Below are positions 1-64,000 of a DNA stretch of 64,000 nt, in pieces. Every line of letters starts with the position of its first letter. Positions within the stretch are counted from its first letter, which is position 1. Made by a program: the position numbers and the translations under genes. The notes under the pieces were generated by a model. That model worked only from the letters and a program-made list of their open reading frames with translations. It was not told the DNA's origin and did not search any database. The stretch is from NCBI GenBank assembly GCA_965205425.1, contig CBDBGZ010000008.1:128001-192000 (forward strand), written 5' to 3'. This DNA comes from Nitrosopumilus sp. GTDB taxonomy: Archaea > Thermoproteota > Nitrososphaeria > Nitrososphaerales > Nitrosopumilaceae.

Positions 1-558
1 TGCAGGAATTTTTGTAAATATTGCCAGGCCCAACATTATTCCAGAAAGAGGTGCTAGCCACATCTTACCTTGAGGTTTAGTAAAATGAATTGCAAGTAGA
101 ATAGATGCTAGTAAAAATGGCAAAAGAATTGAATCAAGTAAAATTCTATCTAAAACCCAAGTGTAAGGCATTACTGCAAATAAAGTAGAAGATAATATCG
201 CAACATTGTGACTAAATTTCTCTTTTGCAATAAGATAAACAAGAAATGTACTAACTATTGCAACTAGTCCCATGAATACTCTAGGAATCAAGTAAAGATT
301 CTGTAGAGATTCTGGATCAGTAAGAGTGCCATTGTGTGGATAACCTGTAATTTGTAAAACACCTGCAAGAATAATCTGACCAAAATAAGGATGATCATAG
401 AGATAGCTTTCTTGAGGATTTCCAGTATCCATCATATTCATTGCTCTTCGCATGTAAATTCCCTCATCAAAGAAAATATCCGGAAATCCAACAGGGTTAA
501 GAAGATGAATAAAACTTGCTAGAACTAGAGGAATAAGAAATAGAAATTTTTTCTTCAT
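1..558 (-). CDS. GT-C fold (PMT/ArnT-like, family 39) membrane glycosyltransferase, runs off window start
   Basis: Hand translation from ATG 558: MKKKFLFLIPLVLASFIHLLNPVGFPDIFFDEGIY...YDHPYFGQ; DE and DHP motifs plus hydrophobic helices. Confidence 0.75.
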   Translation of the reverse strand, partial: MKKKFLFLIPLVLASFIHLLNPVGFPDIFFDEGIYMRRAMNMMDTGNPQESYLYDHPYFGQIILAGVLQITGYPHNGTLTDPESLQNLYLIPRVFMGLVAIVSTFLVYLIAKEKFSHNVAILSSTLFAVMPYTWVLDRILLDSILLPFLLASILLAIHFTKPQGKMWLAPLSGIMLGLAIFTKIPA

Positions 559-736
559 TTTAGTAAACTTTGGTAAATATTATTCATTTTTTAACTCTCC
601 TAACAATCATCCATAGTTGCAGTTCCTTTTCCCATGTTCAGAGAAAGATCACATAAACTTGAGCATATCTTTAATTTTCAAGAAATTACACTCGAAAAAA
701 TAAATCCCAATCATTTCAAAACAGCATCATGGCCAG

Positions 737-1087
737 TTACATTACAGAATTTTTAAAATCGTTGATTGAAGACATTGTATTTTTTGTCTGATGCCCAATA
801 TCATGAAGAGTGGAACCATTGTATTTTTTGTCAAGATATCTACCTGCAACAATCATGGGACCACCAATAGCACAAGTTACACCAGTAGGTTCAGGGACCC
901 ATAACATCAAAAACCCAATTTTCTGGAGTTTCTTTCCAGGGGCAGGGGCTTTCTGGAGAGCGCCTAATGAACGAGCGGTGTGAGTATCATCCATTTGTGT
1001 GACTTCAGTATACAAATTTGCTCTACGTTTAGCTGAATCAGAGAATTTTCTCAATTTATCTAGACGTTCCTTTAGAGGATCAACCAT
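737..1087 (-). CDS. hypothetical protein
   Basis: 116-aa ORF, central hydrophobic PEPTG segment. Confidence 0.6.
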   Translation of the reverse strand: MVDPLKERLDKLRKFSDSAKRRANLYTEVTQMDDTHTARSLGALQKAPAPGKKLQKIGFLMLWVPEPTGVTCAIGGPMIVAGRYLDKKYNGSTLHDIGHQTKNTMSSINDFKNSVM

Positions 1088-1222
1088 TCCAACCTTGATT
1101 TAGAAGAAAATAGTTAACAACCAGAGATCAACTACGGTCACTTTCAAGTCAACAAAGAATAACTAAAATCGACTCAAAAAGACACCCAATTATACTAGAT
1201 TTTGTTTAGATACAAAGACCAC

Positions 1223-1687
1223 ATGAAATCTAAAAACTCCAAACGATTGGATTCTATTAAAGCAGCACACCAGTACGAAAGGACCCATTCAAGTACAAGA
1301 ATGGAGGATTATTTAGAAATTATTTCAGAATTGGTGGAACTAAAAGGATATGCAACTACATTAGACATTTCAAGATACATGAATGTAAGTGCACCAAGTG
1401 TCACCAAAATGTTACAGCGACTTGATGAAAACGGATTTTTAGAATACGAAAAGTACCATGGAATCAATCTAACGAATAAGGGAATAAAAATTGCAGAAGG
1501 AATACGACAAAAACATGGGATATTGCTAGAATTTTTTGAAATTTTAGGAGTAGGATATAACACGGCAAATCAAGATACAGAAGGGATTGAACATCATCTA
1601 AATCCAAAAACAATCAAACAATTAAGAAAATTTATCACTTTTCTAAAAGCAAATCCAAAGATTATTGATAATTTTAAAAATCTTTAA
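1223..1687 (+). CDS. DtxR/MntR-family metal-dependent transcriptional regulator
   Basis: MEDYLEII, VSAPSVTKMLQRL HTH, EGIEHHL metal site; ATG 1223 preferred over TTG 1202. Confidence 0.92.
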   Translation: MKSKNSKRLDSIKAAHQYERTHSSTRMEDYLEIISELVELKGYATTLDISRYMNVSAPSVTKMLQRLDENGFLEYEKYHGINLTNKGIKIAEGIRQKHGILLEFFEILGVGYNTANQDTEGIEHHLNPKTIKQLRKFITFLKANPKIIDNFKNL

Positions 1688-3494
1688 GATAAATTTTGAT
1701 ATCATTTTGTGAGGACGTAAAATCCATCAGATTCCTTGCAACATCAGAACGTTTTGGTATTTTGATTTGTCCTTTTTTTCCGATTCTAACAGATGCAATA
1801 AACTTCTCATTACCATAGATATCAGCATGCATTGAAGAGAAATCCCTATTGACCGTAAGTAGTAAAGCAGTTTTTGATTCTGAAAAACTAAATGGTAAAT
1901 CACTAGAAGTAAGTGAAACTTCATCAGATGTTTTTTCAACTACATCAATGTGTACTTGGAGGGATTTTTCAATTTCATTAATGTTTGATCCGCCTCGCCC
2001 AATTATAGATGCAATATTTTGTTCATTTACCATTACTTTTACTCTGTTATCAGATAAAATTTCAACTTCAGCGTGAGGATCATAACGACGAAAAGTTTCT
2101 TTGATTTTTTCTTCAGCTAGTTTTTCAATTCCTATTTTATCTACTTTTTTACCAACAGGTACAATGACATTTTCTTCTCCAAATGTGTAAATTTCATGCT
2201 CTAAAACATTATCTTCAAAATTTCTGATTTCAATGACAGGTCTAGCCAAATCAGATTCGGTCATTCCAGTAGGTACTTTTACTTTTAATTCTAAATCATA
2301 GACTTTTTGAATTCCACCATCTTTAACAAAAACAACAGTATCCAAAACATTGGGAATAATTCCCAGTTCTATTTTTCCAATAAAACGTTGAATTGCATCT
2401 AGGGGAGAATTTGCATGTACAACACCAACCATTCCAACACCAGTTAATCGTAAATCAGCAAAAGTTGCAAAATCTTCTCTTCGTCTTACTTCATCAAAAA
2501 TTGTATAATCAGGTCTTACAAGTAATAAAATATCTGCAGTATTGTCAAAACTGCCATCTAGTTTACTATATTGAGTTACTCCAGAATCTACTTGTAAATC
2601 ACGTGGAGATTCAAATGTTTTAACAATTTTCCCTTTATTGTGATAAAAATTTGCAAGACCAGATGCAAGAGTACTTTTTCCAGAGCCAGGAGCACCAGAA
2701 ATTACAATGCCTTCAGCACTGTCAGAAAAACGCTCCATTAATTTTTCAGAGATGGTGTAATCATCAAGAGATAATTTAACGATTGGGTGAACTATAGTAA
2801 TTTCAAAAGATTCAGAGAAAGGAGGATATGTAATTGCTATTCTGTAATCGCCATGCTGAACAACAGATGCTCCAGTTTTAGATATCTCTAACGTACTAGA
2901 ATCAAAAATATTTACTACATCTAAAATTTGAGATGAAATCATTTCCAAATAATCTTTTGAAAGAGTTTCGTCATTAATCTGGGTTAATTGGAATGAACCG
3001 GGTTTACCTTTTTTTGCTAAAGGGTATTGATTCTCTTTAAGATGAATGCTCATAGTTTCAGAGTCAAAAAATTTAAGGAATTCTAAGGATTCATTTTTAA
3101 TTTTAGATTTAAGAAAAACAGTTTCAACGTCTTCAGCTTGAGCAACTAAATGTTGTACATGATCAGAAGTATATAGAATAGCACCATATTGTTTTGCCAT
3201 ATCAACTATCAATGCATCAATTCTCCCACTACTGGCAAGCTTTACATCATCAGAAGTTGGATGATTTCCACTTACAAGGATGTTCAACCCATGACTGCCA
3301 GATAAGGATTTGAGTTTTCTAATTCTCTCAAGACCAATGAACCCTTGTTCTTTTTTCTTGGAAGCTTGTGATTGAAGTTCATCAAAAACCGCTTGAGGGA
3401 TAATGATTTCAAAATTTCGAATACTGCCAGATTCTATCTGAGAAACTAACTGACCATTTATGATGACACTAGTATCTGCAACAATTTTTGACAT
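1674..3494 (-). CDS. PIN-domain ATPase with KH domain (PINA-like)
   Basis: N-terminal IVADTS PIN motif, Walker A GAPGSGKS, FDEVR, KH motif IIGRGG. Confidence 0.92.
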   Translation of the reverse strand: MSKIVADTSVIINGQLVSQIESGSIRNFEIIIPQAVFDELQSQASKKKEQGFIGLERIRKLKSLSGSHGLNILVSGNHPTSDDVKLASSGRIDALIVDMAKQYGAILYTSDHVQHLVAQAEDVETVFLKSKIKNESLEFLKFFDSETMSIHLKENQYPLAKKGKPGSFQLTQINDETLSKDYLEMISSQILDVVNIFDSSTLEISKTGASVVQHGDYRIAITYPPFSESFEITIVHPIVKLSLDDYTISEKLMERFSDSAEGIVISGAPGSGKSTLASGLANFYHNKGKIVKTFESPRDLQVDSGVTQYSKLDGSFDNTADILLLVRPDYTIFDEVRRREDFATFADLRLTGVGMVGVVHANSPLDAIQRFIGKIELGIIPNVLDTVVFVKDGGIQKVYDLELKVKVPTGMTESDLARPVIEIRNFEDNVLEHEIYTFGEENVIVPVGKKVDKIGIEKLAEEKIKETFRRYDPHAEVEILSDNRVKVMVNEQNIASIIGRGGSNINEIEKSLQVHIDVVEKTSDEVSLTSSDLPFSFSESKTALLLTVNRDFSSMHADIYGNEKFIASVRIGKKGQIKIPKRSDVARNLMDFTSSQNDIKIYLKDF

Positions 3495-3571
3495 TTTTAG
3501 ATCAATTGTTCAATTATTTTATACCCTAAATTACTTTCTTAAATTAGAGTCTTAATTGATTCTAAAACACC

Positions 3572-3668
3572 GTTAAAATCAAATGGTTTTGATATGTATG
3601 AGGAAGCCAAACTCTTTTGAATTATTGCAGGGTCAAATATTATAGTTAAAATCAAATGGTTTTGATAT
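3572..3668. repeat. 36-bp direct repeat GTTAAAATCAAATGGTTTTGATATGTATGAGGAAGC flanking a 37-bp unique insert; second copy split by ISH3
   Basis: Copy 1 3572-3607, insert 3608-3644, copy 2 = 3645-3668 + 4994-5005 after removing the IS and one TSD. Confidence 0.9.
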
Positions 3669-4988
3669 CAGTAGATGGGAAAGTAACTCAAATTACACAT
3701 TCTAGGAAATAATTATTTTTGTTATTTCTAAAGTAATGAATAATTATCTTTACAAAGAAATATTTGAGAATTTCAATTGATATTATTGGTTTGTGATTTT
3801 GTACATTAGTTTCTTCTGAGATAATCAAATTAGCAATTATCCATGCATTGTACAAAATCAATGAATAGTAAAAATACAACAATCTTATGGATTGGTTTGA
3901 ACTGGTGGTTTTTGGTCTGAACCTTCCCACACATGCATAGCCTGTTTCAATCCCCCAACGTTTCTTGTAATCAGTTGGAATGTTTTGTATGTTATATGAT
4001 ATTTCTTTTGGTGAAACGTTTGTTGCAAACACAACATACTGATCAATAATATCTGATTTTTTTCTTGCATTTTTGTTTGGCAGAATAACTAGATTAAATG
4101 ATTCTACATGTCCTGATGATGATTTTATTGTGTATGGCGAGATTGACTTTCTATCTCCATTAACGTATTGTACAATTGCATCTTTGATTCGAGAATTCTT
4201 TTTTGCAGGCATTAGAAATTTTAAATTCCTTTGTTTTATTTCTGAAATTGTTCCAGCTGTGAAAAACTCCCTATCCACTAGCAATAGTTTAATCTTGATT
4301 CCATTATTGATGCCATCAGAGAGTAATTTACGCACAAAATCGGCATTTGATTTGTTGTCATACAAAGGATAACAACCTAATTGAGCCCTGATTCTTTTTT
4401 CAACGCACTGCATGGTGCAGTAACTCTCAAAATGAGTAGTACTGTTTTTTGATTTTGATTTTATTAAAGAATGGTTTGGCAATTTGTCATATCTTGGGAT
4501 TAGATGTTTGTCAATTGCTACAGTAACTGGTTGCTCCAATACTCCCAATTCTTGTAATTTTGATATGGTACTATCCAGTGAACGATGTAATTGAATTTGC
4601 ATTGTTTTTTGTGATATTTTTGATATGATTTTTCTCAACCATGAAACCAGTTGGAGAAGCATTATCTGATTCCATTGCCAGTCTCTTTAATCCAGATTCA
4701 GAATATGAATTTCCCAAACACAATGACATGATAGAATTATGTGCATCTGCATTGTGGAACCGTGAGTTATTTTTACTAGAGCATGGAAACAATAAGATAT
4801 TGTACATTATTTTAGTGATAATCTCAAATGCTTTAGATAGTATCACGCCTTGGTGTGTCATGGTATCAAATGAAGTACAATGCATATTTGATGGAGTGAC
4901 ATACTTTCATCAAGCTTTTTCTATCTGAATAGATTGATTGAATAATTGATAGTTTTTGATCTAAATTGAGTTACTTTCCCATCTACTG
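3669..4988 (-). mobile_element. ISH3-family IS copy 1 (frameshifted transposase)
   Basis: TIR CAGTAGATGGGAAAGTAACTCAA at both ends; 5-bp TSD GATAT (3664-3668/4989-4993). Confidence 0.92.
3688..4885 (-). pseudogene. ISH3 DDE transposase with +1 frameshift near 4645
   Basis: ORFs 4571-4885 and 3688-4662 together match intact 60368-61564; VAIDKH, LLVDREF, YKKRWGIETGY motifs. Confidence 0.88.
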
Positions 4989-5241
4989 GATATGTATGAG
5001 GAAGCACCATGATCTAAACATTGTTGAATTACTTTTTGATCATCACTTGCAGTAATTAGAATTATTTTTGCTTTAGGATCATACTTCATTACTTCTTGCA
5101 CAACTGTAAACCCATCTTTTTTTGACATTGCTAAATCAAGTAATAGGATTTGAGGATTATGTTTTTGATAGAAATCAACTGCTTCAGCACCATCAATTGC
5201 TTCGGCTACTACCTCATGTTCTCCAATTGATAAAATATCTT

Positions 5242-6150
5242 GGTGATTGTAAACCTATTACCACCAACTATTTTTGAGTAATTATTGGAAAAAACAATCA
5301 ACATAATTGAGTTATCTAAAATAATTCACAACAAATCAACTGCATTGGAATTTCTCTGCAACCAATTCAAAAAGAAAAACACAATTCATTGTTCATCATG
5401 TAACTCTGAGAATTACTATATTATTTCAAGAGGGAAACTAAGATGCAAAGATTGCAAGACAGATTATAGACCGTTTGCTGGAACATGGTTTGATATCATC
5501 AACATTAATTTTACAAAATGGTTGGCCCTAGTCAAACTATTTGATATTGGGATTAGTGCAAGACGTGCAGCTAGAGAAGCAGATGTCAGTTATCCAACTT
5601 GCACTAAATGCTTTTGATTGCATCAGATATGCCATACTGTATCATCTGGCAGAATCAGACAAGAAACTAAAAGGGAAAATTGAGGCTGACGAGGCGACTA
5701 TTTTGGAGGAAAAAGAAAGGGAAATCGTGGCAGAGGTGCCAAGAACAAGACCATCGTATTTGGCATACTGGAAAGAAAGGGAAAAGTTCACGTTGAGATT
5801 GTAAACAATGTCAAGGCAAAGACATTGCTTGCAGGAACAATCAAGAAAGTAAAGAAAGGAAGCATTGTGTATACGGACAAGAGGAGAGGATATGATTCGC
5901 TAGTTTTCAACGGCTACAAACATCTCTCAATAGGCCACAGCAAGATGTTTGGCAAAGGTGATGTGTACATCAATGGGATTGAAGGGTTTTGGAGTTTTGC
6001 AAAAGAGAACATGGCAAAGCATCACGGAGTAAGTCCAGATAAATTCTTGTTATACATCAAAGAGATGGAGTGGAGATACAATAACAGGAATTCTGATCTA
6101 TTTGAATTGTTGTTGAAATACATGTTAGGGGTAGAATATACCTAATCACC
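5242..6150 (+). mobile_element. IS1595-family IS (degenerate)
   Basis: Imperfect TIRs starting GGTGATT; N-terminal CxxC..CxxC Zn finger, EADE, VYTD, NGIEGFWS, EMEWRYN motifs. Confidence 0.85.
5285..6145 (+). pseudogene. IS1595 transposase split over three frames
   Basis: ORFs 5285-5617, 5541-5804 and 5825-6145 carry successive motifs. Confidence 0.85.
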
Positions 6151-6299
6151 AAGATCTATTCATGTGCGGACCCAGTTAGATTAGAACTTTAAGAGACATA
6201 ATTTTGTGAAAAAATTACAAAAAACAGGAAAAAATCAAAAGAAAAAATCATGAAAGAGATAGAAAATGCACAGGAACCATAAAGCCAACTTTAGTGTAG

Positions 6300-6374
6300 C
6301 GGACCCGACCGGATTCGAACCGGCGACCTATTGCTCCGCAAGCAATCGCACTATCCAAGCTATGCAACGAGTCC
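6300..6374 (-). tRNA. tRNA-Arg(GCG)
   Basis: Cloverleaf: acceptor GGACTCG/CGGGTCC, anticodon arm ATTGC-TT-GCG-GA-GCAAT, T-loop GTTCGAATC. Confidence 0.95.
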
Positions 6375-6412
6375 GAAAAGTTTTGGAAATTTACGCTTAA
6401 TTTGGATTGCTA

Positions 6413-7234
6413 TTAGTTAGATTCTGCAAAAATGTATGGCGTTTCATCTGATTCATGTAAAGTCCAAGTAGTTGGTAATGAAACACTTTGAATAGATTTT
6501 AGATTATTATCTTCAATCAAAGTCCCCCATCCAGCCTCATTTTTAGGATCAGGTGCATATTTTTGAGACAATGTTCCTGCAAACACCCATCCAGTTTTTT
6601 TCTTCAAATATGAAATAGAATTAATTGTGTTTAAGACTCCAGATGCAAGTGAAATTCCACCCATTTGTGCTAAACCGCCAATAAAAAATATTGGCTGAGA
6701 CAAATTCAATGAATCGTAATCAAAAGTTGTCGCATCAGAACAATATGGATGAAAATCAAGTGTAGATGTAAGAAGATTTTGTAATTCTACTAACATATCA
6801 TCTATTTCTACACTGTATGATTCCAAATCTAAAACTTTAGCACAAAAAGCAATTCTACCATCACCTGAACCAATATCAATTACTTGTAAATATCCTAATT
6901 CTTTTGCAAGCAACGAACCAATATACCCAGACATTATCCATGTAGGGGAAAAAGGGGCTTTGCTTGAACCATGTTGAATACTGTTTAGCCAATATTTGTT
7001 AATGTCACCCTCATACACAATACAATCAACAGAACCAATCTGTTTTTCAAAAGAATTATAGTAAATTGGATTCTTTGTTGCAAATTGATGTAACAATTCT
7101 AAATGGGATTCTTCAATTGGGAATAATTTTGATTTAGATTTTGGAATAACTTCTTGTATCTGACTTTTACCATCATAGACTCTAACAAACTCTTTTTTTA
7201 GTTCGACTAAATTTTTTGCAAGGTCTTCAATCAT
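6413..7234 (-). CDS. SAM-dependent methyltransferase-like protein
   Basis: VIDIGSGDGR motif I and downstream VEID; start uncertain (7234 vs 7264). Confidence 0.65.
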   Translation of the reverse strand: MIEDLAKNLVELKKEFVRVYDGKSQIQEVIPKSKSKLFPIEESHLELLHQFATKNPIYYNSFEKQIGSVDCIVYEGDINKYWLNSIQHGSSKAPFSPTWIMSGYIGSLLAKELGYLQVIDIGSGDGRIAFCAKVLDLESYSVEIDDMLVELQNLLTSTLDFHPYCSDATTFDYDSLNLSQPIFFIGGLAQMGGISLASGVLNTINSISYLKKKTGWVFAGTLSQKYAPDPKNEAGWGTLIEDNNLKSIQSVSLPTTWTLHESDETPYIFAESN

Positions 7235-7664
7235 GAGAAATTCCATTCTCATATTGTTCAACAAATTCTTTGGTACTCATTGTTTGACGTAACTCATCAA
7301 ACAACTTTGCATCAGATTCTGTTTGTTCTTTTGATTTTTCACCAGAATTTCCAGACTGCAGATTCTTTGTCAAGTCTTGAATCGAGATAGAGAGTTTTTC
7401 CATAATTTTTGGATGAATTGTACAATCAAATCTAGTTGAAATTAATTTTTCAATTTGCTGGATTTTCTCCAACAGTTCCTTAGGCTCAGAATCAGCCTGT
7501 GCTTTGAGCATTGTGGCCATAGATGAGACATTCATGACATTGTAGTATGTCTCTACAATTTCATGAATATTCATATCAGTTTTTGAATCAGCACCATCAA
7601 ACAAAGTTTCAAGTTTTTGGGATTCACTATCAAACATTTTAGAAATATCTTCAGCAGAAGTCAT
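7227..7664 (-). CDS. hypothetical helical protein
   Basis: 145-aa ORF overlapping the downstream gene. Confidence 0.7.
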   Translation of the reverse strand: MTSAEDISKMFDSESQKLETLFDGADSKTDMNIHEIVETYYNVMNVSSMATMLKAQADSEPKELLEKIQQIEKLISTRFDCTIHPKIMEKLSISIQDLTKNLQSGNSGEKSKEQTESDAKLFDELRQTMSTKEFVEQYENGISHD

Positions 7665-7703
7665 ATAGAAAAATTAAAGTTCAAATTTTTAAAAATGTTA
7701 GGA

Positions 7704-8417
7704 TTATGCTTCTTTTTCTGCTTTGTTGACATAGATGTAATTCATTATCAACCCAGCAATAATACCACCAACAATAGGTCCTACCCAGTATAACCATTGT
7801 ACTTCCCATAGTCCTGCATCACCAGATAGTAATGTTGGAGACAAAGATCTTGCAGGATTCATTGATGCGCCAGTTAAAGGAACTCCTACCAAGTGAAGTA
7901 AGAAAACCATTCCACCAATTACTGCACCATAAACACTCTTTGGGGCTTTCTTGTGAACTGCAGTCATAAAGATTACAGTGACTAAGAAGAATGTCAAAAT
8001 TATTTCAAGTACCAGTCCAGACATCAAGCTTCCACCAAGTAATTCACTTGGACCGCCATGTGCACCCCAGAAAACAGGTTTTCCAATTTCAGGGAACAGT
8101 GCTATCAAAGTACCAGTGGCAACTATTGCACCAATTATTTGAAATATGATATATGCAATTCCATCTGCGATTCCAATCTTCTTTGTAATCATCATAGGAA
8201 TAGTTACTGCAGGATTGATGTGAGCACCGGAAACATGTCCAAATGCATAGACCATAAATGCAATTGCTGCACCGTGACCTAGGGATATCATAATAATTCC
8301 TTCAATAGTTAGTCCATCTCCAAAAACGGATGCAGAAAGAATTACTGCCAATGGTCCAAAGAAGACCAAAGCAAATGTAGCAATTGCTTCTGCGAGCCAA
8401 TTTCTAGGACTAACCAT
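7704..8417 (-). CDS. aqpZ: aquaporin (MIP family)
   Basis: SGAHINPAVT and GASMNPARS motifs, six TM helices. Confidence 0.93.
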   Translation of the reverse strand: MVSPRNWLAEAIATFALVFFGPLAVILSASVFGDGLTIEGIIMISLGHGAAIAFMVYAFGHVSGAHINPAVTIPMMITKKIGIADGIAYIIFQIIGAIVATGTLIALFPEIGKPVFWGAHGGPSELLGGSLMSGLVLEIILTFFLVTVIFMTAVHKKAPKSVYGAVIGGMVFLLHLVGVPLTGASMNPARSLSPTLLSGDAGLWEVQWLYWVGPIVGGIIAGLIMNYIYVNKAEKEA

Positions 8418-8521
8418 GAGCTACAGCCCCGCCAGTTTCCATATAAAAGATTCGGACTCGGGAAGTGATCCAGATTCAAGTCAAAAAGGAATTAATTATG
8501 GATAAATCCATTTGAGAACAT

Positions 8522-8986
8522 ATGGTTTCTGAAGGAGATTCTGTTCCAAAATTTGCAGTAAATGATGCAAATGGTAACAAAGTAAAATCAAGTGATTTCA
8601 AGGGTAAAAAACATGCAATCTACTTTTACCCAAAAGATTTCACTCCAGGATGTACCACAGAGGCTGATGAATTTTCAAAGGATTACAAAAAATTCCAAAA
8701 AGAAGATATCGAGATAATTGGGGTAAGTCCAGATGATGTTGAATCCCACAAGAAATTCTGTGATAAAATGGGAATCAAATATCCATTATTAGCAGATGTC
8801 GATAAGGAAATCTCAAACGCGTTTGGAGTTTGGGGTAAGAAAAAATTCATGGGTAGAGAATACATGGGAGTAATGAGAAGTACATTTCTAGTAAATGAGA
8901 AAGGAAAAATTTTCAAAATATATCCCAAAGTCAAACCTGCAGGGCATTCTAAAGAAGTCCTACAAGATTTTCTAAATTTAAAATAA
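8522..8986 (+). CDS. bcp: Bcp/PrxQ peroxiredoxin
   Basis: YFYPKDFTPGCTTEA. Confidence 0.95.
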   Translation: MVSEGDSVPKFAVNDANGNKVKSSDFKGKKHAIYFYPKDFTPGCTTEADEFSKDYKKFQKEDIEIIGVSPDDVESHKKFCDKMGIKYPLLADVDKEISNAFGVWGKKKFMGREYMGVMRSTFLVNEKGKIFKIYPKVKPAGHSKEVLQDFLNLK

Positions 8987-9013
8987 AAAATAAAATAAGA
9001 GATTGTAGAAAAA

Positions 9014-9991
9014 TTAGAATCCTTTTGGTAGTGTTCCTCTAGATTCTTTTGGCTTTTCTTCTGCTGGAGAAGGAGCTTCAAATCCTTTGGGTAAAGTACC
9101 TCTACTTGCTGAAGCTCGAGCTTTTGCTTCTTTTTCAAGTAATTCATCAAATGCTTTTTCTTCATCTATTCTTTGTTGATCTAGTCTTTGCAAGTAATCA
9201 GCTTCATAATCTGCCAATTTTTCTCCTCTAGATTTTCCATCATCAGCAACATATGTTGATTGTTGTGGTGGCGGAGCTTGCTGTGTTTGCTCCATACCTT
9301 TTGGAAGTTTACCTTTTGCAGGTTTTGGTGGTTCTGGTGGTTCTGGTGGAGGCGTTTGTGTTTGAGTTTGTGCCTTAACACCTTCAACTGACATGTTAAT
9401 TCCACTAAAACTTCCAAATGTTTTATCAGGTGGATGGTATGCAAGTCTTGCTCTTGTTGCAAAGTATTGGTTTGATGCTGCAGTGTAACCAGTTACTGTT
9501 GCTTTTTGATCATTCCAATTTTTGGTTGGAACTTTACCTACAGGAGCAGTTAGTCTAACAAAGTATCTGTTAGGAGCTGGAGAATAACCTGTGACTTTGG
9601 CTCTATAATCATGGAATGATGTCATAGGAGCAGTCATGTATGCATTCTCTAATGCGTCTTGAACAGTTGCAGGAGGTTGTGTTGTTGTTTCAGCTGGTTT
9701 TGGTGCCTCTACAGGTTTTTCTTCCATTCCTTTAGGTAGTGTACCTTTTGGTTTGGTAGTTGCGGCAGGTCTCTCAGCAGGTTTTGCTGGAGCTGGTTTT
9801 GTATCCGTTCCTTTAGGTAGTGTACCTTTTAGTTTGGTCTCAGCTGGTTTGACCTCAGCAGGTTTAGTTTCTGCGGGTTTTGGTGCTGGTTTGGCTTCAA
9901 GCTGTGATGATAATTTTGTTAATTTTGCCTCTAGTTCTGCGATTTTAGACTCTAGATCTTTTTTTGTACTTGCTTTGCTTTTTGCGGCCAT
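9014..9991 (-). CDS. Pro/Lys/Ala-rich protein with repeated GTLPKG motifs (paralog A)
   Basis: 325-aa ORF; N-terminal coiled coil; core shared with 10363-11058. Confidence 0.8.
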   Translation of the reverse strand: MAAKSKASTKKDLESKIAELEAKLTKLSSQLEAKPAPKPAETKPAEVKPAETKLKGTLPKGTDTKPAPAKPAERPAATTKPKGTLPKGMEEKPVEAPKPAETTTQPPATVQDALENAYMTAPMTSFHDYRAKVTGYSPAPNRYFVRLTAPVGKVPTKNWNDQKATVTGYTAASNQYFATRARLAYHPPDKTFGSFSGINMSVEGVKAQTQTQTPPPEPPEPPKPAKGKLPKGMEQTQQAPPPQQSTYVADDGKSRGEKLADYEADYLQRLDQQRIDEEKAFDELLEKEAKARASASRGTLPKGFEAPSPAEEKPKESRGTLPKGF

Positions 9992-10102
9992 TCCTTACAG
10001 TAAATATTACATTGTTTATTTACATTTTGATCATCTAAAATTTTTATTCAAAATTATTAGTAAAAACAAACAAAAGTTTGTAAAAATTTCATTAGTTTGT
10101 GA

Positions 10103-10294
10103 TTAATCAGGTTCCCAAAATTGCATAACATACATGCAATTATTACATCGCCATAATCTAACATGAATTCCATTGTTAGTATCTGCAGCATAACTCCCAT
10201 CATCCATTTTCATTACTGTTGGAAGATAACTTAATTCAGTATTTTCAAGCCATTCATTTTGTTGACAGTTAGGGCATTTACTTTTTGGAGCCAT
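10103..10294 (-). CDS. small zinc-ribbon protein
   Basis: CPNC...CNNC. Confidence 0.7.
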   Translation of the reverse strand: MAPKSKCPNCQQNEWLENTELSYLPTVMKMDDGSYAADTNNGIHVRLWRCNNCMYVMQFWEPD

Positions 10295-10362
10295 GTATAG
10301 TATAATGTATGATCAAAGAAGAACATTACTATTAAAAATAGAAAATAGAAGATGTTTTTGAA

Positions 10363-11058
10363 TTAGAAACCTTTTGGTAGTGTGCCTCTTTTAGGCTTTG
10401 GTGGTTCTGGAGTTGGTGTTTGTTGTGCTGGTGCATCAACGCCTTCAACTGACATGTTAATTCCACTAAAACTTCCAAATGTTTTATCAACAGGATGATA
10501 GGCCATTCTTGCTCTTGTTGCAAAGTATTGGTTTGATGCTGCAGTGTAACCAGTTACTGTTGCTTTTTGATCATTCCAATTTTTGGTTGGAACTTTACCT
10601 ACAGGAGCAGTTAGTCTAACAAAGTATCTGTTAGGAGCTGGAGAATAACCTGTGACTTTGGCTCTATAATCATGGAATGATGTCATAGGAGCAGTCATGT
10701 ATGCATTCTCTAATGCGTCTTGAACAGTTGTTGGAGCTGGAAGGTCGGTTTTTGTTTCAGCTGGTTTTGGAACCTCTGCAGGTTTTTCTTCAAATCCTTT
10801 AGGTAGTGTACCTTTTGGTTTGGTAGTTGCTGCAGGTCTCTCAGCAGGTTTTGCTGGAGCTGGTTTTGTATCCGTTCCTTTAGGTAGTGTACCTTTTAGT
10901 TTGGTCTCAGCTGGTTTGACCTCAGCAGGTTTAGTTTCTGCTGGCTTTACTTCAGCTGGTTTTGATTCTAGCTGAGTAGAAAGTTTGTTTAGCTTTGCTT
11001 CTAATTCTGCAATCTTGTTTTCAAGATCTGCTTTTGTTTGCTTTTTAGCAGCTGCCAT
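10363..11058 (-). CDS. Pro/Lys/Ala-rich protein with repeated GTLPKG motifs (paralog B)
   Basis: Start MAAAKK parallels MAAKSK of paralog A; both end RGTLPKGF. Confidence 0.8.
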   Translation of the reverse strand: MAAAKKQTKADLENKIAELEAKLNKLSTQLESKPAEVKPAETKPAEVKPAETKLKGTLPKGTDTKPAPAKPAERPAATTKPKGTLPKGFEEKPAEVPKPAETKTDLPAPTTVQDALENAYMTAPMTSFHDYRAKVTGYSPAPNRYFVRLTAPVGKVPTKNWNDQKATVTGYTAASNQYFATRARMAYHPVDKTFGSFSGINMSVEGVDAPAQQTPTPEPPKPKRGTLPKGF

Positions 11059-11154
11059 ATTTTGGATGGTCAATTCGGGGTTTATGTACATTTGGGTTGA
11101 TTACGCCAACTAATTTTGATCAAGTTTTATATGCTAAATTACATAATTAATGGC

Positions 11155-11529
11155 ATGGATGACTTTGAAAAAGAATATCCGGAATTTGATTGGAAGAATA
11201 CTCCAGCCTACAAACATCCGGGAGGAAAAGATTGCCCATGTCCTAAACACGAATACATTCGAGAACAGATCAATTTTACCAAACAAGTAAATGAAAAAGG
11301 CAAAGAGTCATCCAAGGTCACCCTAAAGTTTTGTCCAGATCATTACAGAGTGTACATGGATGAAGTAATTCCCGCAATGCCTCTAAAATACAAAATTCTA
11401 ACAAAAATTGCACTAAAACTTGGAGCAATTCAAGTTGAACAACTAAAGTATATGGAATCAGAATTGTGTTTTTACTGTAAATTCGGTTCTGGCGGACATG
11501 ATAAAAAAACAGAACTACCACCAATGTAA
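11155..11529 (+). CDS. hypothetical Cys/His-containing protein
   Basis: CPCPKH, CPDH, CFYC motifs. Confidence 0.7.
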   Translation: MDDFEKEYPEFDWKNTPAYKHPGGKDCPCPKHEYIREQINFTKQVNEKGKESSKVTLKFCPDHYRVYMDEVIPAMPLKYKILTKIALKLGAIQVEQLKYMESELCFYCKFGSGGHDKKTELPPM

Positions 11530-11570
11530 AATCGAGTTAAGCTTATACTTGATCTGGCTAGAGAATCAAT

Positions 11571-13013
11571 GTGGGAATAGAAGATATCAGAGATTTCATT
11601 ACAGAGCTTGAAAAACAAGGAGAACTAAAGAGAATCAAAACTGAAGTTGATTCAGATTTAGAAATTGCTGAAATTATGAGGAGGGAAATGTACTCAAATG
11701 GTCCGGCAATATTGTTTGAAAATGTAAAGGGCTACGATATGCCAGTTTTAGGAAATGCATTTGGATCTATGAAAAGATTAGAGATAGGATTAGAAATGAC
11801 TGACTTTACTGAAATTGGTCAACGTATTGCAGATATGACAAAGATGGATGTACCATCAGGATTACTAAATAAAATTAAAAAACTTCCAGAACTTTCAAAG
11901 ATGACGGCTTCATTTCCTAAAGCAGAAACAAGTGGTCCAGTTACAGAAATTACTTCAAGTGATGCATCATTTGACGATTTACCAATTCTAAAATCATGGC
12001 CTGATGATGCAGGGCGATTCATTACATTGGGATTAGTTGCAACAAAACATCCAGAAACCGGAATTAGAAATCTAGGAGTATATAGAATGCAAATAGTAGA
12101 TAAAACTCACGCATTGATGCATTGGCAAAAACACAAGAGAGGAGCTCATCATAGTGATACTTCAAAAGATAAAGGAGAAAAAATTCCAACTGCCATAATT
12201 ATAGGTGGAGAGCCAGCAACAATATTTTCTTCAATTGCACCAGTTCCAGAAGGTTTAGACAAGTACTTGTTTGCAGGAATTACAAGAAAAGAAGGAATCA
12301 AAACTGTAAAATGTAAAACTATTGATTTGGACGTTCCAGCAAATGCAGAAATTGTTTTGGAAGGATATGTAGACCCGGCAGACATTAGAGATGAAGGACC
12401 ATTTGGGGATCATACAGGATACTATACTCCAGTGGAACCATATCCAACATTTACCCTAACAGGAATTATGAGAAGGAAAGATCCAATTTACGTAACAACA
12501 GTTGTCGGAAAACCAATTCTCGAGGATGCATATATTGGCAAAGTAATAGAGCGTTCATTTTTACCATTAATTCAGATGTTCCATCCAGAAGTCATCGACT
12601 TTAGTATGCCAGCAGCAGGATGGTTCCAAGGATTTGCAATCATATCAATTAAAAAAAGATATCCAGGTCAAGCAAAAAAAGTCATGATGGGATTATGGGG
12701 AATGGGACAGTTATCCCTAACCAAAATGTTTGTGGCAGTAGATGAGGATATCAATGTGCATGACATCAATGATGTGATATGGGCAATCACCACAAGAGCA
12801 GATGCAGCAAGAGATACGGTAATTATCGATAATGCTCCAACAGATACTCTTGATCCAGCATCACCACTGGTTAACTTGGGATCTAAAATGGGAATTGATG
12901 CAACACAAAAGACAAGAGAAGAAGGGTATCTAAGAGAGATCCAACAGCAAGTCAAGGTAGATGAGAATACAAAGAATCTAGTTGATTCCAAATGGTCCAG
13001 TTATGGATTATGA
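11571..13013 (+). CDS. ubiD: UbiD-family (menaquinone biosynthesis) decarboxylase
   Basis: NLGVYR, EGPFGDHTGYY, DTLDPAS motifs; adjacent to mqnC. Confidence 0.93.
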   Translation: MGIEDIRDFITELEKQGELKRIKTEVDSDLEIAEIMRREMYSNGPAILFENVKGYDMPVLGNAFGSMKRLEIGLEMTDFTEIGQRIADMTKMDVPSGLLNKIKKLPELSKMTASFPKAETSGPVTEITSSDASFDDLPILKSWPDDAGRFITLGLVATKHPETGIRNLGVYRMQIVDKTHALMHWQKHKRGAHHSDTSKDKGEKIPTAIIIGGEPATIFSSIAPVPEGLDKYLFAGITRKEGIKTVKCKTIDLDVPANAEIVLEGYVDPADIRDEGPFGDHTGYYTPVEPYPTFTLTGIMRRKDPIYVTTVVGKPILEDAYIGKVIERSFLPLIQMFHPEVIDFSMPAAGWFQGFAIISIKKRYPGQAKKVMMGLWGMGQLSLTKMFVAVDEDINVHDINDVIWAITTRADAARDTVIIDNAPTDTLDPASPLVNLGSKMGIDATQKTREEGYLREIQQQVKVDENTKNLVDSKWSSYGL

Positions 13014-14126
13014 TACAGAAATAGGATTGTAAAAATTATCTCGCTCTTCTACCTGATATCCAATTTGATGAATAGCATCTATGATTATTTTATCAGTAAG
13101 TTCAGTAGAACGTGCTCCAGTACAAGATACAACTTCTTCTCCAATTAGTGTACCTCCAAAATCATCTGCACCATATTGTAATGCTAGTTGAGCCATACCA
13201 ACACCATTAGTTAGCCAAGATGATTGAATGTGGGGAATCAATCCATCAAGTACGAGTCTAGAAATGGCAATCATTTTCAATAGTTGTATTCCGCCAGTTC
13301 CATATTCGACAAGTCCTTCTTCGTGCATCAAAGTATTATTTGGTTCAAAATTCCACGGAATAAATGCCATAAAGCCTTTAGTTTTTTCTTGGAGTTTTAC
13401 AATTTTAGAAAAATGTTCAACAATATCATTATTGTTTTCGACACTACCATACATCATTGTTGCAGAACCGGGAATACCTAGAGAATGGGCTTCATCCATA
13501 ATTCTAATCCAATCAGCACTAGAAATTTTCTTTGGACTGATAATTTCTTTAACTGAATCAGTTAGAATTTCAGCACCAGCTCCTGGGATAGATTGTAATC
13601 CTGCATCTTTTAATCGAGATAGTATTTCTTTAGTAGAAGATTTTTCAACTCTTGCAATCATGTCAATTTCTGATGTAGATAATCCATGAACTCCAACTGT
13701 TGGGTACTTTTCTCTTATCATTCTAAATGCATCCTCATAATATTCAATTTTCAAATTTGGGTTATGACCACCCTGAATCAAAACTTGACGAATTTTAAAC
13801 ATCTCACAAGATGTTTTTACTCTAGCTTCAATTTCATCAAGAGTTAATGTGTAAGCATCATCAGCCCCAGAAGATCTATAAAATGCACAAAACTTGCAAT
13901 CAGTAATACAGACATTGGTATAGTTCAAAATAATGTTATTTACAAACGAGGCTTTTTTGCCAAATTGTTTTCTTGTAAGATGACCAGCAGTAAGACCCAT
14001 CAAATGAACATCATCAGATTCCAATAATCTTAAGAGATCTTCAGGACCAGGTCTTTTTCCATTAAGGGAATTTTCCAAAATATCTTTGATATCGCTTTTT
14101 TGTATCTGTTCAGTAGTCTGGCTCAA
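13008..14126 (-). CDS. mqnC: cyclic dehypoxanthinyl futalosine synthase (radical SAM, CofH/MqnC family)
   Basis: NYTNVCITDCKFCAF, PGAGAEIL, GADDFGG motifs. Confidence 0.85.
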   Translation of the reverse strand: MSQTTEQIQKSDIKDILENSLNGKRPGPEDLLRLLESDDVHLMGLTAGHLTRKQFGKKASFVNNIILNYTNVCITDCKFCAFYRSSGADDAYTLTLDEIEARVKTSCEMFKIRQVLIQGGHNPNLKIEYYEDAFRMIREKYPTVGVHGLSTSEIDMIARVEKSSTKEILSRLKDAGLQSIPGAGAEILTDSVKEIISPKKISSADWIRIMDEAHSLGIPGSATMMYGSVENNNDIVEHFSKIVKLQEKTKGFMAFIPWNFEPNNTLMHEEGLVEYGTGGIQLLKMIAISRLVLDGLIPHIQSSWLTNGVGMAQLALQYGADDFGGTLIGEEVVSCTGARSTELTDKIIIDAIHQIGYQVEERDNFYNPISVS

Positions 14127-14240
14127 GTGATCTTCATCCCTTAGAATTTCTATTTAATTCTTGGTAGAAATAATGAACAAAAAAAGAAATAAACAAAATG
14201 AGTGATTTGTGCGCAATTTTTGAGAAAGAAGAGTTCAAAG

Positions 14241-14262
14241 ATTCACATTAATTTTAAGTAGG
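14241..14262 (+). repeat. attL core ATTCACATTAATTTTAAGTAGG
   Basis: Identical to 30569-30590. Confidence 0.85.
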
Positions 14263-14357
14263 TTTCATTGGGATGTACACTATCTAAAATAATTCATGAA
14301 TAACTACATTGTTACAAATTCATGATTCATAAATCGTATTTTTAGGTACAATTCCAT

Positions 14358-14573
14358 ATGGTCTGCAAAGGAACCTGTGAATCCCACAAGGCAAAAAGAG
14401 TTCATGGAATTAATCGCTATACAATGGGACAAAAGCACTGTTCAATCTGTGAGATTTTCATGTATTGGGATGGCAAGCATTGCCCCTGCTGTAACTATAT
14501 GTTGAGAACAAAACCTAGAAACACCAAAAATAGAAGACAGATACAAGAGATTCTCACTATACAGAGAATCTAA
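14358..14573 (+). CDS. small Cys-rich zinc-finger protein
   Basis: CKGTC, CSIC, CPCC. Confidence 0.75.
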   Translation: MVCKGTCESHKAKRVHGINRYTMGQKHCSICEIFMYWDGKHCPCCNYMLRTKPRNTKNRRQIQEILTIQRI

Positions 14574-14713
14574 ATATTTTTGACGTTTAAATGAGATTCA
14601 ACTACAATATAGAACAATGAGTGAAATACAAAAAATCTACAAAGTCAAAATAGACGATATCCCTGCAGAGCTAGAGCTTACTGGAAATTCCATGTTATGT
14701 ACAACTGGAGATA

Positions 14714-15859
14714 TAGTTAAGGCATTAAATATTTGAATAATTTCACAACTCGAACGTCTCCATTATCTAATCTCTTCTGCATGTGTTTTCTCATCTCAGT
14801 TCCATTTACAAAGAATGTATTGGCATTACCATTTTTCTCTTCTCTCCACTGTACCTCAATTGGATTGAGTTCTGGGGTGTATGCAGGAAAATATCTTATG
14901 ATTACATTTCTTTTTGATACCTTGAGAAATTCTTTTACTCTAACACTTTTGTGGTATGATGCATTGTCTGCAAATAATAACAGTTTCTTGCCAAATTGTT
15001 TCTGCAAGGATTTTAAGAAATCAAGAAATGAGTCTGTGTTTGATTTATCATAGAACCTACAAAAAAATACGCCGTCATCCCCCAATGCACCAAATGATTG
15101 AAATTTTTCTCGAGTGTAATTAATTGGTGTGGTAATGTTATTGCCTGCAAGATACCATCCGCGCTTTATGTTAGGTGCTATCTTGTTTGTTGACTCATCC
15201 AGACATAGTGTGATATGTCCCAATTTGGAATATTTTTTGATACTCCTTTTTGCGTTTTTTTAAAACGGGTTTGTTCCTCTTTTGAGGCTGATTTATGATG
15301 TGTGGGACGTGGTTTTTTTGATGAAAATCCAATCCTGTGCAGCAATTCACGCATTCCTCTTGCAGAGTATAGGATATTGTATTTTTTATTCACATGTGTA
15401 ATTACCATTCTTGTACTCCACATGAATTGATTAAATCCAAACTTTTCTGGACCTGAAATCAGATCATTTCTTAATGATACTAGCTGTTTTTCATTTAAAA
15501 AACATCTAGAACCAGAATATTTCTTGCGGCGTGATGCAGATATTCCCTCTTCATCCATTCGATTTAGCCAGTAGGACAGAGTTGATGGTATGACATCCAG
15601 ACTTGCACATATCACAGAATACGGAATATTTTGTTTTCTTAGTATTGCAGCCTTTAATCTTATCTTTGCTTTTGCATTTTTTTCATTCTTGCATACTTTT
15701 CTTAAAAAATTAATGCTTGTACCTTTCATGAATTGATTTCCAGAGGAAACCTTGGATTGTCTTGTACTCTTTGACATGGTTTCATGAATTGATTCTACGA
15801 TCTAGATCTTTTGAGTTAAAATACTTGACAGTTTATTCAAAATTTATATGCCTAAACTA
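14714..15859 (-). mobile_element. IS630-family IS type A copy 1 (1146 bp)
   Basis: Ends TAGTTAAGGCAT / ATGCCTAAACTA; TA duplication; near-identical to 61872-63017. Confidence 0.92.
14717..15777 (-). CDS. IS630 transposase (orfA/orfB, probable -1 frameshift at TTTAAAAAAAC)
   Basis: HTH orfA 15178-15777; orfB with LDES, DNASYH, YTPELNPIE. Confidence 0.88.
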
Positions 15860-16169
15860 TACAGTTCATTTTGAGGCACAGTTGAACGGTAAAGGATTAA
15901 GAGCATATCAATTCCAAAAACCAAATAAAATTGCATTAAATATTAATGTAGATTCAAAGTTGAGATTTGTCAGACTGACATCAAAATATGCAGTAGACAT
16001 TAATGAAACAATTACAAGTCTAAACTTCTGACATACTCCACTCGCTAAAGCTTCGTGGGTTCTACGGTTACCATCATTTTTGACATTGCCTTAATACAAT
16101 CTGCATCTATAGTCTCTATCTTTTTTTCTTTCTATATTGAATTTTCTTTGTAGAGTGAGGCATTTTGAA

Positions 16170-16249
16170 TTATGGTTTTCGCACAGAGTTTTTTTCAATA
16201 ATTGCTATTTCATCATTAGTTAGATCATATTTAGCATATAGAATCTCAT
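16170..16249 (-). pseudogene. 3' remnant of a type IIG (Eco57I/TaqI-C-like) restriction-modification gene
   Basis: Reads EILYAKYDLTNDEIAIIEKNSVRKP*, resembling the LY.LT.EEI.IIE C-terminus; cut by MITE copy 1. Confidence 0.55.
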
Positions 16250-16408
16250 GGTTCTGGTAGTTTTTGGTGATCTGTCTATTAGGTTTTTCTTCCAACATAG
16301 ATTTTCCCAGATATACGATTATTTTACGTGTGAATTGATTGAGAATGCCATGTTACAAACCCTGATGTTAAAATTTGGTGATCTTGATCACTGTTTTTTA
16401 CCAGAACC
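16250..16408. mobile_element. 159-bp MITE copy 1
   Basis: TIR GGTTCTGGTA/TACCAGAACC; four apparently identical copies. Confidence 0.9.
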
Positions 16409-17101
16409 ATTCGGTTTATCAGGTATTCTGTCACTTATGCTACCTTGAAATCCGATTTACTCATATCTGATATGTCTCTCCTTCGTCTATCAAAACTCGA
16501 TTATCTGGGCCTTGTAGAAACCATCTGATTTTAACCCAATTGTGATACATTTTAGCTAATTTAGATCCATTAGGATTGTATTTGTAGATTACAGTATGGT
16601 CTCATCATACGTCAAAATGTGCAAAACACTACTCAATATAATCCCAGATGCAGAATTCCCAGGTTCTTACATCCAAAATCAAATCATATCTATTCTGTTT
16701 GGACACATCTCATACTCTTGGCAATACGACAGTACGAATCAAAGAGTAGACCTCTTGCGTAATTATAGAGATTTTTTCTCAAATTTTGTATTTTAACAGA
16801 ATTCATACCTGAAAATTCAAATTTCTCAACCAATTTGAAAAATCCTGCAACAAAATTCACGCCTAGAAATAATTACGCAAGACGTCTATACTTTAGCTTA
16901 TTCATGTTCTAATCGTGTCACAAAGGAATTTCAATATAAAGATAATTGTAAAAAGACTCACATTTCATGATTTGTTGTACAGATCACTAGAATTTGCCAC
17001 ATCATCCCAATGAACAAAACATGATAAGATCCTTAGCTTTTTTGATTTGAATAATTTGAGAATTGACTCAAAAATTAGAATTGGTTATGCCCATGTCTCA
17101 A

Positions 17102-17920
17102 TTACCTGATAGTTGGAAGGAATGTCAAAATTGACTCAATTTCAGTAAATACAGCTCTAGGTTCAGGCAAATCATCCATAACCAGTCTGCCTAATTCATT
17201 TTCCCAATGTTCTTCTAAACCAGTTAGTCGTTGAGAATCAAAGATTGTATCAGGAACATAATCAATATTATTTTTAGTACATTTTTCTACAACCATTTTG
17301 CCAATTTTTTCTTGATCAAAATTATTTTCTTGCCCAAACATCCTCCAAATATCATAATAATCTCTAACTTTACTACGTTGCATTAAACTACGAATTTTTT
17401 CTGCAATCACTTCATCAAGAGAATATCCAACAATAGAGAAATTTTGAAGATCACTATACGAAGTAGTAACAGTTTGCTCGGTAACGGAATCCATCATTTG
17501 TTCTACACGTGAAGCATCAATTTTGATTTTATTTTTCTGTCCTATAGGACCTGTAAAATGAACATGGCCAAAAATTGCTAATCCACTTTGTGGAACGTTG
17601 ATATCACCTTCATATTTTATTCCAGATTCATTTTCTATAATGTCATAAACATCTTTGAACCCATTTACAATTACGGTAGGCTCAGTCTCAGGGATTATTG
17701 TAAAATCAAGATCTTCAGAAAACCTCCATGTTTCAGGAAAGAAGATTTTTCGAATTGCTGTTCCCCCTTTGAAAACTAGAACATTTTTGAGTGGAGATTC
17801 CTTATGATATATTCCAAACAAAAGCCATTCTAAAGCATAGTCTTTATCAATTACTCCTGCAGGTTTTCCAAATTGTTTTGCATATACACGAATTTGATCA
17901 TTTGTTAGAATTTTAATCAC
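17102..17920 (-). CDS. abiEii: AbiEii-type nucleotidyltransferase toxin (type IV TA)
   Basis: FKGGTAI...RFSEDLDF, AEKIRSL, RDYYD. Confidence 0.9.
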   Translation of the reverse strand: MIKILTNDQIRVYAKQFGKPAGVIDKDYALEWLLFGIYHKESPLKNVLVFKGGTAIRKIFFPETWRFSEDLDFTIIPETEPTVIVNGFKDVYDIIENESGIKYEGDINVPQSGLAIFGHVHFTGPIGQKNKIKIDASRVEQMMDSVTEQTVTTSYSDLQNFSIVGYSLDEVIAEKIRSLMQRSKVRDYYDIWRMFGQENNFDQEKIGKMVVEKCTKNNIDYVPDTIFDSQRLTGLEEHWENELGRLVMDDLPEPRAVFTEIESILTFLPTIR

Positions 17921-18766
17921 CTATGATATTGTCTTTGCCTCTAAAATAGATTTTATTGGAATATTTACAAATAATTTCCATTTTAAATTTGATTTTTTAT
18001 TTTTTGTTGAATATGGATCTAACCATGAACGTCCAGAATTTATTGAATTACACATATCATCATAAAGTGAAGGTGAGATTTTTATGTTAAGAACATCTAT
18101 TAAAAATCCAAGTCTTTTGATTACAGTACTATTTTGCATTTTTTGAGAATATTCAAATATTTTTTCAAAAGATAATTCATTTTTTGCAGCCCATAAACAA
18201 TTTGCAACTTCAGCAATACCACCACAATATTCAGGATGATCTAATGCATCTACAATTGTTTTGTTTTTATCAGAAATTATAATTTTTTTATTTCCAATAA
18301 AATTATTCCTGATACCAAAAAATTTTTTTTTATTTATTGTAACAAATTTGTATTTTACATCATGAAGGACAGAATTTTTGATTCTTGCAGTTGTTGCGAC
18401 AAATACTGTAAATGGAGTTTGATCAGTAAATCCATAATGATTTAATGCAGACCAATATGCAATGTAAAAAGGTCTGCTTTTAGCAAGTTCTGATGCTATA
18501 ATAAATTCATGTTCAGTATATTCAGAATCCACACCAGCACTTAATGGCGCAATAAGATATTTTCCTGCAGTCAATGTGATAAGCCATTTTTTCTTACGTA
18601 ATCTGTTTGCAATTACCCTGGCATTTGAATAGGTAGCTCCCCATATCCTAGAGATATCCTGTAAAGTTATAGTGGATTTTCCTTCGCCAGCAAGAGAGCT
18701 AAGAAGATATGCTTCTCTTCCAGATATACCTGTACGTATATTTTGTGTATATTCAGTGTCATACAT
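17921..18766 (-). CDS. abiEi: AbiEi-type antitoxin / transcriptional regulator
   Basis: N-terminal wHTH; YIAYWSALNHYGFTDQ, KTIVDAL, KRLGFL; abuts the toxin gene. Confidence 0.88.
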   Translation of the reverse strand: MYDTEYTQNIRTGISGREAYLLSSLAGEGKSTITLQDISRIWGATYSNARVIANRLRKKKWLITLTAGKYLIAPLSAGVDSEYTEHEFIIASELAKSRPFYIAYWSALNHYGFTDQTPFTVFVATTARIKNSVLHDVKYKFVTINKKKFFGIRNNFIGNKKIIISDKNKTIVDALDHPEYCGGIAEVANCLWAAKNELSFEKIFEYSQKMQNSTVIKRLGFLIDVLNIKISPSLYDDMCNSINSGRSWLDPYSTKNKKSNLKWKLFVNIPIKSILEAKTIS

Positions 18767-18834
18767 ATGTTATAAATTGTACAAAGAATATACGTAAAAA
18801 CATTACGATCACACTGGTGCTCAAAAATGTTTAT

Positions 18835-18993
18835 GGTTCTGGTAGTTTTTGGTGATCTGTCTATTAGGTTTTTCTTCCAACATAGATTTTCCCAGATATA
18901 CGATTATTTTACGTGTGAATTGATTGAGAATGCCATGTTACAAACCCTGATGTTAAAATTTGGTGATCTTGATCACTGTTTTTTACCAGAACC
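18835..18993. mobile_element. 159-bp MITE copy 2
   Basis: Same sequence and TIRs as copy 1. Confidence 0.9.
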
Positions 18994-19131
18994 AGAAAAA
19001 GGACAGCCTCTACAATGTAGTCAATGTAAAAATCACTTTGTATGATAAAATAGAAGGCGATGATGAAATGCATGCCGTGAGATCTCATCATAGAGATATG
19101 ATCTGAGATCAAACTCTGAGCCTTCTAATTA

Positions 19132-19398
19132 TTATTGAATTTTTGGGTTTTTATAGTTTCTTATCAAACACAGCCCTAAAACCAAAAAAACAACAATAAT
19201 TAGGATATGCACAAATATGGTTTCATAATACATTTGCACGTATGGTCCAGTGAAATTATTATTTTCATAATCTTGCAAAGTTTCATCAAAATTTACGATA
19301 GATAAAATTAGATTGAGACCGAAAAATCCTGAAACAATTAAAAAGAAAACACCGATGAATAATGATTTTTTAAATTTAAAAATAGAGGGTTGGAACAT
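19132..19398 (-). CDS. small membrane protein (2 TM)
   Basis: 88-aa ORF with two hydrophobic helices. Confidence 0.6.
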   Translation of the reverse strand: MFQPSIFKFKKSLFIGVFFLIVSGFFGLNLILSIVNFDETLQDYENNNFTGPYVQMYYETIFVHILIIVVFLVLGLCLIRNYKNPKIQ

Positions 19399-19535
19399 AT
19401 CAATTAAGAGATATGTTGCTAATTTTTGTTGTTGTAGAAACTCGATTGGTAGCTTGAACCCATTGGGTTAACTCATTAGAAGAGCAATCACCTGCACTAT
19501 CAAAAGTCAAATCATATGAGTTTTCAGATTGTGTT

Positions 19536-20561
19536 GGGTGTGTCCTAAAACTATCCTCTAACATGTTTTGTAACCCCCATCAAATTAACAACTCGTATGT
19601 TGTAACAAATTACACGCAACGCCAACTCTTTTCTTTGAACCAACTTGTTTTTTGATGACAAGCTATTTCCAAAGATTCTTTTGAGTACTGCAAATACTGA
19701 TTCAACAAGTGACCTCTTGTGATAATGTCTGTCAAATTCATCTTGATTGTCCTGGAATAATGTTATCATTTTTTTCCATGATGCAGAGCCTTTGGGATTT
19801 CTAACTGTGTTCTTCTTTGGTTTGATGTATGGTATCTTTTGCAGAGTAGCTACCATATTGCAAATGTCTCGTGACAAATATGCAGGATCTGCACAAAAAT
19901 CACCAATTCCCTTTGGAATGTCTTTGATTAGTTTTTTGAGAATTGGTGCATCACCACGAGTTCCTTTAGTAATGTCAAAAGATACTATTGCCATGGACTG
20001 TATTGCAATTAGGATGTGCAGTTTTAGATATAATTTCTTGGATTTGTGCGTGTTTGTCTTGATGTCAAACCAAGCCTCACATCTTTTGGTACCAAATCCT
20101 GAACTGTCAGGAGCTATGTCTTTTTTTTGATTGGTTCTGTGAGTTTTGCGTTTACCTTTTTCAAATAAGGCATTGGAATTCTTTTTAGACTGTCATTAAT
20201 GACAGTCTTGCTTGGTGCTTTTTTGAGCTCCATTATTTCCAACAGATCCGGCCTTGATCTCAAGTGGGACTCCATGGAACGATAATCCAATCCAAACTTT
20301 ACCTTTAGCATTGCACACATTATCTTTGCTTTTGTTGGAAATGCAGGACGTCCGCCTGTCTTTGGTTCCCATGGTGTATCCATACTCCAAACTGTCTTCT
20401 TTACTTTTTCCAAGAATAGAATCTCCTCATCCTTGCGATATGTGCCATATACTTGCCAGTCTCTTTTTGATTTGTTTTGCATAGTTGTTGTGATTCCATG
20501 CGATCAATATGTTACAGAATTGAATAAAATTGTTATATTTGTCTACTTTTAGGACACACCC
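19536..20561 (-). mobile_element. IS5-family IS copy 1 (1026 bp)
   Basis: Perfect TIR GGGTGTGTCCTAAAA; no TSD; abuts truncated ISH3. Confidence 0.9.
19551..20482 (-). CDS. IS5-family transposase (probable -1 frameshift at A8G)
   Basis: orfA ends IKKKT*; -1 frame gives DIAPDSSG...ADPAY...YHKRSLVESVF. Confidence 0.85.
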
Positions 20562-21447
20562 CAAGAATTGGGAGTATTGGAGCAACCAGTTACTGTAGCA
20601 ATTGACAAACATCTAATCCCAAGATATGACAAATTGCCAAACCATTCTTTAATAAAATCAAAATCAAAAAACAGTACTACTCATTTTGAGAGTTACTGCA
20701 CCATGCAGTGCGTTGAAAAAAGAATCAGGGCTCAATTAGGTTGTTATCCTTTGTATGACAACAAATCAAATGCCGATTTTGTGCGTAAATTACTCTCTGA
20801 TGGCATCAATAATGGAATCAAGATTAAACTATTGCTAGTGGATAGGGAGTTTTTCACAGCTGGAACAATTTCAGAAATAAAACAAAAGAATCTGAAATTT
20901 CTAATGCCTGCAAAAAAGAATTCTCGAATCAAAGATGCCATTTTACAATACGTTAATGGAGATAGAAAATCAATCTCGCCATACACAATAAAATCATCAT
21001 CAGGACATGTAGAATCATTTAATCTAGTTATTCTACCAAACAAAAATGCAAGAAAAAAATCAGATATTATTGATCAGTATGCTGTGTTTGCAACAAACGT
21101 TTCACCAAAAGAAATATCTGAAAATATACAGGACATTCCAACTGATTACAAGAAACGTTGGGGAATTGAAACAGGATATGCATGTGTGGGAAGGTTCAGA
21201 CCAAAAACCACCAGTTCAAACCAATCCATAAGATTGTTGTATTTTTACTATTCCTTGATTTTGTACAATGCATGGATAATTGCTAATTTGATTATCTCAG
21301 AAGAAACCAATGTAAAAAATTACAAACCAATAATATCAATTGAAATTCTCAAATATTTCTTTGTAAAGATAATTATTCATTACCTTAGAAATAACAAAAA
21401 TAATTATTTCCTAGAATGTGTAATTTGATGTACTTTCCCATCTACTG
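20562..21447 (+). mobile_element. ISH3-family IS copy 2, 5'-truncated by IS5
   Basis: Starts mid-transposase (CAAGAATTGGGAG) at the IS5 end; right TIR ends 21447. Confidence 0.9.
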
Positions 21448-21681
21448 GTTTTCGTCTTACTAATCATTGTACAATAAAATTAGTTTAGACTAATAAAGCT
21501 AGTTTTATTCCAAGAACTTGCACGCACCGCACTGAGGCTTGCCAGTTTTTGTATCCAGGAATAGTGGGACGTTGCTTGCCCAGCAGAAACTCTATGAATT
21601 CTTGAAGCAATCTATCCTTTTTCAAAGCTGTAGCTAGGAGAGTTTTTGAGCAAGCCATTTTAGATTTGCCTCCCATAGCTT

Positions 21682-21840
21682 GGTTCTGGTAGTTTTTGGT
21701 GATCTGTCTATTAGGTTTTTCTTCCAACATAGATTTTCCCAGATATACGATTATTTTACGTGTGAATTGATTGAGAATGCCATGTTACAAACCCTGATGT
21801 TAAAATTTGGTGATCTTGATCACTGTTTTTTACCAGAACC
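21682..21840. mobile_element. 159-bp MITE copy 3
   Basis: Same sequence and TIRs as copy 1. Confidence 0.9.
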
Positions 21841-21866
21841 GTTTATGGTTCTGGGATTAAACAGAT

Positions 21867-21891
21867 CACTCAGAGGTGATCCCTCTGAGTG
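21867..21891. repeat. perfect 10-bp inverted repeat CACTCAGAGG-TGATC-CCTCTGAGTG
   Basis: Read directly. Confidence 0.9.
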
Positions 21892-21900
21892 CCTACGGTA

Positions 21901-22130
21901 TACTTGAAACTACTTGAAACTACTTGAAACTACTTGAAACTACTTGAAACTACTTGAAACTACTTGAAACTACTTGAAACTACTTGAAACTACTTGAAAC
22001 TACTTGAAACTACTTGAAACTACTTGAAACTACTTGAAACTACTTGAAACTACTTGAAACTACTTGAAACTACTTGAAACTACTTGAAACTACTTGAAAC
22101 TACTTGAAACTACTTGAAACTACTTGAAAC
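21901..22130. repeat. perfect tandem repeat (TACTTGAAAC) x23
   Basis: Counted directly. Confidence 0.98.
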
Positions 22131-22334
22131 TCATGCACTCTCATGCCACTGGGATTATATTTTGTTGCCATTTTAATCTTCACCAGTAATTAGAGTAATT
22201 TCTCCATTTTTGATGCTAAATTACAAACTTTCAAGATCTCCCAATAATCCCATTATTAGCTTTGGAATATGACATCACTTACTATTAGTCCCATCAAAAG
22301 ACAGTGAAACAGGAAATTCCATTTCGTTTTTTTA

Positions 22335-22724
22335 TTATCCTAAATCATATTCATTGTTATTTTCTGTGATGATTTTTATGACTTTTCCATTAGTATTTGT
22401 AGGAAGAATAACTGTTATTTCATTTAATGGAATAATATCAGTCTGAATACCATTAATTGTATAACTATCATCTAAAACACCATCAACAAACATTTTTTTG
22501 ATAATTATTTTATCTGCCCCAGTGTTTAGCACATCAATGCGTAATGGATTATTTAACAAATCTATAATTGTTAGTAGTTCACCTGCCTTTCTTTTCTCTG
22601 ATTGTATCTGATCATGTGTAGATGTAAAAACAATTTCTGAACTATTAATGGCATAATCATATGTTAAATATGCACCAGTTAATGCAAATGCTCCAACTAA
22701 CAGATACTCTATTGTATGACTCAA
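22335..22724 (-). CDS. pilin-like protein (N-terminal hydrophobic helix + beta domain)
   Basis: MSHTIEYLLVGAFAL...; IDVLNTGADKIII resembles the NxG motif of archaeal pilin-like proteins. Confidence 0.6.
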   Translation of the reverse strand: MSHTIEYLLVGAFALTGAYLTYDYAINSSEIVFTSTHDQIQSEKRKAGELLTIIDLLNNPLRIDVLNTGADKIIIKKMFVDGVLDDSYTINGIQTDIIPLNEITVILPTNTNGKVIKIITENNNEYDLG

Positions 22725-23092
22725 AGCGTCACCTCACCAGTACAGATAGCACTATCATGTGCAGTTGTTACCAAAACTTCCAAGAACCCTTCATCAATCG
22801 TATTTACTGTGAATTCATCAACGGTGTAATTGCCTGGAATAATTATACTATCACGTGATACAGACCAACCTGATGATCTAATATCATAACGGATAATTGT
22901 GTCATCTCCATTGTTTAACAGTTCCATCTCTATCAAATATTTTGCATCTGTTATTTGAAATACTTTCAAGTTTTGTATGCTGCATTTTGTTTCGTTCAGC
23001 AGCAAGGGTTGTGCAATGTGTGGACCAACATATGCCACCATTCCAATTATCACACCAAGAATTAGAGATGTTGTAATTATTGTATGTGCCAT
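22721..23092 (-). CDS. pilin-like protein
   Basis: MAHTIITTSLILGVIIG...; ELLNNGDDTI; overlaps both neighbours. Confidence 0.55.
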   Translation of the reverse strand: MAHTIITTSLILGVIIGMVAYVGPHIAQPLLLNETKCSIQNLKVFQITDAKYLIEMELLNNGDDTIIRYDIRSSGWSVSRDSIIIPGNYTVDEFTVNTIDEGFLEVLVTTAHDSAICTGEVTL

Positions 23093-24945
23093 TATTCTTT
23101 TTCTGCATCTGTGTTAAAGTATACAGTTGTCTCTTTTTCATCAGCTTCAAACTTGAAATAAATTGTATTATCAGATGTAAATAGTACTGTCTCACCTTTT
23201 TTGAAATTCTCGATTCTTTCAATTTCAATTGGTTGCAAATCCAAAGCCTTTCCTACTTCTTTTGCAGCAGTTGGTGCCAGATTCATGACAATTTTTGTCT
23301 CAAACAGATCAGTTACTTTTGATTGGCTATCCATCACACTATCCAGATCTGAGAACAATTGGGTGCATACTGCAAAGATTCCTGATCTCTTTCTTATTTC
23401 ACGAGCAATTTCTGCAATCTTTTGTCCTGATAGTTTTAATTTTGTCATTCTCCAGGCTTCTTCTAGTAAGAGATACTTCCATTGTGTTTCAGGTAATTTG
23501 TTGATTCTCTTCCAAGCCCAAGTCAATACCAATAAAATAATTAGTTTTTCAGTCTTTGTGTTTTCTGTATCTTTGAGGGATATTATCATTTGATCTGAAA
23601 ATTTATTTTCTCCCTCAAAGATTTTTGATACTGGTCCCTCCACCAGATCAACTAGATACTTTTTTCCTTCATCACTGATGATATTATATAATTCTTTGAT
23701 GCTTTTTAGACCATCACATTTGCTTCTCCATTCATTGACAATAACATCAGGTGCATCAGTAAATGATGCCAAAATATCAATAACTTCTGATTCGTTTTTG
23801 AATAAATCAAACGGATTCAGACCATATTGTTCTCCTGGAATTATCTTTACTTGTTCTAATCCAAAATAATCAGCATGTGGAAGATACTCTTCTTGAGGAT
23901 CAATTATGATACACATGGATTTTGGATGCTTGGTTCGGAATCGTTTTATCATGATTTTATTACCAAAGGATTTTCCAGAACCCATTGTACCACAAGTAAA
24001 AATATTATGATTCTTTCTGTATTTGGGATCATAAATAACTGGGCTTTTGTATCTGTCAACTCCCAAAACAAATCCGTTTGTTTCAAGCATTGCTGATGAT
24101 GTAAAGGGATAAAAAATTGCAGTAGATTCAGTAGTGCCAAACCAAGATATCCCTCCACCATTTACAATGTTTGCCTGCTGGCCATACGAATCAGTCATTA
24201 TGGTATTCAGACTGGATAGTTTTTTCCTCGCCTTCTTATCCAGTACACGGAGCTGTTTGTGATTTTCAGCAAAGACAAAACCATTAATGCTAAAACTAAA
24301 CAACTGTGTCAATCCAAGTTCCACCTGGTCGACTAGCTTTAGAATATCCTCCATTCTTTTCTCATCCTTGCTGTTTTGGGATTTGAGTTGAGTGTAAACT
24401 GCCTTTTTATTTTTGGCAATCTTCATTGCTTTCTCAGCAGATATTGGATTGATTGTAATCTGTATCTGGTGAAATGCCTCAAATAATCTGTGAATCCAGG
24501 CATCAGGCAGCATTGATGGCATCCGCTCAAGAGTGTATGCTTTGCCAAGTATTTTGTTATCATCCACATATGTAGTAAAATCACTTATTCCCTCAGATAC
24601 TGATTTTAATTGTAGATGGGTTTCATCACCATCTCGACTAAAAGAAAAACCAATCTGTTGAAGTGAGTTATCCAGGGATTCCATGGAATCTACCAATACT
24701 TCTAGTACCTCCATTTCAGTGTCTTCATTTTTGTAATGTACTGTAATTGGATTACGTGTTAGAGTGATTAGGATTTCCTTGTCAGTTGATTCAAGTAAGT
24801 TAAAAAAATCATTTAATTTTCTTTGCTGTTTTTCTGGAGATAGAATAAGAAAGTTTGTCGGCTTTATCGAATATGAATATTTGTACTTTTTTTCAGGTAT
24901 TTTTTGTGTTATGATTTGAAATATTTTTGAAGTATTTAGAGTCAT
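23092..24945 (-). CDS. VirB4/TraC-like conjugative ATPase
   Basis: N-terminal PTNFLIL, Walker A GTMGSGKS, IIDPQEEY, LLEEAW, REIRKR, TQ. Confidence 0.85.
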   Translation of the reverse strand: MTLNTSKIFQIITQKIPEKKYKYSYSIKPTNFLILSPEKQQRKLNDFFNLLESTDKEILITLTRNPITVHYKNEDTEMEVLEVLVDSMESLDNSLQQIGFSFSRDGDETHLQLKSVSEGISDFTTYVDDNKILGKAYTLERMPSMLPDAWIHRLFEAFHQIQITINPISAEKAMKIAKNKKAVYTQLKSQNSKDEKRMEDILKLVDQVELGLTQLFSFSINGFVFAENHKQLRVLDKKARKKLSSLNTIMTDSYGQQANIVNGGGISWFGTTESTAIFYPFTSSAMLETNGFVLGVDRYKSPVIYDPKYRKNHNIFTCGTMGSGKSFGNKIMIKRFRTKHPKSMCIIIDPQEEYLPHADYFGLEQVKIIPGEQYGLNPFDLFKNESEVIDILASFTDAPDVIVNEWRSKCDGLKSIKELYNIISDEGKKYLVDLVEGPVSKIFEGENKFSDQMIISLKDTENTKTEKLIILLVLTWAWKRINKLPETQWKYLLLEEAWRMTKLKLSGQKIAEIAREIRKRSGIFAVCTQLFSDLDSVMDSQSKVTDLFETKIVMNLAPTAAKEVGKALDLQPIEIERIENFKKGETVLFTSDNTIYFKFEADEKETTVYFNTDAEKE

Positions 24946-24995
24946 TATTTGTTAGATAGTTTTTTCCTTAAAAGCTAATTTTTTAACATTATACA

Positions 24996-26489
24996 ATGGG
25001 TGAATTTATCATTACACGTTTTGGCGGTGAAGTAAAAGACAGCGACATACTAGAAAAATATGCAGTGGATGGAATGGTATCTGTAGTTATTACCAAGGAT
25101 GGAAAGTACAAGATAAGAGAACCTCCTCTAACTGAGCAGGCAAAGAGGTTACACAATATATTAATGAGCACAATAAGAAATTCATTTGATACAAAAAATA
25201 TTGCAACTAGTACAATATTTTCCAGTCTAAAGGACATACTAGAAGATGAAGCACGAAAAATAAACCAGTTGGATTTGTACTTGAGTGAAAAGGCATCTTT
25301 GGAATATTATCTGAAACGCAATTTCAAAGGATATGGTGTTTTAGATCCGCTAATTAATGATGGTAAATTAGAAGATATTTTAGGTACAAGGTGGGATGCA
25401 CCAATTACAGTAAAACACAGAGACTATCCATTTTTTCACAATATGCAAACCAATGTAAAATTTAGCTCAAAACAAATGATGTTCAGATGGGTTAATCGAT
25501 TCTCAAGCAAATATGGCCAACCACCGTCAGAAGCCTCCCCTGAATCCAGTTTTGCAAATGAGAATAATGTGAGATTTACAGTTACTGGCAATGATATTAT
25601 AACACCAAATGGACCAACAATCTCAATTAGAATTCCATCTAAAATTCCAATTACGATATACCATCTGCTAAAAAACGATATTCTCACACCGTTAGCTGCA
25701 GCATATTTGTGGATGATAATTGATTTGAAGGGGTTCTCACTAGTAATTGGAGCCACATCTGCAGGAAAAACTACAATGATTAATGCAATTTTCTCAATGG
25801 CCAATCCCAACTGGCATTATTATACAATTGAGGATGTATTGGAATTGAACCTAAATCACAGAATTGTATCAACTCACAAAGTGGCAGAAAACAGTACATT
25901 AAAAATAAAAAACAAAGAGACTGACCATACGGTATTTTCATTATTAAAGCTTGCATTGCGTTTCAAACCTGAATTTATTTTGGTGGGGGAAGTGTTGGGT
26001 AATGAGGCAGAAGGACTATTTCAGGTGGCACAAAGTGGAATGGGCTGTTACAGTTCATTTCATGCTACCAGTCCATATGATGCACTAGCCAAACTACAAA
26101 GTGAAAAGTATGGAGTGTCACGAGAACAGACACGAGCAATATCATGTATCATTCACATGTCTCAGGTTACTAGAGGAAATACAATGAGAAGAGCGGTATT
26201 GGAAATTGTAGAGCCTGAAATTCTTGCAGGAGAGAATTTCAAAAAGAAACTAAATGTTATTTTTTATTATGATAGTAAAACAGGCAAGCTAAAACCTGAT
26301 AGCATAGATGAATTATTGGAGAAAAGCACAAAGTTGAATGATGCAACGAGTGTTTTAGGCATAACAAACATCAGAGAAAACTTTCAAAAAAGGGTTGATG
26401 TGTTAGAGAAGATTCAAAATAAAAATCTCAGCACCAGTGAGGAAATATCTAAAGAATCAAATTTGTATTATCAAAATCTAAATTTATAA
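24996..26489 (+). CDS. type II/IV secretion ATPase (FlaI/TadA/VirB11 family)
   Basis: LDPLINDGKLEDI, GATSAGKTT, TIEDVLEL, LRFKPEFILVGEV, SSFHA. Confidence 0.9.
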   Translation: MGEFIITRFGGEVKDSDILEKYAVDGMVSVVITKDGKYKIREPPLTEQAKRLHNILMSTIRNSFDTKNIATSTIFSSLKDILEDEARKINQLDLYLSEKASLEYYLKRNFKGYGVLDPLINDGKLEDILGTRWDAPITVKHRDYPFFHNMQTNVKFSSKQMMFRWVNRFSSKYGQPPSEASPESSFANENNVRFTVTGNDIITPNGPTISIRIPSKIPITIYHLLKNDILTPLAAAYLWMIIDLKGFSLVIGATSAGKTTMINAIFSMANPNWHYYTIEDVLELNLNHRIVSTHKVAENSTLKIKNKETDHTVFSLLKLALRFKPEFILVGEVLGNEAEGLFQVAQSGMGCYSSFHATSPYDALAKLQSEKYGVSREQTRAISCIIHMSQVTRGNTMRRAVLEIVEPEILAGENFKKKLNVIFYYDSKTGKLKPDSIDELLEKSTKLNDATSVLGITNIRENFQKRVDVLEKIQNKNLSTSEEISKESNLYYQNLNL

Positions 26490-26506
26490 AATATTGAATT
26501 GTAATC

Positions 26507-26809
26507 TCACTCTATCTTTGATGAAATTTTTGATATGTGTTCAGGTTCATTCCCAATCATACCAACAACATAGGATACTCCAAGTTTGTCAAGATACAAT
26601 ACTGCCATACTTTTACCATCATCTGAAAGTAGTTTTCGTTTGACTAGTTTTTGGGCAACTGACTTGAATCCTTTTTTTATTCTGTATGTTGAGGATATCT
26701 TTTTCCAGTTAATCATTTTTGAGAATTTTTCTATGGCAACATAATTTCGCATCCCAATTATTCCCTTGTTATATGCCTGCAATAATATCGCAATCTCATA
26801 GTCATCCAC
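26507..26809 (-). CDS. small putative winged-helix protein
   Basis: 100 aa, KLVKRKLL...LYLDKLG wing-like pattern. Confidence 0.6.
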   Translation of the reverse strand: MDDYEIAILLQAYNKGIIGMRNYVAIEKFSKMINWKKISSTYRIKKGFKSVAQKLVKRKLLSDDGKSMAVLYLDKLGVSYVVGMIGNEPEHISKISSKIE

Positions 26810-26811
26810 AC

Positions 26812-26860
26812 TGTATAATTATACAACAAGTATTATATAATAATATTGTATAATTATACA
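26812..26860. promoter_or_regulatory. two copies of the 14-bp palindrome TGTATAATTATACA between divergent genes
   Basis: 26812-26825 and 26847-26860. Confidence 0.75.
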
Positions 26861-26862
26861 TA

Positions 26863-27360
26863 ATGTCTAGAACAGATCTTACCAGTGCAACTCTACAAAT
26901 AATGAAAACTATTGCAAATGGAAAGCCATACACATTAAACAAATTAAGTGAAAAAACAGAATTAAATTTTAGAACTGTACAAAAAGCACTTGCTTTGATT
27001 GAAGCATGCCAAAGACAATTGGAATCAAAAAAGATCAACATAACACACTTGGAGCATGCAACTCATATTCAGATGAAAACAAAAAATGGAATAACATCAA
27101 TGCCAATACATATACAAAAAATGCTAATGCGTACAACATACTATCCCACACCTGATAGAAATGAAGAAGTTCTTGTGTATCTATTACAAAATCATGCAAC
27201 TATATCATCATCTGCAATACATATGAATTCCAATGCAATTTTAGATGAATTGGTATCAGCAGAACATGTAATTAGAAAAGGGAGAAAATACTATCTCTCA
27301 GAGATTGGAATAATCACTGCAAAAGGTGCAATTTCATTATATCCTGAATTGATACAGTGA
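26863..27360 (+). CDS. putative HTH transcriptional regulator (two wHTH-like domains)
   Basis: TLNKLSEKTELNFRTVQKAL; C-terminal YYLSEIG. Confidence 0.7.
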   Translation: MSRTDLTSATLQIMKTIANGKPYTLNKLSEKTELNFRTVQKALALIEACQRQLESKKINITHLEHATHIQMKTKNGITSMPIHIQKMLMRTTYYPTPDRNEEVLVYLLQNHATISSSAIHMNSNAILDELVSAEHVIRKGRKYYLSEIGIITAKGAISLYPELIQ

Positions 27361-27444
27361 ATTTATGTAAAATAGTACACTGTTCAATCTTAGTATCATT
27401 TTATCAATTTCACGATTTTCAACTGAGTGTTCAATTAGGGTGAT

Positions 27445-28763
27445 CAGTAGATGGGAAAGTAACTCAAGTTACACATTCTAGAAAATAATTATTTTTGTTA
27501 TTTCTAAAGTAATGAATAATTATCTTTACAAAGAAATATTTGAGAATTTCAATTGATATTATTGGTTTGTGATTTTGTACATTAGTTTCTTCTGAGATAA
27601 TCAAATTAGCAATTATCCATGCATTGTACAAAATCAAGGAATAGTAAAAATACAACAATCTTATGGATTGGTTTGAACTGGTGGTTTTTGGTCTGAACCT
27701 TCCCACACATGCATAACCTGTTTCAATCCCCCAACGTTTCTTGTAATCAGTTGGAATGTCCTGTATATTTTCAGATATTTCTTTTGGTGAAACGTTTGTT
27801 GCAAACACAGCATACTGATCAATAATATCTGATTTTTTTCTTGCATTTTTGTTTGGTAGAATAACTAGATTAAATGATTCTACATGTCCTGATGATGATT
27901 TTATCGTGTATGGCGAGATTGATTTTCTATCTCCATTAACGTATTGTAAAATGGCATCTTTGATTCGAGAATTCTTTTTTGCAGGCATTAGAAATTTTAA
28001 ATTCTTTTGTTTTATTTCTGAAATTGTTCCAGCTGTGAAAAACTCCCTATCCACTAGCAATAGTTTAATCTTGATTCCATTATTGATGCCATCAGAGAGT
28101 AATTTACGCACAAAATCGGCATTTGATTTGTTGTCATACAAAGGATAACAACCTAATTGAGCCCTGATTCTTTTTTCAACGCACTGCATGGTGCAGTAAC
28201 TCTCAAAATGAGTAGTACTGTTTTTTGATTTTGATTTTATTAAAGAATGGTTTGGCAATTTGTCATATCTTGGGATTAGATGTTTGTCAATTGCCACAGT
28301 AACTGGTTGCTCCAATACTCCCAATTCTTGTAATTTTGATATGGTACTATCCAGTGAACGATGTAATTGAATTTGCATTGTTTTTTGTGATATTTTTGAT
28401 ATAATTTTTCTCAACCATGAAACCAGTTGGAGAAGCATTATCTGATTCCATTGCCAGTCTCTTCAATCCAGATTCAGAATATGAATTTCCAAGACACAAT
28501 GACATGATAGAATTATGTGCATCTGCATTGTGGAACCGTGAGTTATTTTTACTAGAGCATGGAAACAATAAGATATTGTACATTATTTTAGCGACAATAT
28601 CAAATGCTTTTGATAGTACTACACCTTGGTGTGTCATGGTATCAAATGAAGTACAATGCATATTTGATGGAGTGACATACTTTCATCAAGCTTTTTCTAT
28701 CTGAATAATTTGAGAAAATGATCGTTATTTTTTGATCCGAATTGAGCACTTTCCTATCTACTG
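27445..28763 (-). mobile_element. ISH3-family IS copy 3 (same frameshift as copy 1; no TSD)
   Basis: TIRs present; ORFs 28347-28661 and 27464-28438. Confidence 0.9.
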
Positions 28764-28889
28764 AAAATGGTTAGCGTTAATCAAACTCTTTGAATTATCA
28801 GTATCTGCAAAGACTGCATCAGAACAGATGCATCTAAGTTACAAGACAACTCTAAAAGCATTTGATGCAATCAGATATTCCATCTTAGC
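28764..28889 (+). pseudogene. internal fragment of a second IS1595 transposase
   Basis: KWLALIKLFELSVSAK...KAFDAIRYSIL parallels KWLALVKLFDIGISAR...NAFDCIRYAIL at 5516-5640. Confidence 0.75.
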
Positions 28890-29048
28890 GGTTCTGGTAG
28901 TTTTTGGTGATCTGTCTATTAGGTTTTTCTTCCAACATAGATTTTCCCAGATATACGATTATTTTACGTGTGAATTGATTGAGAATGCCATGTTACAAAC
29001 CCTGATGTTAAAATTTGGTGATCTTGATCACTGTTTTTTACCAGAACC
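28890..29048. mobile_element. 159-bp MITE copy 4
   Basis: Same sequence and TIRs as copy 1. Confidence 0.9.
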
Positions 29049-29212
29049 ATAATATGCGTGGAAGTAATCCTGATCCTGAATATCGTCCATCGATAGAACC
29101 AAATTATACATCTAATGTAGATGATGATCCTCTAAAAATTCTAAAAACAAGATATGCAAAAGGTGAAATTACAAAAGAAGAATATGATGAAATGAAAAAA
29201 GAATTAGAATAA
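29049..29212 (+). pseudogene. SHOCT-domain protein, probably 5'-truncated by the MITE
   Basis: DPLKILKTRYAKGEITKEEYDEMKKEL. Confidence 0.7.
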
Positions 29213-29216
29213 AAAA

Positions 29217-30527
29217 TTATGAATTAGTATCTTTCTTGGATGATTCCCATTTCTCATCAATCAGTCTTTCCAATCTATCAAACCTACGGTCGTTTTCTTG
29301 TTGTTTGATATTATTTTGTTTTTGCATATCTTCTTTTTCTTGTTCTGAAATTTTTAATTGTTGTTTTAATTCCTGTAATTCTTTTGTTGGTAAAGAAATT
29401 GGATTTGAGTAAAGGGTAAGTCTTTGATCTACAGATTCATAATAAATCTCCAAATCCATTCTAGATTTACCCTCATATGCTTTGTTTGAAGGATCACTTT
29501 TACCCATGAATACTCTTTTGATATCAGTAGGCACACCACATGCATCACATACATCGTTGAATAATTTTCTAAATCGTTTAGGTCTTAATGGTGATTGTTT
29601 TGAAAACCTCAAAAACTGACATGGTTCATTTTTAGATGCAAGAATTTTTTCAAACCTTGATGCAGCATTTCGAAAATTTCTAGCCAAACTGTGAGGATCT
29701 ATTGCTTGGACATTTATGATATCTCTTTCTGGATCAAATTTTCTTTTATTTTCTTTACTAAATCTTCTTCTAAATTCACTTTTAGATTCTACAAAAATAG
29801 GTTCTGAGTCCACTGCATCTTTTCTGTTTAGACTCACATAGTTTTTTAGTAATTTTGTTGTTTCCTTGGTAAAAAAAGTACAGACAATTTCTTTCGTTTT
29901 TTGTCTTGTATATTTTATGAAGATTCTCTGACTGTTTTGATCTTGTAGTCGAACTAAATATAATGGTAAATTCAACAAATCACCTGAATCCAAGCCACAA
30001 TCTTTCAGACATAATGCAATAAGTTTATCTCTCGGAGATAGACATTCAAAAAAATCTTTCAGGAATTCTTTTCTGAGTTCTTTCTTTTTTACCGTTTCTC
30101 CATTCTCTTCTATCTCTATTATGTGGAATAATGGAACAGCATCATCAGAAAACTCAACTTGTGATGGATCAGGTTTTGGTGCTTTGATTTTTTGTGTATT
30201 AATATCATTATGAGAGTAAAAACCACGAATAATTCTATACGATGCATGTAATGAAGTATAAAATGTCTTTCCTTTCTCATCTTGCATCCAATTGAAAAAA
30301 TCAGATAATCTTTCTTTAACTACATGTTTTCCAGCTAATGCCTCTTCAATTATGGCATCAGGAGTTTTTTGTGTATATTCCAGAAACAAAGGCATGTAAT
30401 TTTCAATTGCTTGCTCAGTCTTTGGCGACATTCTTTGTCTGTGGGAACCATAAACCAGTCCTTTCTTCCATTTTTTTACTGCAGTATAATCACGCCAGTT
30501 CGAAAGAACCTGTTTGTTTTCAGACAT
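29217..30527 (-). CDS. tyrosine recombinase/integrase (atypical catalytic boxes)
   Basis: RDKLIALCLKDCGLDSGDLLNL, RQKT, PKRFRKLF, FMGK, KAY; C-terminal coiled coil; adjacent to attR. Confidence 0.8.
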   Translation of the reverse strand: MSENKQVLSNWRDYTAVKKWKKGLVYGSHRQRMSPKTEQAIENYMPLFLEYTQKTPDAIIEEALAGKHVVKERLSDFFNWMQDEKGKTFYTSLHASYRIIRGFYSHNDINTQKIKAPKPDPSQVEFSDDAVPLFHIIEIEENGETVKKKELRKEFLKDFFECLSPRDKLIALCLKDCGLDSGDLLNLPLYLVRLQDQNSQRIFIKYTRQKTKEIVCTFFTKETTKLLKNYVSLNRKDAVDSEPIFVESKSEFRRRFSKENKRKFDPERDIINVQAIDPHSLARNFRNAASRFEKILASKNEPCQFLRFSKQSPLRPKRFRKLFNDVCDACGVPTDIKRVFMGKSDPSNKAYEGKSRMDLEIYYESVDQRLTLYSNPISLPTKELQELKQQLKISEQEKEDMQKQNNIKQQENDRRFDRLERLIDEKWESSKKDTNS

Positions 30528-30568
30528 ATCAAGATTATGGGCTCAGAAGTATAATAGGGTACATTGCA

Positions 30569-30590
30569 ATTCACATTAATTTTAAGTAGG
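30569..30590 (+). repeat. attR core, overlapping the likely TATA box of the aro operon
   Basis: Identical to 14241-14262; TTTTAAGT lies ~25-30 bp before ATG 30612. Confidence 0.85.
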
Positions 30591-30611
30591 GCACGAAAAT
30601 CAGATCAAATC

Positions 30612-31394
30612 ATGGTATCAGGAAATCAAATTAGACTTAATCGAATTCTCAGAAAGGGAAGAATGTTATGTATTCCAATGGATCATGGCATTTCAAATGG
30701 ACCCATCGAGGGCCTTGAAAATCCAATAGATACAATTTACAAATGTGAAGGACATGGTCTCACAAGTGTCATTATTAACAAAGGAATTATCAAAGCATTA
30801 CCCAAACCAACCAAAGTAGGAATTTTAGTTCATTTTTCAAGTAGTACAGCATTATCATTATCACCCAATCGAAAAATGCTAACAGGAACTGTAAAGGAAG
30901 CAGCTGCATTGGGGGCAGATGGAGTTTCATTACACATCAACATTGGAGGTAAAGAAGAACCAGAAATGTTAGAACAACTTGGAATGACGGCAGATCAATG
31001 TCACAGATGGGGAATGCCACTTTTAGCAATGATGTATCCTAGAGGAGAGAATATCAAAAACCCACATGATCCGGAAATTGTTGGACATGTTGCAAGAATT
31101 GGAGCAGAGTGTGGAGCAGATATTGTTAAGACATTATACACTGGAGATATTGATTCATTTGCAAAAATTGTAAAGAGTACACCAGTTCCAATTGTCATTG
31201 CAGGTGGACCTAAAGCAAAAACAGATTTGGATATTCTTCAAATGACTGAAGATGCTATGACTGCAGGAGCTAAAGGAGTTACATATGGTAGAAACATCTT
31301 TGCACACAAAACACCTGAAAAAATGGTAGAAGCATTAGCCGATATAATTTTTAGAAAAGGAACAGCAAAGGAAGCAATGAAAAAAATTGAGTAA
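30612..31394 (+). CDS. aroA': 2-amino-3,7-dideoxy-D-threo-hept-6-ulosonate synthase
   Basis: PMDHG, AMMYPRG, GADIVKT class I aldolase motifs; first gene of aro operon. Confidence 0.92.
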
Positions 31395-32445
31395 AACAAG
31401 AGAATTAATAATTTCACCCAAAGTGTCTCAGGCACAATTAGCTAAATTTCTTCCCCAATTAGAAGACGAAGGGATTAAGATGGTGTATCTTGATCCAAAA
31501 AAACTCGGGAAGAAGAAATCAAAACTTCAAACAGTATATCCATCAAGTTCAGCAAACTATGTGGTTCTTGAAAAAGATGGACCAAAACCAAAGGGCAAAA
31601 AAGTTGGAAGGAAATTTCAAATATTATCAAATTCAGATATCGACAATGTTCTCACTATTGCCAAAAAAGGATTAGATTTTGTAGTTGTGGAAGTAAAAGA
31701 TTGGAAAATAATTCCTTTAGAAAATATTATTGCAAAATTACATAAAATTCACACAAAAATATTTGCCATTGCCAGAACCCCTGAAGAAGTACGAAAAATG
31801 TTTTCAATTTTAGAAGTTGGGGTAGATGGAGTCATCTTTAGCACATCAACAATAAACGAAGTTAGAGAGGTCATGATATACTTGGGAACCAAGAGTTTTG
31901 ACATGAAACCAGCAAAGATTACAGAAATTAAAGAAGTTGGGGATGGAGAACGAGTTTGTGTAGATACAGCATCAATGCTTCACAAAGGAGAAGGAATGTT
32001 AATTGGAAGCAGATCAAACTTTTTGTTTTTGGTCCATAATGAATCAGTTGGTTCGTCATTTACATCACCAAGACCATTTAGAGTAAATGCCGGAGCAGTT
32101 CACTGCTATACATTATCTCCAGATGGAACTACAAACTATCTCTCAGAAGTAGAAACAGGCTCAGAAGTACTAATTCTAAATTCAAAAGGTAAAGCAAGAA
32201 GAGCAACAGTAGGAAGATCAAAGATTGAACGCAGACCAATGTTAATGATTAAAGCTACAGTGAGTGGAGAAACAGGTGGAATCATAGCACAAGATGCAGA
32301 AACAATTCGCTTTGTAAAATCAAATGGACAACTAGTTTCAGTTACACATCTAAAGAAAGGAGATACTGTAATGGTGCATTCAAAACCTGCAACAGGCAGA
32401 CATTTTGGAATGGAAGTTTCAGATGAATACATTCTAGAAAAATGA
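31387..32445 (+). CDS. aroB': 3-dehydroquinate synthase II
   Basis: DWKIIPLEN, RVCVDT, RPFRVNAGAVH, GRHFG. Confidence 0.95.
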   Translation: MSKTRELIISPKVSQAQLAKFLPQLEDEGIKMVYLDPKKLGKKKSKLQTVYPSSSANYVVLEKDGPKPKGKKVGRKFQILSNSDIDNVLTIAKKGLDFVVVEVKDWKIIPLENIIAKLHKIHTKIFAIARTPEEVRKMFSILEVGVDGVIFSTSTINEVREVMIYLGTKSFDMKPAKITEIKEVGDGERVCVDTASMLHKGEGMLIGSRSNFLFLVHNESVGSSFTSPRPFRVNAGAVHCYTLSPDGTTNYLSEVETGSEVLILNSKGKARRATVGRSKIERRPMLMIKATVSGETGGIIAQDAETIRFVKSNGQLVSVTHLKKGDTVMVHSKPATGRHFGMEVSDEYILEK

Positions 32446-33113
32446 AATACAAGACATGCGTATCAATTGCAGAGACAACACCGGCAAAAACAAAAAAAAT
32501 ATTAAAAATTGCACTATCAAAGTCAGATTTTGTTGAAGTAAGATTTGATTTTATAAAAATAGAACAGATTCCTGAAACAATAGAGATGATTAAAAAAGAT
32601 CTCAACAGAATTGTGTGTACATTAAGACCAAAAACAGAAGGAGGAAAATTTTCTGGAAATGAAAAGGAAAGAATAGCAATTTTAAAATTGATTGCAGAGT
32701 ACAACCCATTCCTTTTAGATGTTGAATTTAACACATTGAAAAATAATTCATCATTAACAAAATATTTGAAATCAACAAAAACAAAATTACTTGTATCATG
32801 GCACGATTTTAAAAAAACACCAAATTCTTCAGAATTAAAAAAGAAGATCAATCAAATGAGTAAATTTTCAACAAATGTCAAAATTGTAAGTACTGCTAAA
32901 ACTACAGATGATTCAACTAGAATGCTCGAATTGTATAGTAAAAAAGGAAAAAACAATCTAATTTCATTTGCTATGGGAGATTATGGCAGAATCTCAAGAA
33001 TTTTGTGCCTATATTTGGGTAGTCCATACACGTATGTTTCATTAGGAAAGGCAATTGCCCCTGGACAGTTCAGTGTTGACGAAGTGAAAAAAATTACAAA
33101 TTTAAAAAAATAG
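32442..33113 (+). CDS. aroD: type I 3-dehydroquinate dehydratase
   Basis: EVRFD, TLRPKTEGG, SWHDF, APGQ. Confidence 0.93.
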   Translation: MKYKTCVSIAETTPAKTKKILKIALSKSDFVEVRFDFIKIEQIPETIEMIKKDLNRIVCTLRPKTEGGKFSGNEKERIAILKLIAEYNPFLLDVEFNTLKNNSSLTKYLKSTKTKLLVSWHDFKKTPNSSELKKKINQMSKFSTNVKIVSTAKTTDDSTRMLELYSKKGKNNLISFAMGDYGRISRILCLYLGSPYTYVSLGKAIAPGQFSVDEVKKITNLKK

Positions 33114-33163
33114 TACTAGAATAGTTGAGAGTTTAAATCAATCATATAACTCAAGGAAATACG

Positions 33164-33985
33164 ATGGGCAAATCATTTGCGGTAATTGGAGATCCTATTG
33201 ATCATTCATTGTCTCCAAATATACACAGTGCAGCCTTTAGAGAAATGGATTTAGATTCATCATACATTGCATACAGAATTCCAAAAGGAGAATTAGAAGA
33301 AGGGATTGAAGGATTAAAAAAAATAAAAATTACCGGATTCAACATCACCATACCACATAAAATTGAGATGATGAAATATCTCGATAAAATTGATGAATCA
33401 TGTAGTGTGATAGGAGCAGTCAATACTGTATCAAACAATGAAGGAATTTTAAAAGGATACAATACAGATATGGATGGATTCTTAGAACCTTTTAAGAAAA
33501 AAGAATTAAGCATTACAGGAACCAAAGTCCTTTTACTTGGTGCAGGGGGAGCAGCAAGAGCAATCGTAGCAGGATTTGCAAAAGAAAAAGCAAAAATCAT
33601 AACCATTGCAAATAGAACAATAGAGAAAGCAAATGATCTTGCAGTATTTTCTAAATCAATTGGATTAGATGCAGTTGCTATAAAAATAGAAGATGTTAAA
33701 GATACTGCAAAAAATTACGATATTATTGTAAATGCCACATCAGTTGGCCTAAAAAATGAATCAAGTGTAATATCGCTAGAGGGAATAAATGAAAAAACAA
33801 TTGTTTACGATATTGTTTACATGCCAATGAATACAGATTTTATTAAAAAAGCAAAAGAAGAAAAAGCAATTATTATTTATGGATATGAAATGCTTCTAGG
33901 CCAAGCAGTTAGAGCCTTTGAGATTTGGCATGGTATAGAAGCACCTTATAATGCCATGAAAAAATCATTGTTAGGAGGATTTTGA
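33164..33985 (+). CDS. aroE: shikimate dehydrogenase
   Basis: HSLSP, NITIPHK, NTD, GAGGAA. Confidence 0.95.
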   Translation: MGKSFAVIGDPIDHSLSPNIHSAAFREMDLDSSYIAYRIPKGELEEGIEGLKKIKITGFNITIPHKIEMMKYLDKIDESCSVIGAVNTVSNNEGILKGYNTDMDGFLEPFKKKELSITGTKVLLLGAGGAARAIVAGFAKEKAKIITIANRTIEKANDLAVFSKSIGLDAVAIKIEDVKDTAKNYDIIVNATSVGLKNESSVISLEGINEKTIVYDIVYMPMNTDFIKKAKEEKAIIIYGYEMLLGQAVRAFEIWHGIEAPYNAMKKSLLGGF

Positions 33986-34839
33986 TGGCAAAAGCAAAGG
34001 CTACAGTCCACGGGGCAGTATCATTAGTGAATGCAATTGCAAACCAAAAAGGAGCTACTTTAGGAATTGCCCTAAAGGTAGAGGCTACAGTAGAAAGTTC
34101 ATCAGGTAAAGGCATTTCAATTCAATCAGAAAACAAGAGTCTTAGCTCTAGGTTGATCAATAAAACAGTGGAAAAAATTGTTTCAAAAAAAGATTTAGAA
34201 CAAAATAAAATTACTATTACACTAGACTCAGAAATTCCAACAGGATATGGATTAAAGAGTTCAAGTGCAATATCTTCAGCAATTGCACTAGCTTGTGCAA
34301 AAATATTCAAACCAAAGTTTACTGATCAACAAATTTTACTTGCAGGAGTAGATGCATCAATTGAATCTAAAGTGAGTATAACTGGAGCATATGATGATGC
34401 ATGTTCATGTTATTATGGAGGATTTAATGTTACAGATAATGCAAAGAAAAAAAGAATCCAATTTGAGAAAGGGCCATCAAATCTTATTGCAGTAATATTT
34501 ATTCCAAAAAATAGAAAACGGGGAAATCTAAAGAAGCTCAAAATCCTTTCATCAGTATTTGAAAATGCATGGGAATTAGCTAGAAAAACAAACTATTGGG
34601 AAGCAATGATAATAAATGGATTAGCTACTTCATCAATTTTAAATTCAGATCCTAAAATAATTACAGATTTAATAGAAAAAGGTGCACTTGGAGCATCAGT
34701 TTCAGGTAATGGGCCATCAATTGCAGCAATTGTAAAGAAAGAAAATGAATCAACCATCAAAAAAGTATTCTCTACATTAGAAGGAAATATTATAGTTTCA
34801 AAAATTAGCAACAAAAAGGCAGAAGTTCATGAAATGTAA
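33985..34839 (+). CDS. aroK: archaeal (GHMP) shikimate kinase
   Basis: IPTGYGLKSSSA, ITGAYDDA, SGNGPS. Confidence 0.93.
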   Translation: MAKAKATVHGAVSLVNAIANQKGATLGIALKVEATVESSSGKGISIQSENKSLSSRLINKTVEKIVSKKDLEQNKITITLDSEIPTGYGLKSSSAISSAIALACAKIFKPKFTDQQILLAGVDASIESKVSITGAYDDACSCYYGGFNVTDNAKKKRIQFEKGPSNLIAVIFIPKNRKRGNLKKLKILSSVFENAWELARKTNYWEAMIINGLATSSILNSDPKIITDLIEKGALGASVSGNGPSIAAIVKKENESTIKKVFSTLEGNIIVSKISNKKAEVHEM

Positions 34840-36097
34840 AATTGTTAAATCAAAAATTTCAGGCGAAATAGTTTGTCCTCCAAATAAGAGCTATACACAT
34901 AGAGCAATTTTTCTTGCATCACTTGCTGGAAAAAATAGTACAGTTGAGAATGTATTACTTTCAGCAGACACAAGTGCAACAATAGATACTTGCAAAAAGT
35001 TTGGTGCAGAAATTGAGGTTAAAGATTCGTCAATTATAGTCAAAAATCCAATAAAAATAGGCACAAAAGTACCTGAAATCAATACAGAAAATTCAGGCAC
35101 CACAATAAGGATAGCTTCAGGAATTGCTAGTTTGTTTTCTGAAGAAATTACGCTTACAGGAGATTCAAGTTTACAAAAAAGACCCATGCAGCCACTCTTG
35201 GATGCATTAACAAGTATTGGTGCACAATGTAGTTCAACTGATGGGAAACCACCAATCAAGATTAAAGGAAAAATCGTAGGGGGTGAAGTTAAAATCCCAG
35301 GAAATTTTTCCAGTCAATTTATTTCGGCATTATTAATTTGTGCACCACTAACAGAAAATGGAATTAATTTAACCATAGAAGGAAACTTGGTATCAAAACC
35401 ATATCTTGATGCAACTATAGCTACTATGAGAAAGTTTGGCGTAACAGTTCAAACACTTATTCCGTACAAAAGATACAACATACCCCCACAAATCTACAAA
35501 GAATCTACATTTACAGTTCCAATAGATTTTTCAAGTCTAGCACTACTTCTTTCAGCAATTGTTCTAAATGGAGAAGATGTGATTGTGAAAGGAAACATCG
35601 GCAATTTACCTCAAGGAGATGAACTCTTTATCGACATTTTAGAACAGTTAGGAGTCATAGTTTTAATGGATGATGACCACATCAAAATTCAATCACCTGA
35701 AAAACTAAAGGGTGGAAAATTTGATTTGAGTAATTCACCAGATCTTCTCCCACCACTTGCAATTTTAGCATTAAATTCATCAGCACCAATTGAAATATTC
35801 AATGTAAAACATGCAAGACTAAAAGAAACAGATAGAATTGCAATTGTATCTAGAGAACTTGTAAAACTTGGAATGAAAATTCAAGAGAATGAAGGTGGGT
35901 TAATTTTAGAAGCGTCTGAAAAAATTTCAGGAGCTAATTTAATTTCTGAAGAGGACCACAGATTATTCATGGCTTTTTGTATTGCAGGAATGTATGTAGG
36001 AGATTGTACTGTAACGGATCCGGAATCAGTAAAAGTGTCATATCCAAATTTTGTCGAAGAGATGAATCGTATGGGTGCAAAAATTCAAACAGAATAA
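34829..36097 (+). CDS. aroA: EPSP synthase
   Basis: KSYTHRA, NSGTT, SSQF, KETDR, DHR. Confidence 0.95.
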   Translation: MKCKIVKSKISGEIVCPPNKSYTHRAIFLASLAGKNSTVENVLLSADTSATIDTCKKFGAEIEVKDSSIIVKNPIKIGTKVPEINTENSGTTIRIASGIASLFSEEITLTGDSSLQKRPMQPLLDALTSIGAQCSSTDGKPPIKIKGKIVGGEVKIPGNFSSQFISALLICAPLTENGINLTIEGNLVSKPYLDATIATMRKFGVTVQTLIPYKRYNIPPQIYKESTFTVPIDFSSLALLLSAIVLNGEDVIVKGNIGNLPQGDELFIDILEQLGVIVLMDDDHIKIQSPEKLKGGKFDLSNSPDLLPPLAILALNSSAPIEIFNVKHARLKETDRIAIVSRELVKLGMKIQENEGGLILEASEKISGANLISEEDHRLFMAFCIAGMYVGDCTVTDPESVKVSYPNFVEEMNRMGAKIQTE

Positions 36098-36133
36098 AAT
36101 TATTTTTCAAAAAATTACTTTATGAGATAAAAG

Positions 36134-36217
36134 GCGCGACCCTGTATAGAGTGAAAAGCATTCTCCTCACCCATAACGCTTTTGCGTAGATAACATGTCT
36201 TTTTCGCAGGGCCGCGC
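36134..36217 (-). ncRNA. candidate structured small RNA
   Basis: GC-rich 11-bp closing stem and inner 9-bp stem, each with a G-U pair only on the minus strand; T-run follows. Confidence 0.5.
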
Positions 36218-36427
36218 AAATTATTCGTTATAATTTACACGATTTTGCATATATTATGTACGTTATAATGATATTTAAGAATATATTATAAATATTTCAT
36301 ATAATGTTTAATTATTTTATAATTTTCAAACAGGTACAAAGTAGAATCAAAAAATAATCAATTTTGTGGTAAAATTTTCAGATAATTTCATAATGAGGAA
36401 TTATAAACATCGATTAACTTTGATAGT

Positions 36428-37525
36428 ATGTTGCCGGGAAGTTCTATTGGTCAGCGTCTTGTTTTAACAAGTTTTGGTGAAAGTCATGGAAAATCCATTG
36501 GTGCCGTCTTAGATGGTTGTCCTGCAGGATTAGAACTAGATGAAAAAGATATACAAAAAATGTTAGATCTTAGAAAACCAGGTCAAAATATTATTTCAAC
36601 ACAAAGAAAAGAAGGAGATGTAGTTGAAATAATTTCAGGGGTTTTTAGAGGACACACAACTGGTGCACCAATTACAATGCTAATTTGGAACAGTGATCAA
36701 AAATCAAAAGATTATGAAAATTTGAAAACAAATCTCAGACCAGGTCATTCAGATTATCCAGCCATGACAAAGTATAATCATTTTAATGATCATAGAGGGG
36801 GCGGAAGATTTTCAGGAAGATTAACTGCAACTCATGTAATGGGAGGAGCTGTTGCTAGAAAGCTACTCAAAGTTTCATTAGGTATTGAGACTAATTCATT
36901 TGTAACACAGATTGGAAAAACAAAGATGGAAAGAGAATTTAATGAAAAAATGATTAATTCTATTTATAAAAATGAAGTACGCTGCCCAGAAAATAAAACT
37001 GCAAAAATAATGAGGGCAGATATTTTAAATGCCAAAAAGAAAGGAGATTCACTTGGAGGAATAATTGAATCAGTTACAACTAAAGTTCCAGTTGGGTTAG
37101 GAGAGCCAATTTTTAGTTCGCTAGAATCAGATTTGAGCAAAGCTATTTTTTCAATTCCATCAGTGAAAGGAATTGAGTTTGGTTCAGGATTTAGAGGTTC
37201 AGAACTATACGGTTCAGAAAATAATGACTTGTACACAGTAAAGAAAGGAAAAATAGTCACAGAAACAAATAGATCTGGAGGAATTCTAGGGGGCATTTCA
37301 AACGGAATGCCAATTACTATGAGAATTGCTTTCAAACCAGCATCATCGATTGCACAAAAACAAAAAACAGTAGACATTAAAACAAAAAAAGAAACCACCC
37401 TTCAAGTTAAAGGTAGACATGATCCATGTGTAGTACCAAGAGCACCACCAGTAGTAGACTCACTTGTAGCATTAACAATGGCAGATCATGCACTATTTTC
37501 TGGAGCAATTAAACCAGTAATATAA
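36428..37525 (+). CDS. aroC: chorismate synthase
   Basis: GESHG, RPGH, GRHDPC. Confidence 0.96.
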   Translation: MLPGSSIGQRLVLTSFGESHGKSIGAVLDGCPAGLELDEKDIQKMLDLRKPGQNIISTQRKEGDVVEIISGVFRGHTTGAPITMLIWNSDQKSKDYENLKTNLRPGHSDYPAMTKYNHFNDHRGGGRFSGRLTATHVMGGAVARKLLKVSLGIETNSFVTQIGKTKMEREFNEKMINSIYKNEVRCPENKTAKIMRADILNAKKKGDSLGGIIESVTTKVPVGLGEPIFSSLESDLSKAIFSIPSVKGIEFGSGFRGSELYGSENNDLYTVKKGKIVTETNRSGGILGGISNGMPITMRIAFKPASSIAQKQKTVDIKTKKETTLQVKGRHDPCVVPRAPPVVDSLVALTMADHALFSGAIKPVI

Positions 37526-37529
37526 GAAA

Positions 37530-38900
37530 ATGTCAGACATTAATGATCTTCGTAATAAGATGGATGAAGTTACTCTAAAAATGATAGAGTTACTAAAGAA
37601 TAGAACAGACATTGCAAGAGAAATTGGAGAAGTTAAAAAAAATATTGGTAAAGGAGTAACAGACGAAGCAAGAGAAGATAGTTTACGTGGAAAAGTAATT
37701 TCATTATGTAATAACATTGGACTTGATGAAACGATTGCTACAAAATTTCTAAATTTTCTGTTAAACGAATCAATAAAAGTTCAATCATCTAACAAGCAAA
37801 CACATCTTTCAATTTTCCTAAAAGCAAAATCTCTTGAAGCTCAAGGGAAAAAAATTATTCATATGGAAGTTGGTGAACCAGACTTTTTACCTCCAAAGAT
37901 TGTAAAAGATGCATTAGAAGAAGTATTTGAAAAAGGATTTCTAAAGTATGGTCAAGCAAAAGGAATGCCTTCATTTAGAGAAGCACTTGCAAAATACGCA
38001 TCTAATAAATTCAATGCAGATATCAAAGAAGATAATATCATCGTTAGTCCGGGTGCCAGATTTTCAATTTTTACAGCAATAACAACTCTATTGAATCCAG
38101 GAGATGAAATGATTGTGATTGAGCCTGCATGGCCAGCCTACAAAGATTGTGCATTAGATGCAGGAATCAAGGTCAGAACAATCAATACAACTTTTGAAGA
38201 CAAATGGGAACCGTCATTAGAACAAATCAAAAATACAATTAATTCAAATACAAAAATGATTGTACTGAATTATCCAAATAATCCAACTGGGAAAATTCTT
38301 GAAGAAAAATTACAAGATGATATTATTGAACTTGCAAGGAAAAATAATCTCCATGTGTTAAGTGATGAAATCTATTCACAGTATGCAAAAACAAAATGGA
38401 AAAGTGTCCTGAGTTACAATTATGAGAAAAGTATTGTAACTCAATCATTTTCAAAATCTCATGCAATGACAGGGTTCAGAATAGGATACGGTATTGCAGA
38501 TTCAAAAATAATTGAAAAAATGGCAAAATTAGAGGCATTGTGTCTTACAAATGTCTCAGAGCCAATACAGTACATAGCCATGAAAGCCCTAGAAGCAGAT
38601 ACATCCAACAATACTAATACAGTACAAAACAGACTAGATGTGTTGGCACAAAAAGCAAAGGATATGGGATTAGACTTTATCATCCCTGATGGTGCAATGT
38701 ATCTTTTTGCCAGAGTCAATCAAGAAGGATTTGATGGAGTTCAATTTGCAAATAGCACATTAGAGAAAGGTTTGGCAGTAGCACCAGGAGAAGGATTTGG
38801 AAATTACAAAAATTTTATCAGACTCTCAGCATGTCAAGATGAAAATACATTGATTGAGGGAATGAATATACTAAGCAACATCATGAGTGATAATCAATGA
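37530..38900 (+). CDS. chorismate mutase - class I/II aminotransferase fusion
   Basis: AroQ-like N-terminus; PNNPTG, DEIY, SFSKSHAMTGFRIG. Confidence 0.88.
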   Translation: MSDINDLRNKMDEVTLKMIELLKNRTDIAREIGEVKKNIGKGVTDEAREDSLRGKVISLCNNIGLDETIATKFLNFLLNESIKVQSSNKQTHLSIFLKAKSLEAQGKKIIHMEVGEPDFLPPKIVKDALEEVFEKGFLKYGQAKGMPSFREALAKYASNKFNADIKEDNIIVSPGARFSIFTAITTLLNPGDEMIVIEPAWPAYKDCALDAGIKVRTINTTFEDKWEPSLEQIKNTINSNTKMIVLNYPNNPTGKILEEKLQDDIIELARKNNLHVLSDEIYSQYAKTKWKSVLSYNYEKSIVTQSFSKSHAMTGFRIGYGIADSKIIEKMAKLEALCLTNVSEPIQYIAMKALEADTSNNTNTVQNRLDVLAQKAKDMGLDFIIPDGAMYLFARVNQEGFDGVQFANSTLEKGLAVAPGEGFGNYKNFIRLSACQDENTLIEGMNILSNIMSDNQ

Positions 38901-39748
38901 AGAAGATCACAGTTATCGGGGCAGGAGGTCAAATGGGCCAATGGTTTGTAAAATATTTTGCAGGTGAAGGGTTTGAAGTTACAGGATATGATACGGAAAA
39001 TAAAATTACTGGAAAAGACACTATCACATCAGAATCACTAGTGGGTGGAATTTTAAAGGCAGATTATGTTGTATTGTGCACACCTACAAGAAGAACCCCT
39101 GAAATCATTAGATTGATTGCAAAAGAGATGAAAAGAGGAACATATCTAATTGAGATATCATCTGAAAAATCCAAAGTAGTTTCATCATTATCAAAAATGC
39201 CAGCAAAAATTAATCCAATTTGTATACATCCAATGTTCGGCCCAGGAATTAAAACAATCAAAGGCCAAAATATTATTTCAGTTCCAATTAAAGATGCTAA
39301 AAAAGAATTAACGGTTGCAAAGACATTGTTTGAAGGAGCAAACTTTGTCACCATAGATGCAGCTGAACACGACAAAAAAATTGCAGTAATTTTAGGATTA
39401 ACACATTTAATGAATTTGGTTTTTGCAAACATCATTTCAAAAGATGAAAAAATGAATCTCACAGAAAAAATGTCTGGAACAACTTTCAGAGTTCAAAAAA
39501 CTCTAGCAGAAAGTATTATGACAGAATCTCCAGAACTAATTGAGACCATCATTGCAAATCCAGAAATTCGCAGAGTTGCTGAAGAGCTTTGGAAAGACAT
39601 TGGTAGACTATTAACATCTGTTCAAGAATCAAAGACAGAAGAAGTTGTTAACTACATCAAAGAATGCCAAGAAAGACTTGCCAAACATACTGACACCAAT
39701 GAGTCATACAAAAAACTCACAAAAATGGTTAAAGCAGTTGAAAAATAG
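38897..39748 (+). CDS. tyrA: prephenate dehydrogenase
   Basis: GAGGQMG, HPMFGP, EHDK. Confidence 0.92.
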   Translation: MKKITVIGAGGQMGQWFVKYFAGEGFEVTGYDTENKITGKDTITSESLVGGILKADYVVLCTPTRRTPEIIRLIAKEMKRGTYLIEISSEKSKVVSSLSKMPAKINPICIHPMFGPGIKTIKGQNIISVPIKDAKKELTVAKTLFEGANFVTIDAAEHDKKIAVILGLTHLMNLVFANIISKDEKMNLTEKMSGTTFRVQKTLAESIMTESPELIETIIANPEIRRVAEELWKDIGRLLTSVQESKTEEVVNYIKECQERLAKHTDTNESYKKLTKMVKAVEK

Positions 39749-39753
39749 CGGAA

Positions 39754-40158
39754 ATGCGCTCAACAAAGATTGTTACATCATTCATTAGAGATAACGAAAA
39801 ATTATTGATTCTCAAACGAAGTGATAAAGTAAAATCCATGAAAGGATTATGGGCAGGAGTTAGTGGAATCATTGAAAACAATGAAGAGCCCCTTACAAGA
39901 GCAAAAATAGAAATTTTTGAAGAGGTTGGGATTACTGAAGACAAAATTACTTTGATCAAAGCTTCAGAAGAAATGAGAGTCAACTCACCACAATACAAAA
40001 ATCATGAATGGGAGATATTTCCATTCTTGTTTGAATCTAGTAATCCCACCATCAAACTAAATTGGGAAAATTCAGATTTTAAATGGATAGATATTGAAGA
40101 ATTAGAAAAATTTGAAACTGTACCTAGTCTTCAAAAAGTTTTATTCAATTTGTTGTAA
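39754..40158 (+). CDS. NUDIX hydrolase
   Basis: SGIIE...EIFEEVG Nudix-like box. Confidence 0.85.
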   Translation: MRSTKIVTSFIRDNEKLLILKRSDKVKSMKGLWAGVSGIIENNEEPLTRAKIEIFEEVGITEDKITLIKASEEMRVNSPQYKNHEWEIFPFLFESSNPTIKLNWENSDFKWIDIEELEKFETVPSLQKVLFNLL

Positions 40159-41469
40159 ATTTTCATTTTCTTTATCATATTTTTTCTGTTGTGGCAACAT
40201 CATATAGACACAAGCACCACCACACATTGTACAAGGTACATTATTTCCAGGGTGTTGTCCAGTTCTACTGTGAATTTTTGCTGCCTCTTCAGGATCAATA
40301 GATAATGCAAGTTGTTTTTCCCAATCTAATGTACGTCTAGCTTCAGTCATCTCCATATCCCATTTGATTACTTTATCACGAATCTTTACAAGATCACCTG
40401 CATGAGCTGCAATTCTATATGCAATTAATCCAGCCTTTACTTCTTCAGCATTGGGCAATGCCAAATGTTCAGAGGGAGTTAGATAACATAAAAGATCTAC
40501 ACCTTCACTTGCAGAAACTGCAGCCCCAATTGCACTGGCAATGTGATCATGTCCAGAAGCAATATCAGTTACCAACGGACCAAGAACATAATACGGAACA
40601 TCACCAATTAATGATTTTGCCAATCTAACATTTGCTGCAACTTCATTTAATGGAACATGTCCAGGTCCTTCAATCATTACTTGAACATCATGTTCATAAG
40701 CACGTTTAGTTAATCGAGATATATTGATCATCTCTTGAACCTGTAATTCATCATGAGAATCCAAGATCGAGCCTGGTCTTAATGCATCTCCAAGGCTAAA
40801 GGTGACATCATATTTTTTTGCAATTTCCATCATGTAATCATAATGAGTGACATATGGATTTTCTTTGTCATGCTTTAACATCCATGCAGCAGTAATTGTT
40901 CCACCTTTACTTACAACTCCACCATATCTTTGAACTTTGAGGATTCTTTTTGCAATATCTTTAGTAATCCCACAATGAACAGTGGTATAGTCAACTCCAT
41001 CTTTTGCATTGTTTTCAAATGCATTAAGATAATCATCTTCAGTTAAATTTAAAGGGTTTTTGTGAACTTCAACTCCATAGTTGTAAGCTTCATAGATTGG
41101 AACAGTTCCAAAAGTAATAGGGGCAGCATCCAAAAGTGTTTGACGTATTTTTTTAACATCTCCACCATCACTAAGATCCATTATAGTATCTGCATGATAT
41201 TTTATTGCAACTTTTGCTTTTTCGACTTCTTCTTCAATGTTTACGTTTAGTGTAGAAGTTCCAATGTTTACATTGACTTTTGTTTTAAGGCCTTTTCCAA
41301 TTCCGACATTGTGAATTTTTTGTGGTCTAACATTATTACTTGGAATAATAATAGAACCTTTTGCAATTTTTGGAATTAGCCAATCCAGTGAAACATCCTC
41401 ATCTTTTGCTACTTGCTTCATTTCATCAGTAGCTACACCACGTCTAGCTGAAGTCATTTGAGTGGCCAT
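40141..41469 (-). CDS. thiC: phosphomethylpyrimidine synthase
   Basis: KVNVNIG, SLGDALRPG, EGPGH, CTMCGGAC. Confidence 0.96.
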   Translation of the reverse strand: MATQMTSARRGVATDEMKQVAKDEDVSLDWLIPKIAKGSIIIPSNNVRPQKIHNVGIGKGLKTKVNVNIGTSTLNVNIEEEVEKAKVAIKYHADTIMDLSDGGDVKKIRQTLLDAAPITFGTVPIYEAYNYGVEVHKNPLNLTEDDYLNAFENNAKDGVDYTTVHCGITKDIAKRILKVQRYGGVVSKGGTITAAWMLKHDKENPYVTHYDYMMEIAKKYDVTFSLGDALRPGSILDSHDELQVQEMINISRLTKRAYEHDVQVMIEGPGHVPLNEVAANVRLAKSLIGDVPYYVLGPLVTDIASGHDHIASAIGAAVSASEGVDLLCYLTPSEHLALPNAEEVKAGLIAYRIAAHAGDLVKIRDKVIKWDMEMTEARRTLDWEKQLALSIDPEEAAKIHSRTGQHPGNNVPCTMCGGACVYMMLPQQKKYDKENENLQQIE

Positions 41470-41602
41470 AACATATTCTATGTTTTTACCTGATTTAAAC
41501 AAATAGTGAAAACCATGAAAATCTATGATCGCATGAAAAAAGGATCACACTATATTAAGAAACATGATCGGTCTTTTATGTCATAAATTGGTATTAGATC
41601 AC

Positions 41603-41701
41603 ATGAGAACAATTAGAGAATGTAGACATTGTGGAAGAGAATTCTACAGTATGAAAGAAGAGTTTTGTTCTAATGATTGCATCACTCAAACATCAGCATA
41701 A
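41603..41701 (+). CDS. 32-aa zinc-finger microprotein (TRASH/MYM-like)
   Basis: MRTIRECRHCGREFYSMKEEFCSNDCITQTSA. Confidence 0.6.
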   Translation: MRTIRECRHCGREFYSMKEEFCSNDCITQTSA

Positions 41702-41710
41702 TAATTTAGA

Positions 41711-41953
41711 TTAATCAAGATTTAATTCATTTTCCAAAATAGCTTTTTCTGATTTAATTTTAGTAATTCTGTCTACAATAGGCACAGTAAGACGCTTAGA
41801 ATCAGGAGAATTTGCAAAATTTTGTTTGATTTCAAATAATCTTTGAGATAATTCAATTTCTGCGGAAAATAGAGAAATGTAATTACGAAGTTTTTGATTT
41901 TCAGATTTTACAGAATCCAATTCTGTAATATCCATTATCGTGGAGGACTCCAA
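41711..41953 (-). CDS. hypothetical coiled-coil protein
   Basis: 80-aa ORF. Confidence 0.6.
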   Translation of the reverse strand: MESSTIMDITELDSVKSENQKLRNYISLFSAEIELSQRLFEIKQNFANSPDSKRLTVPIVDRITKIKSEKAILENELNLD

Positions 41954-42123
41954 CTCTCTTCCATTGTATCGTCTAAGTTTTTGGAAACAAGATATTGTTT
42001 ACCACATTTGAAACATTGCCAGAGGAATTTATCATCTTTAATAGTTTGATATTGCATAGGTAACAAACAAGTTGTACACTGCAACGTTTCAGGAACGCCA
42101 TCAACCATAGGAATTTTTGTCAT
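41935..42123 (-). CDS. small zinc-ribbon protein
   Basis: CTTC...CFKCG. Confidence 0.6.
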   Translation of the reverse strand: MTKIPMVDGVPETLQCTTCLLPMQYQTIKDDKFLWQCFKCGKQYLVSKNLDDTMEESWSPPR

Positions 42124-42218
42124 TAAAGAAAAGACCGTTGTTCAAGTATAAAATAGATATTACAAAAAACTAGACAGAATGCGAAATACAGATTAGTGCT
42201 TTAAAATAAGAAAAGATT

Positions 42219-43520
42219 ATGAATTTGCTATCCATAGGAGGATCTGATCCATCATCGGGTGCAGGAATTCAAAGTGATGTGAAGGCATTTACAGAATTTG
42301 GAGCATACGGATTAACTGTAATTACAGCAATCACAGGTCAAAATACATCAAGTTTTGGGATGATTGAACCAGTATCAAAAAGAATATTGAAAAATCAAAT
42401 TGAATCAGTGTTAACGGATTTTAAAATTGATGGAATAAAAATTGGAATGGTTTTCAATTCAGAAATTATTAAAACATTATATCAACAATTAAAAAAATTA
42501 AAAATTCCAATTGTTGTGGATCCAGTAATTAAATCAACGACAGGAGGAACATTGATTAAAAAAAAAGCAATTGAAGATTTCAAAAAATACATCATTCCAT
42601 TAGCTACAGTGATCACTCCAAACAAATTTGAGGCTGAAATATTATCAAAATTAAAAATTAATTCAAAAAATACAACAGAAAAAATTGCGAAAAATATCCA
42701 AAAAATGGGAGCAAAGAATGTGGTGATTACTGGAATTGAAGCAAAAAATAGTAGGATATTGGATTTTGTTTTAGAAAAAAACACAAAGTATGAAATTTCA
42801 GGAGATAAAATTATCAATACAAACCATGGAAGTGGATGTAATTATTCAGCTGCAATGATTTTTGCCATTTCAAATAAGAAAACAATTCGAGAATCAGTGA
42901 AATTTGCAAAGGAATTTGCTCATAATTCAATTAAAAATGCAAAAAAAGTTGGAGAAGGAATCAAGATAACGAGTATTCAAAAAAAAGATAAAATAAATTC
43001 AGAATTATCTCAATCAATAAATGAATTTATTAAAATTAAAAATATTTACAAAAATATTCCAGAATGCCAAACAAATTTTGTATACTCTAAACCAAATCCC
43101 AAATCTATAAAAGACATACTAGGGTTATCAGGAAGAATTGTAAAAGCAGGAAATCAAGTCATAGTTGCAGGAAATCTAACATATGGAGGGTCTAAACATG
43201 TTGCAACAGCATTATTAACAGTAAATAAAAAATTTCCAGAAATATCTTCTGCAATAAATTTAAAATATCAAAATTCAACAATTTCTAAAATTAAAAAATC
43301 AAGGTTGTCAGTAACTAGCTATGACAGAACTCAAGAACCAAATGATGTTAAAAATAAAGGATCAACAGTAGCGTGGGGAATTAAAAATGTAATTAAGAAA
43401 TTAAAAACTTCGCCAGATGTAATTTATCACAAAGGGGATTTTGGAAAAGAACCAATGATAATCATTTTTGGAGAAACACCAAATATTACAATGAAAAAAT
43501 TATTAAAAATTACAGGATAA
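42219..43520 (+). CDS. thiD: HMP/HMP-P kinase - thiamine-phosphate synthase ThiN fusion
   Basis: GSDPSSGAGIQSD, HGSGC; C-terminal IPECQTN, GGSKHVA, GDFGKEPM. Confidence 0.93.
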   Translation: MNLLSIGGSDPSSGAGIQSDVKAFTEFGAYGLTVITAITGQNTSSFGMIEPVSKRILKNQIESVLTDFKIDGIKIGMVFNSEIIKTLYQQLKKLKIPIVVDPVIKSTTGGTLIKKKAIEDFKKYIIPLATVITPNKFEAEILSKLKINSKNTTEKIAKNIQKMGAKNVVITGIEAKNSRILDFVLEKNTKYEISGDKIINTNHGSGCNYSAAMIFAISNKKTIRESVKFAKEFAHNSIKNAKKVGEGIKITSIQKKDKINSELSQSINEFIKIKNIYKNIPECQTNFVYSKPNPKSIKDILGLSGRIVKAGNQVIVAGNLTYGGSKHVATALLTVNKKFPEISSAINLKYQNSTISKIKKSRLSVTSYDRTQEPNDVKNKGSTVAWGIKNVIKKLKTSPDVIYHKGDFGKEPMIIIFGETPNITMKKLLKITG

Positions 43521-43575
43521 AATTATAGTCTAAAATCATCCTCGAACATAAATAGTCATATCTCAAATAGGATTT

Positions 43576-44259
43576 GTGAAAACAGTAATTTTAGCAGGCG
43601 GACTAGGAACTAGATTACTTCCATTAACAAAAAAAACCCCAAAACCAATGTTACCATTAGGCAAAAAACCGATTTTAGAGCATCTTATCGATTGGAATAA
43701 AAAAAATGGTGTAAAATCATTTGTTTTGTGTGTAAGCCATCTTCGAAAAACAATTGAAGATTATTTTGGAAGTGGGGAGGAATTTGGAGTAAACATAGAA
43801 TATGCAATTTCAAATAAACCACTAGCCACTGCAGGTCAACTAAAAACTGCAGAAGAATTCATTGACGATACTTTTGTTTGTATGTATGGGGATTCAATAT
43901 TTGATTTTAGTCTTAGAAATATGATAAAACAGCACAAAGCAAAAAAAGCATTTGTTACAATGAGTCTAAATGAATACAAAACTAATTTGGAATATGGAGT
44001 AATTGATGTATCAAAAACAGGTAAAGTGTTAAGCTGGAAAGAAAAACCAGAGATAAAGGCAAATGTAAACATGGGTTGTTATGTAATGGAACCAAATTTG
44101 TTTAACTTAATTCCAAAAAGTAAACCGTATGGAATGGATGACGTTATTAAAAAGGCGATAAAAAATAAAAAACTAGTCAGTAGTTTTGTTACAAAAAAAG
44201 GATTTACAGATATTGGAAATAAAGCATCATACGAGAAAGCATCTAAAGAACACATGTAA
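43576..44259 (+). CDS. sugar-phosphate nucleotidyltransferase
   Basis: LAGGLGTRLLPLT..PKPM. Confidence 0.9.
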   Translation: MKTVILAGGLGTRLLPLTKKTPKPMLPLGKKPILEHLIDWNKKNGVKSFVLCVSHLRKTIEDYFGSGEEFGVNIEYAISNKPLATAGQLKTAEEFIDDTFVCMYGDSIFDFSLRNMIKQHKAKKAFVTMSLNEYKTNLEYGVIDVSKTGKVLSWKEKPEIKANVNMGCYVMEPNLFNLIPKSKPYGMDDVIKKAIKNKKLVSSFVTKKGFTDIGNKASYEKASKEHM

Positions 44260-44273
44260 AAACGAGAGAAAAA

Positions 44274-44711
44274 ATGAGCGAAGTGATTATCAGAGAATTA
44301 AAAGAAGAAGATCTTTGGAATGGATTTCTAAAATCACTGGACTCATTAAAACAAGCAAGCAGTATTGAAAAATCTAAAGCTAGTGATATTTTTAAAAAAA
44401 TTAATTCCAACCCAGATCATATCATAGCAGTAGCAGAAATAGATGGCAAAATTGTGGGTTCTACAACACTTCTCATAGAATCAAAATTTATTCATGATGG
44501 AGGACGGGTTGGACATATTGAGGATGTAGTTGTGAATAAAGAATATCAAGGTCAAAGAATTGGAGAAAAAATTATGAAGTACCTTATAGAAATTTCAAAA
44601 AAACGAGGCTGTTACAAAACAATTCTAGACTGTACTGATGATGTCAAACCATTTTACGAAAAATTAGGCTTCAATCAAGTAGCAAGTGAATTAAGATTAG
44701 ATAATATTTAG
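44274..44711 (+). CDS. GNAT acetyltransferase (GNA1-like)
   Basis: KFIH...GHIEDVVV...YKTILDC. Confidence 0.85.
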   Translation: MSEVIIRELKEEDLWNGFLKSLDSLKQASSIEKSKASDIFKKINSNPDHIIAVAEIDGKIVGSTTLLIESKFIHDGGRVGHIEDVVVNKEYQGQRIGEKIMKYLIEISKKRGCYKTILDCTDDVKPFYEKLGFNQVASELRLDNI

Positions 44712-45148
44712 AAGAATTCTTTTTTTGGACGTCTTTTTTTTTCTTTTGTTAAATATGCACCAACAGCAATTACAGGAACAGACAGTATCATAAACAAAAT
44801 TGGGGAATATGTTACAACATCTGTAATATACACATCATCGATTTTGTCAATTAATGAATGACTGACAAACATTCCTATCAACATAATAATTCCACCTGCA
44901 ATTATCAATCTACCTATAGGTTTTGATCCATATTGTCTCGTCATAATAAAAGGAACCGCAGCCAGAATTGCAGCAGGTGCAACTCCGATAGAAATGAATT
45001 GGAATATTTTTGGATTAGCATCAAAAGTTATTGAAAATTCTATTGCTTCAGGAACATCAGTCATAAAGTAGTAAATTGAAATCATTTCTCCAGCAAACAT
45101 TGCAAACAAACCAAGACTAGTTACTGCAAGCCACTTTTCTATTGCCAT
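44708..45148 (-). CDS. membrane protein
   Basis: Four hydrophobic segments. Confidence 0.75.
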   Translation of the reverse strand: MAIEKWLAVTSLGLFAMFAGEMISIYYFMTDVPEAIEFSITFDANPKIFQFISIGVAPAAILAAVPFIMTRQYGSKPIGRLIIAGGIIMLIGMFVSHSLIDKIDDVYITDVVTYSPILFMILSVPVIAVGAYLTKEKKRRPKKEFF

Positions 45149-45190
45149 AATTCTAACAGATTCTAGTTGATAAATAAACCATTCAAAAAA

Positions 45191-46210
45191 TCATACAATG
45201 CCAACCAAGTTGGCTAATTCTTTCCTACAAGCAGCTCCAAGTTTTTCTGCTACTTGTTCAGGAGAAACATCATTTAAAAAAATTCCATAACCACGCTCCA
45301 ATCCAGACCAAGATTTTGTGATAGGGTAAATTTCAATATGCCAATGAATTTGTCTACTGTTTTTCTTTTCTGGAGAAAGATGAAATACAAGATTATACGA
45401 AACATTCTCGACAGCTTTTGTGAGGCCACCAAGTGTTGCTCGTAAAATTAATGACAAGTCATTGATTTCTTTTTGAGTTATTTTTGAGAAACTAGTGGTA
45501 TGTTTTTTTGGAGATATCCAAAATTCATACGGATATGAAGGCGACCAAGGACAAAATGCGATAAATCCTTCAGTTTGAAGAACCTGTCTAGGACCACCAA
45601 TTTCTTCATTTACAGTCTGACACATAGGACAGACACCTTTTTCATTTAGGATTTTATGAGATGCTTCAGCTTCTGTTTCAATTACAGGAGGAATAGTTGA
45701 GAACGTTAAGAGATTAAGGTGAGGATGAGGATTGGTATTTCCTGCCAAATCTCCATGATCTCCATAAATTGAAACATACGTTACTCCTTTTTGGGTATAA
45801 AGCCATCGTAATCTATCTTGAACAACTACGAGAACATTTGACCATTGCTCCATATCTATTGTGGCAAAAGTATCTTTTTCATTTGGAGATGCAACTACAA
45901 TGTAATGATATCCATATGCAGGTTCACTGTAGAATGGTTTGTCACTGTAAGAATTTTCAGTTTCTATTGAAACGATAGGATTTTTACTTTCAAAAACTCG
46001 AATAGCCCAACCTTCAACATATGTTTCGTCTTCATTATCTTGAAGACGTTGTAACATCCCATCTTTTGCAACAAGGGACAAGACAGATGGATTTGTCATA
46101 GATTCGTTGCCAGGGGCAAATGGGGATTTTTTTGGATCAATAACTTTATCATTTTTTTTAGAGACAATCATAAAACGCTCAGAAACATAATCTTTGCGCA
46201 TATCCCCCAT
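45191..46210 (-). CDS. galT: galactose-1-phosphate uridylyltransferase (GalT/HIT family)
   Basis: HPH motif, PFAPGNE, HWHIEI. Confidence 0.85.
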   Translation of the reverse strand: MGDMRKDYVSERFMIVSKKNDKVIDPKKSPFAPGNESMTNPSVLSLVAKDGMLQRLQDNEDETYVEGWAIRVFESKNPIVSIETENSYSDKPFYSEPAYGYHYIVVASPNEKDTFATIDMEQWSNVLVVVQDRLRWLYTQKGVTYVSIYGDHGDLAGNTNPHPHLNLLTFSTIPPVIETEAEASHKILNEKGVCPMCQTVNEEIGGPRQVLQTEGFIAFCPWSPSYPYEFWISPKKHTTSFSKITQKEINDLSLILRATLGGLTKAVENVSYNLVFHLSPEKKNSRQIHWHIEIYPITKSWSGLERGYGIFLNDVSPEQVAEKLGAACRKELANLVGIV

Positions 46211-46447
46211 AATGATTAATGGAAGTAAAATGTCTGTTAAAACGTTTACTAAGATCTATTTGAAATCAATTTAAAAAATAATTTTCCAATAAATTTACAT
46301 AAAATTAAGAAAATCCTATGTTCATTAAATCAATATGAAATAAATTAAAATTAAAAATTAGAACTGAGAAATTTTAAATTTTTTGATCGCATGGTTTGTT
46401 GCAAGATTTAAAGCAGAGCATTAGATTTTGAATAATCAGGGAATATT

Positions 46448-47734
46448 TTGGATAATTCTGATATTCACATGATCTATGTTCTTTTAGACGGAGTAGGAGA
46501 TTTGCCACACCCAGATTTAGATGGAAAAACGCCACTAGAGGCTGCAAATACTCCAACATTAGACAAAATTGCAAGCAATGGAGCCATAGGAGAAGTAATT
46601 TCTGTAGGAAAAGGTATTGCTCCAGAATCAGATATTGCAGTATTCAACATGTTAGGTTACAAATTCAAACATGCAGATTATGTAGGTCGGGGCGTAATTG
46701 AAGCCATAGGAATTGGAATTGACTTTAAAGATGGAGACTTGGCACTTAGAGGGAATTATTCTACATTAAATGACGAAGAAGTAATCATCGACAGAAGAGC
46801 AGGAAGACATATTGAAAAGGAAGATGCTGATGGGGTTGCAAAAGAAATCGAAGATAAGTTGAATCTATCATCACCAGATGTATCAGTAGTAGTTTCTCCA
46901 ACAATAGGACATAGAGTGACAGTAAGAATTAGAAAAGATTCACAAAAATTATCATCAAGAATTACCAATACTGATCCAGCATACAGTAACATTGGAGGCA
47001 TGGGAGTTGCAAAAGCAGTAGGAGATTTTCTAAAAATTGAAAAATGTTTGCCATTAGAAGATACCGATGATTCAAAATTTACTGCAAATTTAGTAAATGA
47101 ATTTTCAGAAAAATCAATCCAAATAATGAAAGAAAGTCAAATTAACAAAAAGAGGCAAGATGAAAACAAAAAACAACTAAGTTGTATTTTACTAAGAGAT
47201 GCAGGTAACAAATACCCAGATGTAATTCCAATCAATAAAAAATATGGTATGAATTTTTCATGCATAGTAGATATGCCAGTGGAGATTGGAATTTCAGAAG
47301 TATTAGAAATGAAAGCGTTTGAATCTGGTGGATTAACAGATTATGAAGAAAAGGCAAGAGTCGCAGCAAAAGCAATGGAGACCCAAAATTTGATTTATGT
47401 ACATCTAAAAGGTCCAGATGAATTTGGGCATGACGGAGATGCAATAGGAAAAATGAAAAATATAGAAGAGATTGATCAGAGATTTTTCAAAACACTTGTG
47501 GAAAATATAGATTCAAGTAAAGTTGCAATAATAATATCTGCAGATCATTCAACACCATGTATCAACAAAGGACACAGTGATGACCCGGTTCCAGTTGTAG
47601 TTTCAGGAGATTTTATCAAAAATGATGGCACAACTAGAATGACAGAAGAACAAGCAAAGAAAGGAAGTATCGGATTACTACAAGGTGCAGAAGTAGTTTC
47701 AAAATCTCTAGAACTAATTAAATCTCAAATCTAG
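46448..47734 (+). CDS. apgM: 2,3-BPG-independent phosphoglycerate mutase
   Basis: LDGVGD, TPLEAA, DEFGHDG, ADHSTP, HSDDPVP. Confidence 0.92.
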   Translation: MDNSDIHMIYVLLDGVGDLPHPDLDGKTPLEAANTPTLDKIASNGAIGEVISVGKGIAPESDIAVFNMLGYKFKHADYVGRGVIEAIGIGIDFKDGDLALRGNYSTLNDEEVIIDRRAGRHIEKEDADGVAKEIEDKLNLSSPDVSVVVSPTIGHRVTVRIRKDSQKLSSRITNTDPAYSNIGGMGVAKAVGDFLKIEKCLPLEDTDDSKFTANLVNEFSEKSIQIMKESQINKKRQDENKKQLSCILLRDAGNKYPDVIPINKKYGMNFSCIVDMPVEIGISEVLEMKAFESGGLTDYEEKARVAAKAMETQNLIYVHLKGPDEFGHDGDAIGKMKNIEEIDQRFFKTLVENIDSSKVAIIISADHSTPCINKGHSDDPVPVVVSGDFIKNDGTTRMTEEQAKKGSIGLLQGAEVVSKSLELIKSQI

Positions 47735-48281
47735 TTAGTTTGTTTGCTTGTTGCATATTTACTGCATTTTTTCTAATTCTATCAACATCTATTGAATAAT
47801 ACATAGAAGGTGAAGTACCTAATTTGTCCAAAGCTCTTTTTAACATTCCAATTCCAATACTTTCTTCATTTTCTTGTTCATGTGCAAAAGCTACTGCAAC
47901 TAGAATAATGCCTTGAACAAGTTCCTTTTCACGTCCATAACATTGATTCCAGACGCCTTCAAAGGCTTCATGACATTCCCAAAATCGTTCATTGTTAAAG
48001 AAAAAAATCCCGTCAGTGATTCCCTTTTCTTTTTCAATATGTTCTTCAATAACATGTCTTACATTATCAATGTCCCCAATAGGAGATAATTTGTCAACTA
48101 GTGTATCTAGATCTTCTTTTTCTGCCGCTACATCAAATTCGATAAATTTTGTGGCAACTCTAGCAAGTCTAACTGAGACATTCTTCATCTCAGATGCAAG
48201 ATCTCTTGCTTTGTATGCTAGTTCTCTGCAGTTCTGAGGCAAATATTTCTCATTTTTAAAATGCAGTAAATATCGTTCCAC
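47718..48281 (-). CDS. DUF309-domain protein
   Basis: FNNERFWECHEAFEGVW; start uncertain. Confidence 0.8.
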   Translation of the reverse strand: MERYLLHFKNEKYLPQNCRELAYKARDLASEMKNVSVRLARVATKFIEFDVAAEKEDLDTLVDKLSPIGDIDNVRHVIEEHIEKEKGITDGIFFFNNERFWECHEAFEGVWNQCYGREKELVQGIILVAVAFAHEQENEESIGIGMLKRALDKLGTSPSMYYSIDVDRIRKNAVNMQQANKLTRFEI

Positions 48282-48363
48282 GAGATAGTTCTGAAAGAAT
48301 TTCTTAAATTTCTTCTGTAATTTCAATCAAGGTTTATATGAAATATCTAGAGATTTTTGATAC

Positions 48364-48798
48364 ATGTCCATAATTGAGACAATTACAGACGTTAACAATG
48401 CCTTTCTGTCTAGAAGGGAACTAACTTGTAATTTTGCAGGCCTAGGGGGCAAACTCAAAAGTCTTGAGGCTACAGATATGGTTACAAAAGAATTCAAACT
48501 TGATGGAAAAGTTGTAATTCCAATGAGATTGAGAACTCAAGTTGGCAAGTCTCTCATTACTGGAACATTCTATGTTTATGATGATGAAGGATTAGCTAAA
48601 AAACACATTAATCCAACAATATTTTCAAGACTAGAAAAAAGTAAAGCTAAAGTTGCAGAAGCTGAAGCAGCAGTAAAAGAAACAGAAGCTCCAGCTGAAG
48701 AACCTAAAACAGAAGATGCTCCAGCTGAAAAAACAACCGAAGCTAAAACAGAAGATGCTCCAGCTGAAGAACCTAAAGAAGAGGAGAAATCTGAATAA
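48364..48798 (+). CDS. rps24e: 30S ribosomal protein S24e with acidic tail
   Basis: NAFLSRRE; coupled to S27ae. Confidence 0.85.
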   Translation: MSIIETITDVNNAFLSRRELTCNFAGLGGKLKSLEATDMVTKEFKLDGKVVIPMRLRTQVGKSLITGTFYVYDDEGLAKKHINPTIFSRLEKSKAKVAEAEAAVKETEAPAEEPKTEDAPAEKTTEAKTEDAPAEEPKEEEKSE

Positions 48799-48983
48799 TG
48801 CCTGTAGAGAAAAAAGGTAAAAAAGGTTCTAGTCCAAATATAGCATCATATTACAAAGTGGAAGGCGACAAAACATCAAGAACAAGAAAAGTTTGCTCAA
48901 GATGTGGTAAAGGAACTTTCATGGCACAACACAAAGACAGAAACACTTGTGGAAAATGTGGGTTAACAGAATTTAATCAATAA
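48798..48983 (+). CDS. rps27ae: 30S ribosomal protein S27ae
   Basis: CSRCGKGTFMAQHKDRNTCGKCG. Confidence 0.95.
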   Translation: MPVEKKGKKGSSPNIASYYKVEGDKTSRTRKVCSRCGKGTFMAQHKDRNTCGKCGLTEFNQ

Positions 48984-48990
48984 AACTAAA

Positions 48991-49508
48991 TTATTTTAAA
49001 ATTTCAGAAAAACTTCCATCTTCATTTTCATTAGATATATGATCATGTATTGAAAAACAAATATCCAACATATCATTTAATGAATAATTTACTTCGCCAA
49101 TTTTATAAGTACATAAAAATTTTGAGTGTTCATTTGAAATAGAATGGACATATTTTTCAACAGCATCTATTTTTGAAATTAACTCAGATGTAAATCGAGA
49201 TATATCACATAGAACATTAAAAGCAACTCTACCTCGAAAATTTTCATTTAGAAATAAATAACAAGTTTGGACCATTTTTTTTCAAACTCTACAGGGAATT
49301 TTTCCGGATCAGGCACAGAAAAATAGGAAAATAATTTTACAACCGAAGATGAATCATTATTTTTTAAGTTCTTTAAAAATAAAATCACCATCATTTTGAG
49401 AAGTGATAAAAATACACCTCTCTGAAGAATCAATACCAATATTAAAGAAATCAATGAGTTTTTTGTGCAATATATAGCGAGAAGCATATGTTCATGAACT
49501 ATTTTCAA
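48991..49508 (-). pseudogene. hypothetical gene split at an A8 run
   Basis: ORFs 49248-49508 and 48991-49275 join if the homopolymer at 49275-49282 gains one base. Confidence 0.55.
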
Positions 49509-49700
49509 GGTGTTTCAGATTGTTTATTCGTATTTACCTTAGGTAAAATCATCTAATCTCTAGTTTTTTGATGATTTTTAGTTCACGAACTTTATCTTTT
49601 CGCTATAGTTTCTGAACGATATATCAACAGAGGGTGATGATCTGTCAAGGCACTAACAAAAAGATGCCATTGAATTTAAACTAATATCCAAATAAATTCT

Positions 49701-50408
49701 CTAGTACAGTTTTTTTTTACGTTTTTTAGAACTTTTTTCTTCTAATAATTCCATTTTAGATATAAACGCAGGATCAAGTTTAATTTTAGAAAGGGATTCC
49801 GCAGATAATTTTACAGTGTTGGTATCAAGAGAAATATTGGATTTAGGAAGATTTCTCTCAGCCCAAAATTTCATAACTTTATCTTCAAGTTTAAAATCAT
49901 GAAATCCTGCAGGGAATTTTTTTGTTATATGATTAAGTAATGTACGATCTTTGAATACAACACTAGGTTCAAACAATCTAGTTTCATCACTGTAAACATT
50001 TTCAAATAAATTTCCAGAAATTTCATCGGATAATAATTCCATCTTAGAAATTTTTCTCATCAAATCTAAAAAATGTAAAAATTCATGAGCTAAAATTGCA
50101 TGGATTGTACCTTTTAACCCATATGCAATTAAAGGTGCAGAAATTTGAATTACAACCTGAAATTTATCTTCAAAGACAATAGGAATTGTTCTTGCAAACA
50201 AGATACCAAATTCATATGAATTTGGATTAGGAGATGAAAGAACAAGAGAAGGCTCAACATAGGCTATAGGATATCTTATTCCAGATGCTTTTTCAATTCG
50301 ATTAATTCCTTCAATGGTAATTGGGAATCGTTTCAGGGTTAAATCAAAAACATCATCAGGGATAATTCCTTTAGAATGTGCATCTTTGAAACGTACTAGT
50401 GGATCCAA
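49701..50408 (-). CDS. hypothetical protein with HExxH motif
   Basis: ILAHEFLH. Confidence 0.75.
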   Translation of the reverse strand: MDPLVRFKDAHSKGIIPDDVFDLTLKRFPITIEGINRIEKASGIRYPIAYVEPSLVLSSPNPNSYEFGILFARTIPIVFEDKFQVVIQISAPLIAYGLKGTIHAILAHEFLHFLDLMRKISKMELLSDEISGNLFENVYSDETRLFEPSVVFKDRTLLNHITKKFPAGFHDFKLEDKVMKFWAERNLPKSNISLDTNTVKLSAESLSKIKLDPAFISKMELLEEKSSKKRKKKLY

Positions 50409-50450
50409 TATTACCCCTCGACAATTTTGAATGTAAAAAGGTTGATTAGA

Positions 50451-50543
50451 TCAGGAACGTGGTTTGCCGGCTTTCTTTTTTTTCTTGGTAGCAGCCCTTT
50501 GATCAGCGTGTCTCTGGTGTTTACCTTTTTTTCTTATTGGCAT
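50451..50543 (-). CDS. 30-aa highly basic microprotein
   Basis: MPIRKKGKHQRHADQRAATKKKKKAGKPRS. Confidence 0.55.
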   Translation of the reverse strand: MPIRKKGKHQRHADQRAATKKKKKAGKPRS

Positions 50544-50734
50544 GATTATTGGCGATAATTAGCGCTAGTTAATTGTTATCATAGGAGGATAAAACAACAA
50601 AATCCCATTAACCAGCCATAGTTCTCATAATCTAGAAAAACAATTCCAAGATACAATTTTCTGGATAGAGCGAATCTTTTGTAGATAACAGATCACTTAA
50701 AAAAATACCTTTAATGGAAATTTTAGGCATAAAA

Positions 50735-50830
50735 TCACTTCTTTAAACAATCACATCCACAAGAAAACATTCCAGCTTTTCCCATGCATTGATCATGGTG
50801 TTTGTTATAGCATTTGTTACAGATTATCAT
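50735..50830 (-). CDS. 31-aa Cys/His-rich microprotein
   Basis: MIICNKCYNKHHDQCMGKAGMFSCGCDCLKK. Confidence 0.5.
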   Translation of the reverse strand: MIICNKCYNKHHDQCMGKAGMFSCGCDCLKK

Positions 50831-50933
50831 TTGTTTCACCTGTGTTGTGAGTTTTTTCATGTGACAATACTTTGTCAAATGTATCAGAAAATCCACTCCA
50901 GGTGAATTTGCAATATCTACAGTTGTATTTCAT
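50817..50933 (-). CDS. 38-aa C2H2 zinc-finger microprotein
   Basis: MKYNCRYCKFTWSG...FDKVLSHEKTH; paralog at 56346. Confidence 0.65.
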   Translation of the reverse strand: MKYNCRYCKFTWSGFSDTFDKVLSHEKTHNTGETNDNL

Positions 50934-51215
50934 CTATTTTCCCTTCTTTGAGATTGGGATTTCAATAGTAGAAACATCTCTTTTTCTTCCATCCTGAGAT
51001 TCTAGTGACTCAGAATTGATTTTTACACATCCTACTTCAAATGCATCTGTTTTTTTTAAAAGAACTTGAGTGACGTCAACTGCAAGTCCAATACTCATTC
51101 CTCTAGCTTTAATTGTTATCGAGCTTAACGAAGACAATTGAATTATTGCAGAAGTAACGTATGACATTAACGGCTTTTTGCCGATAAAAATTGTATCATG
51201 TTGGTTATCAAACAT
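50934..51215 (-). CDS. albA: Alba DNA/RNA-binding protein
   Basis: IFIGKKPLMSYV, IKARG, VSTIEI. Confidence 0.92.
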   Translation of the reverse strand: MFDNQHDTIFIGKKPLMSYVTSAIIQLSSLSSITIKARGMSIGLAVDVTQVLLKKTDAFEVGCVKINSESLESQDGRKRDVSTIEIPISKKGK

Positions 51216-51494
51216 ACAAAGTAAGGATTAATGCCTCATTTAAACAAGGGACGCATTAGCTAGTCACATATCAGAGAAAAGGAGGCAAATTAGAATAATT
51301 GTAAAAAGTGTTTTGTTGAAAACAACATCAATCTGATTTTTATTATAGAAAAAAAGATATCAACATGAACAAATTTACTAATTTCAGTTTTGACATGCAG
51401 TGATTAATTTGCAACACAGGAAATCAATTCTTTATCATCTCAATATACTAGATTTAGAAAATGAAGAAGAGAATTCTGAAATGGAGTAACATGC

Positions 51495-51599
51495 ATGATA
51501 AAAAATAGATTTTGTCTAGTCTGCAAAAAACTACTTGAAGAAAAAAGAGAATTTTGTAGTATAGAATGTTCAAGAAAATACATGGAATTTAAAACATAG
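51495..51599 (+). CDS. 34-aa zinc-finger microprotein
   Basis: MIKNRFCLVCKKLLEEKREFCSIECSRKYMEFKT. Confidence 0.55.
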   Translation: MIKNRFCLVCKKLLEEKREFCSIECSRKYMEFKT

Positions 51600-51646
51600 T
51601 AGGTTTAGGTAGTAAAGATTTTAGGAAATAATTTGGTCCTGTTTTT

Positions 51647-51841
51647 TTAATTACACCAACTGCACGGACTAAACCCCAAATCAATTGCAGTTTTCAATAA
51701 ATCAGGAGTAAAATACTGTTTTTGTGATTTTTCTACATGATAGATATCGCATTTCTTTTGCATATTACCCAGATGATGAACAATCATTGTTTTTTTATCC
51801 CCAAGATATCCTGCCATGATACTATTTGCTTTTGCACTCAC
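51647..51841 (-). CDS. small hypothetical metal-binding protein
   Basis: VHH..C..GFSPCSWC. Confidence 0.65.
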   Translation of the reverse strand: MSAKANSIMAGYLGDKKTMIVHHLGNMQKKCDIYHVEKSQKQYFTPDLLKTAIDLGFSPCSWCN

Positions 51842-52155
51842 ATTTAGTTTGTTTAGGGAATCGAGGAAACTTTAGTTTATTACATATTTCACAATACAGT
51901 TGATTTGACACAATTCTCTAAGTCTTGTATAGTATATCCCTCTTTAATTTAGAATGAATTTGAATGTGTATTGAATTTCTATTTTTTAAAACCCAAATGG
52001 GGTTTACAATGCTAGAAAAATATAGCTAAGCATTAACTGATGAGGATGTATCTACCTGACATATTTTTTTAGATAATAATTATTTAGGCATTCTATATTA
52101 CAAAATTCACTGTTAAACAGTTCAAATTCCTTCCCACAGTTTTTGCATTGGAGAT

Positions 52156-52551
52156 TCAAGATTGATTCTTCTCCAGTTCCTTGTTCATCAGATCTTGTTC
52201 TATGCTTACTTCTTTTCTTCTAATAATTACAGTAGTCTTGGTAAAATTATGTAATTTTTCATGTAGAAATTGAGATATTTCTGATGATTTAGACTTGTTA
52301 TCTGAGACTCCAAAAACTAGCACAAGATCATTTGGGGCATCTTCTCCATTTCTATAGACATATTCTTTGAGCCTACACACGATTTCCTCTCCAATGAGTA
52401 CGGATCTTGAAATTGTAAATTTTGCTTCTTTTGAATTTTCTTCAATATCAAATATTTTGTATATTACAGGAGTTGGATTTCCAATAACTCTAACAGTGAT
52501 AGGTATCTCAATAATGTTAATTCCAGAATCATTCATAGAATATTCAGACAT
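52156..52551 (-). CDS. hypothetical protein
   Basis: 131-aa ORF. Confidence 0.6.
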   Translation of the reverse strand: MSEYSMNDSGINIIEIPITVRVIGNPTPVIYKIFDIEENSKEAKFTISRSVLIGEEIVCRLKEYVYRNGEDAPNDLVLVFGVSDNKSKSSEISQFLHEKLHNFTKTTVIIRRKEVSIEQDLMNKELEKNQS

Positions 52552-52740
52552 TCTCCATTTTGAAAAAATGATACGTAAGGATCATACAAAAATAATTCAT
52601 TCAGTTGACCTAGACAGATAATGTTTTGTTCTGAATTGAACTAAATTACAAAAAATCATTCCGCAATGTAACCTCTGTTCAGCCCTATAAACTAGCGGTT
52701 GATGTCTTGGTATAATAGAGTGAACAAACACCAGTTATCC

Positions 52741-53604
52741 TTGTCAAAATATCAGTCACCTAAAGTTAATGTAAACATGAGTGCAGCAAAAGGAATTGTT
52801 GTAGGAATTATCATTCTAATAATTATTGGAGTAGTAGCAACAGCATCAGTCAAAATAGTAGATGCAGGTAATAGAGGAGTATTACTACATTGGAACGCAG
52901 TTGATCTTTCTGCTCCACCACTAGATGAGGGAATACATTTTCTAGTTCCTTTCCAAGACGATATTGTGCAAATGGAAGTTCGTACTTTGAAGTATGACGA
53001 AGATACTAGGAGTGCATCAAAAGACCTTCAGTCAGTAGAGACAACAGTAACTGTAAACTATCATCCAGATAAAGAACAAGTTCACGTATTGTTCAAAGAA
53101 ATTGGTCTAGATTATGAAAATAGAGTCATTCAACCAGCAATTGAAGAGACAGTAAAACAGGTAACTGCAAATTATAATGCTGAAGAATTAATCACAAAAA
53201 GACCATTAGTAAAATCAGACATTGAAAATGCAATCAGAGACAGACTAAATCAATTTGGTATTGTAACAGAGGTAATCTCAATTACAGATTTTGAATTCTC
53301 AGTATTATTCAACAAAGCAATTGAATCCAAAGTAGAAGCAGAACAGAATGCACTAAGGGCAGAAAATGACTTGAGAAGAATTCAAGTCGAGGCTCAACAA
53401 CATGAAGCTACAGCAGAAGGTCTTGCAGCAGCAAATATTGCCGAAGCCAGAGGGGAAGCAGAAGCAATTGCAATTATCAATCAAGCATTAGCTCAAAATC
53501 CAAATTACTTGGAATGGTTAAAAACACAAGCATGGGATGGTAAACTGCCTCTCGTTGTAGGTGAAGGCGGAACTCCATTTATACAAATTCCAGTTAAACC
53601 TTGA
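52741..53604 (+). CDS. prohibitin/SPFH (band 7) protein
   Basis: N-terminal TM, SKDLQ, AEELITKR, AIESKVEAEQ, WDGKLP; start uncertain. Confidence 0.9.
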   Translation: MSKYQSPKVNVNMSAAKGIVVGIIILIIIGVVATASVKIVDAGNRGVLLHWNAVDLSAPPLDEGIHFLVPFQDDIVQMEVRTLKYDEDTRSASKDLQSVETTVTVNYHPDKEQVHVLFKEIGLDYENRVIQPAIEETVKQVTANYNAEELITKRPLVKSDIENAIRDRLNQFGIVTEVISITDFEFSVLFNKAIESKVEAEQNALRAENDLRRIQVEAQQHEATAEGLAAANIAEARGEAEAIAIINQALAQNPNYLEWLKTQAWDGKLPLVVGEGGTPFIQIPVKP

Positions 53605-53694
53605 GTTGAATTATTAAAACAAAATAATCACATTTTTTTAGATTTTTAGATTCAATTTCGTAGATTAAAAAAAATTTGATGATGTGCAGTTGAA

Positions 53695-53850
53695 TTACTC
53701 TTTATAGTGAACCAAAAGAGAGTCACCCATAACTGGCATTACAGCAATTATGTTTTCACCTTTTTTAGATAAAAATTCATTTACTACATCTTGAAGATAT
53801 ACTCCATCAGACAAAGTCTTTGTTTCAAAATAACGAATTTTGTGAATCAT
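53695..53850 (-). CDS. 51-aa hypothetical protein
   Basis: MIHKIRYFETK...VVNEFL...LLVHYKE. Confidence 0.55.
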   Translation of the reverse strand: MIHKIRYFETKTLSDGVYLQDVVNEFLSKKGENIIAVMPVMGDSLLVHYKE

Positions 53851-53889
53851 TGTAGATAGTAAATGCATCAACTTAGAATATAAAATAAT

Positions 53890-54000
53890 CTATGAATATA
53901 ATTGAAATTTCTTTTTACAGTTTCCACAAAATCGCTGTTTAGTTTTACGACTTTCAGTACCTAAAATAGACCCACATCTATCGCATTTTTTCTTAATCAT
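53890..54000 (-). CDS. 36-aa zinc-finger microprotein
   Basis: MIKKKCDRCGS...FCGNCKKKFQLYS. Confidence 0.55.
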   Translation of the reverse strand: MIKKKCDRCGSILGTESRKTKQRFCGNCKKKFQLYS

Positions 54001-54033
54001 CTTGATTTATCCCCCGTACATTCTGACATCATC

Positions 54034-54996
54034 TTATTTGCTAATTTCTATGAAAATATTCTCATCTTGCCATTGGATGTTTTCCAAATCATCAAAGTTA
54101 TCAAGAAGATTTTGTTTGAATATGTCTAACGATTTTTTAAATTCTGACTTACTATACAGATCAAATGTAGAATAATGATTATTTTTTGCTTTGTCAACAA
54201 GATCTTCCAAACTGGATGTCCTACTGTGACCAAATACATTGGTCTGAACAATTTTCATATCTGCTTTTTCAGTACTTGGGAAAGTAAAATTTGATTCTTT
54301 GAATTTCGGTTAGTTCATACTGATTTCATGACGATATTTTTGTCAGTGCTATAATTTGAGCATGATATTTTCATAGGCACAAAATTAACATAAAAAAACT
54401 AGTGAAAATCGTACAACTGAAATCTACTTTCCCAAGTACTGTTTTTTAATGGCATACTGTAATTCATCAAATTCATACAAACGATCTTCCATTTCAGCAA
54501 ATAATGGGAAATACTGACCCCAAACATTTCTTGAATTTTGATTTCGTAAACGTGTGTAAATGAATGCACGACCGTCATATTTTAGACATTCATAGACTTC
54601 TGCCAGAAATTTCTGAATATCAAAATGATGTATGGCATTAAATGTGACAATGTAATCCACGGTATCACTTTCTAATGGTAGTTTACTCGCATCACCAGGT
54701 ACCGCACAAAAATTAAAGATGCCCTGATTCATTAAATGTGATTTTAGATATTTGATCATATTTTCATTAAAATCAATACAATGGAGATAGCAATCTTCTC
54801 CTAAACATTTTAAAAGTTCTAATGAATATCGCCCATCACCACAACCAATATCTGCCATAACAATTTGCGATTTTTTAGACAATTGATTTTTGATATATTG
54901 AATGTGATCCGTATCTGTTGTTCGTAATTCCTTGTATTTTGAAGCAATTTTTGAAAAATGACTGTCTGTTTTTTGCTGGCCTATAATATTACTCAA
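54034..54996 (-). pseudogene. class I SAM methyltransferase interrupted by MITE
   Basis: DIGCGDG; removing 54270-54441 and one TSD restores ...YAIKK-ADMKIVQ in frame. Confidence 0.88.
54270..54441. mobile_element. 172-bp ISH3-type MITE
   Basis: Perfect 17-bp TIR CAGTACTTGGGAAAGTA; 5-bp TSD TTTTT. Confidence 0.88.
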
Positions 54997-55254
54997 AACA
55001 TTCTCCCTATTTGCTCATTATCGAATTTCAAACAACTATGTAAAAGAATAAAATTTTCATGTATGAAATTGTCGTAATTAAAATAACTAAGACCTGAAAA
55101 TCTATTCATTAATTGAGCCCAGAGGGACTTGAATCGGGAGGATTCTAAATTGAACAGGATTCCAAAAAATCATTCTATTTTATGATGCCATCTTAACTAT
55201 AAACAGGTTTGCTTTGGATGTGTGAAAAATAAGAGTAAATGTCAATCTAAAAAA

Positions 55255-55395
55255 TCAATAATTACGATCCAGTCCTTTGACTTTTCTCCATTCTATATCA
55301 TGTTGTTTTTTACAAACTATGTGGTATCTATTACCTTTTGATTCAATGATTCCATCAGATATTACCATTTCTTGATTACACAAATTACATTTCAT
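55255..55395 (-). CDS. 46-aa zinc-finger microprotein (CxxC..HxxC)
   Basis: MKCNLC...YHIVC. Confidence 0.55.
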   Translation of the reverse strand: MKCNLCNQEMVISDGIIESKGNRYHIVCKKQHDIEWRKVKGLDRNY

Positions 55396-55703
55396 CCTAT
55401 TTTGAAATCTCTGTTATGATATTAAAGGAAAAGAATACCTCAGGCGTAATCACAATTCTTATTCTACATACAAATCTTCAATAATGATATTTTTATTTGT
55501 TAATGCATCACGAAATTTCTGGGACATAGTTTCATCCATTCGAGTTTTAAAAAATAGGAATTCTAATTCTAATCTTTTCAATCGATTCATCTCTGCTAGT
55601 TCTTCTTCTATTTTTTTAGTCATAATTTTATTACTACATCATTCCACTTAAAGATGATTATTTTTTCAATTACTACAAAATCTCATAAGAATTATAAAAA
55701 AAC

Positions 55704-55802
55704 TTAATTTCCTTTAACGGTAAACCCGCAATGACTACATAATTCATTTTCTTGAGTAGAGTAAGATAAACCACAATTTGAACAAATAATAAAATCTACC
55801 AC
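55704..55802 (-). CDS. 32-aa zinc-ribbon microprotein
   Basis: GTG start; CSNCG...CSHCG. Confidence 0.5.
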   Translation of the reverse strand: MVDFIICSNCGLSYSTQENELCSHCGFTVKGN

Positions 55803-56345
55803 ACATATCAAAGTAAACCCCATCATAAAAGCTCTTGTTTACATTATTCATCTCTAGTTTATTTTACATTACATGCACATGATAGTTTGAAAAACTAAAT
55901 TTGAAAATAATTTTAGTTAAGAGAATTTGAAAATTACACAAAACAATCTGCTTGTTCCATTTTTAAAATTACAATTACCCATGTAAAAGATGGGGAGGTG
56001 TGTTAATCCTATTTGTCTGATTTAGCAGAGTCATCTTTTTTTGGCTCTTCTTTTTTGTCATCGTTGGCAACGATAATTGTTGGGTTTGTTTCTTTATTTT
56101 CCATACTATATAGAAAGTTATAATCAATATATACCCGCATATTCAAATTTATAGTAAATAAAAAAAATATATAGGAATTTATGCGTAAAATCAAAAAATT
56201 ACGCCAGTATATATCAGAGACAAACTATAGAAAGTATGTTTAAAAAAATAATTGAAAAACTAAGATTTGGTTCTTGTAAAATCAAAACCACCGATGACGT
56301 AAATGCATTCAAAGAATCTGAAAAGAAATCTGAAGAAAAATCAAA

Positions 56346-56465
56346 ATGAAATACAGTTGTAAAGAATGCAACTTTCAATGGGAAGGAACATCATACACTT
56401 TTGAAAAAGTTCGTGAACATGAAAAAGAACATTTAGAAAAAAAGGAATTAAAACAAAAGAATTGA
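56346..56465 (+). CDS. 39-aa C2H2 zinc-finger microprotein
   Basis: MKYSCKECNFQWEG...FEKVREHEKEH. Confidence 0.65.
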   Translation: MKYSCKECNFQWEGTSYTFEKVREHEKEHLEKKELKQKN

Positions 56466-56471
56466 TAAAAA

Positions 56472-56600
56472 ATGTTCATGCGTTGTAAAGTTTGTAATAC
56501 ATCAAAAATTACAAATGAACAAATTAAGTCTAATTTCACATGGGAATGTAAAACTTGTGGGAATATTCTTGATGCACAAGGTCATGTAATTGTACCATAA
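56472..56600 (+). CDS. 42-aa zinc-ribbon microprotein
   Basis: CKVC...WECKTCG. Confidence 0.6.
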   Translation: MFMRCKVCNTSKITNEQIKSNFTWECKTCGNILDAQGHVIVP

Positions 56601-56696
56601 ACAATTCATTATGTATCATTATTCTCAAAAATAAGAATAAGTTAGTGTGTACTAACTTTACACTCCTTTAATACAAATGACATCCTAATCTAATTG

Positions 56697-56855
56697 ATGA
56701 AATCTTGTAGAAAATGTGGTTATGGAATGGAAGTGTATTCAAATTGCCATGTTTGTAAAAAACCAATTGAGTTTATTTGTCACAAATGTGATCTGAATAC
56801 AGACAAGGAAATTCATTCAGATTGTATGTCTGAAGAAATACAGGTTTTGGCTTAG
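56697..56855 (+). CDS. 52-aa double zinc-finger microprotein
   Basis: CRKC, CHVC, CHKC, HSDC. Confidence 0.65.
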   Translation: MKSCRKCGYGMEVYSNCHVCKKPIEFICHKCDLNTDKEIHSDCMSEEIQVLA

Positions 56856-56864
56856 TGAAAATTC

Positions 56865-57018
56865 TTGCCAATATTACAAAAGACGATAAAAGATGGAACA
56901 TATTGTGGTTACTGTAATGAATCTAAATTTGTAACAGATGCATTAATTGGAGAGTTAGTGTGTTCTAATTGTGGATATGTTATTTCAGAAAATGCTGAAG
57001 ACAGAGGAATAGAACGTA
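56865..57018 (+). pseudogene. tfb: TFIIB (TFB) N-terminal zinc ribbon truncated by IS630
   Basis: CGYC...VTD...GELVCSNCGYVISE...DRGIE. Confidence 0.75.
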
Positions 57019-58114
57019 TACCTCGGAGCATAATTCTTTGCAATTTTTCAAAACAAATAGCAATACTTTTTGATCAGTAGTTAGAAATAATTTCATGGAC
57101 ATCACAAATGACGAGTTACTCCAGGCCTACAAAAAAGAAAAGTACGGTAAGAAAAAGGAAAGACTGCATGCAATGTGTATAATTAAGATCAACGAATCCA
57201 CAATTGCTGAAACTGCCAACCAAATGTTTTGTACATACAATTCTGTAAGGAATTGGCTTGATTCATTTGAAAAATACGGACTAGAGGGCTTGGAGGATCT
57301 CCCTCGTTCTGGCCGTCCGCCATTAATCTCACATAAAACATTACAAAAGATAGAGCAGGAATTTAAGAGAATTTCAGACGGCATGACTCCAAAAAAACTG
57401 ATACAATTCATATTTTACAGAACACGCATTACATATCATATCACTCATGTGCGTCGTTTGATGCACAAATGGAATCTAAAACCAAAGGTTCCACAAAAGG
57501 TACATGTACGAGCAGCATCCAAGGATACATGCCGCAAGTGGAAAAACCGCATCATTTCACGCATAGAAAAGGCAAAAAAGAAAGGTTTTACAGTATTCAT
57601 CCAAGACGAGTCTGTATTTGTAGACGATGTGTGTCTTGGTAAAAAATACTGGACAGATGCACACCAAAGATTAATTGTACGTTGGAGAGGATCGCACCAA
57701 AGATTTTTGATTTATGGGATGGTGACAGATGGCAATCAAAGTTTTTTTAGATCGTATGAAAAATTTAATTCAATTGCATTTATGGATTATTTGGAGGCAG
57801 CTCGTAGAAAATTTGGAAAAATATTTGTTATCGTCGATAGAGCACCACAACACAAAGCTAATGATGTAAAAGAATATCTGCGTAAAAACAAAGCTGTCAA
57901 ACTGGCATATCTTCCAAGAGGTTCCCCGCATTTGAGTATGATTGAAGAGATTTGGAGACAGTGCAAACATGTTAATGTTGAATCAGAATTTTATGAATCT
58001 ATTCATGAGATGAGACATACAGTTATGGAATATTTTAGAACGCACAAATTTAATTTGAATATGTATCAGTATTTTGCAAGAACAGTAAATTGAAAAGACT
58101 TATGATCTGGGGTA
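57019..58114 (+). mobile_element. IS630-family IS type B
   Basis: Imperfect TIR TACCTCGGAGCATAA / TTATGATCTGGGGTA, flanked by TA on both sides. Confidence 0.85.
57095..58093 (+). CDS. IS630 transposase, single ORF
   Basis: RSGRP, QDES, DRAPQH, SPHLSMIE. Confidence 0.9.
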   Translation: MDITNDELLQAYKKEKYGKKKERLHAMCIIKINESTIAETANQMFCTYNSVRNWLDSFEKYGLEGLEDLPRSGRPPLISHKTLQKIEQEFKRISDGMTPKKLIQFIFYRTRITYHITHVRRLMHKWNLKPKVPQKVHVRAASKDTCRKWKNRIISRIEKAKKKGFTVFIQDESVFVDDVCLGKKYWTDAHQRLIVRWRGSHQRFLIYGMVTDGNQSFFRSYEKFNSIAFMDYLEAARRKFGKIFVIVDRAPQHKANDVKEYLRKNKAVKLAYLPRGSPHLSMIEEIWRQCKHVNVESEFYESIHEMRHTVMEYFRTHKFNLNMYQYFARTVN

Positions 58115-58116
58115 TA

Positions 58117-59078
58117 CGACTCAACATCTCATCACGGGGTTGACTGTGATGCCGATATTGTATGCAATCATGACGTTGGTTATGTTCCGGGCAAAACCTG
58201 ACGGCGTACTTTTTGCAAAATACCCAGTCTTTGTCCTAGCTCCGATACTGTTTGTTGCATGCTATTTTGTGACATCTGATGTACTGGCATCTGCTGCAAT
58301 ATCATGCGCAGTGCCATGTGTGATTAATGGCAGGTCTGTATCGTCTCAGCTACGTCACATCAGATCACTTAATGATCATTATCCTATATTCATTCGGGAT
58401 TTGATTGAATCTCGCAAGGTCAACCCCAATTTTGTCATGTCGATAAGAAAAATACTTGACAGCACTGATTTGGATGCAATGTATGGCTCATATGCTGATG
58501 TACTAAAACAGATACGTTCGCGTCTAAAGCATAGTGACTATAACGAGTATCTTATTTATGACCATACCATTCCGTCTTGGAGGTTGAGGATGCTCATGTT
58601 TGTCCTTCAGACAATATATGATGCTGACAGGGGCGATATCCAGACACTTGAACGAATGCACAAATTTATTGTAAAGATAAATGACATTAAAAACAACCTA
58701 TCGGATTCCATACTGTTATCATCTTTGATGTTGTACCTTACGGCTCCGTTATTTTTTATTGTACTTGTTGGCATGTCTGTGTTTATGAGCTCATTTACAT
58801 TTTCAATACCTGAACTCCCGGAGAATTTGCGGGGTTCTGCAGAACTTGCTGGTTTGTTTGAGCGTCCGGATTTTACCAATCTGCTTGATTCGTTAAGACC
58901 TGCATTTTTTGTAATGTCAATATGTTCTGGCATTACAATATCACGTGTCACATATGCATCATTTTATGCCACGTTGCCAATAGGAATATGCATGTCCTCT
59001 GCATTTGTAATTCTTGCAGGATGGGACTTGTTTTTTGATATTCTGTTTGATCTGTTATCTACGCTTTTTTCACCTTAA
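58117..59078 (+). pseudogene. type II secretion F / TadC(FlaJ)-like membrane platform protein, 5'-truncated
   Basis: Frame open up to the IS end; YPIFIRDLIES followed by TM helices. Confidence 0.6.
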
Positions 59079-59139
59079 ATAGTATTTTATTTCCACAATT
59101 CAATGAATGTGACTAAGGAAAATATCTTATGGCTTTCGA

Positions 59140-60165
59140 GGGTGTGTCCTAAAAGTAGACAAATATAACAATTTTATTCAATTCTGTAACATATTGATCG
59201 CATGGAATCACAACAACTATGCAAAACAAATCAAAAAGAGACTGGCAAGTATATGGCACATATCGCAAGGATGAGGAGATTCTATTCTTGGAAAAAGTAA
59301 AGAAGACAGTTTGGAGTATGGATACACCATGGGAACCAAAGACAGGCGGACGTCCTGCATTTCCAACAAAAGCAAAGATAATGTGTGCAATGCTAAAGGT
59401 AAAGTTTGGATTGGATTATTGTTCCATGGAGTCCCACTTGAGATCAAGGCCGGATCTGTTGGAAATAATGGAGCTCAAAAAAGCACCAAGCAAGACTGTC
59501 ATTAATGACAGTCTAAAAAGAATTCCAATGCCTTATTTGAAAAAGGTAAACGCAAAACTCACAGAACCAATCAAAAAAAAGACATAGCTCCTGACAGTTC
59601 AGGATTTGGTACCAAAAGATGTGAGGCTTGGTTTGACATCAAGACAAACACGCACAAATCCAAGAAATTATATCTAAAACTGCACATCCTAATTGCAATA
59701 CAGTCCATGGCAATAGTATCTTTTGACATTACTAAAGGAACTCGTGGTGATGCACCAATTCTCAAAAAACTAATCAAAGACATTCCAAAGGGAATTGGTG
59801 ATTTTTGTGCAGATCCTGCATATTTGTCACGAGACATTTGCAATATGGTAGCTACTCTGCAAAAGATACCATACATCAAACCAAAGAAGAACACAGTTAG
59901 AAATCCCAAAGGCTCTGCATCATGGAAAAAAATGATAACATTATTCCAGGACAATCAAGATGAATTTGACAGACATTATCACAAGAGGTCACTTGTTGAA
60001 TCAGTATTTGCAGTACTCAAAAGAATCTTTGGAAATAGCTTGTCATCAAAAAACAAGTTGGTTCAAAGAAAAGAGTTGGCGTTGCGTGTAATTTGTTACA
60101 ACATACGAGTTGTTAATTTGATGGGGGTTACAAAACATGTTAGAGGATAGTTTTAGGACACACCC
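59140..60165 (+). mobile_element. IS5-family IS copy 2 (1026 bp)
   Basis: Perfect 15-bp TIR; 2-bp TSD GA. Confidence 0.92.
59219..60150 (+). CDS. IS5-family transposase (probable -1 frameshift)
   Basis: As copy 1. Confidence 0.85.
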
Positions 60166-60264
60166 GAAAGAGAGGAAATGTATAAAAACAATTCACATGG
60201 ATAAATTGTGGTTTTTTCTCAGAGTAGAAATTTTTCTGGTCGTATGTGTTTTTGTTCACATACT

Positions 60265-61583
60265 CAGTAGATGGGAAAGTAACTCAATTTAGATCAAAAA
60301 CTATCAATTATTCAATCAATCTATTCAGATAGAAAAAGCTTGATGAAAGTATGTCACTCCATCAAATATGCATTGTACTTCATTTGATACCATGACACAC
60401 CAAGGCGTGATACTATCTAAAGCATTTGAGATTATCACTAAAATAATGTACAATATCTTGTTGTTTCCATGCTCTAGTAAAAATAACTCACGGTTCCACA
60501 ATGCAGACGCACATAATTCTATCATGTCATTGTGTTTGGGAAATTCATATTCTGAATCTGGATTAAAGAGACTGGCAATGGAATCCCAGAATCATTCTCC
60601 AACTGGTTCATGGTTGAGAAAAATCATATCAAAAATATCACAAAAAACAATGCAAATTCAATTACATCGTTCACTGGATAGTACAGTATCAAAATTACAA
60701 GAATTGGGAGTATTGGAGCAACCAGTTACTGTGGCAATTGACAAACATCTAATCCCAAGATATGACAAATTGCCAAACCATTCTTTAATAAAATCAAAAT
60801 CAAAAAACAGTACTACTCATTTTGAGAGTTACTGCACCATGCAGTGCGTTGAAAAAAGAATCAGGGCTCAACTAGGTTGTTATCCTTTGTATGACAACAT
60901 ATCAAATGCCGGTTTTGTGCGTAAATTACTCTCTGATGGCATCAATAATGGAATCAAGATTAAACTATTGCTAGTGGATAGGGAGTTTTTCACAGCTGGA
61001 ACAATTTCAGAAATAAAACAAAAGAATCTGAAATTTCTAATGCCTGCAAAAAAGAATTCTCGAATCAAAGATGCAATTGTACAATACGTTAATGGAGATA
61101 GAAAGTCAATCTCGCCATACACAATAAAATCATCATCAGGACATGTAGAATCATTTAATCTAGTTATTCTACCAAACAAAAATGCAAGAAAAAAATCAAA
61201 TATTATTGATCAGTATGTTGTGTTTGCAACAAACGTTTCACCAAAAGAAATATCATATAACATACAAAACATTCCAACTGATTACAAGAAACGTTGGGGA
61301 ATTGAAACAGGATATGCATGTGTGGGAAGGTTCAGACCAAAAACCACCAGTTCAAACCAATCCATAAGATTGTTGTATTTTTACTATTCATTGATTTTGT
61401 ACAATGCATGGATAATTGCTAATTTGATTATCTCAGAAGAAACTAATGTACAAAATCACAAACCAATAATATCAATTGAAATTCTCAAATATTTCTTTGT
61501 AAAGATAATTATTCATTACTTTAGAAATAACAAAAATAATTATTTTCTAGAATGTGTAATTTGATGTACTTTCCCATCTACTG
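60265..61583 (+). mobile_element. ISH3-family IS copy 4 (intact)
   Basis: TIRs; 5-bp TSD ATACT. Confidence 0.93.
60368..61564 (+). CDS. ISH3 DDE transposase
   Basis: 398-aa uninterrupted ORF with YKKRWGIETGY. Confidence 0.92.
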   Translation: MHCTSFDTMTHQGVILSKAFEIITKIMYNILLFPCSSKNNSRFHNADAHNSIMSLCLGNSYSESGLKRLAMESQNHSPTGSWLRKIISKISQKTMQIQLHRSLDSTVSKLQELGVLEQPVTVAIDKHLIPRYDKLPNHSLIKSKSKNSTTHFESYCTMQCVEKRIRAQLGCYPLYDNISNAGFVRKLLSDGINNGIKIKLLLVDREFFTAGTISEIKQKNLKFLMPAKKNSRIKDAIVQYVNGDRKSISPYTIKSSSGHVESFNLVILPNKNARKKSNIIDQYVVFATNVSPKEISYNIQNIPTDYKKRWGIETGYACVGRFRPKTTSSNQSIRLLYFYYSLILYNAWIIANLIISEETNVQNHKPIISIEILKYFFVKIIIHYFRNNKNNYFLECVI

Positions 61584-61871
61584 ATACTCTACAACTGAGC
61601 GAATATTCTCAACTGGAAGTGATTCAATTGGTGAAAAATCAATGTCTAGTTTTAGGTTTGATTCTACGATTCCCCTAACTGATGCCAACACATGGGAGTT
61701 TTGAGTTTTCAGTGTTGTGTGTTTATCCAAATTTTTAAAATTTGATGCAAAATCCCCAAACTTTTCTGGATGGTCTTTCATGTCTACTCTCTGAAAATAA
61801 CCAGGTGGATATAGGATAGTGCTGACCTAAGACTGTCTGGTTATGATTTTGTAAATTGATCAAATGTGATT

Positions 61872-63017
61872 TAGTTTAGGCATATAAATTTTGAATAAAC
61901 TGTCAAGTATTTTAACTCAAAAGATCTAGATCGTAGAATCAATTCATGAAACCATGTCAAAGAGTACAAGACAATCCAAGGTTTCCTCTGGAAATCAATT
62001 CATGAAAGGTACAAGCATTAATTTTTTAAGAAAAGTATGCAAGAATGAAAAAAATGCAAAAGCAAAGATAAGATTAAAGGCTGCAATACTAAGAAAACAA
62101 AATATTCCGTATTCTGTGATATGTGCAAGTCTGGATGTCATACCATCAACTCTGTCCTACTGGCTAAATCGAATGGATGAAGAGGGAATATCTGCATCAC
62201 ACCGCAAGAAATATTCTGGTTCTAGATGTTTTCTAAATGAAAAACAGCTAGTATCATTAAGAAATGATCTGATTTCAGGTCCAGAAAAGTTTGGATTTAA
62301 CCAATTCATGTGGAGTATAAGAATGGTAATTACACATGTGAATAAAAAATACAACACCCTATACTCTGCAAGAGGAATGCGTGAATTGCTGCACAGAATT
62401 GGATTCTCATCAAAAAAACCACGTCCCACACATCACAAATCAGCCTCAAAAGAGGAACAAACCCGTTTTAAAAAAACGCAAAAAGGAGTATCAAAAAATA
62501 TTCCAAATTGGGATACACCACACTATGTCTGGATGAGTCAACAAACAAGATAGCACCTAACATAAAGCGCGGATGGTATCTTGCAGGCAATAACATTACC
62601 ACACCAATTAATTACACTCGAGAAAAATTTCAATCATTTGGTGCATTGGGGGATGACGGCGTATTTTTTTGTAGGTTCTATGATAAATCAAACACAGACT
62701 CATTTCTTGATTTCTTAAAATCCTTGCAGAAACAATTTGGTAAGAAACTGTTATTATTTGCAGACAATGCATCATACCACAAAAGTGTCAGAGTAAAAGA
62801 ATTTCTCAAGAAATCAAAAAGAAATGTAATCATAAGATATTTTCCTGCATACACCCCAGAACTCAATCCAATTGAGGTACAGTGGAGAGAAGAGAAAAAT
62901 GGTAATGCCAATACATTCTTTGCAAATGGAACTGAGATGAGAAAACACATGCAGAAGAGATTAGATAATGGAGACGTTCGAGTTGTGAAATTATTCAAAT
63001 ATTTAATGCCTTAACTA
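61872..63017 (+). mobile_element. IS630-family IS type A copy 2 (1146 bp)
   Basis: Same ends as copy 1; flanked by TT/TT. Confidence 0.92.
61954..63014 (+). CDS. IS630 transposase (orfA/orfB, probable -1 frameshift)
   Basis: As copy 1. Confidence 0.88.
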
Positions 63018-63679
63018 TTGTAACTCTTTTACAAATGAATGACTCTTGAAAACTATCTGAATCCAGGCAAACTTTGATAGTTGAATTGTATTTGCAATCT
63101 GTGTAATGATTAGATGGGCTTTAGATTGATCAAAGACAGTACTGAAATGTCCATGTTTGTATCCTACATCAAAAATCTGATAATCTTCTTTTGATTTTTC
63201 AAACCATTCAGGTTCTAAATTATTAATATCTTCAAAGTCAATGTTTGGGTACATGTTGTAAAATGCCTGCTTGAATTTGTCCAGGTCAAGAGTTGATGCA
63301 ATTAGTACGATTTGCAGTTCTTGTTTTTCTGAATCCCACCAGATTTCTAATGAGCGAATTCCTGCTGAAATCACACCTCCCACGTTGTTTATGGCAGCTT
63401 TGATATCCATTGTTGTAGGAATTGATACCAGACATCCGGCAAGCTCAGTATCCATACCTAGGAATTTGTCTGTTTTATCGAGTAATCCTGGAATATTTTT
63501 AGAATTTGCCAGCTTCCAAGTTCCCATGAATTAAAAAGGGATTTTATAATTTAAGGTGAAAATTGTTTTAATGAAATTAGAAAAAAGGCTAGTTTAGTGT
63601 AGAACTAAACTCGTCTGAAACACGATGTCATGCATAGAACATTTTACTAATTAAATGTTGCAGCAAGCCCAGAACTATG

Positions 63680-63753
63680 TGGACGGATCGGGATTTGAAC
63701 CCGAGACCGAACGTGTTTCAGACATTCGTTCTACCTTACTAAACTATCCGCCC
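63680..63753 (-). tRNA. tRNA with GAA (Phe) anticodon, Val-like body
   Basis: GGGCGGA/TCCGTCC-A acceptor, AATGT-CTGAAAC-ACGTT anticodon arm, TCGGG-TTCAAAT-CCCGA T arm; 74 nt. Confidence 0.85.
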
Positions 63754-63833
63754 ACAAATATTTTATGTATATCCATAATATAAACATTATTTTATGTATA
63801 TACATATTAATATGACATATGGGTAATAGAAAT

Positions 63834-64000
63834 ATGCCAAAATGGAAAAAAGACGAAACAGAGTTTGTAGTGTCTGTAATTCATTTAGAACATAGAAATA
63901 TCGTAAATATCCCAAAACCAATAATAAAATATTTCAAAGATCCATCAAGTTTGAAATTTATAATAAAAAATAGCAGTGTGATAATAGAACCTATGAAAAA
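63834..64000 (+). CDS. AbrB/MazE-like small DNA-binding protein, runs off window end
   Basis: MPKWKKDETEFVVSV...VNIPKPII...LKFII...VIIEP. Confidence 0.6.
   Translation, partial: MPKWKKDETEFVVSVIHLEHRNIVNIPKPIIKYFKDPSSLKFIIKNSSVIIEPMK

What the first reader, a model, noticed from the sequence alone, without database searches (positions are those of the whole stretch)
3572..5005. Repeat-spacer-repeat unit with CRISPR geometry (36 + 37 + 36 bp) inside a response-regulator gene
Seen: a 36-bp piece of the CheY-like coding sequence (antisense of ASSYISKPFDFN) is exactly duplicated around a 37-bp unrelated insert; the second copy was later split by ISH3. The unit starts GTT, contains a hairpin (ATCAAA-TGGT-TTTGAT) and ends GAAGC, resembling archaeal CRISPR repeats. 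Established: Cas1-Cas2 duplicates the repeat around each new spacer and can integrate off-target at repeat-like sites; casposases also make long target duplications. Inference: a natural off-target spacer acquisition that truncated a gene (new end FNYNI*). No cas genes are in this window.
Basis: partly seen in the sequence, partly recalled or inferred. Interest (0 to 1): 0.75.

Follow-up and report, generated by a model that had tools for sequence, protein, structure and literature searches.

The report
Stray CRISPR-style spacer insertion scar
A broken signalling gene of an ammonia-oxidising archaeon carries a scar of the kind CRISPR spacer insertion leaves, a short foreign insert between two copies of 36 target bases, although the genome as assembled has no CRISPR genes.

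Summary
Window 3572-3607 (36 nt) recurs exactly at 3645-3668 plus 4994-5005, around a unique 37-nt insert. The second copy was later split by a 1320-bp insertion sequence with a 5-bp duplication.

- **Not an assembly artefact:** independent contigs of two public runs bridge the unit, and relatives carry one copy with no insert.
- **Not a one-off:** the genome holds six such units, with duplications of 36-38 nt, inserts of 32-37 nt and periods of 69-73. One insert exactly copies a chromosomal gene elsewhere.
- **Geometry matches CRISPR:** a same-genus genome has an array with 36-nt repeats and periods of 70-72. Elsewhere, solitary units track the resident repeat length in two genomes. They are 4-8 times denser in two samples with 36/37-nt CRISPR.

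Best reading (about 0.75): off-target spacer integration by a Cas1-Cas2 complex.

Points against:
- No Cas1 and no array is in this 99.55%-complete assembly.
- The six target sites do not resemble a known repeat.
- The 37-mer's source was not found.

This is a known kind of event (Nivala 2018, seen only as cited). This scan has noted it before on other DNA. New here is a cas-less genome keeping the scars.

The parts
3572..3607 (.). R1: first copy of the 36-nt duplicated target. It is the antisense of ASSYISKPFDFN and is joined to the native 3' end of the gene.
3608..3644 (.). S: 37-nt insert, 27% G+C, unique in the genome, not a hairpin, source unknown.
3645..3668 (.). R2a: first 24 nt of the second copy. 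It ends in GATAT, the left copy of the IS target duplication.
3669..4988 (-). 1320-bp insertion sequence with 27-nt inverted ends (3669-3695 and 4962-4988). It has about 28 other copies in the genome and inserted after the duplication.
3688..4662 (-). Transposase ORF of that IS, 324 aa, Pfam DDE_Tnp_1.
4989..5005 (.). R2b: the right GATAT copy (4989-4993) plus the last 12 nt of the second copy (4994-5005).
5006..5241 (-). Remaining 5' part of the CheY-like response-regulator gene (DILSIGEHE...DHG). About 18 N-terminal codons are missing compared with the 118-aa ortholog in G153.
3539..3571 (-). Native 3' end of the response-regulator gene (GVLESIKTLI plus stop), read by eye. It is cut off from the rest of the gene by S.
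5285..6145 (+). IS1595-like element (zinc-ribbon ORF 5285-5617 and ORF 5825-6145) that replaces the 5' end of the gene from about 5242.

Best explanation
The unit is the scar of one ectopic (off-target) CRISPR spacer integration.

Proposed steps:
1. A Cas1-Cas2 type integrase, belonging to a CRISPR system with a 36-nt repeat, joined the two 3' ends of a ~37-bp prespacer to the two strands of ordinary chromosomal DNA, 36 bp apart.
2. Gap repair then duplicated those 36 bp on either side of the insert.
3. The site happened to lie in a CheY-like response-regulator gene. This moved the stop codon forward, giving ...FNYNI*.
4. Later a DDE-type IS landed in the second copy.

The same process hit at least five other places in this genome, three of them in copies of one rve-type IS. 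The enzyme is no longer, or not, in the assembly.

Shown: insertion with a fixed 36-bp duplication, recurrence, empty sites, and capture of own-genome DNA in one of the six units.

Inferred: that Cas1-Cas2 did it, and that the cas locus was later lost or left unassembled.
For: (1) Recurrence.
- There are six solitary units. Their maximal repeats are 37, 37, 37, 36, 38 (one mismatch) and 36 nt, their inserts 32, 34, 33, 34, 34 and 37 nt, and their periods 69, 71, 70, 70, 72 and 73.
- They are 6 of the 18 isolated direct-repeat pairs with periods of 40-130.
- A true duplication of 36 nt plus 0-2 chance-matching bases fits all six.

(2) Empty sites.
- 16, 16 and 19 other copies of the rve-type IS carry a single copy of the duplicated 36-37-mer, at up to 2 mismatches.
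- For the finding itself, 6 of 9 relatives' loci show one R contiguous with both flanks, and 0 of 9 hold S.
- Contigs of X1 and X18 (90-95% alike) join 3590 to 4989, which means one R, no S and no IS.

(3) Origin of one insert. The insert at C8:25071 is an exact 34-nt copy of C9:1141146-1141179, inside a VWA-domain gene.

(4) Geometry of CRISPR in relatives. Same-genus G013 has a cas operon and 67 repeats of 36 nt, with periods of 71 (33 times), 72 (20 times), 70 (10 times) and 73-75 (3 times).

(5) Units track the resident system in other genomes.
- G442 has a 30-nt repeat array with periods of 64-67, and a unit with R = 30 and period 65. That R is 18/30 identical to the repeat, in register (P about 0.007).
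- G443 has 36-nt repeats with periods of 72-75, and a unit with R = 36/37 and period 72.

(6) Density. Under uniform criteria, units with periods of 64-78 number:
- 17.5 and 20 per Mb in 400-kb samples of G188 and G259, which have resident 36- and 37-nt CRISPR;
- 2.3 to 5 per Mb in G000, G442, G444 and G152, which have no 36/37-nt system.

(7) Lineage. Cas1 was found in 52 of 120 other genomes of the genus.

(8) Target ends. 11 of the 12 ends of the six duplications are G or C, in a genome of 33% G+C. I counted this by eye, after the fact.
Against: - No Cas1 (PF01867) is in this assembly, which is 99.55% complete.
- tblastn with the ORFs of 120 aa or more around the cas loci of G167, G164, G188, G185, G442 and G443, and with 13 ORFs of the G013 locus (8 of them cas), hit only non-cas neighbours apart from one weak helicase-like match.
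- No array of three or more units exists.
- No copy of nine known repeats of the genus was found, apart from one 8-mismatch match inside a 460-aa ORF that I take as chance.
- The six targets do not resemble the G013 repeat, and G443's target does not resemble its own repeat (13/36).
- G442, whose only Cas1 goes with 30-nt repeats, also has a unit with R of 37-39 and period 72, in tRNA-Phe.
- Cas1-less G152 has a unit with period 72, R = 36 and 2 mismatches.
- In G259 the periods of six units are 73-74, while the array mode is 71-72, and the apparent R ranges from 35 to 43.
- Five of the six inserts, the finding's among them, have no known source.
- No PAM could be tested.
Confidence: 0.75

Rival explanations
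1. An undescribed, Cas1-independent process makes these units. It could be another integrase, or a process that always adds about 72 nt, made up of an insert plus a compensating duplication. The likeness to CRISPR geometry would then be coincidence or distant kinship.
For: - G000 has six near-perfect units and no Cas1.
- G442 has a 37-nt-class unit without a 37-nt-class system.
- Cas1-less G152 has one such unit.
- In G259 the period is tighter (73-74) than the apparent duplication (35-43).
Against: - In G000 the duplication is the tight quantity (36-38) and the period varies (69-73), which is the opposite of a constant sum.
- None of the six inserts is a hairpin (z from -0.19 to +1.23).
- The 30-nt unit in G442 matches a 30-nt array, and its target resembles the repeat.
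- Unit density is 4-8 times higher where a 36/37-nt CRISPR is resident.
- I know of no other enzyme that leaves this footprint (recalled knowledge, not a test).
Confidence: 0.14
2. A casposase (Cas1 homologue of a casposon) inserted the fragment.
For: Casposon-type Cas1 genes are likely among the Cas1 hits in the genus (ORFs of about 360-450 aa; not verified). The family 1 casposase integrates oligonucleotides from 7 nt upward (PMC8464041, abstract).
Against: Target duplications are 13 bp for family 1 and about 14 bp for family 2 (PMC8464041, passages), not 36. There is no Cas1 of any kind in G000, and no terminal inverted repeats in S.
Confidence: 0.02
3. R is the attachment site of an integrase-borne element, and S is what an internal deletion left of that element.
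For: The G442 unit lies in a tRNA gene, a classic attachment site.
Against: Six different R sequences in G000 all have the same length. S sequences are unrelated to each other and one is a copy of a host gene. S is unique in 401 genomes of the family at up to 3 mismatches. In G442 it is the 5' part of the tRNA that is duplicated.
Confidence: 0.03
4. It is a replication-slippage or tandem-duplication product, or an assembly artefact.
For: 36-37 nt is near common k-mer sizes. The runs that confirm the unit may be the source data.
Against: S is unlike either flank. R2 is interrupted by an IS with its own target duplication, so R2 existed as real DNA before that insertion. Two runs' separately built contigs bridge the unit. 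Units of the same kind occur in at least five other assemblies.
Confidence: 0.03

Closest known systems
Non-canonical (off-target) spacer integration giving 'neo-CRISPR' loci in E. coli overproducing Cas1-Cas2 (Nivala, Shipman and Church 2018). I saw it only as cited in 10.1101/148544, PMC6698737 and PMC7054753 (passages). The paper itself is not held.
   Same: A spacer-sized insert lies between two copies of a repeat-length stretch of ordinary genomic DNA, outside any array.
   Different: - It is natural, not induced.
- It is in an archaeon.
- The duplication is 36 nt.
- There are six events with unrelated targets that do not resemble a known repeat.
- No cas genes are left in the genome.
- None has grown into an array.
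In-vitro off-target integration by Pyrococcus furiosus Cas1-Cas2 (PMC6698737, passages)
   Same: An archaeal integrase places spacers at non-CRISPR sites.
   Different: There, the off-target sites shared sequence features with the repeat. Here only the G442 unit does (18/30). The six G000 sites and the G443 site do not.
Casposon integration (family 1 casposase of Ca. Nitrosopumilus koreensis AR1, PMC8464041)
   Same: A Cas1-family integrase in the same group of archaea, with a ruler-set target duplication, able to insert short oligonucleotides.
   Different: The duplication is 13 bp and the target site is specific. No casposase is in G000.
Virus-borne mini-CRISPR arrays (Faure 2019 and Medvedeva 2019, as summarised in PMC8616872, passage)
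   Same: One spacer lies between two repeats, away from cas genes.
   Different: Their repeats match the host's CRISPR repeat. Here each 'repeat' is a copy of the local target.

Membership tests
Off-target Cas1-Cas2 spacer integration | The target duplication has the length of a CRISPR repeat of a cognate system | tested here: met
   The duplication is 36 nt (36-38 apparent across the six units). Repeats are 36 nt in same-genus G013 and in family member G044. No cognate system is in G000 itself.
Off-target Cas1-Cas2 spacer integration | Insert length lies within the spacer range of that system | tested here: met
   Taking the period minus 36 gives 33-37 nt for the six units. G013 spacers are 34-39 nt, mostly 34-36. 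One unit, at 33 nt, lies just below that range.
Off-target Cas1-Cas2 spacer integration | Relatives or paralogous copies show the empty site with one copy of the target | tested here: met
Off-target Cas1-Cas2 spacer integration | The insert is a copy of DNA present elsewhere (a protospacer) | tested here: inconclusive
   Met for 1 of the 6 units (an exact 34-nt copy). Not met for the finding's 37-mer, nor for the other four inserts within this genome. Only cores of two of those four were also searched in viral or metagenome contigs.
Off-target Cas1-Cas2 spacer integration | Cas1-Cas2 is encoded in the same genome | tested here: not met
   No PF01867 match. No tblastn match to cas ORFs of the genus. 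Cas2, Cas4 and other cas families were not searched by profile. The assembly is 99.55% complete, in 9 contigs.
Off-target Cas1-Cas2 spacer integration | The target resembles the repeat or the leader-repeat junction | tested here: not met
   Sum of best identities is 91, against 93.7 +/- 4.5 for random sites, scored against the G013 repeat. The true cognate repeat is unknown.
Off-target Cas1-Cas2 spacer integration | A PAM lies next to the protospacer | not testable with these tools
   Only one protospacer is known (flanks ...GACCA / TAAAC...). The PAM of the presumed system is unknown. 566 spacers of relatives gave only 2 weak matches to G000.
CRISPR array | Three or more copies of one repeat with a leader, next to or matching a cas-linked array | tested here: not met
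   Only two copies per unit, each unit with its own sequence. No array is in the genome.
Casposon | Casposase gene, terminal inverted repeats, target duplication of 13-14 bp | tested here: not met
   No Cas1. The duplication is 36 bp. The TSD sizes come from PMC8464041.
ISH3-family insertion sequence (the element in R2) | DDE transposase, terminal inverted repeats, short target duplication | tested here: inconclusive
   Pfam DDE_Tnp_1, 27-nt inverted ends and a 5-bp duplication. No IS-family library was on hand, so the name 'ISH3' is untested.

The most novel reading that the evidence does not exclude
In this cas-less archaeon the 36-bp-duplication insertions are made by something other than a resident CRISPR adaptation module. 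It could be an integrase supplied in trans by a virus or plasmid, or an undescribed enzyme that captures ~34-bp fragments of cellular DNA and writes them into the chromosome. The latter would be a stand-alone 'spacer writer' without a CRISPR array.
Probability: 0.12. Interest if true: 0.9.

Novelty: new member of a known kind. Interest (0 to 1): 0.6.

Why it matters
- **CRISPR adaptation as a mutagen.** Off-target spacer integration is documented mainly in E. coli forced to overproduce Cas1-Cas2. Natural cases are described as circumstantial (10.1101/148544, passage). Here the scars break genes in wild ammonia-oxidising archaea: a response regulator, transposases, and a tRNA in a relative.
- **It recurs across a genus.**
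- **The scars outlast the enzyme.** In this genome they persist although the genome as assembled lacks the cas genes. The duplication length would then record the repeat length of a lost system, a usable fossil of past CRISPR-Cas.
- **Data on the integrase's intrinsic preferences.** The set of natural off-target sites is free data on this: G/C at 11 of 12 target ends, and three of six hits in one IS family.
- **If Cas1 is truly absent from the lineage.** If it was absent when the units formed, an unknown enzyme is at work.

Tried and rejected
**Source of the 37-mer**
- No match in the own genome at up to 10 mismatches.
- None in 400 other genomes of the family at up to 3 mismatches.
- No exact match of a 22-nt core in viral contigs or of a 24-nt core in metagenome contigs.

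**Sources of other inserts**
- Cores of two other inserts gave nothing: for the 61% G+C insert, and for the C4 insert.

**Relic of a CRISPR-Cas locus in G000**
- Flanks of the G013 locus map to scattered places.
- Next to the block syntenic with G443's cas neighbourhood lie ordinary genes.
- Where G185 has its array and cas1, G000's synteny ends at an IS copy. That system is of the 30-nt class, so it does not explain 36-nt units.

**Repeat remnants**
- One 8-mismatch match to the G164 repeat (C9:834002) lies inside a 460-aa ORF. I take it as chance.

**PAM**
- 566 spacers from ten arrays of relatives gave 2 weak matches to G000 (25-29 nt with 2-3 mismatches). One search printed self-matches and was cut.

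**Older, degenerate units in G000**
- None was found beyond the six.

**Hairpins**
- A hairpin in the inserts is rejected. A hairpin in the targets is weak and inconsistent.

**Counting caveats**
- The uniform count dropped one of the six G000 units (C7:83610), probably through its neighbour filter. It also kept a G444 pair with period 78 that one search shows to be a protein-coding tandem repeat.
- Two G188 pairs (307648 and 481088) belong to a repeated gene family. I do not count them as units.

**Not done**
- I listed coordinates for tiling the whole G013 genome but did not fetch it.
- Only 400-440 kb samples of five other genomes were scanned, so all densities are sample figures.

Full report
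**What is there.** The window is G000:C8:128001-192000. G000 is a 2.2-Mb genome in 9 contigs with 33% G+C. It encodes archaeal AmoA, so it is an ammonia-oxidising archaeon. Named relatives that share one of its insertion sequences are Nitrosopumilus MAGs.

- At 3572-3607 lies a 36-mer, R1, followed by a 37-nt insert, S (3608-3644).
- The first 24 nt of the same 36-mer follow at 3645-3668.
- A 1320-bp element occupies 3669-4988. It has 27-nt inverted ends and a 324-aa DDE_Tnp_1 transposase.
- After the element come GATAT and the last 12 nt of the 36-mer, at 4989-5005.
- GATAT flanks the element on both sides. With the element and one GATAT removed, the second copy equals the first at 36 of 36 positions.

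So the 36-bp duplication came first and the IS landed in the second copy afterwards.

**The gene.** On the minus strand, R encodes ASSYISKPFDFN of a CheY-like receiver.
- The intact ortholog in G153 is 118 aa and ends ...KPFDFNSVLESIKSLI.
- In G000 the reading from the second copy runs into S and stops, giving ...FNYNI*.
- The native tail GVLESIKTLI follows the first copy.
- About 18 N-terminal codons are also missing. An IS1595-like element takes their place from about 5242.

The gene therefore carries three lesions, and the order of the first and third cannot be told.

**Is it real, and is it an insertion?**
- Apart from the split second copy (R2), R and S occur nowhere else in the genome, at up to 9 and up to 10 mismatches.
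- Separately built contigs of two runs bridge R1-S-R2a-IS without a difference (X15 record 6 and X16 record 18). These runs may be the source sample.
- In a search of 31 genomes of the genus, nine alignments stop exactly at query position 408, the last base of R1.
- Of nine relatives' loci examined, six show one R contiguous with both flanks, three matched only the downstream flank, and none holds S.
- Contigs of two further runs, 90-95% alike to the window, join 3590 directly to 4989 with 17 ambiguous letters. That means one R, no S and no IS.

**It is one of six.** A scan of the genome for direct repeats with a spacer found five more units of the same build:

| Locus | Repeat (nt) | Insert (nt) |
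|---|---|---|
| C4:117180 | 37 | 32 |
| C7:83610 | 37 | 34 |
| C9:109909 | 37 | 33 |
| C8:25035 | 36 | 34 |
| C8:42829 | 38, one mismatch | 34 |

- With the finding, these are 6 of the 18 isolated direct-repeat pairs with periods of 40-130.
- The repeats are unrelated to each other, and so are the inserts.
- The duplication is the constant quantity (36-38, which fits 36 plus 0-2 chance matches), while the period varies from 69 to 73.
- No older, degenerate units were seen.
- Three units sit at different places in copies of one rve-type IS of about 1.03 kb with roughly 18 copies. The other copies carry the site once.
- One insert, 34 nt at C8:25071, is an exact copy of C9:1141146-1141179, inside a VWA-domain gene. 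So at least this insert was copied from the cell's own DNA.
- None of the six inserts folds into a hairpin.

**Link to CRISPR.**

G000 itself has no trace of a CRISPR system:
- no Cas1;
- no array;
- no tblastn match to cas ORFs of seven loci of relatives.

Cas1 is nevertheless common in the lineage:
- 49 of 151 genomes of the family (this tally includes the unpublished G092 and G077);
- 52 of 120 other genomes of the genus.

Same-genus G013 has a cas operon and an array of 67 repeats of 36 nt, with periods of 71 (33 times), 72 (20), 70 (10) and 73-75 (3). That is the geometry of the six units.

Other systems in the group:

| Repeat length | Periods |
|---|---|
| 30 nt | 64-69 |
| 37 nt | 70-77 |
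| A second 36-nt type | 71-76 |

**Do units follow the resident system elsewhere?**

Thirty loci around relatives of the rve-type transposase held two units:
- G442 has a 30-nt array with periods of 64-67. Its unit has R = 30 and period 65, and its target is 18/30 identical to the resident repeat in register (P about 0.007).
- G443 has 36-nt repeats with periods of 72-75. Its unit has R = 36/37 and period 72. Its target does not resemble the repeat (13/36).

Under uniform criteria, units with periods of 64-78 were counted in samples of 400-440 kb:

| Genome | Resident system | Units per Mb |
|---|---|---|
| G188 | 36-nt CRISPR | 17.5 |
| G259 | 37-nt CRISPR | 20 |
| G442 | 30-nt CRISPR | 4.5 |
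| G444 | 30-nt-class Cas1 (by size; its array was not examined) | 5 |
| G152 | no Cas1 | 5 |
| G000 (whole genome) | no Cas1 | 2.3 |

These are small counts from kin, and the filter is imperfect (see Tried and rejected).

**What does not fit.**
- The enzyme is missing from G000.
- The six targets are no more like the G013 repeat than random sites are (91 against 93.7 +/- 4.5).
- The hairpin in R is real but is not a consistent trait of the other targets.
- G442 has a second unit, with R of 37-39 and period 72, inside tRNA-Phe. Yet its only Cas1 goes with 30-nt repeats.
- Cas1-less G152 has a unit with period 72, R = 36 and two mismatches.
- In G259 six units have periods of 73-74 while the array mode is 71-72, and their apparent duplications range from 35 to 43.
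- The first two of these last three points can be read as scars of systems since lost. CRISPR loci are patchy in this genus.
- They equally feed the rival of a Cas1-independent process, which an earlier unchecked note of this scan proposed for another genome.
- In G000 that 'constant sum' model fits worse than a fixed 36-bp duplication.

**Mechanism proposed.**
1. A Cas1-Cas2 complex of a 36-nt-repeat system captured ~33-37-bp fragments, at least sometimes from the cell's own DNA.
2. It attacked non-CRISPR DNA at two points 36 bp apart on opposite strands.
3. Repair of the two single-stranded gaps duplicated the 36 bp.

Further points, all inferred rather than shown:
- Survivors are seen where disruption is tolerated. 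G000 is 24.9% repeated DNA.
- Three of six hits fall in an IS family that makes up under 1% of the genome.
- 11 of the 12 duplication ends are G or C, counted by eye.
- The cas locus was then lost, or it lies in unassembled DNA.

**Comparison with what is known.**
- The closest known event is off-target integration giving 'neo-CRISPR' loci in E. coli overproducing Cas1-Cas2 (Nivala 2018). I saw it only as cited, with natural cases called circumstantial. The paper itself is not held.
- P. furiosus Cas1-Cas2 integrates off-target in vitro, at sites that share repeat features.
- Casposases of this group make 13-14-bp duplications.
- Virus-borne mini-arrays carry true CRISPR repeats.
- My searches for natural off-target scars in these archaea listed no paper on them. 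That shows only that none turned up in this library.
- This scan's own earlier notes report similar scars in other genomes, Nitrosopumilus among them. These are unchecked AI notes and do not count as independent evidence.

**Verdict.** This is a new member of a known kind, with the twist that the genome as assembled has no cas genes. Confidence in the Cas1-Cas2 reading is about 0.75, and interest is 0.6.

Noticed in passing
L157 (G188:C1:148373 unit) compared with window 3669-3689 and 4968-4989: The 35-nt insert of a solitary unit in G188 contains 21-24 nt identical to the terminal inverted repeat of the DDE-type IS that sits in this finding's R2, plus adjoining DNA. That insert was therefore captured across an IS end.
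   Followed up: partly
G000, whole genome: 24.9% of the genome has at least one other copy (200 bp or more at 85% or higher), and 13.8% has five or more other copies. That includes about 28 other copies of the DDE-type IS, about 18 copies of the rve-type IS, and a ~290-bp element in about 35 copies. This is an IS-swamped genome.
   Followed up: partly
G000 C7:83610, C9:109909 and C8:25035: Three of the six units lie in copies of one IS family that makes up under 1% of the genome. This may be selection (neutral ground) or a target preference, for example for transposition intermediates. It was not tested.
   Followed up: no
window 5242-6145: The 5' end of the response-regulator gene is replaced by an IS1595-like element (zinc-ribbon ORF 5285-5617). 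Contigs of relatives diverge from the window at about 5241.
   Followed up: partly
L088 1136-1276 (G442:C1:541136-541276): A unit with period 72 duplicates the 5' two-thirds of tRNA-Phe. ARAGORN still calls a tRNA that borrows 3 nt from the insert. The original acceptor stem seems to be split from the rest of the tRNA.
   Followed up: partly
L135-L154 (G259 sample): Six solitary units have periods of 73-74 while the resident array's mode is 71-72, and their apparent duplications range from 35 to 43. Either off-target spacers are a little longer, or the sum is constrained.
   Followed up: no
L033 and L040 (CBDBIW010000011.1): A contig filed under a Cyclobacteriaceae bacterium MAG encodes the rve-type transposase at 98% identity to G000's. 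This is likely a mis-binned archaeal contig or a recent transfer.
   Followed up: no
window 3285-3583, run X16: Run X16 holds a second, related sequence variant of this region beside the exact one. Records 16 and 17 have 5 and 13 differences, and a loose end starts at 3583. So there is more than one strain in that sample.
   Followed up: no
G152 and G259 samples: Genomes that the tool places in the same genus have 53% and 47% G+C, against 33% in G000. The 'genus' is therefore compositionally broad.
   Followed up: no
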